This document shows positions 1-64,000 of a stretch of 64,000 bases of DNA, piece by piece. The stretch is from the NCBI RefSeq assembly GCF_024521635.1, contig NW_026250426.1, forward strand, positions 62,001 to 126,000, read 5' to 3'. The position numbers and the translations under genes are program-made. This stretch comes from Tricharina praecox. Its lineage: Eukaryota. Numbering within the stretch: the stretch's first letter is position 1; each line of letters begins with the position of its first letter. Below the pieces are notes generated by a model. It had not been told where the DNA came from and did no database searches. It was given only the letters and a program-made list of their open reading frames with translations.

Positions 1-1079
1 TCCGTTGATGATCTTCTGAACAGGTCGATGCGAGATGAACTTCTTACAGTCCGCCAGGACAGCAATTTCCAGCGTCGTCATTCCTACGAGAAGCAACTCC
101 ATCAGCGCCTAGTTCCGCAGCCCGTTTTACTTCCGACGCACCTTCATATCGCTTCCTTCTACCGTTCTCGACATCCGCGCCACCGGAACCACCTCCGTTC
201 GACTGGCCACTCAGCAGGTACGACGATTCCGTCGGCTCCGCACCGCTCACATCTAATACCGACAACTCGTGACAGAGATACTGCAAGGCTTCCGCCGCAG
301 AGAGACTGGACGTCAAATCGCACGCGACGACTTCACATGCCAGCGCTCTCGTCATATAGACACCCACGCCGAAGCCCTCCCCATCTTCGTCGCCCGACGC
401 AAACTCCGCACGACACCAACTATATATCCGCACAGTCAGAAATCAGCTCTTCGTAACTACGGGAGTAAGAATCTCGTCGTCGTCATCGCCGCCGTCGCCC
501 GTCGCATGCAGATTTTGTATGTCTTCGGTTTTGGGAGTTCAGACTGACGGATCCGTCGTCTGCTGGGTAAATATCAAATGCAAAAAGGACGGGTGTAGTT
601 ACAGGAGCGCGGCGACGGTAGCCGGGTTATGGCCTAATCAAGTCGCAATCGAGTTCCCATTAGCAAACCGAATCATGGACAGTGAACAGTGCGGGCACTA
701 GATAAGTGCGGAGAGAGCTCTCACTTCGTTCCGCAAGCTGTACGCCGAGATGCGACACAGCCGGCACGAGCTTTAGCGAGCTCAATGTCTGTGGTGCTTC
801 GATGTGTTCACTGACTAAAAGAAAACGAAAGAGCGCACGAACGTCGTGCCAACACGTTAGCTCACTGTATCTACCCCGTCCGGACTCCGCTGGGCATGCG
901 GTTACGTTATATATATTGTTTGCCGCGCTGTATGGTAACTTACAAAACGATATGAACGTATCACACATCTCCGAGAAATTCATGTCATCGTGAATTATTG
1001 GCGGATTTACGACGGATGCATCGAATCCATCGAACTCTGGTCGCGGCGAGCGATGGGGGGTTCGTACATACGACGGCAT
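1..1079 (-). CDS. Yvc1/TRPY1-like vacuolar non-selective cation channel, 5' part only (runs off the left edge, several introns)
   Basis: Spliced pieces give 'TRALACEVVACDLTSSLSAAEALQYLCHEL' and, at the edge, 'GMTTLEIAVLADCKKFISHRPVQKIING', which resemble the fungal Yvc1-family N-terminal motifs (RAxACE; xLEIAxxxxxKKFxSxxxVQKII). ATG at 1079. Internal exon boundaries are not fully resolved. Confidence 0.65.
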
Positions 1080-1556
1080 GCAGCCGAGGTAGCACTTCAG
1101 TAATGAAGAATTTGGGTGCGTGGAGAGGAAAATTTGACTCGGGGGTCAAGAGCTGGGGGGGTGGCTGTGAGAGACTCTTTAAGTAGGGAGATAAGGAGGG
1201 AGGGAAGGAGGAGAGAATGAAATTCCTCAGGCGTTCCGGGCGATTTGGCGGTGAGGTTGCTGGAGTGAACCCGGGGCGTCAGGTTAACTGCCTTATCCTG
1301 GTAACTACAAGGGAACTGCGTGGGTAGCGCGCAGGGCCTCCAATCACGTTTATCTATACCCCGTGTGACTCGTGTCGTCACAAGAGATCGCTCAAATACT
1401 TCGGCGCGGTCCAGAACGAGGAAGGCAAGTAGCGATGTAGCGCCCTATGTAATGTATTTTGTACAAGAACCCCAACTATCACCCCAAAAAACCGTTTGAC
1501 GAACCCAGCCTTCCTTTGATCATTAAAGTACGAGGTATGTATCCTGCCGTCTCTCT

Positions 1557-2546
1557 CTATTCCTCCATGAGATCCGCCGAAGGTCCCTCCCTCAGCACCT
1601 TCTCCAACCTCGCAATCTCCTCCAAGCTTTTCGCGGCCCTGATCTTGTCTTCGATCTTCTTCTTTTCGGCCGCCGTCAACCTGACCGCATACTCCTTGTT
1701 TCCGCTTCCTGACGATTCGCCCAAGTCGAATGTGCGCGACTTGATGCCCATGATCTGTTGCGCTGGTTAGCTCAAAGCTTCGCCTGTGGATAGCTGCGAG
1801 TGGGTGTTCCATACCTTTGACGCAAGCGGTGATGGCTCCTTCTCGGTTCCAAATAGCTCCTCGGCGCGCTTCCGCTCGACATCCTTCACCTTCTGGTAAT
1901 CGAGAAATCTAACAGTCGGACACTTCCATATCACCCAGTGCCTGTAATGCTGGATCCGCAGTTCGATTAGCCCCATCGCCAATCGCCAATCCCCGATCAT
2001 TCACAAGACGTGGGGCCCTTACGTCTTTCCTCGTCACCGGATTCTCCAACAGAGACAAGTGTACAAGCCTCCTGAACTTGCTCAACGGCTCCAGATCGCC
2101 CAGTTCGGAGAGGTTGTTCGCCGTCAGGATCAACACCGTGAGATTTGGTATCGACTTCACGAGCGTCGGCTGGATGACGGATATTCGGTTTCTGGCGAGC
2201 AGCAGAGTATGTAGTCGCTCAGACAGCGGGAAGTTTCCCAGCTGCTGGATATCGTTGTCGGTGAAATCTATCGCATCTTGGGGCTTCAACCAAAAAAACG
2301 AAACAATATGTCAATCGGGTCAATCCATAGAGGTTTGGAGTGGGGAGTACGCACCCCCGCAACACCAAGATTCTCAATCGCGGGAATCTTGTGGCCTTCA
2401 AGAATGTGTATATGTTCAATATAGCTCATAGATCAAAAGTGTAGTACCTGCTCTTTGGGAAACGCACCTCTGAGATCCAGCTCTCTATCGTTGATGGGGT
2501 TAAGGAAACTCGGCGTCGCCGCAAGAATCTCACTCGTCAATCTCAT
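1557..2546 (-). CDS. LEA1: U2 snRNP protein A' (leucine-rich repeat), 5 exons
   Basis: MRLTSEILAATPSFLNPINDRELDLRG / HKIPAIENLGVAG / PQDAIDFTDNDIQQLGNFP...LSLLENPVTRK / HYRHWVIWKCPTVRFLDYQKVK / IMGIKSRTF...*; canonical GT-AG introns. Confidence 0.95.
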
Positions 2547-3426
2547 GGTGTCGGGAACGGCGAACTGATTCGGAAGTGTAGATGACGGGAGGGAGCGCGA
2601 CGGTGTTTGGCGGGTTGCGTGGATGGATGTTGGTGTTGGCTTTGCAGTGGGCTTGGGCGTGGAGAGCACAGTGCGGGATTCGCTTGGCTTGGCATGCGCT
2701 AAGACGAGTTTGTTATTGCGAGTGACGACATGTGTCTCGTCATGTTTTGGTTCCGTCGAAATTTGGAACTCCATCAACCGGGGCCCTCGGGTTGTATGTA
2801 TCACACACATGGCCCTCTAGCTTTTTATTCTCTCCAACTATCCGGCCAGGACGCAAACGTACTACATTATAGGGTGGTAAGGTACAGGCCTCCATCATCA
2901 ACTTCCCAAAGCCTGCGAAGCACCTATTCATCGTACACATACCCATTCATCTCTGCATATGCTTCCGCCGGCCTTGGGTCCGCCCTACAAAAAGTCGTTT
3001 AAAGAGGGAAAGAAGGAAAGAAAAGAGAAAGGAAAATAACCCGTGCCCAAAACTCCACAAAACAAAACAGATGCCATTCGCCGAGCCCCCCACCCCTCTC
3101 CCGCGGATTCCAAGTTTGCTAGGGATATGAAGAAATGAATAGTCTGAACCAAAGGGGGTATCACCCTTCACGAAAGTAGTAACTGCGAGAAAACAAAAGG
3201 TGAGAAAAGGGGAAGAAAAGATGAACCAGATAACGCCTCACTCCAGGAGACAGATATCGAACATATACACGGTGCGCGAGCTAGGAGCTCCAACATTGAC
3301 CCAACTTCAACCCGCTCAATTCGTGGTGCAGTCGTGCCCAGTAATCGAGGCCGTAGAACCTGCCAGCCCTGTATATCGACTCCTTCCACATCTCTCCAAA
3401 CATTGAAACGGCGTAAACATTGTGGC

Positions 3427-4807
3427 TCATTCAATTAACAGCTTTCGTTTGTCTCCAACCATCGTCATTCCGAGGCAGTGTAGTGCGTTGGTATCATAGG
3501 GCCGTATAATCGTGGGCGCGGGCAGCATGGGGTTTTCGATGTTGATGTGATATGCATCTCTCGCGGCGAGCTCTATGGCATCCATCTCGTCCATGCAAGT
3601 TTGGTGGTCAAAGGGCGAGACTATTATCCTCTGTCGGACTTGGATATCTTTGCAACTAGACAGATGGGCCTTGGAAGCTTGTCAGCGACACATGATCCGG
3701 AGCTCGAGAGGGTACTGCGGACAAACTTTGACGCAAACAAAGTATTCAATTTTGTATAAACTCGCCGTCGTAGTGAAGCCGGATATCGCGTTAAGTGGAA
3801 ATGCCGATTTGACGCGTGGCAAGAACCCGTCGCTGTCGCGCAACTCCTTGGCGGGGAATCTCAAATTTATGGTCGACATGTAACCTTTTTCAGGTAGCTT
3901 CATCCCCACAACCTCCTTCTTCGATATGAGCTTGTTGGTCTTGGTCGTTGGCTCGTCTCCTTCTGGATTGTAGGTGATTTGCTCTTCAATGGTGGCCACG
4001 ATCCTCGAGATCGATACCTTCCTCGCTTTGGTCATCCAATCAGGGTTCGGTGTCAAGCGTACAAAAATTTCCACAGGATCATTCGGTCCAAACGACCAGC
4101 GCGACAAACTAGTCCCCAAAGTGACAACATGATCGGACACTCGCTCTTGCGACTCGGGTCTATTGTACATGCCGAATGTTGACAGCGTATCGTATCGACA
4201 GAGCGGCACGGGGAAGGCGTGCTTTTTGAGGTCGGCGTGGCCCTGCTGCACGGAAACCACCAGCTCATAGTATGTTTCGGCGACTCGCGATGGCAATTGC
4301 AAGCTCGCAGGCGGCACCTTTACGATATCGTCCCCAGCCCTCGCGAAGGGAATGAACAGGACGAACGGTAAGTCCATAGCGAGGACATCCTCGAATGGCT
4401 TGCCAGGTATGCACTGAAACAACCGCATCTCCTTCCCGACCAAATCTCGAGTATCCTTTCGTGGCGCTGCGAGGTGGTTCCCGATGACTTTGTCGGCGTG
4501 AGGGTGAATTGATTCTCGTCGATAGAGTCCGATGGACACGTATGATATTCCGACCGGAGCACTGACACCGCCTTGTGGACGGATCTCAACCTTGCCCTCT
4601 ATCCGCGGCTAACGGCGTACCGCCAACGTCAATGCTTCTGAACCCCGGAGGCGCGACGAAAGAAGGAGAAGTTACCAGTGTCGCGGATATACCGGGGTAT
4701 CCCACGAGGAAGTTGCTATTTGGCGGGCCGGAGACACGCACAAAAGCTATGACCGGAGGTGACGCCCCGCTGCCGACACGACCGAAGCTCGTTGTAAGGT
4801 CCGACAT
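3427..4807 (-). CDS. Conserved fungal arrestin-like (Ig-fold) protein, 3 exons
   Basis: FVRVSGPPNSNFLVGYPGISATL / PRIEGKVEIRP...VPLCRYDTLSTFGMYNRP...TTTASLYKIEYFVCVK / AHLSSCKDIQVRQRIIVSPFD...KLLIE*; the exons join in frame across GT-AG introns. The family name comes from recall. Confidence 0.75.
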
Positions 4808-6099
4808 GGCCTGGTATTCTCAGTTGGGCGGAGAAGGTGTGGGATGCTCGGTCCCACACCACTACCGGACGGGAGGAATGACGGGATTAAACGGGCGCGC
4901 CGGTAGAGTTCCGTGGAGCGAGGGATCTTGCAAGAGCTCGTCGGGGATGGCGACAGCTCCGATAACAGCGACGGCGGCGGCGGAGTAGCGATAATCGGTG
5001 TTGGTTGGCTGTTGTGGAGGAAGGAGGCGGACAGCGGGGAGAGCTGAAGTTGATGCGGCTGGGATGTTGCGTCCGCGGTAGCGGTAGCTGCAAGCAGGGG
5101 GCGACGATGATATGGAGAATCCACCCACGCCAACAGCAGCGACTACCTCACATATCCAACTGACAGGTCAAAAACATATAAACTGTCATCTTTATTGATT
5201 TGTGCAATAGGCGATGCCTTAAAGCGCATCATGTGCATATGATAAACCCCAACAGATAATCAACAAGTGACGCCGGAATGTTAACCCGCGATGCACCGCA
5301 CAGAATTAATAGGGGAGTGCGGCCACGTGATCGTTGTTGCTGCCTGCTCCACGTTCGCATTTTATGCAAGTCTCCGGTGAAGTCGTGTCATCAATTACGC
5401 TCACAAAAAGTTACTCGAACCTCAAGCGAGTTATATCTCATGACCACCAGATGTACATGGGACCGAATCTTTCTTGTTTGGTGGTAAGTTTTAGGGCAGC
5501 GCCGTTTTACATAATCTGAGGTAGATACAGAATCCCTTATGTATGCGGTCAAATGTGGACCTAGGAATGTCGGTCACCGATTACCTAGTTGCCGGTGGAC
5601 TCGGCTTCCAATCTGATTCTTCCTCGAATCCAAGTGGCTCCTCTCGGTTCAACGATTTGACGATTTCGATAAAGCCAAGTAGACGAACGGACGGCCATCA
5701 TCACCTCCGAGAAGATAGCCATCGCGAGTTTGGGTTGATAGAACTTCTTATATTTTTATCACTCGGGAGGAAGAAGCGTGGTTACGCGGTATATAGAATT
5801 ATTTTCTTCGCAAGATGTGACCGCCCACAGCTCCCATCCCAGGGCTGAAAACCCAACCCGTTAGATAGCTAGCATCTAATTGTTCTACATGGCAACGGCC
5901 CCGCCAAAAAAAAATACAAAAAACAATTGACAACTCTCAAACATGCAACTTCGCCACCCGGCGATGACTAGTATACACCCGTTCCTTGTATCCCTCGCTG
6001 CCAAATGAGTATCCCTTCCGGTAAGACTAGGTCAGGTATGCTGCGAGTCAGCGGTGAAAGGTGAAGTCAAGTGTCACAAGAACGAGCACACACATTTAC

Positions 6100-6778
6100 C
6101 TAATGTCGTCCTTTCCTGCTTAGTGGAATAACTCCTACGGTGATCCACTCCTTCTCGTGAGCCAGCAACCGACGGGCAGCCTTTTCCTTAAGGTGGTAGC
6201 CGTGTACAACTTCCAAATCCAACCGCCTCCGGCTCTTCTCTGGTTCGACTAGTTGCTTATTGAGCAGCTCAAGGACTTGCCGGTGCCAGTTTTGATCCTG
6301 CAAACCGCTTGGTCTCTGAAGAACGGATCGGAGCTTTTTCTCCAGCCGGGAACGTGCATCTTCAAGTATTGGAACACTGAACGGATCCGTGTCCGGGTCA
6401 GTATCGGTACTGGTGACCAACGACCCACTTGCTTCTTCTTCATCCATCAGCGGCTGATGTGGCGGACTCGCCGGTGGCAACATTTGCAGCTCTGTTGCAT
6501 TTTCGTCCTGGGCCCGCCGCCGAAGTCTCGTTGCCGTCCATCTAGATGTTCCACCACGAGGGCCGACTATTATTGGTGGTGGACTATGCATATCCTGGGG
6601 CGGGCTATGCATGTTCTCGAGCGGGGCGACTGTATCCTGAGAAGAACCATTATCGGATGTTGGAGGAGGAGCGGGGAGGTCTTCGGCTACTGAAGGATGG
6701 CTTTTCTTTCTTCCCGGATTCTGGACATGAGCCAATGCATTCATGCGCTGCTGGTAGAGTCTAGATCGGCGGCCCATA
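6100..6778 (-). mobile_element. Probable truncated N-terminal part of a Tc1/mariner-IS630-like (DDE) transposase
   Basis: Intronless ORF 'MGRRSRLYQQR...AARRLLAHEKEWITVGVIPLSRKGRH*'. The end resembles the 'AR.I..W...W......P..+.G.H' segment of fungal DDE transposase-like proteins. No catalytic domain or TIRs were recognised. Confidence 0.4.
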
Positions 6779-7624
6779 TTTTGGATGGTAGGTGCAGTTA
6801 AATAGCTGAGTTCCGGGTCCGAAGAGGTTCTCCGAGCTTTTAAGTTCATACCATACTCCAACCGAGTACATGTGACCACTACATCATTCAACTTTAGAGT
6901 GAAATCAGTCGCCACTCATGGGAGTTTGGTGCACTCAAGCATGATTTCCATAAAAACCCCGATGTTTCTTCTGGTAAAAGAACTTCACATAAACATCAGA
7001 TCAGGAATCTAAATCCATATGGTGGTAGGTATTGCATAACCTGTGCCTTTTCTACTCCACGGATTTCACATCTGCTACCTGCTGCTGGCTGGCTTGAAAT
7101 TGGAACCGCAAAAAGATGGCCTTTCTTGGCCGCAGGCACCATATTAGTCGTTAAATTACGGTTTCTGACTAGAAAACAAGGCGAAGACTATCCGCACCTA
7201 ACCGAAGTACCAGGTGTAGACTACCGAGTAATATGTAGCGCCGGATACAGATGTTAGAGATATGTAACCCGAGCAGGCAGTAGAGTAGCGAACGTCCCCG
7301 CTTGATGGCGACCGCCATCCAACTGACAGTGCCTCGCGCCTCGGGCCGCCTAGGGTGGTACCCTCCCTTGCTGATTCGAGGATATAGGTAGTTCATTTGA
7401 TACGCCATAGGCTTCTGCTTCCACGGCTTTGCGGGAAGCTTTTGGCCCTGGAAACAGCACCGGGCGATGACCTGCGAATACTGAGGACAAGAGTCGAGTG
7501 ATCCATTAATTTCAGTGATGATTGTTTCGACTGGCTTAGTTATAATTGGCAGCCTCCATGAGCTTTAGAATTCTAAGTACAATATAGGCACGGAACAGAA
7601 TTGATATCCACGGCACACTCGCGT

Positions 7625-8885
7625 CTAAAACTCTAAATCCACCTTCGTGGCCTTCCCATGGCCATGGCCATGCCCTCCCGCTCCCACCGCCGCCCCAGGC
7701 CCAGCCTCCTCCTCATCCTCATCCGCCGGCGGTAACGAATACGCCATGATCTCAAACCTCCTCCTAGTGACCAAAAACGCCAAATCCTCGCCCGCACCGA
7801 GTGCGGCACCGACACCACCACCTTTCTCCCCAAGAACGGGAAGCTTCCACAGCTTCACCAGTCCTTGAGGCTCCTCCTGCTTCCCTTGCGCCTTTGATGC
7901 TGTGCGACGCGGCAAGGGAAGGAGCTCTATCACCCCGTCCGAGAGAATCTCAGCCCACCGGATCAGTGCCGTGGCCCGTGGGTACAACTCGGTAGGAAGC
8001 GATATCATCACGGTTAGTTGCCGCGGGTACTCGCGAAGCAGCGCGCGGAGGGAGTGTAGGAATTGGAGAAGGTGCTGTGGGGCGCAGGCATGCGGTGAAT
8101 ACAAGGCAGGGTTAAGGAGAGAAGGAATGAGGACGCGGTGGGGGGTTGTGGAGGGGGTGCTGGCGAGGTGTGTTGAGAGCTGAGCGAGGAGTGTGGAGTA
8201 GGGGGCGGTAGAGGCTGTGGGAGCAGGGAGGAACTTGAGGGATGCGCTGGGTGGGATTGCCAGCCGCTTTGTGAGATCGAAGGTGTGGCAGAACGGGGTG
8301 GATGTGGTAGATGCGACGGGCGTGCGCGTCGGTGTGTGGGATTGCGCTGTGCAGATAAATCAGCTCTCACCCTCCCCCAGCCGATTGTGTCCAGAGTATA
8401 CCACGACTGCCACCAATCCCACTTCCAAACTCTCCCAACCGCTCGTACCGCCAGGCAATCTTCATTCTCTCTGAGCCCCCCGAATCCTTCCGCTTCCCGC
8501 TGCCCTCAGCATCACCCACTAGGGCGGGAAGGTCCCGCACCCACTGCTCTCCAAAACCCACGACAGTGACTGCGTGTCCTTGCACAATGCCCTCCGCCGC
8601 ATAGTACCGTAGCAGTGCGCCGCCGTAGTCAGTTGTTCCTGGCTCTTCTATGAGGAACGAGCAGCCAAGGGGAAGCCCGGCGTGGCCAGCAAGGAGGGAG
8701 TCGAGGCTTGGTGTGCCCGTTGAAGTGGTGGGTTGGCCATTTATGGGTGACGGACGGATACCCGGGACTGGTGGGTCAGGTTTTTGTGCGGGCGGTGGAG
8801 AGGGGGAAGAGGAGGCTGTAGAAGCGGCGGTGCCTGGCGGACCGCGCGCGTTGACTATTACGTTGCGCTTGCGGAAGCTGGCCAT
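7625..8885 (-). CDS. ELP4: Elongator complex subunit 4 (PAXNEB), 2 exons
   Basis: GIRPSPINGQPTTSTGTPSLDSLLAGHAGLPLG, IEEPGTTDYGGALLRYYAAEG, MKIAWRYERLG, FCHTFDLTKRL, C-terminal ...DLEF*; intron at about 8348-8400. Confidence 0.95.
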
Positions 8886-9290
8886 CGTGGATGGGTGTAT
8901 CGTGGTTAAGTTGACGTAGGTGACGCGCGAGGTTGGTGGGGTGGTGGGGTTGAGGCTCTGGTTCAAGAGTTTGACTATGACGCCATAGCGCAGGGCGCCG
9001 TAATTTGCACCCATACCCCTATGTACGGTGGAAGAAGTTTGAGACGTGACAGCCTTGGTCCGCCGCTGAGCCACAGTGTTCAGCCCTATATACGGATTTT
9101 CGAAACTATATGTTGTCCTCACACGTCGCTATCACGTCCGGAAAATCACAAGATCTCACTCATTCGCTAACAAGGGGCACGTCGTTGGATCGGAAAACGT
9201 CGCTGAATCGAGGTTTCCAACAATCGGAGAATGGCGTCGAATCGACAGCGTCTTTGGACATCAATCCGACTAATTTTTGCGCACCCTACT

Positions 9291-11474
9291 CTAAACGGCA
9301 CTTCCACCAATCTGCCCCCACAGGATCGCTTCAACCATCTCTCCCTTCGGGATAACTCCAACCTTCTCCCGCTTCTCACCCACAGCCCCCTTCGCTGGCA
9401 ATGCGACCACTGCATTCGCAGCCATAGTGCTCCCGATCCGGCTACTTCTTTGTCCGCCCGTACTGCGCGCACCCAGACGTCCGTCCGGCCGCATCGCCAC
9501 AAAGACGCGGTGAAACTCTGGTCTCGGATCCAGAGGGAAGTCTTGTTCCGCGACGACGCGGACCTTCGGTAATTCCCAAGGCTCGTAACCGGCCGCCTTC
9601 CGAAGCGACGGCAGAACGAAGAGGTTGAATGTTACTAGCGCACTGGCTGGATTGCCGGGGAGCGCAAATATCTTCTTCTCGCCGATGGTGGCGAAGGTGG
9701 TCGGCTTTCCGGGCTTCATCGCTACCCGCCCGAAGTGGATCGTTCCGTCGAGTGATTGTTCGATCGTCGGCTTGAGGAGGTCCAGCTCCCCCATGCTTAC
9801 GCCACCCGTGGTAATGATTACGTCGACCACCGAGAGCGCGTCTTTGAGCATGGATTCGAGTGCACCGGGTTTGTCAGCTGCGATCTGGAGGTCGATAGCG
9901 GGGTAGCCGGCGCTCTTTATCGCTGAGAGGAGTGCCGGCCGGTTGCTGTCCCGGATCTCTCCAATTTTTAATTCTCCCGGACGGAGGTGCGAGACGACTT
10001 CGTCGCCGGTGGACAGCACACCTACGGTTAGTTTCTGGTAAACAGACACCTTTGCGACACCGACGGAAGCGAGAAGTCCGATTTCGCCGCCTACTGCACT
10101 TATGACATCGCCAGCACGCAGGATGACGGTGCCAGACTGGACGTCGCTACCAATCTCACGTACGTTTTCGCCGGGTTCAAGACCAGACGCGAGCAACTCC
10201 ACAGTAGCTTCCTCGACGCCGTCGGCGGTTGACGACTTGAGAACTGTGTCTTCTACCATTATCACTGCGGTTGCGCCGGCAGGCAGCGGCGCACCAGTAG
10301 TGATCCGTGCTACTTGTCCTGGCTCGAGAGGGGGGGCTGTTCCTGGGGCTGCGTGGGAGACGGAGACGACGGGGTAGACGCCAGCTTTAGCAGTATGGTG
10401 GATTGCGTATCCATCCACTATCGAAGCTCTGAATGCTGGGACTGCCTCGGCAGCTGTCACGTCCTTGGCGAGTACATATCCTACGAGGTTCTCGTCCACC
10501 TGCATCTCGACGATTTTCCCATGTCGAGTCTCGGTAGCAATGATGGCATTCGCCTCATTCACCGAAAGCATCGGGTAAGGACTCTCCCTGTACCGTTGTG
10601 TGACGGAGGCATCCAGCTTGTTTGATCGCTGATCGGGCGTTGTTAGTGGCCTGGGCGCTTTATGTCCATGATGGTGGTGGTGATGATGATGTCCTCCGTC
10701 CGCTGAAGATCCATGTGAGTGGCGGTGTGAGCGTACACCAGCTTCCTCCTCTAGTTTCTTGGTGCCACCGGAATGCATAGCGCGAGATGAAGCTACACTG
10801 GCAGCTTGTCCGCAGGCGTGCGGCAAGAACTTTATCACTGCATCCAAATTCTCCGTTGCTCCTTTCGGCGAACCGGGGACGGTGAGGATTATCGAGCCAT
10901 TGCGGACTCCGGCAACGGGTCGGGACATCATGGCGACTGAAAGGTTAGTTGAGCCGCATGTGTCAGGCCAGGGCGGATGGAAACGTACAAGGCGTGATAT
11001 TGAGTGAGGCCGCAAGCATCGCATGGCTATTAAGTCAATTAGCTAGCTGTCGATAAAGAAGCTCGAGGAGAGAGTATTATACACAAGTCCCGGGGCCTCT
11101 TTGTCTAGCAGTGGCCTCACCGCCTGTGATCTACCTTAGCAAAAGTGCTAGTTCCTGCCCCGCCAGTCCGAGTTCAAGCTCACCTCCGGCGTACAATCTG
11201 TAACCGAAAAACCGGTGCCTCCCGTAGTAACAATCAAATTGATCTTCTTCTTATCGGCCCATTCGACAATAGCCGCCTCAATCGCGGCCTGGTCGTCGCT
11301 CACGATCTTCGCCTCGATGTCTCCGCTCCACGCCCATTTACTGCTGGGATTGGACTCGTTCTCATTGGCGAAGAAGGAACGGAGAAGCACCGAGGAGCTG
11401 TCGGTGCTTGGGTCCTTCGAGGCGGTGGTTGAGACAATCAGGACAGCTACCGTGAATGTTGTTTTGGAGGTCAT
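9291..11474 (-). CDS. cnxE: Molybdenum cofactor biosynthesis protein, gephyrin/CnxE (MogA G-domain + MoeA E-domain)
   Basis: G-domain LIVTTGGTGF..D.TPE and PGSPKG; His-rich linker; E-domain ASIVDGYA, RITTGAPLP.GA.AV.MVEDT, LSTGDE, TTGGVSMGELD, MKPGKP, LPGNPASA; three short introns at the 5' end. Confidence 0.96.
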
Positions 11475-11635
11475 TGTTGAATGATAAGGTCGAGTGGCCG
11501 ATTGCGGGGTTGCGGGGTTGCAGATGATGCTATGTAGCTAATAGGCTATCACTTTACCGCACCTTCATCTGCACGCTGATATCATCCATCTCCAACCACT
11601 ACATCTTAACCAACACCCCCAACAATCTCAAAGCA

Positions 11636-12687
11636 ATGCCACAGTCACTTAGCTACCTCGACCTCGTCAACGAGCTCGATGGGTCCGTCTTCCTCACCCC
11701 GCATCTCCTCCCACGACTGACATGTCAGCTTCCCGTCGGCCATCCTCAATCCCACGGCGCACACGGAGCGCCTCTCCACCCTCATGCTATTCACATCCGG
11801 CACGCACACACTCGGCTACGTCCTTCCCAGCGTCGTAACCGCACTACGCGCGCTGTCCTCCCCGCACTGGACGATAACGCCCTCCACCGTCTCGCTCACG
11901 GGGCACACCGTCGACGAGCGCAGCACGCAAATGCGCACGACGCTCGAGTCCTTCCGCGACGCGCAAACCTTCGCGGTGTGCTCAGGTAAGGGCTGGCGAA
12001 ACGAGCTGTACTCGGTCTACTCGCCCAATGGAGAGCTGTACCTCGAGATGGAGCGCAGCGGCGCAGCCCTGTTCGGCGTCGTGCAGTACGGCGTACACAT
12101 GACGGCCTTTGTCCGTGCCGACGGCGGATTAAAGATCTGGACGCCCCGCAGGAATCCCACCAAGTCTACGTACCCCAGCATGCTCGACAACACCGTCGCC
12201 GGCGGGATCGCCTCCGGCATGACCGTGTTTGAAACGCTGATCAAGGAGTCTGCCGAGGAGGCGAGCCTGCCTGAATCACTCGTGCGCGAGAAGGCGAGGT
12301 GTGTGGGGCTGGTCTCGTATTTTATGGTGCGGGACCATAGGGCGGGAGGGGAAACGGGGCTGCTCATGCCAGAGGTGCAGTATGTGTACGACATGGAGGT
12401 GGGAGATGATGTGGTCCCACGGCCCGGAGATGACGAGGTCCAGGATTTTCACCTGCTTACCATGGATGAGGTGGTGAGCGAGTTGAGAGCGGGACGGTTT
12501 AAGCCAAACTGCGCGGTTGTGTTGATTGTAGGTCTCTTGATACTACGTAGTAGACGCGGCAACTGACAATGCACAGGACTTCTTCATTCGACATGGAATC
12601 ATCACGCCGGAGAACGAACCCGACTACATCGAGATTTCGTCGAGGATTCACAGAACGCTGGAGTTTCCGCTGGCGAAGTACACCTGA
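11636..12687 (+). CDS. Nudix hydrolase of the YJR142W / thiamine pyrophosphokinase-related family, 3 exons
   Basis: GWRNELY, MERSGAALFGVVQYGVH, KSTYPSMLDNTVAGG, Nudix box KESAEEASL, FKPNCAVVLI / DFFIRHGIITPENEPDYIEISSRIHR. Confidence 0.92.
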
Positions 12688-13523
12688 GATACTTCTGTGC
12701 TAGAGTACTATCTGTGACTGGTGGGCCAAGAAACCGAGTGTGTACTTAAACTGTCATGGCTGAACACGGCCGAAACAGAATGATGAAAAAAATAACAACA
12801 TCTATGCTGCGACGGCACGAGACGCAGAGTGAGGAGATGATGCTGGACGAGCGTCGAGTACTGCAGCAGAGGAGACTAAAAATAAACGGAATCCCATAAT
12901 ACGAGTTGTCCATTGATAGACGGGGTGTGTCTTGAGGTGGAATCTGCGTACACAATGGATACTGGTTTGCGGTTGTCGGAAGAGTTTGGGTGTCATTCGC
13001 TGCATCCACTACTGTGCCAACATCGTACAATGTGTGCGCTCCTCAAGATGTGGGTAGGGTATACGGAGGTGAGAAGGGATGGAAAGTTTTGAGAGAATAT
13101 TACACATTATGCATCTATCGAATTTCGCTCTCACAGACGAATCTCAACCCTCACTAGCAAGAATTTGGCACACTACCACACCGTACTAGCATCTTCGGTC
13201 ATGCCGCTCCTGCAGGAGGAACCCCGCCAATACCTTTACCTTGAACATAGATCGTCTTCTTGGTTGCTGCAATCTAGATATCCGGTCGATGGGTCTCACG
13301 TCAGAGCTTGCTAGGTAGGTAAAAGGGAGTGTGGTCATGGCATCTCAATCGCATGCCCATTCATAGATAAGCGGGATTGATGTGTGAATGGTGTCTCAGC
13401 AGTTGTTACTTATACATGAGGTCTATGGTACAGCTATAATAACGAAGGCGACAGTGATATCACCCCAACCAACGCCTGTTGCCAGTTCTAAAATAGTACA
13501 CGAAAGTGTTCTTGGAGTCTAGA

Positions 13524-15017
13524 TCATCGGTTCTCTGCCGTTTCCTTCCGGGGCTCCTCGGTTTTTACCTCCGGCAATACATCTGCAGCCTCCTCTGATG
13601 GTTTCGTCTCCTCGGGCGCCACTTCGGGGGTTGCCTCTATTGTCTCCTCTACTTTTGGCACCTCCTCGGCCTTCGGTGTCTGTTTCACAACTTGGGCAGC
13701 CTGCTCCTCCTCCTTCGGCACATCCACCGCCTCTACCACCTTCTCAACCACCTCCTCCACCTTCTCCGCCTCCTTCTCCACCACTTCCTTTGATTCTTCT
13801 TCCGTCTTTGGAACCTCCACCTCTCCCTCCAGCCCCTCCGCCTGTGACACCTCGGCAGCTTCCTCCGTTGATTTCTCCACGACATTCGCCACCTTCTCTC
13901 CCATTTTCAACACCCGCACATTCCCCGTTTTTTGCTGCGCACTCCTCCTTGCCTTATTTCCCGCTCGTGCAGCCAACATCCTCTGGGCCTCCCTCTCTTC
14001 CTCCGTCTTCACCACAGGATTCTCTATACTCGTAAACATCTTGAGCACCTCATCCTCAGCAATCCCGGGACCTGCGCTTTCCAAACGTTCCAACAACCTA
14101 GTCATCGCCTTCACCATCTCCATGATCCTCACACTCTTTTCCCCAACCTTATGCAGCCGCAGCACCGGATCCGCCAGAACAAGCGTGTTCGCGACCGGCC
14201 CGGGCTCCTGGACCACGCCGGTCTTCACATCCACGACCCCGCGGAACATTTCGAGGTCGGGATGTGTGTAGAAGCGCAAGTACTCCGTGAGCACTGCCCA
14301 CGGGGTCTTCGGGAGTTTATTGCCGACGCGCTCGTAGCGGTTCAGGAACGCGACCATGCTCAGCGTGAGGCCGTAGCTGCCGATTCCGCCGTACAGCGGC
14401 AGGTCGAAGTCTGCCGCCTTGATCCACGCCTTGAGCAGCACCAGCGCCTCCTTCGCACCCGGTCGTGCCCCGAGCTGCAATGTGATGAAGTCGTTGCGCG
14501 CTACCATCGGCCCAAGCGGCTGGTACGAGACGTCAACCGCTACATCTTCCCCCGTGTCCTCTGTGGCTGGCACGACGTATTTCAGCACGGGAGCTGGGGA
14601 TAGCCGTCCGACGAGTGACATCGGCGTGTTGGCGCTGAGGCCGGCGAAGATGTTGGCGCGGTGCAGCCGCTGCGCCCAGGTGCTCGTGCGGACTATGGTG
14701 TTTTGTGGCACGGAAATGACGATGTCGATGTCACTGCCGCGGAGGGCGAGGCCCGTGGGCCAGGAGCCGACGGAGATGACGGTCGAGTGTGGCCATATCG
14801 GTTCGATCACGGCACGCTGCCGCGCGAGGATCTGGCTGCGCAGGAAGTATGAGGTGGGGCTCAGGAGGAGAGAGGCTGCGACGTTGGTGAGCGCGTCGGT
14901 GCTGGGGGCCGCGCGGAAGGCCATCGTTGTACTTGTGCTAGTGGTGGCGGTGGGGGCAGAGGTGGAGAGGAATTGTCGGATCTTCAATAAGATTCCCCCA
15001 CCATAAATAAAACTCAT
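13524..15017 (-). CDS. Divergent non-canonical poly(A) polymerase / terminal nucleotidyltransferase (Trf4/Cid1 superfamily) with a Glu-rich tail
   Basis: Pol-beta NTase signature VGSWPTGLALRGSDIDIV, third Asp in VAVDVSY, GGIGSYGL motif, 'LVLADP' segment. Single exon; the start could be 15017 or 14924. Confidence 0.8.
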   Translation of the reverse strand: MSFIYGGGILLKIRQFLSTSAPTATTSTSTTMAFRAAPSTDALTNVAASLLLSPTSYFLRSQILARQRAVIEPIWPHSTVISVGSWPTGLALRGSDIDIVISVPQNTIVRTSTWAQRLHRANIFAGLSANTPMSLVGRLSPAPVLKYVVPATEDTGEDVAVDVSYQPLGPMVARNDFITLQLGARPGAKEALVLLKAWIKAADFDLPLYGGIGSYGLTLSMVAFLNRYERVGNKLPKTPWAVLTEYLRFYTHPDLEMFRGVVDVKTGVVQEPGPVANTLVLADPVLRLHKVGEKSVRIMEMVKAMTRLLERLESAGPGIAEDEVLKMFTSIENPVVKTEEEREAQRMLAARAGNKARRSAQQKTGNVRVLKMGEKVANVVEKSTEEAAEVSQAEGLEGEVEVPKTEEESKEVVEKEAEKVEEVVEKVVEAVDVPKEEEQAAQVVKQTPKAEEVPKVEETIEATPEVAPEETKPSEEAADVLPEVKTEEPRKETAENR

Positions 15018-15164
15018 GCACCCCTGCACGTCAGCTTCCGCCCAGCCAAGCAACAAGCCCCTTCACCCCCACCAGTGGCCGTTAACCACTCCTGCCTTCA
15101 ACAACAACACGACCACAACAAACACCTCACCACCACCACCCACAACAGCAACAACAACACCAAC

Positions 15165-15550
15165 ATGCCTCCTCTCCACCCCTCGCGCACCTCGATCCGC
15201 CCCAGCATGGCGCCCTCCAATGCCAAGGCGCGACAGGTATCGCATCTGACCAGCCAGCTCGCGCAGCTACAAGCGAACCTTGCCGACCTCGAAGACATCG
15301 CGCGCGTCACCGCCGTGCAGGCGGAGAACATTAAGGTGTTGGGGAGTCTCAACTGCGCCATGTACGGGCCCATTCCCCGACATTCACCTAGTAGGGGACG
15401 GTGGCGGGGGCTAACGTCGGCAGGTTAATGGCCGCGTCGAAAGTCCTGGGCGAGACCGGTATCGGCCATGGAAAGCCGAGTCCGGCGGCGAGGGGCGGTA
15501 AGAGCGGACATGCGGAGGATGATGATGGAGACATGGAAATGGCGGATTGA
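15165..15550 (+). CDS. HSK3: DASH/Dam1 kinetochore complex subunit Hsk3, 2 exons (intron 15362-15423)
   Basis: KARQVSHLTSQLAQLQANLADLEDIARVTAVQAENIKVLG...MLMAASKVLGE matches the Hsk3 pattern of filamentous fungi. Confidence 0.88.
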
Positions 15551-16054
15551 TAGACGCGTACCACACCTCTGCCTGCTGGTCCCGCACTTTCTTGCCCGCA
15601 CTCACAGCGCAGACAGATAGACGGTGGTACTATGCCGACTCTTCTCTACATACTCGCTTCTGGTCCAGGCTCAATTCGCAGCGCACGACACTAGGAGGCA
15701 CGCAACGTGACGAACACACGCAAGCTATTACAAAGTGGCTGCAGGTGTCGGAGAGTACATAGAGTGGAAGGTTGCGAGTCTGTAGCTATATAGCTCTGTG
15801 GCCGACGATGAAGCTCGCAATCTACGAACGTCGCCCATCAATAGCTGTACATATCTATTGCAGCTCACTATAGTCGTCTCCTCCAATCGTAGGTGGAATT
15901 GGGTCCGAGGTGGGGGTGATAGATGTTGAAATATCGTGCTACTTCTAAGAGCTTCCGTCCTCACCACTCGCCGGGCCCAGATACACACAACATATATTCT
16001 CTACTCCACAGTAAATTTGCTCAAAAATCGCGCCCAGCCAGTCTGGTATAATCC

Positions 16055-16163
16055 GGTCGCTTAGCTCAGTTGGTTAGAGCGTGGTGCTAATACCTTCGCA
16101 CGGTCCTTCTTGCGGGCCCGGTGGTCAACGCCAAGGTCACAGGTTCGACCCCTGTAGTGATCA
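16055..16163 (+). tRNA. tRNA-Ile(AAT) with a ~35-nt intron (16093-16127)
   Basis: GGTCGCT-TAGCTCAGTTGGTTAGAGC-GTGGTG-CT-AAT-A[intron]A-CGCCA-AGGTC-ACAGG-TTCGACC-CCTGT-AGTGATC-A; the stems pair, and A and B boxes are present. Confidence 0.95.
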
Positions 16164-17174
16164 TTCCTTAGCCCCTACCTGAAGGCCCTGTTGGGGTTCG
16201 ATGGCGGAGCGGATTTTTTGTCGCTGCTGATGGGCAGTCGGACAGTCGGTCGAGATAGAAGCAGAGGTGGCGAGTGAGAGTTGAGGTCCGTGCTTGGAGT
16301 GAGTGAGTGAGTGGACGAGTGAGCGAGTGAGGATGCATGCATGCATCCAACTTGTATTGTGCGGTACATAGCCAGTGAAACAGGCCAGCTGGCACCTGGG
16401 CCTGGTCCCAACCTACATACATGGTACATGTTCGGAATTTCAGGCAGGCAGGCAGACACGCGGGTGTGCAGATGTGCGAATGCCGTGTAGTTATGGGCGG
16501 GATATAAACCCTCGCTTCTGGTCCAGACTGCAGACGGCAGGCAGCATAACATACATTGGCACTGGCACTGGCACGATTACGAGAACAACCGACCAATAGG
16601 TATCACCATATTACCTACCATATTACCATACTTACCATACTACCATAGGCATTTTACCTTCGGCGCGCGTTATGCAGCTCGGCCGCGGACCGTATCGCTT
16701 CTGTAGCTTTTGTTTTTTTGGGATGGGCGTGCATATTTCGCGGGAGTGGGCAGGGCATGGGACGTTTGAGCGGGACGGTGGGCGGAGGGCGGTTTAGCAC
16801 GTGTTTGGTGTTTGGGAGGGCGGTCGGTGATGCTGTAGAAACCAGGAATTCTGTAGAGTAGAGTAATCCTCGCCCGATGAATGGTCCTCTCCTCGCCTCC
16901 TCTGCGATGCGAATGAACGATCCAAATGAAAGGAAATTCCAATTCCGCTCCCCCACCCCCCAAATAGGTAGCATAGCATAGCACTGGCAAGTAAATACAC
17001 ACAAGACGAACCGACAAAAGACAAATTACAAACCCCCCAATTCCATAATCCATAACTCCGATGCGCAACCCGTAAAACACACCCTCTCCCACAACCCCCC
17101 CTCCCCCTCACACAAACTCACTCCCCCCTCCCGCCCCGCCCGGCGACCGGCGCCTCCCAGCCGGCCGTCCGTAA

Positions 17175-17717
17175 TTACTTCCCAATCCTGCCCTCGAGGA
17201 CCTCGACCCTCTTCCTGAAGCCCTTGACGATCTCGCCGATACGCTTGATCTTCAAAAACTCATTCTGCAGCTCGTCGCACTGTCGCAGGATCTCGCGCAG
17301 CCGCTCGATCTCGCGGTTCGCCTGCTCGGCTACGCTGTTGGCCCGCCGGTGGTGCGCGGTCGTCGATTTGAGGGTTTGCGAAGATAACTGTCGGGGCTAA
17401 GTGTTAGTTACGGGGGTTGCGAGGGGGAGGAGGGGGGGAGGAGGGGGGGGAAGTACGGATTCGACGCGCGAGGTGATGGACGAGAGCAGGGCGTCGAAGT
17501 GCGACGAGAGCTGCGAGAGCGCCTGCGGATCGAGGGAGATTCCCGCGCTGGTGTGGGAAGAGCTGTGGCTAGCGGCGGTTGAGGACGACGACGGCGGCGG
17601 CGGCCGCGGCCGCAGCGTGCGCTGCGTGTGTGCGATGTAGCTGAGGTCTTCGCGCGAGATGTGGTGTAGCAGGCTGTCTCTGTCTCTGTCTCTTTCGCGG
17701 TCGCTGGTGGTGTTCAT
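17175..17717 (-). CDS. CNL1: BLOC-1 complex subunit Cnl1-like coiled-coil protein, 2 exons
   Basis: LDPQALSQLSSHFDALLSSITSRVES / LSSQT...ANREIERLREILRQCDELQNEFLKIKRIGEIVKGFRKRVEVLEGRI; intron at about 17388-17456. Confidence 0.75.
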
Positions 17718-18053
17718 TGCGTTGGAGACATTGGGTGATGGGATGGTGGTAGGGTACGGGGCGGTATGGTGGAAGGTGAGGGAGATGATTGATGATGGGA
17801 TGAGGTTGGGGTGCAGCCGAGGTAGGTAGGGGTGCGTGGGAGATAGGGTGGGATGTGGGCACTGGGAACGTGGGTTGATTGGAGTCGCCGACGTGTGGGT
17901 ATCTAGCGAGCGTTTTCATCCCACACCTGACAGAAAACGAGAATTCGCAAATGCGGGGGACGCCTGCAGATGGGGGTTAAGAGGCTTATTATGACGGCGG
18001 CATACATGCAACTATAGTACACTACAGCTCCGGCATCGATCGGGAGATAGATT

Positions 18054-18330
18054 GTTGGGTGCATACGGAACGTGGTAGCAATGAGCATCAGTGGGAATAG
18101 CATGTGCAGAATATGTACCGTAGCCGGTTTCAACTGTCGAGCTTCTTCAGATTGAGTACATACAGAACGTGGTAGTATCAGTGAGAATATCATGTGCAAA
18201 GCACCTACGGTGGTCGGCTTCAACTGTCGAGCGTCTTCAGATTGGGTGCATACAAGAACGTAGTAGCATCAGTGAGAATAGCATGTGCAGAATACGTACA
18301 GCAGCCATCTTCAACTATCGAGCTTCTTCC
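18054..18330. repeat. Three degenerate tandem copies of a ~90-bp unit; the last copy overlaps the stop codon of the Pof8-like gene
   Basis: Recurring blocks GCATAC..GAACGT(G/A)GTAG, ATCAGTG(A/G)GAATA(G/T)CATGTGCA and TTCAACT(G/A)TCGAGC, each seen three times at ~90-bp spacing. Confidence 0.9.
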
Positions 18331-19892
18331 TCTTCCCCTCCAGCACGACCGATCCGGTGCTCAGTCTCGGCCTCTTCCCCGGCTGCCTCACATCCACATC
18401 CACCACCATCTCTGCCTCCCCCGCCGTCCCCGCCGTCCCCGCCGTCTGCTCCCTGCCCTTCCCCTTCCTCCCCTTCTTCGCCGCCGCCGTCTCACTGACC
18501 GTATCATGCACCTTCTTCCAATACAGCTTCTCCTCTTCGCCCTCCAGTATCCTCCCCACCACAAACCGCTCCTTCTCCTTGAAACCCCTGCCATCATTCC
18601 CATCCCTCATCGCCCTCTTCCTCTTCTTCAGCGCCGCAACGATGAGCTCCGAGTCCGCCGCGGTCGATTGTCGGAGGTAGCACCTGTCCGCGCCCTTCTT
18701 GTAATCAATGTAGTTAATCTGCACCTTCGGATTACCATGCGCACCCTCGTCCTTCTCCTTCTCATCATTCTCCTCCTTCTCCTCGGCGCTCTCCTTCTCC
18801 TTCTTCTTCTTCTCTGCGTTCCTCCCCTCCTTCTTGCGTAGATACCTATCCACGCTGCGCGTAACAAACGAGCTGATCGACGGCTTATTGACCTCGCCAT
18901 GCAACCTCTCGATGTGGACAATCAGCCCTTTTTCAAACTCCCTCGCACTCCCGCCCCCGTGCCCCGCATTTCCCGCATTTCCCGCATATCCCACCCCCTC
19001 CTGCTCCAGCTCATATAGCGGCTGCACCAACCGCGCCTCCACCGCGCCCCTCCTTCTGCTATGATACTCCTCCTGGCGCCTCTCCCACTCTTTCTGCGTG
19101 AGCACGATCCACCCCGCTGGCCACAGCACACGATCCGCCACGTCCTGTTCGCTCACCGCCGCAGCAAGCGTGACCAGCGTCCAGCTGCGCGCTGTGGTGC
19201 TCGTGTACACGACCGGCAGCAGCTGTGTGGGCAGCGTGCGCGAGAGCTCGAGCGCGATTTTGCCGGGCGCGCGGAGGGGTAAAGAGGGCGTTGAGGGCTC
19301 CTGCGAGAGGTCAGCTACCACACATCGGGCGGGGGCGGGAGGGGGCGGGGGGAAGTACGATATAAACCGTTCGCTCCTCGTCGAGCTGCTGCCGCTGCAG
19401 TCCCGGGCGCAAGCGTATGTGATACCCGTCCTCCGCGATCTCTAGCAGCGTGGAGCCCACCGCTTCGAGCGCACGCTTCACCAGCACCTGCGTCACGGGC
19501 GGACGGTGCTCCGCGAATATTTCGCATTCGACGATTGATACTAGGTGTACATCTATCCCCCGTCGCCATCAGCTCCTGGGGCTTGATACAGAGAGGGAAA
19601 CAGCGGGAAACAGTGGGGAACAGTGGGGAACAGTGGGGAACAGACACTCATCCTTCCCCCGAGCCCGCCCGGCAAGCCACGGGGTATACGGGTTCTCAGA
19701 GGAAAACAGCTGCTCGAGCGTGAGGACTAGGGATCGTGCGGCGGTTTCATCTATCGCCGCCGCTGCTGCTGCCGCCGGTTTCGTTGCTGGTTTCGTTGCT
19801 GCTGGGGCGTGGGAGGCGTGGGAGGCGTGGGAAGAGTGCGCTCGCGGCCCTATTGCGTGCGGCTTCTGGAATTGGCGCGGGAGGAACATCAT
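18311..19892 (-). CDS. Pof8/Lar7/LARP7-like La-related RNA-binding protein (divergent La motif, RRM, C-terminal xRRM), 3 exons (introns ~19553-19645 and ~19301-19358)
   Basis: N-terminal MFLPRQ; RTVYI|EPS; WPAGWIVLTQKEWERRQEEY; xRRM FEKGLIVHIERLH...INYIDYKKGADRCYLR...ILEGEEEKLYWKKV. These blocks are collinear with S. pombe Pof8 as recalled. Confidence 0.82.
19596..19643. repeat. Tandem 10-mer (CAGTGGGGAA-type) inside intron 1 of the Pof8-like gene
   Basis: cagcgggaaa cagtggggaa cagtggggaa cagtggggaa cag is read directly. Confidence 0.9.
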
Positions 19893-20786
19893 CTTCTTGG
19901 TAGGTGTTAATTTCGTTTTTCAGTTGGAAGGTTATGTTGCGGGGCGAGGATGGCGGGGCAGCAGGCAGGGCAGGGCAGGGGGGAGCTATGGAGAGCTCGT
20001 GGCGCGCCAAGTCCATCATGTATCTGGCTGTCTATCTAGCTGCGGGGAAAAAAGGGCTCGTCTGGTTCCTGATTGGATGCGGGTAGAAATCGATAAGCTT
20101 GATTTTGTTTGGCTAGGTATGGTTTGGTTTGGTTTCAGCTTTCAGGGCCAGGTCCGGTGAATCAGATGTAGGAATTGACTGTACATCCATGGAGGATTTC
20201 CGATTCGTTCGTTGGTTGTTGCCCAGCTGCAATGCTGCCTGCATGTCAGACGCGAACGCGGATATCCGCCCGGAAGTTGGAACATCACTCGCTCACGGCC
20301 ACCGCCACCACGACGACGCCTGTGGTTACATATAACTACGCGGGTTAAGTACTATATGTACCATCCTCCAACCCATACTTTACCGCCACAACCCCATCTC
20401 GGTCTATACCATCATCACCTCCTCCCATCCTGGGACCCGAACCGAACCCAACCAACAATCCCTATTGCTATGTATAGTGCTGGCAACGTTCTAGAAATAT
20501 GCATACCAAAGATTATATCAAAGCAATCCCAACATGACGGCATCCCAGCCAGGTCCCAACCAATATTCAAACGCATTCTATAGACATCAAACGAAAGAAA
20601 GAGGGAGAAAAAAGAAAACGTAGAAAGCGTTAACAACGATTAAGGTAGTATTCACGTCCGGCTAGCGTAGGGAAAAGACAGAAGAAGAGAAGAAAATCCG
20701 AAGGTATTGAGTCTTGATGAAGATGGAAATCTCCGCGTGCTTCTGGTCTCCGTGATACGAAGATGAAGAAAACGAATGGTGGTGTC

Positions 20787-20900
20787 CTAGTTCGAGGGAC
20801 GGGGTGGGGGTGGAGGTCCAGAACCAGAAGGACGCCTGGGCTTCTTCCGAACGAAGACGTCGGACGGTCCGGACTTCCTGTAAACCACACCCTTCTTGGG

Positions 20901-20933
<33 letters not shown>

Positions 20934-23900
20934 GGGGGCAGCGGCCGGGGGCGGAGCCTGCGATGGGTCAGTCTTAGAATTTTCTTTGGTGAGGAAGAGA
21001 ACCTACGGTGCTCGAACTTGAACTGTTATTACCGGGGTTGGCCGGAGGGTCTACTTCCATCTTCTTGCTTGCGCGCTCGTCGTCGAAGTGGGCAGGGCGC
21101 TTTAGATTCCGCGGAGCCTGCTGCACCGGGGGCGTTGGATTATTCGAACCCGTGCGCAATGTACAGTTGGCATATCTATGTCCCTTGTTTCCGCAAGCGT
21201 TGCAAGTGATATTGGCGTCCCTGTTCTGGAGGCCGTTTGAAGGCTGATTACCACCCTGAGGTCGCTGGTTCGCATTCTGCGGCTGACGTGGAGGGCGTTG
21301 GTTTCCGCGCCCACGAGGCCCAGTGGGTATGTCGACGTCCATGGCATTGTTATTCTGTTTGTAACTACGTTGGGGCTGAGGCTGAGGCTGCTGTTTGAGC
21401 GGCATGTCAGTGTCGATATCCATTGGGTCCCAGTCGTCTGCGGCTGCCTGCTGTTGACCACCGTCGGGGGCAGCTCGAGGAGCCGGGGGAGCTTCGATTT
21501 TTCTGTTAGAGGCACGAGTGCTCCGATTGAACAATCCACGAACGTTATCCGTGAAGTAGTTACGAGCCTTAGCATCCTCTATCAAACTTCGCCACATCTG
21601 GTTGCGAACCAGGAAGTTCGCGTTTCCAAGGATGAACAACGAGGATTTCGATCTGGTGAGACCGACGTTCATACGCCGGATATCGCTCAAGAAACCCACA
21701 CCTCCCTCTTCTGCCGCCCTGACACACGAGAAGATGATGATATCTCGCTCACGACCCTGGAACGCATCCACAGTGTTGAACTCGATACCAGTGAGAATTT
21801 TCTCTCCATAGTGGTTAATGAACGTCTTCCTGAGCTCGCCCAGCTGCTGTTTGTACGGGGTAACAATGCCGATGCGTCCGTCAAAATTGACATCCTTAAA
21901 GTCCTGAGTGATACGGTCGAAAAGATCAAGAGCGGTCCGTGCCTCCTCTGCGTTGTATAGCGACGTCTTCTGCCGTGCCTCCGAACCGGCGACGTTGAAG
22001 AACCTATACGGTCCGAAAACCGTACTGTCGTGCCACGGCTGTGTGCGCAGCTCGGCCATACCCTCTCCGTCCATGAGTCCGGAATCGTAGAAAGACCGGC
22101 TGGGGAAAGCACTGATCGCCGGGTGCATTCGGTACTGGATGCTCAACAGGTGTACGCGCTTAGGGTAGTTTTCCTGCATGCGGACGAACAGTGACTTCTC
22201 GTAACTGAACCTCGCAGCATCTCGAGACAGAACTGTGGGCGGCTACAAGCGTATTAACATATATATCTGCAGTGCTTCGGAAACTCGGGGCTTAATCACC
22301 AGTTGCTGAGGATCTCCAACCAAGATGCATTTTTCGCATCCAAACTTGAGGGGTATCAGAGCGCTCAATTCGACGGACTGGGCTGCTTCATCAATAATGA
22401 CAGTCTCAAAGTCGACATTGATATTGCGGAGCATCTCGTGACCTGCTCCGCTCAGAGTTGCACAAATGATTTGCGATTCGTTCATAATCTGCTGCTGGCA
22501 CTGACGGCGCAGAATTTCGGCGTTTCGCCCACTCTCCTTCCTCTGGTCTCGCTGCTGATCCAATTGACGACGCAGATCTCGAATGTTCATACTCAGTTTG
22601 TCGACCTCGGGCAACAGTCCAACAGGAGGCTCAATCTTCTGTGCACGTGCTTCGTCGAGAGCCTTCTGTTTTTCGGCACGTTCTGCACAAGCTTTGGTAT
22701 GCTGTTGCCGCAAGTCATCCGTGTTCTGACCTCCTGGAGTTTGGTTCGTGGTTGGCTGCATTATAGCATCAACTAGCACCTCAAGCGTAACTTCCTTGAC
22801 TGCAGCATTGATGGCGTCTGACTTTCCGAGCCGAACAATCTTAGGGACCCATTTCTCGCCCTTGGCTGATTGCAGACCCTGCATGAAACGGACCACCAAT
22901 TCATCGACAGCAGCGTTGCTGGGAGCGCAGACAAGGACTTTCTTCGTGGGGGTTTTCACGGACGAGGCCACTCCTGTGATCGGAATGATATCGCTGCTGG
23001 GACTCAGCAAAGCACCAACAATACCGACGACCGTCTTTGTCTTTCCGGTTCCGGGAGGTCTAGGAGTATCATATCAGCATACAGTTCCGCCAAGTTTGGA
23101 CGGATTTTGGCGCCATACCCTTGGATCAAATTGAACCCGGTGCCTGAGACGGCCGATATGATAGCTTTCGCCTGTGGTTCGTTGACATCGTAGATGCTCA
23201 TGGTTTTTTCCACCTGTTTCTCCGTAGGTTCGACCAAAGGACTGGGCTTCGCCGTTAAGATCTCCTCACGGAGGTCGTAATACTGCATGCACACCAGAGC
23301 CGCGTACTCTCTCTCCAGCGGTGTCAAACTGTACCAATGTCAGCACTGAAGTAGGTAGGTAGTCCATAACTGGGTTACTGGGAGTATACTTCATGATCTT
23401 GACTCCGTACAGAGTACCACCGTTGCGCATATGGTTCTGCAACATCACTGGCCCTGGTTCGCAGCGCAGCGATACTTCACAGTTGCCGGTAAACTTCCTC
23501 TTTACGGTATGCACCCTAGCGATGCAATGCGGTCCACCGGTATTAACGAGTGGATCTTTGCTCGCGGAAAGCAGCACGACATCCGCCTCAAACCAGCGAT
23601 TACGATCAGGCATGTTTTCGATGGTGGACTCCAACTCGACAAAATGATCCGATCTCATCCGGGTGGCAATCTTGACCTCCAGACAACCACTGGGCATGGC
23701 ATCCTCCTTGGACTTCAGAAACGATTGCCATGCTTCAAGCAAGAGCAACGGCTCAAATGTTTTCTGATATGCCCCAAAGGTACTGAAGGATTTTGGGACG
23801 GACGTGTAATGGTTGACCGACATGCCCGGCGGAAACTTACCATCGTGAAAGAAATCCCACTTGAAGATCTGTTTATACAGCTCGGACATGTCCGGAGCCA

Positions 23901-26900
23901 GTCTAGCACGATTATCCTTGACACGCTTAATTGCGGGGGGTTTACGCGGCAGGGTTTTTCTGGGAGCTTCGGCGACCTTATCCTTGATCTCGGTCTTCGT
24001 GCGAGAACCGAGTTTGAATAGTGCGGTGCCATCGCCATCAGACGAGTCATCATCATCAGAAGAAGAATCCTCTAGTGTTGTAGTTTGCGGTTTGGTTTTG
24101 AGGACAGCGTCTTTCTTCTTCTGCAGCGCCGCCTTCTCCGCCTTCCGTTTCTCCAGGAAGGCTTGCACAGCGGCTGCATCTCGCTTTTTGACGGTTCGCA
24201 TTGGGCCCCCCACCACCTTCGGCACTGCCTTGGGAGCTGGGGCTGGCCGGTGATCGCGTGGTGCCGGCTGGAAGTCAAGTTTCGACTGGGTCTTCTTCAC
24301 GGCAGGGCTCTCCAGAGCCTTTATCATCTCATCATCTGGAATATCAGAGTCGGCATAGTCGTCGTCCGATATTTCTACGATGGGTTTCTCCTTAACTGAT
24401 ATCGAACTCAGCGTTAGCAAAATACGGTGGAATATATTCTTCGAACAAGGCAGCAACTCACCTGGAATGAAATCTGGAGATAGGCGGTTGGCGAACACTG
24501 CTAGCTCTGTCTTTTGGGCCTCCGACAGGTTTGTGTGCGTGGCTCTCGTAGGATCGTAGCCCGGGAACGTCTCGGGGTATAGATACTGCTTGAGGTTCAC
24601 GAAGAACCCATCGTCGGCGACTGGAACATCCTTCTCTGCGAGGAGTCCAAGAATTTTACACATGAGCTTCATCCCCGTTTGCAGGAGATGGTCGTCCTGG
24701 ATACTCAAGATGTGCGTGAAAGGGTTGAGGATCTTTGACGCATCTTGCAGCAGGCGATGGGTCCAGCTGTCCTCTCGTGATTTTTTGATCTCGTCCATGC
24801 TGGCACGGAGGGCCTGCTCGTAGGTCCAGAAGTTGTCAAACAGCGTTTCGGCGTAGTCCATGGCATTCCGCAGAAATTCTATCATTACGGACTTGTCTTC
24901 GCCTAACGCCCATCTACGACACTTCTTGAATATGGCGCCCAGGCATCTCCATTGCGTGTCCCAATGAACCCTCAGAATCGACCGTTGCCACGTCTCCAGG
25001 TCCGTTCTAAGTATTCCTTCGGTGCGGTCGCACAAGAGCTCAAGTACAGTTATGCCAATTTTGGTCCATCTGGGCATCAGGCCAAAGAGATTAAGTTTGG
25101 CCTGTTGGCGGGATATGGAACTCAAAGAAAGAATTGGAACCGAAAAGTCCTTGTAAAACATCAGTCGCAGACAATCAGCTTTATCCTCCGCCTTGGTTCC
25201 GAGAAGAAGGATGTCTTCCGCCGACATCGCCACGTCTTCGGTGCGATACATCATCAGGCACAGCAACGTCTCGAACGAGCGTTGCTGACTGAGAACGCTG
25301 TCCAGAGTGTCGAAGGAACACCTGCTCATGCTGCTGAGGATCCTGGCGAGCGGTGCGTCGAAAGCGGACAGGCGGGTATTAAAAGCCTGCATTTCCGTCT
25401 CAAGGCCTTTTTCCTTTGGAGAGATATAGAGCCGGTCAATCTCAGTAAGACCCCGAACAGCCTCCAGTAGATTTACACAAAATTCATCGTCATTAAGCGG
25501 GAATTCCGTTGCTACCAAGTCCCACAGATCGGCTCGTAAGTCCATTCCATACGTCGGCTTGGTGGGGTGCTTCCCGCTCAGGCAGTGGTGGTCCGCTTGA
25601 AGGAACCGCACATCCAGTTTGAGAGCGGAGATGACCGTTTCCTGGGCGGCGCGTTGGGCAATGAGCATATGCTCCTCCATGAGCGGGTCTTCGAACGACT
25701 CCGACGAGAAGGCCACATCCGTCACCAGCCGCTGATACTCCATGAAAAGATCGTTTGCCTGCCGCACAATCACTTCATGGCTCGATGTGACTTCCGACTC
25801 GACAGCTTTCAAAGTAGCATTGAGCACCTTCATTCCCTCTTTGAAGCACATCCCCCTACTGAGTGCTGGTAAATCAGTCCTGAAAAGCTGCCGAAGTAGT
25901 GATGGAGCGGTCGTTGGCCTGAGTAGCGGCTCAACAGAGTTGATGTACTCAGACATCCACTCGGTCAGGTCCAACAGCTGGGAAACACCCTCGACATTCT
26001 GCTTCACCGAGCGAAGAAGCTGCCCGAACAACTTGTCGTGGAAAATGATATCTCCAAACGCTGAAGCCGTGAGTGGTGAGATCACCTCCCAAACGCTCAG
26101 TCGAAGTTTTAACATCAGCGCCTGGAAAAGTCGTAGTATAGCAGGCCAAAACGGAGTGTTCGGCTGTATTCGATGCACTGCCAGCTTGATGGGGTCCTTT
26201 TCTGCACCTGATATACATTTCAGAACAACCTCCTTTGAAACGCTACCGACGATCTTGGCGATTCCTCTGAAGAAACGAGACAGTTTTATTGGATTCGTCT
26301 CGGCGTAGGCTGTACGGGTGGCAGACTCGAGAGTCATCGAAAGGGTATTTTCGAAGACTGAGGTGGTGATCGATGCTCCTATATTTCTCCAAGACCTCTC
26401 GGCCACAGACCGCAAGTCATCATCTTCCTCGAACAGGAATGTGACGAGAGCTTCGGCGGGTCCCGATATCTCGACGACACTACACAGTCGCTTCAATGCC
26501 TTCCGAAGCTCGACGTCACGCAGCATGGTAGGCTCGCAGAAACATTCGTGGATCGCATTGAAGCGGCGTGGGTCCTTCTGTAATGTCTCCAACCAGGCTT
26601 CGGCCGAGTCGGCGCTGTCCAGATCGCGGACGCATTCGGTGACGACCGGCGTGACTCGTTCGATGTCCCAGTCCTCGAGGAAAGTGAAGAACATGTCGAG
26701 GTTTTCTTTGCCATGTAGTCTGTACAAATCAGTGTCTGCAGCGCCACGCAGCGGAACGGGACCAACAACGGTAGTAGCTTCTGGTAGAATAGACGCTTTG
26801 CGGGGTAGAACGACTCGACACACTTCGGACACCGGGCAAGTTGGTCTGCTATCCGTGCCTTGAGCCACTCTTGGTTGTCTTCCTGATCGCTGAAGGAAAG

Positions 26901-27158
26901 CAGCATTATTGCGTGCATGGTCGAGTCCACCCGCGAAGCTTCGTCCTCGTCCGGTATGATCATCCGTCCGTTCGCGCCGAGTTCCACCTTGTTGCACAGC
27001 CAGTGAACCTCATCGTCGAGGGTGGCCAAGATCCTACACGCACAACCAAGACATCAGCAACCGACCTCCTCCCCTACAAAACGAAACAACCGGACCAGCG
27101 ACCCGACAACTTACTGTAGCCCCTTCTGCACCTCGTCTGCTACGTTGCTGTCGCCCAT
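20787..27158 (-). CDS. SEN1: Sen1 / senataxin-like superfamily 1 RNA-DNA helicase, multi-exon
   Basis: SEN1 N-terminal domain (VHWLC...LARCPKCVESFY), LIQG|PPGTGKTKT, VLVCAPSNAAVDE, IIDEAAQ, LVGDPQQL, LLSIQYRMHP, NTVDAFQGRE, RRMNVGLTR. Start MGDSNVAD at 27158; last exon APPPAAAPAP...PRPSN*. Confidence 0.96.
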
Positions 27159-28605
27159 GGTGGATCGTTCCTCCCTCTCGTCGGAAGGTCTAGATGAGTG
27201 TGTATTGCCCCCCAAGGTTTTCAGCTGACGTCGACGCGGTGGTAGTGGTGGAGGTGGGGTTTTTTGCGGCTCGGTGATGAGATTATTGACAGTGCGGGTC
27301 GAGTAGAGAGTGCCTTTTCAGTTGAGGGGGGCTACGTGGAGGTACGGTGCAGGGGACGGAGACGGCAGAGCACCAAAATGGTACCCAGAGCAGAGTGGGT
27401 AGTGGCTACAGTTACAAAGACTGAACCGTAAAAAGAGAGATGAAGAGAGAGAACGTGGTTTTGGGTTCACCGTCAAACGGCACTACGCAGGACATACGGG
27501 GGCGCGTTCGCGTCACGGCGCTTAGCTGCATGTGAGTAGATGTCTGTAGCTTACTCACGTGATATGGAATTCAGTCACACAGCTGGGGCCGTGGATGACG
27601 GATCGAGAGGAAGCTGCGATGTACCTATCATAGACTCCAGGGTACGTTGCAGGTGGAGGAAGGGAGCTCGGCGGACAACTTCAACAGTTCGACTTGGAAG
27701 CATGCAAAGTGCAATCGCAATTGCAAACTCTCTTCGTCGTTGCACAAGCGCTCCATTCGATAAACAGTATTTCAGTTGGCGTGGGTCGGAGATATCGCGC
27801 TAGTCATTCGTCCTCAAAACACGCCATATCACGATGCGATCATGGTATCATCACAAGGCGACGGAGATAATTTTTGCACACAGCCAACCAGTACTATCAT
27901 CATAGGTAGTACCCCTCCTTCCACGGTGTTGCCCCCCACATATCTGCGAATACCGCAAGGACCTCCGGGCTACGAGCCGTCACGCAAGGCAGCCCGGAGC
28001 AGGGCGTAGCGATTGCAGCACGCGTCGATCATGCCGTAGTCACATAGTGCATATACTCGGGTGAGTCAAACACCAGTGGCTGAAGAGCATGAGAGCCGAC
28101 TCGTCGTGACACGGTTCCGCGTAGGTACGTAGATGTTTGCATTCGTGGTCGAGACTTAACTACCGGACCGGTAGGGGGGGTGTCGTTTGTTTTGTTGGAC
28201 TTTGCAGGCGTCGGGTCGACGGCCCTCCGGACGAACAGCTGGATCTGAGTCGAAGCCTCGGGACGTGGAGGTCCTCGCTGCGATCTGCATTGTAGGCTCG
28301 GAGAGTGGGGGAGGAATAGTTACAGCGCAACGGAAAGTGCCTACTGATTCCTGAAGTGATTGCGCAAGTGCAAAAAGATCATCCCCGCCGCCGCGAGATA
28401 TATCGCGGGTCGGGAAGGCCATCGGTCAAGCCCTTGGCAGAGCGTTGGACTAGGGGGAATGCACTGCATCTGGCTAGAGGAGATCTCCGCACAATTTCGT
28501 GAAGAAGCCGTGATTCCTTTTGGCGTCGCGATCAAGTGCCGCTGCTGAAGTCCAGCAGGAGGCACGACGTCGGTTTGCCTCTGTATATGCACTTTGGGAC
28601 GGACA

Positions 28606-28695
28606 GGCATGCTTATGGAGATGTCAGCATATCGTGAACCAGACATGCTTACGTTATGGAGATGTCAACGAACCTAGGTATCGTGAACCAGGCAT
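28606..28695. repeat. Short degenerate direct repeat (~35-45 bp unit)
   Basis: TTATGGAGATGTCA and TATCGTGAACCAG each occur twice. Confidence 0.7.
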
Positions 28696-30780
28696 TTCTC
28701 CGCCACACGGACCATCAGAGCCTCGTACGATTCCTTGCTGATATATACACATTCATCCCTAAATAGGTAGGAGGGCTGAAACTGCTTGCCGAGTAATGAA
28801 GGAGGGACATGTAATCCTACGATGCGAATGTTGTTTGGCATTGGAATCTGGATATAGTTACTGGATATCTACTTACTTATGCAGGGCATCTTCCTCTCAG
28901 CTGCAGTACCGGACGGAGTGTAGATTCTTGCCCGGTACAGCTATCGCGTGTCCCCTAAAGCCGCACTTCGATTGGGGATCCAGCTGATGGTCGTGATCTC
29001 CGCTCCGACCACGTAACTACCTTAGGTTACGGTCCAGAGGCGTATTCTGGTGGCTGTCGGCATCGGCGTCACGGACTTGTCCGACTGATTCCTACCGGTG
29101 ATGGAGTGTACTTGTCCGACTAATTCCTGCCGGTGATGGTGTTTTGTCTCGTGAAGACTCGGCATCGCAGCCATGAAGTTGTCCAACTGGTTCTGCCGGG
29201 AATGCAGTCTTCTCTCGTGAATACTCGCTACCTGCTAGCAGTCGACGGTCATCCCTCAGTGAGACAAACAACGGGAATTCATGTCGAACTGCGGTTTTCC
29301 TCATGATCAGCAGCCCTCATCCGGAAAGGAGAACTCGGGCCATGCAGCTAGAGTAGCCTGAGTCCTGACACCGACACCTTATAGGTAGGTATCAATCGGC
29401 TGCTTGCCAACTCTAAAACACGCAGAAGTTGGTGCTCACCTCCATCGCCATCTAACCAACACCAACCAACACCTCTCTCCTCTCGATATGCCTCGACCTC
29501 CAGAGTCCAGACTGACGCTGCCGTGCTGGTCTCAGCATCTCCGCCGACCCGCAGGGACGGCGATGCCAGATGCATACAGAGCAGTAGTAGAGTCCTCCGA
29601 AAAGGCCCGCAATAGCACACACTTCGTACATTACTACGGCATCCGGCGCAACGAGCGTGTGTTCAGACGTGCCACGCCCAAGATCCAGATTGCCAGGTTC
29701 TGCGCTGCGCACGGACACCACTGGGGTGCATCTGGTTAGGCGATGCCGACAAGAGCCTTGAAGTTGCAAAGCCTCCGAGGTCCCTTTTCTAACAGACCCG
29801 TGGCCGCCATTGGCTCCTGTCCGAAGGGATCCACATCCGTTCCTCCCTACTCGAGCCTGCGCGGAGCAACCATCGGTGTCCCTGAAGGCTTCCATGGTTA
29901 CTGACCGTCCTATGGGCTTCGCAACATAACTAAACTGCTTCACCTTCCTCTGATGGCATCTGAATTTCGCCATCATCTCGCCATCCACGTCCCTGGAGCG
30001 GCCTCCTCCAAAACCATCGCAACGCTCATTACTGCCACCGCGGCCATCTATCCACCCATCGCCCCCTCTGCGCCTTCGCTCGCTGTCAGCACGAACAGCT
30101 GCTCTAGCTCTGCCCCGCCCCCTCGCGTCGCGTTGTAGGAGACCTTAGCAGCCCTCAGTCGCCCCATATCCCCTCCCCCCGGACCCCCCATTCCGCCTCC
30201 GATCTCCCGACCCCTTGCCTCCTGTTCTTCCTCCTCATCCTCCTCCACCTTCTCCGGTGGCGTCAGGTGCCCGACTCCTTGAGCCCTACAGTGGACGCAT
30301 TTCAAATCACGACATTCGTCGGTCGGTGGCTTCCACTGCCTGTTCGCGGCGTTGCACATCGCTTACGTTGAAATCCGCTTCCCGGGAAGCGTTCGCGGAA
30401 ACGGTGCACAAGAGCTTGTTCCCAGCTCCCTCTTCCGTCCAAAAAAAGCCACACCCATACTCGCCTCTTGGAGGAAACTGAGGGGGGCCTCTGGTAGTGT
30501 ATTCCAATCGTATCTTGCGTGCAGTTCATCCGAGTGGCGCTGCATCGCCCATATCTCTCGTCCATTCTCAACCCCCTTCAACAGTCGCGCAAAAAAACAC
30601 TTCTGCAAACGATTGCATACAACGGCGCATATCACTTGGCACATTCTTGTATGATTTCATTCTGCTGCATGCGTGGCCACTGGCCACCCCGTCCTACCTA
30701 TAATAGGGCCATGACTGACTGACCCGTGTACAGTGATCCCTCCGGTCCCCCTTGTCCGAGAACCGTTCACCCGGTACACC

Positions 30781-32559
30781 ATGTATCCCTCTCCAAACTT
30801 CCCACAACACAGCTACTTGAGCAACGGCCTTATGGACGCGATTGACTTGCCCAACAACCACCTGCGACCAGATAATGGCATGTATTCGAGGTCACGCGCC
30901 CATGCAGCCCACTCACGCTCCGAGAGCTCCCTACACAACAGCGATATGTATATGGCGACCGACACCCAGGACCTCGCTGAGTTCTTGAGAACTTCAAGTC
31001 CCCAGGACTTTAGGAAGTTTCTGAAAAGGAGTCCTTCCGACGACCAGCTATTTTCTCTCGGCGGCAAGTCTCGCAGGGGCTTTAGCTTCTTGCGCCCGTC
31101 AGCGTCGAAAACCAAGCTCAAGTCGCCAGTCTTACCCACCACCGTCCTTGCTAAAAAGACCTCGTGGGGAAAGCCCTATCTTCAGATACAGATCGATTAC
31201 GACGGAGCGCACGACCAGGCAGAGCCACGGACTACTCTGCCGGATAGGACCAGCACTAGCGGAATGTCCGATTTTACCGCCGATTTTGGATTCGGTGAGA
31301 GCCTGATGGCTCCGAGCACAATCATCAGTCCGCCCCCATCCACTATGGGCGACGCGGAAAGACCCACCCTAAGCCATGCGCGGTGGGCTTCTACGACCTC
31401 GGCGAAAACACTCGACTCGGAGACCGTGGATATATATCGGAAATACCTCAATTCCCAGAGCTGCAACGCCGACTTTGACCTCCATCCCAATAGAGAAACG
31501 AATCATGCGCCAGCCCCAACCGAAGCGGCCGGTGGTAATAACGATCGGTTAAAACCTACCGCATATCAGAAGACTCCGTCGTCAGAGGCTGTACCCAGAC
31601 GTCGCAGCGATTCGTATTGCTATCTCTCGAGCCCGCAGAACAAGGCGCCCATCAAGGTCCGGAAACGGTCATCCAGTTTACGGCGAACATCGAGAGGATC
31701 CTCGCGGTCATCGGTGTACTCGGCAACGGGCGACGAGTTGCTGGATGCCGATGGCAACGTCATTCATCCGCACCGTAAAGCGTCCAAAAGGGCACCCCCG
31801 CGGCCTGGCCCTCCTCCTGCACGAGGCCTGCCGGCTCTTCCGGAAAGCCGCGGCTCGATCGTGAATGCTACTACGCCCAGGTCGTTTGTCTCGGCAACGG
31901 CAACGGCATCGTTGAGGGGAAGCAGCATCTACAACCACCGTTTACCAGGAGAGGATTTCGACAGACTTCAGCACGACGGCATGACCCGCGAACAGAAGGT
32001 CAGGGCTAAGAAAGCCAGGGATATGCAACAAGTGAAATTACGTCGCCAGATAGTCGTCGACCAGGAAAGTGTCTACACCCTCGGCAGCGACAGAACCAAT
32101 ACCCCGCCACATGAAGCGCCTCAGCCGTTACCAACCCCGTCACCCAAAAACAAATCGGCACCTTTCAAAGCACCGGTACCGCTAGAGAACAGCCAATCCC
32201 TCAAGGGATGGGTAGCCAGAGTACCAACCCCTCCGAATTCCCCGCCGAAGCCCCCTCGAAAGTCACCTACGCCATCGACAGCAGGATCGAAACCATTACC
32301 TCCTCCTCCTCCGTCCACCAGAGGCAGCTACAAGACCGAGGAAGAGATGCAACTCCGAATTGAAGCCGTGGAAAGAAAGAACAGAATGCTGGAGAAGGCG
32401 TTGATTGCTGTCATCCGTGGCACCGTTGGCAATGACCAGAGACAAACGGAGCTCCAGAGAGCGAACTCCCTCGAGGAGATATTGCGGCAGCTGCGAATGG
32501 TCGACCCCAATTCGGCGGCGGGCACTCCTACAGCTGTAGTGTCCACTAAGAGCACATAG
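30781..32559 (+). CDS. Hypothetical low-complexity Ser/Pro-rich protein with a C-terminal coiled coil
   Basis: Uninterrupted ORF of about 590 aa with motif-like islands DLAEFLRTSSP, KKTSWGKPYLQIQID, REQKVRAKKARD and RIEAVERKNRMLEKALIAV, of a kind seen in Pezizomycotina hypothetical proteins. Confidence 0.8.
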   Translation: MYPSPNFPQHSYLSNGLMDAIDLPNNHLRPDNGMYSRSRAHAAHSRSESSLHNSDMYMATDTQDLAEFLRTSSPQDFRKFLKRSPSDDQLFSLGGKSRRGFSFLRPSASKTKLKSPVLPTTVLAKKTSWGKPYLQIQIDYDGAHDQAEPRTTLPDRTSTSGMSDFTADFGFGESLMAPSTIISPPPSTMGDAERPTLSHARWASTTSAKTLDSETVDIYRKYLNSQSCNADFDLHPNRETNHAPAPTEAAGGNNDRLKPTAYQKTPSSEAVPRRRSDSYCYLSSPQNKAPIKVRKRSSSLRRTSRGSSRSSVYSATGDELLDADGNVIHPHRKASKRAPPRPGPPPARGLPALPESRGSIVNATTPRSFVSATATASLRGSSIYNHRLPGEDFDRLQHDGMTREQKVRAKKARDMQQVKLRRQIVVDQESVYTLGSDRTNTPPHEAPQPLPTPSPKNKSAPFKAPVPLENSQSLKGWVARVPTPPNSPPKPPRKSPTPSTAGSKPLPPPPPSTRGSYKTEEEMQLRIEAVERKNRMLEKALIAVIRGTVGNDQRQTELQRANSLEEILRQLRMVDPNSAAGTPTAVVSTKST

Positions 32560-33464
32560 CACTCACCCCAACATTTCTGTCTGATGATTCACGGCTACTA
32601 CTATCATTTCATACTTATTTCATTCTTGTTTGTGTTTTAGTACCATTGATACCTTTCTTTTTTTTCCTTGGGTTTCTCCTTTCTATTGTTGAAGTTACAG
32701 ATACCAGTTTGCCTTACTTACTTTCTTTTTCCTTGGTTCTGGGGTTTCCTAAATGTGTTCACGTTACGGGTGGCGACTTCTCTTCGTGTATTATCGGGAC
32801 TACTGGGTTAGTTCCTTGGTTGTTTACTTCGATTTTTTCGTTAATAGGGAGGCGGCGGAAGGCTGAGGAGTTTTATTTTGGGTGTGGATTCTGTCTGTAT
32901 TGATGTACCAAGTATTGTACTGTATGGCGAGCGAGAAAGGAAGATGCTGTTCTTTTTTTTTTTTGTGGGGGTGGTGGGGATGGAATTTCGGAGCGCTGCT
33001 TGTTCTGTTCTGTTCGAGATGCGGCAGAATGCAATAACGTGCCTATAGACATAGCAGCGGGTCTCTCTTGTTTCAGTTTCAGCACTCGGTACGGTATGAT
33101 ACCTGATACATAGAATGTTCTCACACTTGTCCTCTGCTGCAACAATGTGAATGCCATACCGGTACCGGGCCCCGTGACATCTAAATCCGAAACACTTGCT
33201 CATTCTTCGTTTCGTTCGGGTGCTGGCGGTAGGCGGGAAGGCAAGGGAAGTAAAGTAAAGTAAAGTTCTTGGCAGGCATGCAGGAACTCAAGACCCGACC
33301 CTACACACCCAACACACCTTAATTCAACTTCAACGTCAACCAACAGACGAACACACGAACGCGCGACTCATACAACCCTTTGAACGACCACCACCACCAC
33401 CGAGTCACCACACTACCCCGCACCACCTCCGCCACCCCGCATCTCCCCCCATCCACTAAGAACC

Positions 33465-34043
33465 ATGTCGTACGTCCCCGTCCCCTGCGCCCCACCTTGC
33501 CCCACCCCACTAACCCCCCGCGCCGCCTCCAGGACCGACGCGCTCCTCCTAGACAGCACCTTCCGGATCACCTCCGTAAACTCTCAAAAATACGACCGCG
33601 TCTGTCGCATAACCGGAATCCGCGAAGACCTCAAGTTCACATTGGACATCAACAGCGAGATCTACCCCATATCCGTTGACGAGACTATTCAGCTGAGCAT
33701 CGCGTCGACCCTGAACCTTGACGGCACGATCGTTAGCAAAGAAAGCGAGGCCGCGAAGGGAGGCTGGAGAGATGCACCCAGAAACGCGGAGGCGAGTCTT
33801 GCCGATCAGTATGATTACGTCTGCTACGGGAAGATGTATAGGTTCGAGGAGGGGGCGGGGGATTTGATGTAAGTGATTGTCATACTGGGTGGGCGGGGGG
33901 GAGGGGGAGAGCGGGGCTAATAGGGGGTCGTGAACAGAAAGGTCTACGCTAGCTTCGGGGGCCTGCTGCTTTTCATCGAGGGCCCGCACAAGAGGTTGAG
34001 CTCGTTCAAGCACGAGCACATTTACCTCTTGATGAAGAAATAG
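33465..34043 (+). CDS. RPB8: RNA polymerases I/II/III shared subunit RPABC3, 3 exons (first exon 5 coding nt)
   Basis: KYDRVCRI, FTLDINSEIYP, SLADQYDYVCYGKMYRFEE, VYASFGGLLL; introns 33470-33532 and 33869-33937. Confidence 0.97.
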
Positions 34044-34959
34044 ACGATGAGACGACACGACGACTAGACGGGGCAGTGGGGGCAGGGCAGTGGGAACGGG
34101 CACGGGAACGGGGCATTTTCGGGCGCAACAAAAGTCAATGATAATGGAATTGTATCGCTGGGTTGGATGCTGGGATTTCGCTTTGACGTGACGAAACTGG
34201 AGCTTTACGATTTCTTTTTCTTCCAAGTAGACTGTAGACACGCCCAGTATCCACCACTCACCCTCCACCACTACCCGTGGCGTGATCACGATCCCTCTCC
34301 TTACAATACTCCGTACCTCTTTGTGCCAGGATATAGTAGAGTACTGGCCGGTCAGCAGTCTGCGCGACTGTCGACACGGTGGCCGAGTGACCGAGTGACC
34401 GCTGTGCGAATCATCGACATCGCCGGCGGATCCATCATCCACGTGGCAATAGATTATAGGACTGCGCAGGTACATAGCCCTTCTTCCTGCTTCAGAGTAG
34501 ACACGACGGGAAGGAAGTGTAGCGGCATTTAACCATCCAGAGAAGTAGCCATCTGGAGAAGTGGGAGAGTGGGAGAGTGGGGAAGACGGTATGGCTAGGT
34601 ATGGTACACACAAAGACTACTTCCGTGTTCATCGATACCGACCTGGAGTACCGGAGTCATTTCGACAATATCTACCAGTAGCCGTTTACCTTGATAACCA
34701 AGTATCCCCGAGACTTGAGAATCAGAATCCCAGAAACCCCCTGGCAAGAGTCGAAGCTTGAAGTCCTGACCCCAAGAAATCCTGTCCTCCCACTCCCCTA
34801 GTTCCCGCACTCCCAACCCCAACAGAACCCATCACTTATCACATATCCAAAACGGACTGGCCATAGTTTAGAAGCTGTGTTTATTGTTTATTCGGACGTT
34901 TATCTGTCCAAGAAGTACTTAGGAATGCTCATCATCCGGGTACTCTAATCCTGCCAATC

Positions 34960-35245
34960 CTAAAACCCCGAACCCAAAAAGAAAATACACAACACAATCC
35001 ACAATCCAAAACGAAACCTCCCAACAATATGTATAATCGAAAGAAACAAGGAATCCAAAAGCCAAAAGCCAAAAACCAAACAGAAACAGAAGGAATCCAA
35101 AGCCGATAAGACAAAATAAGGAATAAAAAGGAATCCAAAACCGAAAAGAAACAATAGGAATCCAAAACCAAAAAACCTGCGAAAGCAAAGCCCGAAAACC
35201 GCAACAAAACCAACTCCAAAACAAAGAAAAGAAAAGAAAAAAATG
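34960..35245. repeat. A-rich low-complexity tract with recurring GGAATCCAAAA units downstream of nimA
   Basis: gaatccaaaa appears repeatedly among AAAAC/AAAAG runs. Confidence 0.75.
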
Positions 35246-35469
35246 ATGAGGTAGTAACGTAGTGATACACCGAACTCCCATGAAGTCATGATGTGGGTAT
35301 GCATGTATGTATGACTGGTGGTGTAATGAATAGGTACAAGAATGTCAGCAATGGGTAGGATAAGTAAAGCCAAGCAAAGCCAAAAAGAGAGAGAAGAAAA
35401 AAAGGATATGGGGTATGTATGAGGTTGAGACGAATGTGCGTAGAGAACTTCTACAAGCAAGAAGGACGA

Positions 35470-37611
35470 CTATGATCTCATTCTCCTAGTATTTACTTTC
35501 CGGAACGGACTCGGCGCGTCCTCCGAGCTGGGGTCCCACTTGGGCGCTGGTGCCAGGCGTCTCGACTTTCCGATCTCGATGATGCTCCTCCCTCTGGCTT
35601 CGCCCGCTGTCCCTTCAGAACTGCCGGCTCTACTGCCGCTGCCATTTGAATCCCTCCTGTTCGAAGGCAACTGTCCGGTCGTTTCTGCCCGTTGGATACC
35701 CCGGCGGGAAGAAGCAGCCCGGGAAGGCGAACCAGTCGATGCTATTGCCGGGCGTCTGAGTTGTGTGAAGCCACCGGTGGGTTCGAGTCGTGGAGGATTG
35801 TCGAGCATTTGAGCGGCGGAGGATGCGCGGCTTTGAGTGGGCGATGTTAGCACGTTTGCCGTACTACCCGGTCTCGTTCTCGGCTCGCTATCGGGCAACA
35901 TCTGGCCGAACTTTGGGGGTTCTCCGGACATGTGGTAGTGGCGACGGTTTCCAGGGGTGTTCCAAGCGGAAGGGGACGCCATCGTGACATCTGCGGGGGA
36001 GTCGGGCATCAAAATAGGTGCCCGGCGGTGGTTTTGCGGTGGGGAATCATGTTGGTTCGAAAAGATGGATGACGACCCAGACGAATCTGCCGAGGTGGTG
36101 GTGGGTGGAGAATACGACTCCCGTTGACTTCGTGGTACAAGATCATATTCCCGAATCTTCCTCTGTAACTCGATGTTGAGCCGGGCCTCCAATTCCACCT
36201 GAAGGCGGGCCTCCAATTCCACCTGAAGGCGGGCGTCATACTCGGACTGCAGTCTGGCCTCTTCAATTTCAACATGCCGCTTGATCTCATTGGCTGCCAG
36301 AACCTCCCACTGCGCCCGCAGCGAAGCATCGATTTCCTCCCACATTTGATGCTCGCGGTGCACCAGGGCTTCCCGCATATCCTCCACATCCTTTTGTAGC
36401 TGCGATTCCCTTTGCTGGATAGAATCCTCTCTCGCTTGTAGTTGCTCCTCGATACTCTTCAACTCCCGCCGAATGAGAACCAATTCCCTCTCTTTCCGCA
36501 TGACCCTGAAAATTTCCATGTCGAGAAGTTCGTTCGTGTCCGGCCTCTTTCGAGGATCCACCTGAAGACACAGATCGATAACGTTCTTCAAGGTTGAAGA
36601 ATAGCTCTTTGGTATAGGTGTGTACTGTCCATTTTTGATTCTGTCGCATAGGGAATAAATATTCCTACCGTCGAACGGCGGCGCAAGGGAACAGAGCTCA
36701 TAGATGATGCAACCGAGCGACCATATGTCCGACTTATGCGTGTAAGGCTGCTCGCTAACCAGCTCCGGTGACATGTAGTAGGGTGTACCGACGTACGTGT
36801 TCGCTAGCTGTTGTTCTGGGGCCATCATCTTTGAAAGGCCAAAGTCGCCCAACTTGACATCTCCACCCTCTCCTAGGAAAACTGCAAGAACATATTAGTG
36901 GCCCGTCTTCGCAAGAGCACATCAAGGAGCCATACTGTTCCCAGGCTTCAAATCGCGATGTAATATCTTGAGAGCCCGCCTGTCCGATGGAACCGGGGCA
37001 TGCGGGGCATTGTTGCTTACGGTTCCGAGTTCGGGTGGATTGACCCCGTTGTGACACCGATAAAGCGCAAGGACAATCTGTGTAAACCAAGTCCAAATAA
37101 TCGGTTCGGGTAGTAGCGTTGATTCGCGGCGACACTGCTTGATGGTGTGTCCAAGATCGCCATTCCCGCAGTACTCCATATACCTGCCGCACACAAACCG
37201 TCAGCCCTGTCCTCCGCGCTCCCCTATCCCCCTTCCACCAACAGTATACTTACAGGTTTAGTGTGGCGTTGACTTTATCATGCTCCCGATCAAAGTACTC
37301 GACGACATTCGGATGTTTCACTTGGGAAAGGATCCCACACTCCGCCGTCAATTGCTGTCTGTCTTTGTCCTTCATGTCGCCGTAGAAGACGGTTTTCCGG
37401 ACGAGTATCTATGAGGCATATTAGTATGCGAAACCAACCGCGATCGTGAGGGGCGTCCGTACTTTTCCATCGCGCTTCCGGCGCACCCTGTGGACCAAGC
37501 CGAATGATCCACGTCCTGGTTCTTTGGGTTAGCGCGCTGCCCAGTGCGATTGGGAAGAGTAGCAGCAATACCTATGACTTCGAGGACATCAAATTGCTCG
37601 GCGAGCGACAT
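35470..37611 (-). CDS. nimA: G2-specific NIMA/Nek serine/threonine kinase, multi-exon
   Basis: FDVLEVIG|RGSFGLV, YMEYCGNGDL, FTQIVLALYRCHNG (NimA insert), ILHRDLKPGN, KLGDFGLSK, TYVGTPYYMSPE, SDIWSLGC, coiled coil, C-terminal W.P....PSPF. Confidence 0.93.
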
Positions 37612-38031
37612 GGCTGAAACAGTCTTGGGAGACGCGCTCGGGTGGGGGAGGCCGAGGAGGAGAAGGAGGAGGAGGAGGGGGAGGAGGAGTAGTGGAGCCG
37701 TCGCGTCGAAGATATTGACCCGCGAGGGGAGTACGATTGAGAGGGTGAAACAGGTGAGCGAGGCAGGATGTTGCTCTGTTCAAGGACTAGGTTCGGGTGT
37801 GGATTTGAAGTCGGTTCGAAGTGGTATCGGAGAGGTTTAGTTGTGTTGAGCGTGGAGAGGTGTGAGCAGGTGTGTGTGTAGTGGAGTAAGAGAGAGAGAG
37901 TGAGAGCAGCTCCTCTGTCGGAGGTCAGGCAAAGAAGCAACGCTAAGGTTGTCACAGCAACAGGCGCCGGGAGCACGCAGTCGTGCCGAAACGACACGCC
38001 CGCCCAAGTAATCCCGAGCTTTGATAATCAT

Positions 38032-38074
38032 ATCAGATAAGCCGGAGCGATACCCAAAGAGGTCTTTATCAGAT
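38032..38074. promoter_or_regulatory. Pair of ATCWGATAA (SreA-type GATA) motifs in opposite orientation
   Basis: ATCAGATAA at 38032-38040 and TTATCAGAT at 38066-38074; an extra TGATAA at 38022. Confidence 0.4.
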
Positions 38075-38194
38075 GGGCACCGATGAATACTTCACGTGAA
38101 AGGTTGGTTACTTGGTTAGAGGGATGCATCTCTCAACATTGCAACCGTTCCAGCCATGTAGCTCTAATCTACTCTATTCTGCAAGAATTCATAT

Positions 38195-38755
38195 TCACTT
38201 GGGAAGGGTTTCTACTAGCTTCTGAATAGCTTTCTCATCACCTCCAAGGACTATAGTTTCACGTACCAGCAGTTAGCCTTTGCTCGTGGAAGCGCAACGC
38301 CGACCATGCTCAGAACATACCTACGCGGCCATTGTTCCAATCAACCAACAGCGGGCGCAGAACTTTCTCGCTGCTGACCTCTCCACCCTGCTTCAGCATC
38401 CTTACAGCCTCGCTCTCACTCTTGGCGCCCTTCACGATGTCGCCGATCTTGTTCGGGCCGATGAACTCGAGGATGGACCGAAGCTGGTCGGGAGTCGGAA
38501 CGGTGGGAGCTTCGATGACATCGAGCTCGAACGATGCGGTAGGGTTTTTGCCAGTGATGCTGCTGTCGGTGGCATGCGCGGACGCGGACTTGAGGAGGTT
38601 CAGAACCTTGGCCGACTGCGGGTTCGACGGCGAGTGGAACAGCGTCAGGACGTCGAGGGTTTTGTGCTACGACGTAGACATTGCGACGGTCAGCGAGAAG
38701 GCACTCATCGCATTCGTGGGAGGGGGACGACGGAGGCCCATACGAAACGAAACAT
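38195..38755 (-). CDS. FMP46: Fmp46/DUF1687 thioredoxin-like mitochondrial protein, 3 exons (absent from the ORF track)
   Basis: MFRF | HKTLDVLTLFHSPSNPQSAKVLNLLK...FELDVIEAPTVPTPDQLRSILEF...LRPLLVDWNNGRV | VLGGDEKAIQKLVETLPK*. Confidence 0.88.
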
Positions 38756-40143
38756 GGTGGGTGGGAGGGTGTTAACGGTGCGTGCTTTGAACTCGGTTGG
38801 TGGGTGTTGTCGAGGACTTCAGAGGGATGCTTTGCTTGTGCTTGCCTGTGTGGGGATTTGTTTGCGTCATAGTCGCAAGATGAAGCCCGTGTAACGTGAC
38901 GGCGAGTTCCGATGCATATATGCACTATCACTCGGGATTTCTTCGATCGCGAATGGCCACGTGTGAGCGGTCATGGAGAAACTAGCTTCAGGCTTTTGTC
39001 TTTCCATTCTCCTTCCTTGTGTTCTCTTCTTGGTTGTCTTTTGGCTGCCTAGACGGAGGGCCGGGAAGTGAGCGGCTGCCTCGAGCTAGAGTACACCGTA
39101 CTTGGTTATCCAGATGGCAGACAGGGCGTATCTGGTAGGTATTTGGACAAAGGGCCGAATGTATTATGACGAAACAAACAAAGCCCGAGGCCGCTAGAAA
39201 TATCGATCAAATGGCTGTCAATTACTTGCGGCTTGTGCACATACTCTCGCTCTCTGCCAAAACACCGTCTGAAACAGCCTCCCTCCCTCCTCCACATGCA
39301 CTTTTCCATGTCAAGCGAAGCAGGTACCTATGTGGCCGAGGCTTCCGTAGGTATCGCCTACCGGTGCTTCCGCTCTTATCAACGGAAGCGCGGGTGAATA
39401 GACGCATTGGGCCAACACCATTATCGATTACTCCGCAGTCCGCTGTGGTACGCGTGGCATGCGTAGAGAGGCCTCTGCCCGAGACCCTGGAACACAGAGT
39501 GCAGAGTACAGAGCGCAGAACGCAGAACGTACCTCGTCCATGCAGAAAAAGGCGTCTCAGTCTCCCCTCGCCTTCCCCTATCAACTCCTCGTGCTCTTCC
39601 GTTTTGCTGCGGAACCACTCCGGAGAGAGTCCTGCATGGCGAACACGCCCGCAGTCTTCCCACTTGAGCCGGCGCTTTTGCCTACCGACTGGTACAATAC
39701 CCGCAAACGGCGCTGACCCTCGCTCCAGCATCGGTCGCTTGGGAGTCTGGCACATGGAATCGGATCCTTGGGTACTTGCTTACTTACTCAAGTAAGTAGG
39801 TGCTGCTATGGATGTGTTTGGTCCTGCCTTATCTGTGCGGTCCTCCAATTGCAATGTCGGGGATTTCGCATCCGCATGGAAACCTGCAGGTACTACTCAA
39901 TTGCTGTATGTGCAAATTCCACTACATATATGAGAACCTCCCCTCCGCCTCCTCCCGGCTCGCCATCCGGAGTATCGTACCGTGTGTCCCACGTCGTCTC
40001 AAGAGCACCGGTACTCAACTCGTCAGCAGAGAGCGGATACTTCGCGCAACCCCCACGACACGAGACAGCAATCGAAGCGCGAGTTCTCACCGGCCTCAGC
40101 ACACCACCGCTTCCGTCTTGTCAGTCGGCATTAGAACTTCGCA

Positions 40144-41921
40144 ATGGCGCTGAGTGCGATACTCCCGACACCCAGCCATGCGCTGGCATTGCTACTGCTC
40201 GCGCTGGGAGGATATATTGTGCGCCAGCGGTACTTCCACCCGCTCAGCAGATTCCCGGGACCTTGTGAGCTTCCCTCTCGCCATACTCGACAGCAGAACT
40301 AACCCATCCACAGTCCTCGCCAGCCTTACAGACCTCTGGAAATCCTATAGCGTGTACACGGGCAAATGCCACACGAACGACTTGGCTCGACACAAGCGGT
40401 ACGGTCCGGTATACCGGGACGGCCCCAATAGCTTGTCGTTTGCGGATCCCAGATGTCTCCCCGCGATCTACGGAGCTAGGGGGAACGAAGAGTTCAGGAA
40501 GGCAAGCTGGTATAATGTCTTCCCGCAGCCTCCAGGTGGCGCCGAGGTCATGCTGGTGATTAGGGATCCAGAGGAACATAGAATCGTAAAGAAGCGGATG
40601 AAGCCGTTGGTGGGTGCTGACTGTGGGGTTTCGTGGGGCAAAGGGACTTGCTGATGATATGAGCAGCTTACCGTGCAGAAACTTTTGCCGTATGAGGAGG
40701 CTATTGACGAGGCTGTTACCGACTGGGTCAATAAACTGGGGAAGTTGGGGACCGTCGATCTAGGCCTGTGGACCCAGTATCTTACCCTGGACGTCAGTGA
40801 GTTTCCCGTGGGTTGTCCATCGGTGTCCTGTCAACTGACACGACCAGGCGAGCTTGTGTCATATGGAAGCCGCAAAGGATTCATTGAACGAGGAGAGGAT
40901 GTGGATGATTATATCAAGACCATAGACGTGAGTCCAAGCTCATTACGGTGAGGCTGGAGGCATAACTCACCCAACGCAGGCAGGTTTCGTGGCAATAGGA
41001 ATCACCGCTCCCTCGACGCTCCTGATCAACCTAACCCAGAAACTCACGGCTCTGCTGGCCCTTCGCAAGCCGGACACCGAATATAAGGGCGGTTTCGTGG
41101 ACATGAACAATGTACGAGCCTTCCTCTGACGCCGAAAAACTGCTGCTAACAAACTCCCGCAGCGAGCACAAGCTGCTGTTTCCAGTATCATCTCAGGCGC
41201 CGCCATTGATAATACATCAACCCTCGTCCACGGTCTCATGTCAACGCTCCGAGACGTTGACCCAGTATACGCGCGCAGCTACGCCATCAACGAGATGATG
41301 TCGGTGCACATCGCGGCCTCGCACAGCACCTCGATCGGGCTCACCGCCTCCCTCTACAACGTTCTCAAGCACCCGTCAGTGCACCGCAAGCTGCTCGTGG
41401 AGATAACCTCCAGCTCTCTCTCCTCGCCCGTCAAGTTCCAAGAAGCCCTGGCCATGCCCTACCTCAACGCCGTAATCCGCGAATCCCTCCGCCTCTACCC
41501 AGCGTTCATCTGCCCATGGCCGCGCATCGTCGCCGACAACGGCACAGGCGGGTACGAGATCATCCCCGGCGTATTCGTGCCCGCAGGCACCACCGTCGGC
41601 GTCCCAGCGTACGTCTCCAACCGCAACGTTGACGCCTTCGGTCCCGACGCCGAGGAGTTCCGGCCCGAGCGCTGGCTGCCGCTCGACGGCGAGCGCGCAA
41701 AGGATATGGATAATATGATGTTCACGTTTGGATTCGCCAATAGCAGCAGGATGTGTGTTGGCAAGAATCTCGCGCTCATGGAGATCGCGAAGGGCGTTGT
41801 TGAGGTGCTGAGGAGGTTTGATGCCGAACTGGTGGATAGGGCGGTTACCCTGGAAATGCTGGATACCGCACATGTGCATTGCTCTGTCGAGCATTTGTTG
41901 GTTAGTTTGACGCCAAGATGA
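40144..41921 (+). CDS. Cytochrome P450 with atypical I-helix and heme loop, 6 exons
   Basis: N-terminal membrane anchor, FHPLSRFPGP, HKRYGPVYRDGPNSLSF, ExxR (IRESLR), FRPERWL, heme Cys in FGFANSSRMCVGKNLA; the exons join in frame. Confidence 0.93.
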
Positions 41922-42715
41922 GGGGGTTGGCTGGCGGAGGAGGTTTTTGGGAAGAAGAGAATAGAGAACCGTGGCAATCGTCGCCAAGGGTGAAAGGCGT
42001 GGGTGATATTCGATGTTCGGCATACTGGTACCGTGATACGTCGTCGCGCCGTAGAAAACCGTGCAACCCCATTCTGGCATCTCCACCAACAAGTCCCAGA
42101 TGTCTCGGGACATGATACATCCAAACCATGGGTAACTAACGCAACTTCCATCCACGCAGCATCTCTTGCTACGCGGTAACCACTGATACCTACATGTTGA
42201 ATCGGCCCTTCACCCAAAAGTCGGGAATCGACGGTGAGTGAGATTCCTTGACTGAAACCACTGGAACCTCGGTGATGGCAATTCTGAGTATCCCCGCGAG
42301 CTTTCGGACGTAACTATCACTCGGCCTTGTTTCTTTCTACACGTGCCCAGCATGAGGGGGCGGATGGTGCGGATGGTTCTCCCGGCACTAACATGTATAT
42401 AAGCACAGCCAGATCCTGTGGCCGGTTGGAGTTTTGGCTTCGTAACTACATAGTGATTATTCTCGAGGTGCTGCCATAGGTATTGGTGGAATGGAAGTGG
42501 GTGTGCTATTGAAGTGGGGAGAGAGAGAGAGATCTTCCTGTTTTGTTTCGCATGCAGCCTATCTAGACTATGGCGAAGATCTATTGAAGTGGAATGAATC
42601 TGAATCACAACGAGAGCCGTATGTACTTAGGTAGGTGTTCATTGATGATTGATGATTGATGATTGCACTATGTATGAAGTGGGTGCCGAGGTTGGCCTTG
42701 TGTGCGTGTTGACTA

Positions 42716-42961
42716 CGATGGATATAGGAGGATATGGATCGATATGGCATTTATGGGCGGATATAGGAGGGTATGGATTGATATGGTATTTATGGATTGA
42801 TATGGTATTTATGGGCGGATATAGGAGGATATAGTTTGTGGGTGGACATGGGAGGATATGAATTGATATGGATTAATATGGGCGGATATGGGAAAATGCG
42901 GATTTATATGGCTGGGTATTTGAGGATACGGATTGATATGGACAGGCCGGGGCGGAAGGCA
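42716..42961 (+). repeat. Dispersed repeat copy A: GATATGG-rich minisatellite with a unique end GACAGGCCGGGGCGGAAGGCA
   Basis: ~38-bp unit GATATAGGAGGATATGGATTGATATGGTATTTATGGGCG; a reverse-complement match lies at 53696-53926. Confidence 0.85.
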
Positions 42962-43333
42962 GGGAAAGCCACATCCGGCCACTCAGTGAAAGTTGGGTTG
43001 GACAGTGTCTTGGTTGAAGAGAAGGAGCTGCATCGGGGTGGAGGTCACCACTTTTCCGAGTCACAACTCTGGATCGAGTAAGAAGTCATGATGATTACAC
43101 AAATTTTGAGCTACTGTATGACACGAGCTTCAACATTCCGTATGTACATCTGTATGTACATGTAACATGTGTATGTACGTGCCCCTCCGGACCTCCGGTA
43201 GATGCCAGACGATCCCAAAAACAAGCTTCAACAATCTACCAAGTATAAAGATAATCGAAATCCCACCGCAACGCCAAACCAAACCAAACCCAGTGCATTC
43301 TCATTCCCATTCCCATTACCATAACCATAATCA

Positions 43334-45518
43334 CTACCAAGAAAACGCCTCCGTATGCAAATATATCTGTGAATTCACCGTCAGCCTCATGCTCTATGCA
43401 GCAGTGGAAGTGGAAAACCTACACCCTGCGCCCCCGTCCCCTTATGCACAGCCCTCTCATCGCTAAGTCCCACGGCGGCCTCACGCGTGGCCTGTACCAA
43501 TCCGAGGGGACCACAGACGACGACCGCACTCTCGCCGCGAGCGCGCTCCAGCTCCTTCTGTATGAGATTCCTCACCATGGGCCGTCCGGCGAGGAAATTG
43601 ACCGACGGGGGGAGGGAGAGCGTGCGATGGACGGAGCTGGTGCTCGTCTGGGCACGGGAGAGCTTTGGCGGGCTCGAAGGTGGAGTGGTGGTGGTGCAGC
43701 AACAGCATGCGGAGGGGGAGATGGAGTCTTCATCTTCCACCACCGCTCTGCAGCAGCAGGTTCCGTTTGGCCCGCAGCTGGTTTGCTCCGCCTCCTCGAT
43801 CTGTGCGGCGTCCTTTTCTGTTCTCCCGTCGAGCTGGGTGTCCGACGACAACCGCGGCGTCGTCTTGGAGGATGTGGCGGAGGAGGAGCCATCAATCTCC
43901 GACGTCAACTCCAGGTCACAGGTCACATAGATGCTTGCTTCTATCTCGAGTCTGCGACCGGGATTGGGGGCCGAGGCGTTTGTGTTAAATACCGACTCGA
44001 GCGCTGCACCAAGCGCCTTTGAGAACCAACGGACTTGTCCACGACTCTTGACGACCCAGACAAAGCGAATGCGGCGAGTGACCAGCGGCTTGCCCAGCTC
44101 CCTCAGGCGAATGAGATCCCTCAGGAGCGGAATGCAGAAGCTCGCACCGGTGCTTCCGGCCAACAGGATGACGGAATCGAATTGCTCGAGCGGCCGGAGT
44201 CGTCCATACGGGCCGTCGAGGAAGACGGTTTTGCACTCGGAGGACTGCGGCGGGAGGCAGCAGGCGTGATTGTGAACCTTCCCAGTGCTTCCGGAGTGTG
44301 CGCGGACGACGAACTCGAGGACGCCGTCGGAGGGTAGTGAGGAGATGGTGAATGGGTGGGATTGCAGGGGAGCCAACGAGTGGCAAGAGAGGAATGCATG
44401 TTGGCCTGGGCGCCAGGTCATTGGCGGGTTTCGAATCGTGATGCGGGTTGTTCTGTCGGCCATTGGTGTGAACAGGGCTTTGCAGGCGAAGACGGAGGGG
44501 CGCTTGGTGGAAGATGACGCTGGCTTTGGGTGGAAGATAGACAAGTTGTGGTATGCGAGGAATCCCCAGCGCACCGTGCGATCGAAGGCCCATAGAGCTA
44601 CGGGAAACCACACGTACAACTGGGCTTCGACGGGAACATGCATCCACACGATGACCAAGAACCCGATCGCGCCGATCATATGATGCAGCACGAAGAGCTC
44701 ATATCTCCAACGTCTTAACGGTGCGACACTCGACACCATCAACCAGGCAAGAACAAGGAACGCGCCGAGCCCTCGTCGTGAGTGTATGTCAATCTCGAGC
44801 TTCCGGTCGATATAGTCGAAGCGCGCCCAGGACCGTAGGTAGTACGCCATATGCGTCAGCGCGGTGATGAACAGACACCTTGAAACAGACCGGTGCATCC
44901 AGTTCAGCCGCTCATAGGAGGTTCCGGTGAGGAACCCGACGATGTTGGCCTTCCCTGCCATCAAAAACACGAGCGGGAGCTGCGTGACCGTCATCCAGCC
45001 AGCGCGCACGCCAATCGTTTCGTACATCCGGCCGTTGTTCACATCGTACCCGAAGAAGACGATAGCAAGGAGCAACGTCAGGTTCGACGCCATCAGCCAG
45101 AGGTATCCGAAGGGCGGAAGGTGTGTGAGTCTTGGAAACCACGTCAGGATCTTCCCCCGCCATCCCTCCCTCCGTCGTATCAGCGGGATGGGATAATTCA
45201 CAAACTCCCTAGCGATAGCAGTGATGGTCGCAAACGTCTTCGAGAGTGCGTTCTTCGGCCTCGCAGGATCCCACTTTCCACTGACAACCTGCCGCATCCT
45301 GTCGCCACGCCATCAGCATCAGCATCCGCGCACCAACAAACACTCGCTCGCCGGACCACAAACCTAATCTTGAACTCAATGTGCTCCTTCAGATTGACCA
45401 GTGTAGCGATGGCAATGATTCCTCCCGCAAACATCCAGTACACCTCCGCCAGAAACGGGTCCTCCCGCACCGTGATTCCGCTGCTTCCACCTCCACCGCC
45501 GTGCCCCGCGTGGCTCAT
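43334..45518 (-). CDS. Ferric/cupric reductase transmembrane component (FRE family), 3 exons
   Basis: Heme His residues in LNWMHRSV...LTH and RYELFVLHH...WMH; FAD motif HPFTISS; NADPH motifs LDGPYG and LAGSTGASF; FVWVVK; VVVCGP; C-terminal IYLHTEAFSW*. Confidence 0.95.
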
Positions 45519-45731
45519 TTTTCCGGTATAGCTGCCGCTTCGATTCGGATTTTGATGTGGGATGAAATGGATCGGCTCGAGCTTCAGATGCCCATCCAGG
45601 TGCACGAAGTGAAGAAAGCAGGCACTTCGTCGAGTTGGGGGAGGTCTAGGTCCTAGTACTAGTAGCGGAACAACTCTTCAGTCGTCAGGCGTCGGTCGAG
45701 GCGAAAGCGTGGATGGATATGCTATATGCTG

Positions 45732-45907
45732 TGATCCTGCGTATGCTCGCCTCCTCGAGTACCGAATCCACGAGGTGATAAGCAAGAAGTAAGATGCAGA
45801 GTGCGTAGTGGGGTTCCCAGCTCCCGCAACAGATAACTATTCTGCGGTCTGTACCAATAACCAAATTCGGACCCGCCGATCCTTGCCGTTTCCGTAAAAC
45901 TTGCTCA
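45732..45907. promoter_or_regulatory. Candidate copper-responsive elements in the FRE/CTR divergent promoter
   Basis: TGATCCTGCGTATGCTC (45732-45748), GATAAGCAAG (45777-45786) and AACTTGCTCA (45898-45907); near-identical copies recur at 49284-49869. Confidence 0.45.
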
Positions 45908-46651
45908 CCGCCAGGGGGCGGTTGGTTCGTTAAGCTAACTGGGATGGGATGTGACCCTGGACTACAAGGTGCACTAACGAATCCCGACCTCAGAGGACGA
46001 GGAAAAAGATGTCGATGGATGGAGACCTTGCGAACGAGCGTCGAGCGAGCTCTCTGGATGTTCTGGGCAGGCTGAGGCGGATAGTGGAGTGTACTGTGGT
46101 ACCATACGCCTGTAGATGTGGCAAAGAACCTCGATATCAGGTCATAGGCAGGTAGACGGGCTGGCTGGATAGCCAATTCCGAAAACAAAAACAATCCGCT
46201 CACCTTCCCCTCCCCTCCCCACCTCCACCACCATCATAGCGGGGGGGGGGGGGCAAAAGTGAAGAGCAAGAATGAGAGAGATACGTAAATCTAACGCGTG
46301 CCCCCTCCCTCCACGCAGCTCGCCGATGCCGATGCCGATGCAAAAAAAGGAAGGAACGAACGAACGAACGAAAAAGAGCGGAAAAAGAATCGAGCCCAAC
46401 TCCACTATCCGGGTACGATACATAGAGCACCCACTCGATCGTTAGACGGACGACCACAACCATCCACCGCATCCGCCGCATCCATCCCATCCCACCCGGC
46501 CAGCCATAACTATCGATAGCACAGCATAGCACAGCACAGGTCCGATCATATCACATACGTCAACCTCCCATCCTCCCATCCCATCACCCGCACAGCAGCA
46601 GCAGCACTCCTCCTCCAACCCCCCCTCTCCCTCGAGCCCAACACCTAAACA

Positions 46652-47311
46652 ATGGCGGACTTCACGCAAAACACCTCTTCCGGCTCGAGCTCCAGCTCCA
46701 GCAGCACCTCCACCACCTCCTCCAGCAGCTCCGACAGCATGTCCGACAGCATGTCAATGACCATGTCCATGACGTTCATCACCTCGACCACGACGCCATT
46801 ATTCAGCACCTCGTGGACGCCGCGCACACTGGGGCAGTACGTTGGCGCGTGCATATTCCTGATTGTCCTCGCCTTCGTGTTCCGCTTCGTGCTGGCGTGG
46901 AAAGCGGTGCTTGAGCACCGGTGGGCAAGGAGGGAGGTGGACAGGAAGCCTGTCGTCGTGCTAGGGGACGGGGACGCGGGCGGGAGCGAGGATGAGCTGC
47001 CGAAAGAGGCGGGCGAGGGCGAGGGGGTGGGTCAGCCATCGGCTGAGAAGGTGCGGCCGGAGGGCTGGGCGGGAAGGCCCTGGAGGTTTGGTACGGAGCT
47101 GCCGAGAGCGGCGATGGCGGTCCTGAGCACGGGGTTGGGGTATCTCCTGTGAGTTTTTCTCCTCTCCCAATACGGCATCAGAGGCTAATAGGCGAAAAAT
47201 AGCATGTTGGCGGTGATGACGATGAATGTGGGATACTTCATGAGTGTGCTTGCCGGCGTGTTTGTCGGAGAGCTGGCTTGGGGGAGGTTCATGACTGGCT
47301 CGAGTCACTGA
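46652..47311 (+). CDS. Ctr-family copper transporter, 2 exons
   Basis: Met-rich ectodomain (SMSDSMSMTMSMTF), PLFSTSWTP...YVGACIFLIVLA, RPWRF, YLL|MLAVMTMNVGYF (MxxxM), GVFVG (GxxxG). Confidence 0.95.
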
Positions 47312-47924
47312 GGGAATGGACCATGGTGGGGTGCGGTGGGGTGGGGACTATTTGGTTTTGGGAATATCTATCTGCTTTTTTTCTCGGCGTTCGGTTGCTG
47401 CGTTTGGGATCCTGTCTTTGTTGCGCGGATACTTCGTAATTCACTACTTGGTTGTGGGATTTCTCATTCTCGTGCATTCGGGCGTGAGAGCGTGCGGATG
47501 GACCAGTGGGGAGTGGGATGTGATTGGACTCTGGATTTCGGACATGGCTTCAGACCGGAGTGTAGCTGCTTCAATGCTTCACTCATGCCTGCATCCTCCG
47601 CCATCTGACGTATTCCGTCCAGCGTCTTCCTTCCTCTCTTCCATGTATAGCACACTACGACAAGCTGAAGAACCAGTTCATGCGATGTACCACCCGTCTC
47701 ATTATGATTGATGGAACGCAACCCAACGCCGTAAAGCTCAAAGATACAAACTGCAGCAATCACCCACAACCCAATTCCAGAGAGAAAAAAACAACCGCTC
47801 AAGAAAGCAAGCAACACAGCCATGCGAAACATACACAATCGTAGTAGAGTTTCGACCCCCGCCCGCAACCTCGTCATCGTAATATCATGTACAACCAACC
47901 ATATGTATCATCCACCATCATCAT

Positions 47925-48579
47925 CTAGAGAAGCCAAGCAAGGAGACCGACAGCAACGGCTCCCCCAGAAAACTTGAGCGTGTTGCCGCCGCTGGTGCTG
48001 CTGCCAGAAGCGGCGGCAGCGTCGGAGGTGCCGGTGCTGGCGGCCTCGGCGGTAACGCCCGTACCGTTCGAACAGGTATCGACTCGGACACTGGCTGAGG
48101 TGAAGGTGATGTCGGCGCACTGTTCTCTCGCATCAGTCCTGTGCGTAAATACAGTTTGCGGGAGGGAAACATACGTTGTAGAGCCCACCACCGTCATGGC
48201 CCTGCTGGACGACCTGAATAGTAGCATTCTGGCCATCCGTGGCATTGACACTGCTCGGGACCTCGAGTTCGTTCCAGCAGAACGTTCCGAGTCCAACCTG
48301 GAGGAAGGTATCCTTGAGGACGATAGTGAAGTCGTCCTTGGTAGGGTTATTTCCGAGGGCGAGGTAGACAGCGGTGTTTGCCTCGTCGTGGCCGGCCTCG
48401 AAGCTGACGGCGCCGCCAGTGGTGGGCCAGCGCGTGCGGTTCGACGACGGCGTGTTCATTCCGCCGCACGGCGACGAGGACTGCGTCTCGCCGTTGTCGC
48501 CGCGGTCCGCCGGGTAGTTGAGCGTGAAGTGCGCGCTGGCCAGCGGCAGCAGCATGGCGAAGAGGGCGGTGGTACGCAT
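47925..48579 (-). CDS. GPI-anchored BIM1/X325-like (LPMO-like His-brace) copper-binding protein, 2 exons
   Basis: Signal peptide MRTTALFAMLLPLASA followed by His1 (HFTLNYPADRG), PCGG, second His in AGHDE, GLGTFCW, NATIQVV, GLYN|CADITF, Ser/Thr/Ala stalk and hydrophobic C-terminal GPI signal. Confidence 0.88.
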
Positions 48580-49283
48580 TTTGAGGGGATTGCTGGGGAT
48601 TTGCTTTTGCGGGGAGGGGAGGGAGGAGGAGGAGTGTGTGTGGTGTGCGAGGAGTGGAGTGGAAGAACGAATGGCACGAACGCAGTATAAAAGGGTCGTC
48701 ACTGCTACTCTTTTTTTTGGGAATCCATTACGACCTGCCTAAGCCATTTCGATGGCCCGTAGCGGACCGGCCCATTCCTGTAGTACCACCACCGCCTCCT
48801 CCACCACCACCATCAAGGAGCGTGCCGCCGGATGTTTGCGATGATCGGATCGCGGGGGAGGGGGGGGAGGTTGAGAGCTTTTGAGAGAGTTTACGATTCC
48901 AGACAAGTTTAGCGCCGAATACACCAGCCCCCGCCAATCACAGACCATCAAGGTTCCTGGGAAAAAGAAGCTTGCGTTTAAACTAGTTTTTGAGCACGTT
49001 CTGTGGGGGCCCGATTGGAACCGGTACCCCGGAAGGAGGTCTCGTCAAGCGTGGAAAGTGTGGCGGCGGCGGGAAGGAAAGTGAAGTGAAGGGGCTAAGG
49101 CAGGTCGGAGACAGCCGAGGAGATTCTTGTGCCCTGTGCCCTGTGAGTGATCGTCGGATACCTGTGACACCTTCGGGTCGAATGAGGTAGATTGAGAGAG
49201 AGAGACGACCATGTCTTTGAACTGGGACATCGGAGGAACTGTGTGCGCTACGTTTGAAAAGCAGGATCACGGGATCATACATA

Positions 49284-49869
49284 TGATCCGCGTATGCTCC
49301 GATGTGCTTCACTGGTTGTTTCCGTGTCACTCGGTTACATGCCGACGACCGCCATCGACATCATCGTCATCGCCATCGTCATCGCCATAAAGCCTGGGGC
49401 TTCCGCAGTCTCTTTGTGCCACGGAAATCAACTCAGCCCGTCCTTTCGCCCCATCGGAGGCTGGGCGAATGGTCGAGTTGAGTCTGGCGGTGTAAGGATC
49501 CGTGCGATTGCGCGCGTTCAGCTCCTTTGCTACCGCCAACCAAGCATCTCTACACGACAAGCTGATTTCTAGAAGATAAGCTGATTTCTAGAAGAAAGAG
49601 GACGGGCGAGTTCACATTCATCCCTGGTATGTACCCGGTATTCTGCTCGGGTTGTGTATCAGACTATCGCCAGTTGCTCCGCCGAATTCCGTAGAGTGCC
49701 CGTAAGGTATTTAGTACATGACGCCCGGTCGCGGCCAGTTGGTGTGATACCTACTGTAGATGTACCTACCCACCCAGGTGCATAGGGAGTAACTACCGCA
49801 ACTTGCTCGGGCATCGTCAAAGAATGTGGGCTTCAGGTATTTAGTGCGGGTTGTACTCGGATAAGCAAG
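49284..49869. promoter_or_regulatory. Second set of the same TGCT-core motifs in the BIM1-like/BTB divergent intergenic region
   Basis: TGATCCGCGTATGCTC (49284-49299), AACTTGCTC (49800-49808), GATAAGCAAG (49860-49869); also a tandem AAGCTGATTTCTAGAAGA duplication at about 49559-49596. Confidence 0.4.
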
Positions 49870-50375
49870 TGGTTGCGCATTGGAAGGGATAGGTATTCCG
49901 AACCGAAGGGAAGAGACGGGTATGTATTCTTGATATTGCGTACCGGGTCGTGTTCGTCATCTCTGCATTCGGCCATTGTTGGCCGACAGCATTGATCATT
50001 TGCTCCTATTTTCCTAAAGCCCTACAGCCTGGTCCGGTCGAGATACATTCTAAGAGATGCTGATATCGAGAGAGAGAACATCAATTTGTTGTCGCATACG
50101 GCCTTACTACCTAGACTATGGAGACCAGGGACCCGGCCTTTCCTGGAGATGCTGACATGCGAGTTCATCTTCAGTTCGAATTTACCTATGTGCTACATAT
50201 GGTGACTTTTGGTGACGCTGCAACTTGTGGCGGGGCAATGGCCACCCCGCATACGTAGTGTCCCGGTCGATAACGATTAGACATCCAACCCTAACCACCG
50301 ACCAACATGCAACATCACGCATCCTGGCGGTCTCGGACTTAACACCACTACATACCTCCTCGTACATCGATCGAA

Positions 50376-52586
50376 ATGGTAACGGAAGAATACAGATATG
50401 GCGAAGACACATATGGCGAAGACACGCAGCCTCTTCCGCCGACCGCGAATCCTCTCAAGACCCATCTCATATCGCAGCTGATCGAAGAGCGCCGGGAACA
50501 AGAGAGTGGCGACCTCCAGAACCGTAATCCTCTGGACGAGAGCGAGCCGTTTCAGCGATTGTAGGGTTCCAGCGCCTGTTCTGTTGCGGCTACGGTGTCT
50601 GATACAGGTGCTCTGCCAGATGCCTCGCCTGCCGTCGCGGAGATGTCAAAGCTGTCCAGTCCCTCATCTCGTTCGAAAAGGTCAACGTAAATGCCGTCGA
50701 TAGATTCGACTATCCGCCATTGACCTTGGTACGCAGATCGATCCCCACGGGCGGCGTACGACGGTATGAGTACGGGCTGCGGTGCTGACGGTCGGACGAC
50801 AAGGCTAGTCTTTGCGGGCACTACGACGTTGTCAAGCTCTTGCTTGAGAACGGAGCTGTCTGCGAGCGCGATACTTTCCAGGGCGAGAGGTCTGTAATCT
50901 CACGGGCCTCAGCGGGGGGCGCCATTGATTGATATCGAAGCTGCGTAGGTGTCTATACAACGCGCTCAATAATCGTATACGGTCTCTGCTGTTGCAGTAC
51001 GATGTTGGTACCCCCATTCCTGCTGGATAGGTATCTAGGTAGTCTGTCCCGGATGTTGACGTGCAGTAGTACACGAAATCGTCGGATCCCCTACAGCCCT
51101 GGGCCGCCGGTATAAACGCGCTGCTTGCGCGGACGCCACTCGACTCGACCGACATCTCGATCCACGCCTTCCACAGTGGCTCGGTAGTGCTGAACGAGTT
51201 CCGTCTGCACAAGTTTCTACTCGCCGCACGATCCCGCTACTTCCAGAATAAGTTTCAGAAGTCACGGACCTCACAATCCTCGGAGTCAGGCCCTGACCGG
51301 CCGAAAAATGTGCGAAGCTTGCGTATGGCCAATACTGTCGATGCTCGCGCGCTCGAAACAGCCGTCAAGTACATGTATCTGGGCGAAGTAACGGATATCA
51401 ACAACCAGGACGTGTTGAAGAGCATAGAGAGACTGAGCCGGCACCTGGAGATTCCGGGGCTGTGGGATATGGTTATGGTTTCTGTGGCCAGGGATCCGCG
51501 GAAGCGGAGACAGACACGGACCGCGACCATCGAAAAGGCACAGAGCGATATGGATGCCTTTTTCCGCGAGTATGTGCTCGGCAGGAAGATCACGGTTGAT
51601 TCGCCCGAGGAGGCCAACAAGATCCGCGTGGAACAGAGCAACGAGAGCTTCGCGGATGTCTTGCTTCAGGCGGAAGAGGATCCTCCGCTTGAGAACGGAG
51701 ATGGTGACGGAGATGGGTCCGATGATACGACCCGCAAGGGACCGGTCACAGTGCTGTATCCAGTGCACAAGGGAATGCTGCGCTCCGAGTACTTTACAAC
51801 CATGTTCGCGTCGGGGTTCCTCGAGGGACAGAAGCAGCACGAATCCGATGCGCTATCGATCATCCGCGTCGACGCATCCCCGGCTGTTCTGGAGCTCGCG
51901 CTGTCCTTCTTATACTCGGAAAAGACGGAAATCCCGCTGGAGTACGCGCTGGATCTGCTCTTCCTTGCCGATCAGCTGTTCCTGGACCGCCTCAAGCAGA
52001 AGTGCAGCCATGTTATCTGCACCGCTCCCAGCAACGACGATCTACCGTACTCCATCTTTGACGTTGTTCGGGCTGGGTGGTTGTGCCATGTCAGGAGGCT
52101 CGAGGAGTTCGGAGCAAAGTATATCGCCGAGAGGCTCGAGAACTACCTCCCAGATCCCGAACTAGCAGAGGTTGTGGCCGAGAGTGCCGAGAGGATCAAA
52201 GAGCGCCAGGTACCCCACTCCACATCACCCCACCTTGACCACACTGTGACCGTCAACGCACAATGCTAACATAACAATCCACCAAAGGAAACCGACAGTA
52301 TTGAAGTCCTCGACGACATCCGCTACTACCTAGGCGTCAGATTCCGCCAACGAATCGGCATCGAGGACGACTTCGCGGAGATGGACGAGCCAGACGACGA
52401 TGATGGCGACAACGAGGGGCTGCATGATGCTTTCTTCGAGCGGCAGGAGCAGCTGCAGAACGAGCTGCTGGCGAGGATCGATGTGTTGCTGGGTATGTTC
52501 CTGGCCACCGGCTTGCAATGGATAGTTATGTGCGATGCTAATTACACCGTTTTTTTTTTGCAGAGGGCTTGAATCTAGATGCGTAG
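50376..52586 (+). CDS. Ankyrin repeat and BTB/POZ domain protein (Btb3/ABTB1-like Cul3 adaptor), multi-exon
   Basis: ACRRGDVKAVQSLI, VNVNAVDRFDYPPLTL|ASLCGHYDVVKLLLENGAVCERDTFQGER|CLYNALN, FRLHKFLLAARSRYF, second BTB YPVHKGMLRSEYF, RQ|ETDSIEVLDDIRYYL. Confidence 0.93.
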
Positions 52587-53695
52587 ACGCAGTGAATACA
52601 TTGGTAGGTACATACATGGAGGATGGGGTACATATAGACATATTATGCTTTTTATATGGCATGAATGCTGCCTGAAGATGGATATAAACTAAACGGATAT
52701 GCTTCACTCGAGCGCGCGGTATGATACAGCTTCTTGCGCTCGTGAATCATACAGACAGATGAGAGGCACGGCATGATGACTTACGGTACCCACTGGCGCT
52801 GTGAAATGCATCTATTGACCTGCTCAACCAACAGATCGACTTATTCTCAATCGCTCTCGTGGCTAAGAGACGATCCGATTCCCCATGGTGCTGGAATAGA
52901 AGCCAGCGAGCACTTCAGTAAGCTGCAACCACACTTACATGCACATACGCGTTAGACACTGGTTATTTCCGCGGAGATACTCGGCATTGCCATCACGGGG
53001 GGTTCCAGACTTCCGGTGGGTTCAATCAAGAAATCTACTCACCGTCGATTCCCGACTTTTGGGTGACGGGTCGACATAGTTATCGGTGGTTACTTTATAG
53101 CAATCGGTGTCGCCCCGCTCTACAAAACCGGGTCGAAGATACCTACTACCGGCTCTATATTAAATCTTGGTGACTCAGTCGGAACAGGCCTATTTAGGTA
53201 GGTAGATATCTGATAGTTGCAACTTGTTTTGGGGATCGTATGGTATTTACTGGAGGTGTATTGACATAGAGATGTGCATACGGAATGTTGAAGCTTGTAC
53301 AGTATATAGCTCCGAAGTTGTAACTTGTGTGATCATGACTTCTCCCTCGATCTCGAGTCGCGACTCGGGAAAACGATGGCCTCCACCCCAATGCAACTCC
53401 TTCTCTTCAACCAAGATCATTAAACGCTAGTTGATACACATATGCGGCCAGCCTCGTCACCCGCTTCATAGCGCAATCATCAATGAACACCTACAGCTCT
53501 ACTTGTGGTTCAGATTTCACTCCAACATCACATGATCACACCTATTCCACCAACACCGTGAGAACAATCACTACGAAGCCAAGATTACAACCGTCAAAGA
53601 GCTACCTATGCTAGTACACGGGATCCGGCTGGTAGTTTTTCGTGACCGAGGCATGTACAAGTACGGGGGGGTGTGAGAGAGAGAGAACATCAATT

Positions 53696-53926
53696 TGCCT
53701 TCCGCCCCGGGCTGTCGATATCAATCCATACCCTCCCATATCCACCTGTAAATACCATATCAATCCATATCCTCCTATATCCACCCATAAATACTATATC
53801 AATCTATATCTACCCATATCTGCCCATAAATACCATATCAATCCATATCCTCCCATATCAATCCATATCAATCCCATATCAATACATATCCACTCATATC
53901 AATCCATATCCTGCCATATTCCTGCC
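53696..53926 (-). repeat. Dispersed repeat copy B (inverted relative to 42716-42961)
   Basis: TGCCTTCCGCCCCGGGCTGTCGATATCAATCC followed by CCATATCAATCCATATCC-type units. Confidence 0.85.
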
Positions 53927-53929
53927 AAG

Positions 53930-54146
53930 ATCTGGTCCTGTTCGGCCATTTGGACGGACTGCATGTATAAATGTAGTCCGTCCGGTCCATGTATTCCGTG
54001 GACTAGGTGCGGACTGCAGTCGACTGCAGGCCGTCCTGCCCTCAATTTTGTTGGACCAGTCAGTCCAAACACTGCCCCCGGACGGACGGCCAAGATACAG
54101 TCCAGTCCAGTCCGAGGCTCAGGACGGACGGACTGGACTACCTATG
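53930..54146. mobile_element. Possible DNA-transposon (hAT-like) terminal/subterminal fragment
   Basis: Dense GGACT/AGTCC/GGACG short repeats in both orientations, ending GGACGGACTGGACTACCTA, directly abutting repeat copy B. Confidence 0.3.
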
Positions 54147-54545
54147 TCGAATACCGGTACTGCCGTCTGAAAAAGCACATAGTGTGAAGTGGTGGGTGAA
54201 CCGATGGCCGGCCGCCGGCAAAAGGATGTCGATTACTGTAGCTAGGAGAGGCCTGTGAGATGCGGATTTGTCTATCGACACGATTCTATTAAGGCACGGG
54301 CTGGTTGTAATTCACTTCTGCTTGCGTGTGGGAGAGAATTTGAACGTCGATTGATTATCACATACGGCCTGTCTAGACTGTCAATGGCGACGCTCCTACT
54401 GCTTGTGTATTTGTCCAGTTTGTTGGCCAGGTGTTTCCATCCGGACGAATAATCTCTTATGTTTCCTCGTCATGATTCTCATCCGGTGCGCATTCCACGC
54501 ATAAATTATGTAGGTACACAGCCAGCTCGCCTGGCCCTCTCCCTC

Positions 54546-55033
54546 TTACTTCTTCCCCGGCAGCGTATCCTTATCCTTCTTTCCCTTCTGCTTGAGATAC
54601 AGCTCATCATCCGCCTGCAACTCTGCATCGATCTTTGCGCCCTTCGAGGGCTCGTTTCCATGTTTGAGTGCCTACACCCTTTTAGCCCACATCCCCACGT
54701 GCACCTCACCGCCCTAGGGAAATCCTACCGGAGCTCGCGGATCACTATCCTCCGAATGGTCGGGCCGCTCCTTATCCTTCTTCTCGGCGGCGGCGAGCCG
54801 GTTGGCGATTGTTCGCTGATCCTCTATTTATTTATTTTGCGGTCAGATATCGCATCGAGTGATGGACTGTAAGGAAGGGTAGTGGGTATGGGCATACTAG
54901 AATCCGTATCCTTGTGCGAGTTCTTGACGCCCACCTCGTAGGCGAAGTCGGAGGGCTTCGTTCCAGTCGACTTGCTGGTCTTTTGGTCGCTCGACTCGTA
55001 GGTCTGTGCGTTGCCGACTTGGGAGCTGGTCAT
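54546..55033 (-). CDS. Small hydrophilic conserved fungal protein, 3 exons
   Basis: MTSSQVGNAQTYESSDQK...NSHKDTDS | KDQRTIANRLAAAEKK...DPRAP | ALKHGNEPSKGAKIDAELQADDE...*; canonical introns. Confidence 0.85.
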
Positions 55034-55786
55034 TTTGGTTTCGTGTTGTATGTAGATAAATTGAAAGTTGGATTTTTCTTCTTTCGGAATGCGGGGATTG
55101 GTGGGGATTGGGATTGAGTATGTATGAAGGAGACCAGACGAGAGCTCGAGGAGGACTGTGTTAAATACTCAGATGTGCTGGATTGAGGTGAGGTGAGGTT
55201 GCCGTGATGTAATGGTTGGTACCGTAGTTGGCCGACCCCCGATGACGTTACTGATGATCTTCCGCGCGCTAACTAGAGTTCCGGTGAAGTTGATCCCTCC
55301 CGAGGATCGTCCACAACATCAGTGCAACCGTCAACGGGGCTGCCGCGGTAGGAGACATGGAAAGTGCGCGTCAACCGCGAGCATGCGTATGTGGTTTTCT
55401 ATCCGCTGACCGAGACTCGAGAGGCTGCACGGATTTCTGAGTTCTGATTTCATCACTGTCCTGATTACCGAGTATGTAACTCCAAATGAACCCTGGCACG
55501 AGCGTCTAAAAGCAATTAAGGCATCTACGTTGCGGCCATGCCTACATGGGTTGCTATAGTAGGATGCTTGGGGGAGGATATCGAGATCTTGCAGTTCACC
55601 ACAATTCAACTCAACCGAATGACCGCTCCAGCGCCGTTTGATGTCGCGAGGCGCAAAGGCATGGGTGAATGGGAAGTGGCAGAAGTATGAGGTCAAAAAA
55701 ATGGCAAAAGAAGAGTGCATCAGTGCATCATAAAAGCGAATGGGAAGTGGCAAGAGGGAGATTAAAAAGATGACTAAAAAGAACGC

Positions 55787-55857
55787 TGCATCCGTCGGGA
55801 GTCGAACCCGAGCCAATTGCTTGGAAGGCAATTATCCTACCGTTGGACCACGGAAGC
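55787..55857 (-). tRNA. tRNA-Gly(TCC), intronless
   Basis: GCTTCCG-TGGTCCAACGGTAGGATA-ATTGC-CT-TCC-AA-GCAAT-TGG-CTCGGGTTCGACTCCCGA-CGGATGC-A; one acceptor-stem mismatch. Confidence 0.9.
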
Positions 55858-55909
55858 TGGTTGTTGGATGTTTTGACTTTATGCCATTATAGTAATCAAG
55901 TAGTTAATC

Positions 55910-56125
55910 GCCATTGAAGCTCGAGCGAATTATGTACTGGGACTCACAATCAGAGCTCAATCTACTATTGAAGCTGAGTTAGCTAATATATCCGAACCTC
56001 CGAGCTGCCATTGAACCTGAGCTGACCAATCTGCCCGGACCTCCGAGGTGCTATTAAACCTCGAGTTTCCATTGAAGGCCGAGTGGCTATTGAAGCTCGA
56101 GTGGCTTTCGGAGCTATTGAACCCC
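55910..56125. repeat. Degenerate short repeats (ATTGAAGCTCGAG-like) upstream of tRNA-Gly
   Basis: cattgaagctcgag, attgaagctgag, cattgaacctgag, cattgaaggccgag and tattgaagctcgag are read directly. Confidence 0.7.
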
Positions 56126-57907
56126 AACCTATCATCAATGTTGGGAGTGAGTAGCGATGCAACCTCACGTTACCATTGACCACGACCGAGAGGAGTATGT
56201 ACTAAATCCTCGCTACAAGCAGCGACCTATCGGAGCAAGTGATAAGTTGGGTTTCCTCAACGACGAACCTTAGAAACCCGAACACTTTACGGATCCCTCC
56301 CCCTTCCCCTATTCTACCTACTCCGAGTGAGAACAAGGCTTCGGAGGTACACAAAGACGACATGCGTACATACAGGTTCCAACTTCCTACATGGCAGCGA
56401 ATGACGACCGGTGTTCCAGGCTCAGAATGGCCATAGGCCCATAGGTAGGTCGGTCTAAAACGTGATGTCGGTCACTCGGCTGGATGCGGCGCTGGCGAGC
56501 TTCCTACCGGTGATCGGTCCGGTCGTGGGCATATGGCTGTCCTCTCACGCTGCAGATGACGGCGGCATAGGACTAGGGCAAGACTCACTTAAGAGCGACC
56601 CGTTCCCGGGATCCAGAGCTGCGCACTTCGGTCTGGTGTTGAGCAGTGGGTCCGACGGCTTGCGGGACCATTGATGCACATAATGGCTCGCCGCCAATGC
56701 GGGCGGGCATGCGGGTCCCATATGCCCGCCGACCCTATATGCAATATCTATGCCCGCTCTTCCCGCCACTAAGTTCAAACACTACTTAGTGCCGAAATTC
56801 GTGTGGGAAATAAGAATATTCCTACAGGTATAGTAGTAGAAACTTGGTCCACGTAGTCCTGTAAGGTTAGAATTAAAAGGTCTTTGATATTAGGCTAATT
56901 GCAGGAATACCCAAGTACGGGAGGACTCTCTACTTCTAGTTAGTGAAGTCATTGATGTTGGTTTCCCTTGGGACTTCTCAACGAACCACCCATAGCATCG
57001 CTCCTCCTCGCTATGGCCACGCCAAATACCGTAGGCAGAGTCCGCCCCTTCGCGGAGCACCATGGGGGAGCACTCGTGCCCAAGTCCGTTTCGCCGTGAG
57101 AATACACACAATTTACTCTCGGAATGGTATCTGCTGCATGTCACACGCCGGTTTGCATCGAGTGCTTCGACCGCACCGAGAACATCGTGTTGGCGGCGGC
57201 GGCGACGCCTCGATTGCTACGGTACTCGTGCCACTCAGCCTAGCCCCCCACTGCACGCCACCACCATCAGCACCACCAACGCCGCCACCACCACCGCAAG
57301 TGCATCGTAGGCAGTAGTCTGAGCGCTCCAGCTCCTTTTAATTCCGATTGGTCCGGCCATAGCTATCGATAGAACATAGCTGCGAGGCGATGCCTCCGAA
57401 TCCCTACGGCAAAAAGGATCGTCATCGGACATCTAGATTCCAGAACTCGATTCTTCCAAGATGGTGATCTGCTGCACCAGGTGGCACGCCCCCTCAATCC
57501 ATCCATCCATTCATCAGGCGAAGAAGAAAAACAAACACATAAGCGGAGTCGACGTGCCACACTCGGATCCACTGACGAAGCCCAGTCTCACCGACCCAAC
57601 CACCCAACCAAAGGACCATACCCGTGAAGCCTCGACCCGACCCTTAGATCTCTAGAAAGGCCCAGGGGAGACAACGCCGGCCGGCCAATCACGTTATTCC
57701 CACGGTTGGAAGTCGGAGACGAGATTTCCAGCTAGGGGGTGAGAGGTGTTGCACGATTACCTAGTCTTCTCGGGCCGCACCGGTTCAGAGGACTCGGGCG
57801 CTTGCTTCGAATCAGATCACCACGATGGCCCTTCCCCCCAATATTGTATCATGGGTACTTGCTCCTCTGCTCGAGCTCCCCATCTCCACATGTCTCACGC
57901 CTCTCCA

Positions 57908-58100
57908 CCCGAGACCAATCCCTCGAGAACATAGTGAAGCCAAACCTACCAAGACCAATCCCTTCAGACGATAGTGAAGCCGGAACTACCGAGACCTAAT
58001 CCTCCAGACGATAGATCTAGTACCAAGGTAGTGAAGCCGAAACTACCGAGATCAATCCCTCCCTCCTATGTCCAGACGATAACTAGTGAAGCCGAAACTC
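57908..58100. repeat. Degenerate ~40-bp tandem repeat, about 4 copies
   Basis: TAGTGAAGCC..ACTACC.AGA.CAATCCC recurs. Confidence 0.8.
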
Positions 58101-58506
58101 CGCCGTGTTGTTTGCACACATGTACGTACCAGGCTCCGACTACGTCCCAAGCATGACGACCTCATGCAGCCTCGCACCCATATGGAAAGGTCCCGGCTTA
58201 CATAGTTAATTAGTCCCGGCTTGGTCCTCAGCCACGGAGATTTCGACCGACGACGATGACCACGGCCACGGCGGCGGCGAGTAGTAGCTGTTTCGGCAGT
58301 TGAAACTCGAAGTCTCGAACTCGAACCCGCCAGCGCTGCGACGGAGGTTCCCGCATGATGATGTACTCTACATATAGTACTATACACAGGAGCGATCTTC
58401 TAGTCTCCGAGGCATGTATGTACGATATGCGCCTAAGTATGTGTGTAGGAAGATTGTTTCCCCCTGCCTGCTGCAACATCTCGTCAACTGCGGGATCGGG
58501 AGAAAA

Positions 58507-58560
58507 GCTGCTACTGCTGCTACTGCTGCTACTGCTGCTACTTCTGCTACTGCTGCTGCT
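58507..58560. repeat. (GCTGCTACT)n microsatellite
   Basis: Read directly. Confidence 0.9.
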
Positions 58561-59034
58561 GGCTGGGGGGAAGGGGGGTGGTGGTTAGATCTATATTGGG
58601 CAGGACCGATCCTCCGCTCCGCTCCAGGGGGAGGGAGATCTACTTGCTTGCCGAGCGAGCCCAAGGAAACAGTCATCTCGGTTCAGGCAGGCAACTTGCT
58701 TGTTTTCCGCTGGAGCCTACCTAACTTATGTAGAGGCGGGAAGTTTTTTTCTTTCTTTCCTGCAGCCGCGGGGCTGCGACAGCCACAGCCACGTGGCTGT
58801 CGCGTGCGCGGGTGCGCTAAACATGCTGGTCGCTACATATATACGGGGGGGGTTATATGTAGTACCTAGACAACTCGCCGGTGGCGCAGATGGTTTGCGG
58901 AGTGTAAAGGCCCGGCTTTTTCTTTCTCGCTGGCGCTGGGGGGGAAAGAGGTTTCGTGCACTCGTCGTACACGGCGGGGGATGCTCACGAGTCACGAATG
59001 CGAATGCGAACCACATTTACCTACCGTAGGTACA

Positions 59035-59385
59035 ATGCAGGCACTTGGGTTCGAACTTAGAAGTTTACCCGTGAAACCCCACGGGCCACAGGATTGCCCT
59101 TGCAGCAAAAAGTTAAAACCCCCCGAACCAAAGGTTCGAACCGAAGCGCCAGCGCCAGTGCCAGCGCCCAGCGACAGCGACAACAGCAGCGACAATAAAA
59201 ACATCCACATGGACATAATTTCCGTATGTACCTATATGGGCTGCACATATACGTGTCCCCCCACCCCACACCCGGGTTTGCCGGATGTTTCGGTGCTGTT
59301 TGCACTCACACTCGGGCGGGTGTTCACAAGATGTCACTCGTGCGGGAACGACCGATGCGGAAATTCTCTCTGTCTCTGCCAATAG
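59035..59385 (+). CDS. Candidate small Cys-rich protein (116 aa)
   Basis: ACAATG start context; CPC, CTYMGCTYTC and RCHSCGNDRCGNSLCLCQ*; no recognised family. Confidence 0.3.
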   Translation: MQALGFELRSLPVKPHGPQDCPCSKKLKPPEPKVRTEAPAPVPAPSDSDNSSDNKNIHMDIISVCTYMGCTYTCPPTPHPGLPDVSVLFALTLGRVFTRCHSCGNDRCGNSLCLCQ

Positions 59386-60992
59386 TAGGCAGTAGGTACT
59401 CGACCATATTCGTCGAGTCCCACCCCACCAGTGGAGATGGGATTATATCCCCGATAGCTAGCATGGCGCGATATACAATACTGCAATAGTAGTACCTAGT
59501 GCAAAAGTGGACACTTTACTCCAGAAACCGGGATGCTGCATCCATGCATGCAGAGTTTCTGCGATGAAGGATGATGGCCAATATATCGAGAAACCTTCTA
59601 ACACAACCTAACTCGACCCTCCTCTGATCCTTTGATCCTCTGCGCACATGGTGTCGGGTGTCTTGATCGGTCCATTACTGTACCATAGGTATCTACGCTT
59701 CTAGGTCACCCCATCCCGTTCAGCCCAATCCCATTGGGGGGCTCGCCCCGCATACACGGGTATAGTTTGGTATAATATCGTAACTAATTGGCCGAAAAAG
59801 CGCGCAAGCCAGTGTTCCTGCAAGAATCAAGAATCAAGAATCAAGATCCACAGGTTGTGGGGAATCGTGTTCACTGGTGGTGGTGGTAGTGGTGCTTCGG
59901 ACGGGACTGCACTGGAAGTCAGGAATTCTGGAATCTGGAATCTGGATGTCTGGATGTCTGGGAACTGGAAGTCTGGAACAAGAAGTCTGGAAATACCTGC
60001 GAATCAATTATCGGAGCGCTTATGTATGATACCTGATAACCTCAGCTTGGGACGGTGTTAGCGACGTCACATCTGCCTGGTTGGGCTGGATGGATGGCTG
60101 GCTGGCTGGATGATTGGCTGATTGACTGGCGGACTGACTGACTGGCTAGATGGATGACTGGATGGCTGGTGCCCGAAGAAGCCGATTGTTTGTGGGGGAG
60201 ATGGATCCAATGGATCGATCCGGCTGGTTACGTCCGTCGGCGAGGGGCGCGGGGGAGGAGTGTCGTTGAGATGCGCACTGCACTCATCACTTTGTTTTCT
60301 TTTCTTGATTTCTTCCAGGTTGGGGTATAGAACTCTATTCTACATACATTACGATGCCGCATCCAGAGCGGGCGCCCGAGTTTGTTCGAAGTTCGAACGG
60401 CTTTTTTGTTTTTGTTTTGATTTTGACACCAGTTAGGTAAGGACTTGAGTAATGAGGTAATAAGGTACTGCATGCAGCACCCCAGTGGAGACGACGACGA
60501 CGCCATCCATCCATCCAACTATCCCGGTCGTGGCATTTGGTCCTTGGTCGTCGGACATGGACTCTCGGAACAGGAACAGAATCTCTGCAGAGCTTTAAAG
60601 GGAAGAGAAATAGAAGAGAAGAGGCCGGAAGCAAACACGCACCGCGCGCGCGGCAAATGGGGGGAATCATCATCAATGCAGCTCCATGTTTCCATATTCT
60701 CCTACCTACGGTACTCCACCACCACCACCACATGCCCTATTGTACATACATGTGGCAGCAGAGAGAGAGGATGTGCACAGTAGAGTATCTTCTACCCCTG
60801 CCTCCTGCGCACCTGCGGACCTACCTAGTAGCTGCGGACCTGCGGTGCATCCTACATAAGGTTTGCGGACGCTACTAACTGCCGTCGCGCACTCGAGTTT
60901 GAGCGACTTTGGGTACCTAGAGTAACGTAACGTAACGTAACCGCCGCTCCACATGGATTACTACCTAGGAGGTAAGTACGCTCCCGGTAGCT

Positions 60993-61090
60993 TTGTTTTT
61001 GTTGTTGTTTTTGTTGTTGTTTTTGTTGTTGTTTTTGTTGTTGTTTTTGTTGTTGTTTTTGTTGTAGCTGTTATTGTTGTTGCTGTTGCT
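60993..61090. repeat. (GTTGTTGTTTTT)n microsatellite
   Basis: Read directly. Confidence 0.9.
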
Positions 61091-62049
61091 GGGCGTCCAG
61101 TTGCTTTGCTTCCGAAACACAAGTGGCGGGGGAGTGGGGTGACAGTGTGTTGAGTGTTGAGCGAAGGCATCCTCAGCGGAGCGCCGGAGCGCTTACGGAA
61201 GGACATGTAACTATAGAGAATCTAACTATGATTTGCAAGAAAAAACTTATCTGACAACTCATATAGGGGGTCTCACCTTCTCAGACACAAGACACCAAAC
61301 AATCGAGTGGAACGAGGAGGAGGACGAGGGAGGGGGGGGGGGCCACTTTACCGTTCGAGGTGGGACATACAGCGCAAAAGCAGGGCCACCCATAGGGTAC
61401 ATAGTTATTTCGACTGACGGTTGATGCGTCGATCATCCGCTGCTGCTGCAAACGATAGGTTGCCTGCCTGCACTACGGATAAGTAGAGTATGTATGCTAA
61501 TTAGGGAGCTAGGCTTTTGGTAACGCACACAATTGGATAGGTAATCATTGGCCGGCGCACGCATTCGCACATTCACGCATTGACGCATTCCACTTCGCTC
61601 CACTCCACTCTTCTCCATAGCAATCCACTCCTCTTCTCTAGAATAGCACTCTTCTCTACCAGTTACGGGCTGGGTGCATAGATACATTGCCATACTCATG
61701 TCCGGCCTTTCTGCCAGGCTGCCACGGCAAGGTATATATTGTAGTCTGGTTAGTAGGAACTCGGGTTTACTCAACCTCCTCACCCGACTCGGACCCGGGG
61801 GTTTGGGGGGCAATTGTTTGCATGTCCCAGTTGTCGCAGTTCAAGCCGAGTACCTACCTACTCAGTTACCTACAGCTCGATCCATTTCCGCCCCCTCTCC
61901 TATTCCTCCCCCATCCCCAGACACCAGGGTGTTTGCGATTGACCGCCACCGGCAGAAGTAAAACAGCCAACGGGTGTGCTACGCTATATGTCGGCAAATA
62001 AACAATTAACTATAGCAACTACATCTTCCTAGCAGTATGTACAGTACTG

Positions 62050-62150
62050 TAGATGGTAGATGGTAGATGTCGACACACATTGCGTCTGGGTCGGTAAATA
62101 AACAATTACTGGTAGATAGATGTCGACACATATTGCGTCCGGGTCGGTAA
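62050..62150. repeat. Direct repeat of about 40 bp, 2 copies
   Basis: TAGATGTCGACACA(C/T)ATTGCGTC(T/C)GGGTCGGTAA occurs twice. Confidence 0.85.
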
Positions 62151-64000
62151 CTAAACCCAGAGATAGATAGAGAGAGTACGGTACTCGCGGACAAGTCGCT
62201 ACCGTACGGGTATTTACTACCAACTACTACTACTACTACAACAACAACTACCAGTACGTACGTACATGCGTACGTGCGTGCGTGGAGATGAATGGATTGA
62301 GCAGAGTGGACGTCCGGAGTAGAGTACCTACTCTACTCTACTATCCACAGCTACATACTTGACTCGACTCTAGTCCAGCCCGACCCGGAACATCGGCAGT
62401 GGGGTGGCTTGCTTGCGTGCCTGCGCAACAAATCTCGCGTCGTTTCGTTCGCAATGTCTCGCGGCGTCTCACGGTGTCTCGCAAACAGTTGCGCGAGGGG
62501 GATGATGATGATGAGGAGAGGTGTTCTGCATGGAGCGCTGGTGGTGGTGATGGTGGTGGTGGCGGTGGTGGTGGAAGCATCCGAGAACGAGACTACATAT
62601 GTAGAGTACATACGCCGATTTCCAGATTTCACGATGGCCGGGATGGGTTGGATCATACATATCATCGACTCGAGCGAGGGCCCATCGCATCCTTAACTCT
62701 AGTAGAGTGCGTGGGGGGTCGGATATGGGGGGAAAGCTGCTAAGCGGCCTGCCTGCCTGCCTGCCAACATGCTTGTCTTACTTGCATTATTTGAAAACTT
62801 TTTTTTTTTTGGAAATTTGAAATTTGAAATTTGAAATTATTCTCCTTAAGCTTTCTATTCTTGTCGTTGTTGGTCCGCAATTGTTTCCGTTATTTCCTTC
62901 CGATTTCTCGATTTCTCGATTGGCTGGATAAATGAGACTTATTTACTCGACCGTCTCTGGAGTCTAGATATCGTTGATGGCCGACTGGGCTGGGCTGGGG
63001 AGCAACGTACGCTACTAACTAATAGCCCTGGCGATAGCCTCGGCGTGGGGCCAATCGGTCCGCAGAAACTAGAGACCAGTTGTAGAGACCAGTTGCAGTC
63101 TTGACTGTTGCAGAGGAGGCAGCCAGCGATCAAAGCACTGCGACTCGCGAGTCTGCGAATTCCAGAACATCTCAGCGAGCATGTAAAAATAGGTGGATGG
63201 GTGTGGAGCATGGGCCATGTTGGGTGGTGGTTCGGTAAGTACCGTATGTAGACTCTACTCCAGTCAAGTCTTGACCAACTGTCCAGTCCCGACTTCTGAA
63301 GACATGGAGGGCATGGAGGTCATGGAGGGCTGGCTGGCTGGCTGCAGTACATACTCTACTCTAGAGTTTGTGTAGTACTCGAGTATAGGGGCAAGTGCTG
63401 CCTCACCAGGTTTTCCCCCATACAACTTAGCGTTTTTCCGCCATGCAACTTAGTCACAGCCACTCACTCATTTCATTGTATCTGGCTTAGTGCACCCCTA
63501 ATATAGACTAGTACTTGTAATTCGTAATGGTGGTGAGGCACTACTTATTGGCAGCTCCTGGTACATACAAGTGCAATCCCGAAGATCTACGTTACCGCAA
63601 CGGCGGAGGCGGCGCGCCGCCGCCGCCGTGTCGAATGAAAGTCTCGCGATACCGGTAGATAAGTTTGAACCACCTACCACCGCCCACCACCACCCCATAA
63701 CGACAACGACAACGACAACGACATTGAAAGTCCGTCGAACCCGGAGTCGAATCGACATCGACATCCGCCTTGATCGCGCGGTGGCAATTGGATTGGATTG
63801 GAGTGGATTGGATTGGATTGCCGCTCCCGATCCTCACAGGCTCCCGAGTACCAAACCCCACATGGCGTGGATACTAGGTGTTCTAGAGTACATACGGAGA
63901 TAGTTACTTACGAGTAACTCCTCCTGGCCTTCGTCCATGCACAGCGAAGTTGGGTTGTGACTATGGTTGGGGTTGGTCGTTGGTCGGTGGTTGCTGGATC

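Follow-up and report, generated by a model that had tools for sequence, protein, structure and literature searches.

Related copper-uptake loci in other fungi

Conservation of a divergently transcribed pair of FRE reductase and CTR transporter genes has been reported for 110 of 127 fungi (PMC7705104). AnfreC-AnctrA of Aspergillus nidulans and fre9-ctr3 of Fusarium oxysporum resemble the pair described below in combining a reductase and a Ctr on one promoter with Mac1 sites, and fre9-ctr3 is bound by Mac1 and induced without copper (PMC11563359). Reports on these two pairs name no BIM1-like third member. The Mac1-bound F. oxysporum cluster consists of fre9, ctr3 and FOXG_07771, the last appearing under the name "SAM domain-containing protein"; a search of 12 of the paper's 17 supplement files turned up no annotation for FOXG_07771, FOXG_02393 or FOXG_01130 (PMC11563359). 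In A. fumigatus, the genes Afu6g02800 (a putative GPI-anchored protein), Afu6g02810 (ctrA2) and Afu6g02820 (a metalloreductase) are adjacent, were co-upregulated and were deleted jointly (Sugui 2008, PMC2481287). In the portions of that report that concern this locus, the family of the GPI gene is not named, the trio is interpreted in terms of iron or oxidative stress, and the triple deletant is described in oxidant and low-iron tests and in no low-copper test (PMC2481287).

Bim1 of Cryptococcus neoformans acts with Ctr1 in copper uptake (PMC7924993). Bim1/Cbi1 is a GPI-anchored X325 His-brace protein, as is predicted for the protein described here, and it is induced by low copper (PMC7924993, PMC7529816). 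LaX325 of Laetisaria arvalis (PDB 6ibh, 6ibi, 6ibj), also a basidiomycete protein, is predicted by modelling to share its fold and His-brace positions with our protein, at 30-32% identity. To our knowledge, adjacency of the Cryptococcus BIM1 and CTR1 genes has not been reported, and we know of no described genomic context for LaX325.

Here we analyze a trio of such genes in a 64-kb stretch of DNA from the Pezizomycete Tricharina praecox, referred to below as the window. As far as the published account of the A. fumigatus ctrA2 locus goes, the two loci hold the same three gene kinds, adjacent and in the same order. The first-pass annotation had implied that a cluster including a BIM1-like gene was new in this ascomycete lineage; in that form this does not stand, since the 2008 account already covers such a trio of neighboring, co-induced genes in A. 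fumigatus (PMC2481287). We did not find in print the third gene named as BIM1-like together with conservation across classes. With the core neighborhood already known, the main contribution of the window is a case from a Pezizomycete and a view of the breadth with which the trio occurs.

A three-gene locus with transcribed and spliced genes

The FRE-family metalloreductase gene lies at 43334-45518 on the minus strand (exons 45518-45364, 45298-43423 and 43366-43334; 687 aa). It is divergent from the Ctr copper transporter gene at 46652-47311 on the plus strand (exons 46652-47148 and 47203-47311; 201 aa), and in the gene models their ATGs are separated by a common promoter of 1133 nt (45519-46651). 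The gene for the BIM1/X325-like His-brace protein, at 47925-48579 on the minus strand (exons 48579-48175 and 48119-47925; 199 aa), is convergent with Ctr, tail-to-tail, with a modelled stop-to-stop gap of 613 nt. All four modelled introns were skipped exactly in spliced RNA contigs from runs X1 and X2, with joins across FRE introns 45299-45363 and 43367-43422, Ctr intron 47149-47202 and BIM1-like intron 48120-48174, which shows that transcription and splicing of the three genes follow the models; these contigs document presence only and give no ranking or comparison of conditions. On the FRE side, X2 contigs stop near 45767, within the shared promoter, and on the Ctr side the RNA has adapter-bearing ends near 46622. 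Run X3, a metatranscriptome, contributed only short, partly dissimilar pieces. The first-pass annotation had placed a FRE gene, a divergent Ctr and a tail-to-tail BIM1-like gene at 43334-48579; these bounds are exact, and Pfam matches for all three families together with the spliced RNA confirm the observation.

The predicted reductase matches Ferric_reduct (PF01794, 4e-25), FAD_binding_8 (PF08022, 1e-17) and NAD_binding_6 (PF08030, 2e-18), and its translation contains the motifs HPFT (residue 366), GPYG (414) and CGP (647). This combination of a transmembrane domain, FAD and NADPH domains and motifs identifies it as a FRE/NOX-type metalloreductase. The transporter matches PF04145 in both exon 1 (1.5e-21, 78 bits) and exon 2 (1.2e-7, 32.8 bits). 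In agreement with what had been noticed at first pass, it has all the Ctr hallmarks: a Met-rich ectodomain with Met motifs at residues 30-40, MxxxM as MLAVM at 167-171 in TM2 and GxxxG as GVFVG at 184-188 in TM3.

The third gene encodes a predicted X325/BIM1-family protein

Exon 1 of the third gene alone matches the BIM1-like domain (PF20238, 3.7e-32), scoring 112.2 bits where the curated cut-off is 27. A profile match to LaX325 (PDB 6ibh, E = 1.3e-24) points the same way, as does an AF2 model (pLDDT 90.2) for which the top four Foldseek matches are LaX325 entries (6ibh, 6ibi) with TM-scores of 0.74-0.77. Catalytic LPMOs rank below these, at E values of 2.7e-4 or worse, and the modelled fold is an LPMO-like beta-sandwich closest to LaX325. 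The assignment to X325/BIM1 made from the letters alone is therefore upheld by profile and structure searches.

The predicted signal peptide ends in LPLASA and is followed by HFTLNYP, making His17 the predicted mature N-terminus, as the first-pass annotation had it. Ala16 and His17 are invariant across 49 aligned sequences. Chain residues His1 and His49 of 6ibh align to His17 and His64. His64 does not vary in alignments A1-A3, and in A5 its conservation is 90% or higher. The X325/BIM1 copper site has been described as including an Asp ligand contributed by a Gly-rich loop (PMC7529816). In our protein this loop reads GHDGGG (His128, Asp129), so that an Asp is present, with an ambiguous alignment to GGDGN of LaX325. 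Here, other sequences from Pezizomycetes read GHT or GHS, and among the Pezizomycete sequences it is His128 that is conserved. Both the conserved loop His and the lineage set the window protein apart from Bim1, Cryptococcus being, unlike T. praecox, a basidiomycete. The C-terminal part is a Ser/Thr/Ala/Gly-rich linker followed by a hydrophobic tail, and a GPI signal is predicted from the sequence; Talaromyces relatives bear the name "GPI anchored protein". Complex prediction for the BIM1-like domain and a Ctr trimer, run without controls, scored 0.00 and 0.00 and has no bearing on binding.

These family assignments probably extend to the A. fumigatus locus. Talaromyces proteins named after AFUA_6G02800 belong to PF20238, are 42-46% identical to the window BIM1-like protein and group with it in a quick tree. 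Judging from these names and the Swiss-Prot best match, Afu6g02800 is likely a PF20238 member, and the uncharacterized "GPI-anchored protein" of the ctrA2 locus would thereby gain a family and a likely function. A Talaromyces-like locus in our scan (L038) also has the trio, with the BIM1-like gene in tandem after Ctr, whereas in the window the two are convergent.

Linkage of the trio across fungal loci

A metagenome scan for BIM1-like genes with the narrow alignment A2 yielded 65 loci, which dereplication reduced to 39 clusters. Fifteen of these were informative, with at least 3 kb on each side of the BIM1-like gene. Among them, Ctr lay within 2 kb of the BIM1-like gene in 11 and FRE within 5 kb in 13, with both present in 10; the 24 shorter clusters include 7 with a Ctr as well. 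The trio is genuine and occurs widely among ascomycetes, and the first-pass expectation that the BIM1-like gene is syntenic with FRE and Ctr in relatives was borne out. Three gene arrangements occur, namely BIM> <CTR FRE> (the window type), <FRE CTR> BIM> and <FRE BIM> CTR>, and the members stay 0.4-2 kb apart in all three.

Beyond the trio, conservation is sparse: of 127 ORFs in the window flanks, a BTB gene alone recurs (L004, L005, L007). In these three loci it is on the opposite side of the trio, indicating that the trio was inverted as a block. Four of the 15 informative clusters had no Ctr, a result cross-checked with a local Ctr HMM, and the locus tags of CTR and the BIM1-like gene lie far apart in Pseudogymnoascus destructans (PMC12113139). 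Linkage is therefore not obligatory. We also considered a cytochrome P450 gene adjoining FRE (41130-41918) as a cluster member and rejected it as probably a chance neighbor; P450s near FRE or BIM1-like in L048, L053 and L058 are 29-32% identical, which is family-level similarity.

A Mac1-type element in both promoters

Candidate Mac1-type copper-response elements matching the motif AACNTGCTCA were found in both promoters of the trio. One, AACTTGCTCA, lies in the FRE-Ctr promoter at 45898-45907 on the plus strand, and the other, AACGTGCTCA, at 48991-49000 on the minus strand, 412 nt upstream of the BIM1-like ATG. Both agree with published consensus sequences, and AACTTGCTCA fits the Mac1 ChIP consensus of F. 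oxysporum, DHNTGCTCA / DHNTGCTCANNN (PMC11563359). The MacA motif of A. fumigatus is TGTGCTCA (PMC6514546); neither promoter contains this string or TTTGCKCR, the canonical CuRE strings, and neither string is over-represented in the window. The presence of a TGCTCA-core element in both window promoters suggests that the trio is part of a Mac1/MacA regulon and gives a direct handle on its co-regulation.

In the 64-kb window, AACNTGCTCA has three matches against 0.48 expected, two of them in the trio promoters, and none of 100 shuffles reached at least three. The third copy (2075-2084) falls within a long leucine-rich ORF on the minus strand (1909-2310) and was set aside as a chance match. Over the 39 representative loci, the density of AACNTGCTCA was 0.78 per kb upstream of BIM1-like genes and 0.50 per kb in FRE-Ctr spacers versus 0.045 per kb elsewhere, an 11- to 17-fold enrichment at trio promoters for what is a relaxed motif derived from the same loci in which enrichment was counted. 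Of the 31 clusters with at least 400 nt of upstream sequence, 13 carry AACNTGCTCA ahead of the BIM1-like gene, at a distance of 175-445 nt from its start; in 18 of the 31 the strict motif is missing upstream of this gene. At promoters only, the bases around TGCTCA are biased (A 81%, A 68%, C 72%).

A probable copper-uptake module and its alternatives

We consider it very probable that the trio is a co-regulated high-affinity copper-uptake module of T. praecox. The first-pass annotation had proposed that capture, reduction and import are linked here as one module, and conserved microsynteny and the shared Mac1-type element both argue for that proposal. As the motif suggests, copper limitation would bring a Mac1-type activator to the AAAC(T)TGCTCA elements of the FRE-Ctr and BIM1-like promoters. 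By homology to LaX325 and Bim1, the putatively GPI-anchored BIM1-like protein would capture Cu(II) at the cell surface, probably in a His brace of N-terminal His17 and His64 with a further ligand from the GHDGGG Gly-rich loop. Going by their family functions, the FRE reductase would convert Cu(II) to Cu(I), and a Ctr trimer would import the Cu(I) via its Met-rich ectodomain and MxxxM pore. These results give genomic support for a copper-uptake role of ascomycete X325/BIM1-like proteins, a role that so far comes mainly from the basidiomycete Cryptococcus.

Adjacency could instead be inherited gene order without functional coupling, with the BIM1-like gene merely adjoining the known FRE-CTR pair. 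The loss of linkage in some lineages, including the 4 of 15 informative clusters without Ctr, and the dispersed locus tags of P. destructans (PMC12113139) are what this explanation would predict. However, the trio is conserved while its flanks are not, its genes stay 0.4-2 kb apart through three internal arrangements, the same enriched element is in both promoters, and the A. fumigatus trio was co-induced, as far as the published account of that locus goes (PMC2481287); we therefore think inherited order quite improbable as the whole explanation. A role of the BIM1-like protein mainly in cell-wall integrity, morphogenesis or wall copper buffering, without feeding Ctr, would fit the listing of the P. 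destructans homologue under cell-wall remodelling in one paper, the developmental regulation of X325 genes in mushrooms and the reported tie between Cbi1/Bim1 and cell-wall changes (PMC9258870). Against this, the BIM1-like gene, which carries a Mac1-type element, consistently adjoins Ctr and FRE, Bim1 is reported to take part in copper uptake with Ctr1 (PMC7924993), and mutagenesis of the copper ligands of Bim1 is reported to alter import (PMC7529816), so that a mainly wall-related role seems unlikely.

FRE enzymes can also reduce Fe(III), and Sugui 2008 discussed iron and oxidative stress in the sections on this locus (PMC2481287), which leaves a module for reductive iron uptake or an oxidative-stress response to be weighed against copper uptake. 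Here the neighbor is a Ctr and not an Ftr1/Fet3 pair, the element in the promoters corresponds to that of the copper regulator Mac1, and growth of the triple deletant of A. fumigatus was normal at low iron according to the same sections (PMC2481287). We regard this explanation as highly improbable and favor the copper-uptake module.

A poly-Cys insertion in the linked reductase

The translated FRE gene contains a poly-Cys motif, SCGPNGTCCCRAVVEDEDSISPSACCCC (43696-43779, minus strand), in a stretch of about 80 aa inserted into the NADPH-binding domain. A more tentative extension of the copper-uptake module is that the trio is an ancient Mac1-driven unit from the base of Pezizomycotina, kept by selection and moving and inverting as a block, in which the cytosolic poly-Cys motif of FRE (CCC-x3-V-x-DED...CxCxC) may serve as a sensor or acceptor of imported Cu(I), with feedback on reduction. 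We hold this to be possible but, on balance, doubtful. In such a unit, selection that keeps the trio together would account for its moving and inverting as a block, and the trio would be the copper counterpart of Candida PRA1-ZRT1, a linked zinc-scavenger and transporter pair. The poly-Cys motif is kept in the Ctr-linked FREs of eight loci (L001, L004, L005, L009, L014, L038, L040 and L042) and is poor or missing in those of L048 and L060, two loci without a Ctr. The insertion offers a new lead on possible coupling of reduction and import. Of the 20 FRE representatives that ranked highest, 9 contain the poly-Cys half-motif.

A reductase, a Ctr transporter and an X325-family protein are encoded side by side

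We modelled the genes by translating the region in all frames and then inspecting GT..AG boundaries. The first-pass annotation had placed a three-gene copper-acquisition cluster at 43334-48579, and the ends of our models coincide exactly with those bounds: an FRE reductase at 43334-45518 on the minus strand (3 exons, 687 aa), Ctr at 46652-47311 on the plus strand (2 exons, 201 aa) and a BIM1-like gene at 47925-48579 on the minus strand (2 exons, 199 aa). A 1133-nt spacer separates the divergent FRE and Ctr, and Ctr and the BIM1-like gene are convergent with stop codons 613 nt apart. Pfam bore out all three identities: the reductase matches Ferric_reduct, FAD_binding_8 and NAD_binding_6, both Ctr exons match PF04145, and exon 1 of the third gene matches BIM1-like_dom (PF20238) at 3.7e-32. 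The transporter has N-terminal Met motifs, MLAVM (MxxxM) in TM2 and GVFVG (GxxxG) in TM3. In the third protein, His17 immediately follows a predicted signal peptide ending in LASA, so that the predicted mature protein starts with His as proposed; it also has a Ser/Thr/Ala/Gly-rich linker and a hydrophobic tail.

Contigs of the three genes from two public runs in two studies (X1 and X2) omit precisely the four predicted introns (43367-43422, 45299-45363, 47149-47202 and 48120-48174), indicating that the contigs represent RNA and that the three genes are all expressed, with splicing as in the models. Expression levels cannot be ranked from these contigs, whose runs have no attached copper condition. 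The exon-1 protein matches, at 100% identity, a protein assigned at NCBI to Tricharina praecox. The deposited T. praecox models are shorter: the Ctr protein P0129 has 189 aa and misses 12 loop residues, and the BIM1-like protein P0001 has 166 aa and misses the Ser/Thr-rich linker. The extra piece removed in each finds no support from the RNA contigs, which are continuous across Ctr exon 1 and BIM1-like exon 2, and the longer models therefore fit better. The Ctr contig extends to 47754 and the BIM1-like contig to 47725; this overlap of ~30 nt (47725-47754) suggests that the 3' ends of the convergent transcripts may overlap, although contigs cannot fix transcript ends.

A PDB search with a profile of 22 relatives returned LaX325, the Laetisaria arvalis X325 protein, as its sole match (6ibh, 6ibi and 6ibj; E = 1.3e-24), aligning chain His1 with His17 and chain His49 with His64 of the window protein. 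An AlphaFold2 model from a 49-sequence alignment (pLDDT 90.2) had LaX325 chains as its best four Foldseek matches (TMt 0.74-0.77, 30-32% identity), with catalytic LPMOs ranking far below. Across the 49 sequences, Ala16 and His17 never vary and at least 90% retain His64. Domain match, profile match and predicted fold thus agree on membership in the X325/BIM1 family, a point on which the original proposal could have fallen. The third ligand in Bim1 and LaX325 is an Asp on a Gly-rich loop, according to the available part of PMC7529816. The loop of the window protein reads GHDGGG, its exact position relative to that Asp being ambiguous in the alignment. Residue 128 in this loop is His (GH[DTS]GGG) in all nine Pezizomycete sequences of alignment A2, and Asp (GDPxGG) occupies the position in the three Lecanoromycete sequences, raising the possibility that in Pezizomycetes a His takes the place of the Asp ligand. 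A close relative of the window protein, P0061, carries the name 'expression library immunization antigen 1', which puts at least one annotated fungal vaccine antigen in the BIM1-like family.

The linkage recurs across fungal loci

Scanning fungal metagenome contigs with a BIM1-like alignment yielded 65 loci, which we searched with tblastn, using the three cluster proteins of the window as queries, and merged at ≥90% nucleotide identity of the BIM1-like region into 39 clusters. Fifteen were informative, having at least 3 kb on either side of the BIM1-like gene. Ctr lies within 2 kb of this gene in 11/15 and FRE within 5 kb in 13/15, with both present in 10. Of the other 24 clusters, whose flanks are shorter, 7 also show Ctr, and the Ctr-to-BIM1-like gap is 391-1979 nt in all 18 cases. 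With a few Ctr genes in a genome of tens of Mb, the chance of finding one within 2 kb would, as a rough expectation, be about one in a thousand or less. The objection that the BIM1-like gene might not be syntenic with FRE and Ctr in relatives clearly fails. In the four informative clusters without Ctr, a local Ctr HMM found none in the fetched flanks, nor in those of locus L031; three are divergent FRE-BIM pairs nearest Chaetothyriales proteins and one holds two BIM1-like paralogues.

Gene order takes three forms: BIM> <CTR FRE> in the window, L001-L007 and the short contigs L022 and L032; <FRE CTR> BIM> in L009, L012, L014-L018, L020, L021, L023, L038-L040 and L042; and <FRE BIM> CTR> in L055, L057 and L061. 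Judged by nearest named relatives, which give approximate labels, the full trio stands beside Pyronemataceae (the Pezizomycete family in which Tricharina praecox is placed), Tuber, Leotiomycete, Lecanoromycete and Talaromyces proteins, and a Ctr-BIM pair on a truncated contig beside Dothideomycete proteins. A quick tree grouped the window BIM1-like protein with Talaromyces proteins named after AFUA_6G02800, and Chaetothyriales-type proteins formed another group.

A promoter element is shared by the three genes

When k-mers were surveyed in the divergent promoters and upstream of BIM1-like genes, TGCTCA in a constant 5' context stood out. The 64-kb window has three copies of AACNTGCTCA versus 0.48 expected, and none of 100 shuffles had at least three. 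One copy lies in the FRE-Ctr promoter (45898-45907) and one 412 nt upstream of the BIM1-like ATG (48991-49000); the other (2075-2084), within a long leucine-rich ORF, was taken as chance. Over 39 representative loci (326.5 kb), motif density was 0.78/kb in the 700 nt upstream of BIM1-like genes (18 matches) and 0.50/kb in FRE-Ctr spacers (6 matches), compared with 0.045/kb elsewhere (13 matches), the motif being derived from the same loci on which enrichment was scored. Among 31 clusters with at least 400 nt upstream, the strict motif was present in 13, loci without Ctr included, always 175-445 nt from the BIM1-like start, and was missing in 18. In promoter copies of TGCTCA, positions -4, -3 and -2 favour A (81%), A (68%) and C (72%), respectively; copies elsewhere are unbiased. 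Three published motifs agree with the window element: the F. oxysporum Mac1 ChIP-seq consensus 5'-DHNTGCTCANNN-3' and the yeast motif TTTGCTCA, both as they appear in the available text of PMC11563359, and the A. fumigatus MacA motif TGTGCTCA in that of PMC6514546.

Loci L048, L053 and L060 represent a second type, a Ctr-less divergent FRE-BIM1-like pair nearest Chaetothyriales proteins (BIM1-like at ~10001; FRE at ~7200-9200, minus strand). Two copper-response element copies lie in their shared spacer, and L048 and L053 have further copies near a second FRE. The pair is similar to fre10/FOXG_02393 of F. oxysporum, which is bound by Mac1 and has an uncharacterised second gene.

Relation to known clusters and likely function

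As far as the accessible text of PMC7705104 goes, the A. nidulans reductase AnfreC and transporter AnctrA have a common Mac1 promoter, and pairing of this type occurs in 110/127 fungi. In the accessible part of PMC11563359, an F. oxysporum cluster of fre9, ctr3 and FOXG_07771 is Mac1-bound and induced without copper, FOXG_07771 being entered as 'SAM domain-containing protein'; 12 of the paper's 17 supplement files yielded nothing bearing on whether it is BIM1-like. The sections available of Sugui et al. 2008 (PMC2481287) describe adjacent genes on A. fumigatus chromosome 6, Afu6g02800 (putative GPI-anchored protein), Afu6g02810 (copper transporter) and Afu6g02820 (metalloreductase), whose expression was higher on exposure to normal neutrophils and which were removed in one joint deletion. 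Two indirect lines suggest that Afu6g02800 is BIM1-like: PF20238 is present in Talaromyces proteins that go by 'putative protein AFUA_6G02800' or 'GPI anchored protein' and share 42-46% identity with the window protein, and P. destructans VC83_07867, BIM1-like protein 3 (PMC12113139), has AFUA_6G02800 as best Swiss-Prot match (PMC5810475).

The cluster had been proposed as probably undescribed in this ascomycete lineage, and its implied novelty does not stand in that form: adjacency of the three genes is in print for A. fumigatus, in the portion of PMC2481287 available, and the family naming of the third was not found. Outside the founding papers (Garcia-Santamarina 2020 and Labourel 2020, with supplements), our literature searches found no cluster whose third gene was named X325/BIM1-like and no synteny survey of that gene. 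Our analysis adds the family to which the third gene belongs, evidence of how broadly the linkage occurs, and the promoter element in common. Since the FRE-CTR pair is textbook knowledge and the A. fumigatus neighbourhood is published, the window represents a Pezizomycete, early-diverging example of a known cluster.

The trio could be read as neutral linkage of three genes, as serving primarily a cell-wall role, or as acting in iron or oxidative stress. We consider it probable that it is instead a Mac1-controlled module in which Mac1 would control all three genes and copper would be handled in sequence by capture, reduction and import. The functional part of the first-pass proposal, that these three steps form one module, is supported by the conserved linkage and the common promoter element.

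FRE insertion and flanking sequence

The NADPH-binding domain of FRE has a low-complexity insertion of ~80 aa containing SCGPNGTCCCRAVVEDEDSISPSACCCC (43696-43779, minus strand). Eight loci spanning several classes have Ctr-linked FREs with the pattern CCC-x3-[VIL]-x-DED...C(x)C(x)C, which is poor or absent in FREs of Ctr-less loci. By rank group among the top 150 FRE representatives, a half-motif occurs in 9/20, 6/20, 2/40 and 8/70. The poly-Cys motif may bind or sense Cu(I) in the cytosol.

Conservation does not extend into the flanks. Of 127 window flank ORFs, just one, a BTB-domain gene, is found again close to the trio (L004, L005 and L007), and none is common to L001-L003, whose BIM1-like proteins are most like that of the window (70-71% identity). 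The BTB gene lies beyond FRE in L004, L005 and L007 and beyond the BIM1-like gene in the window, indicating that the trio was inverted as a block, an orientation relative to the BTB gene that is seen in Tuber-like loci. A cytochrome P450 fragment (41130-41918, plus strand) sits 1.4 kb from the FRE 3' end, probably by chance; P450s near FRE or BIM1-like genes in L048, L053 and L058 are only 29-32% identical. Inverted-repeat arms of ~450-650 nt (42717-43157 and 53264-53919; 70-91% identity, with a 39-nt minisatellite), of which no further copies were found in the window or fetched loci, bound a 10.1 kb segment containing the trio and the BTB-domain gene, and could promote inversion.
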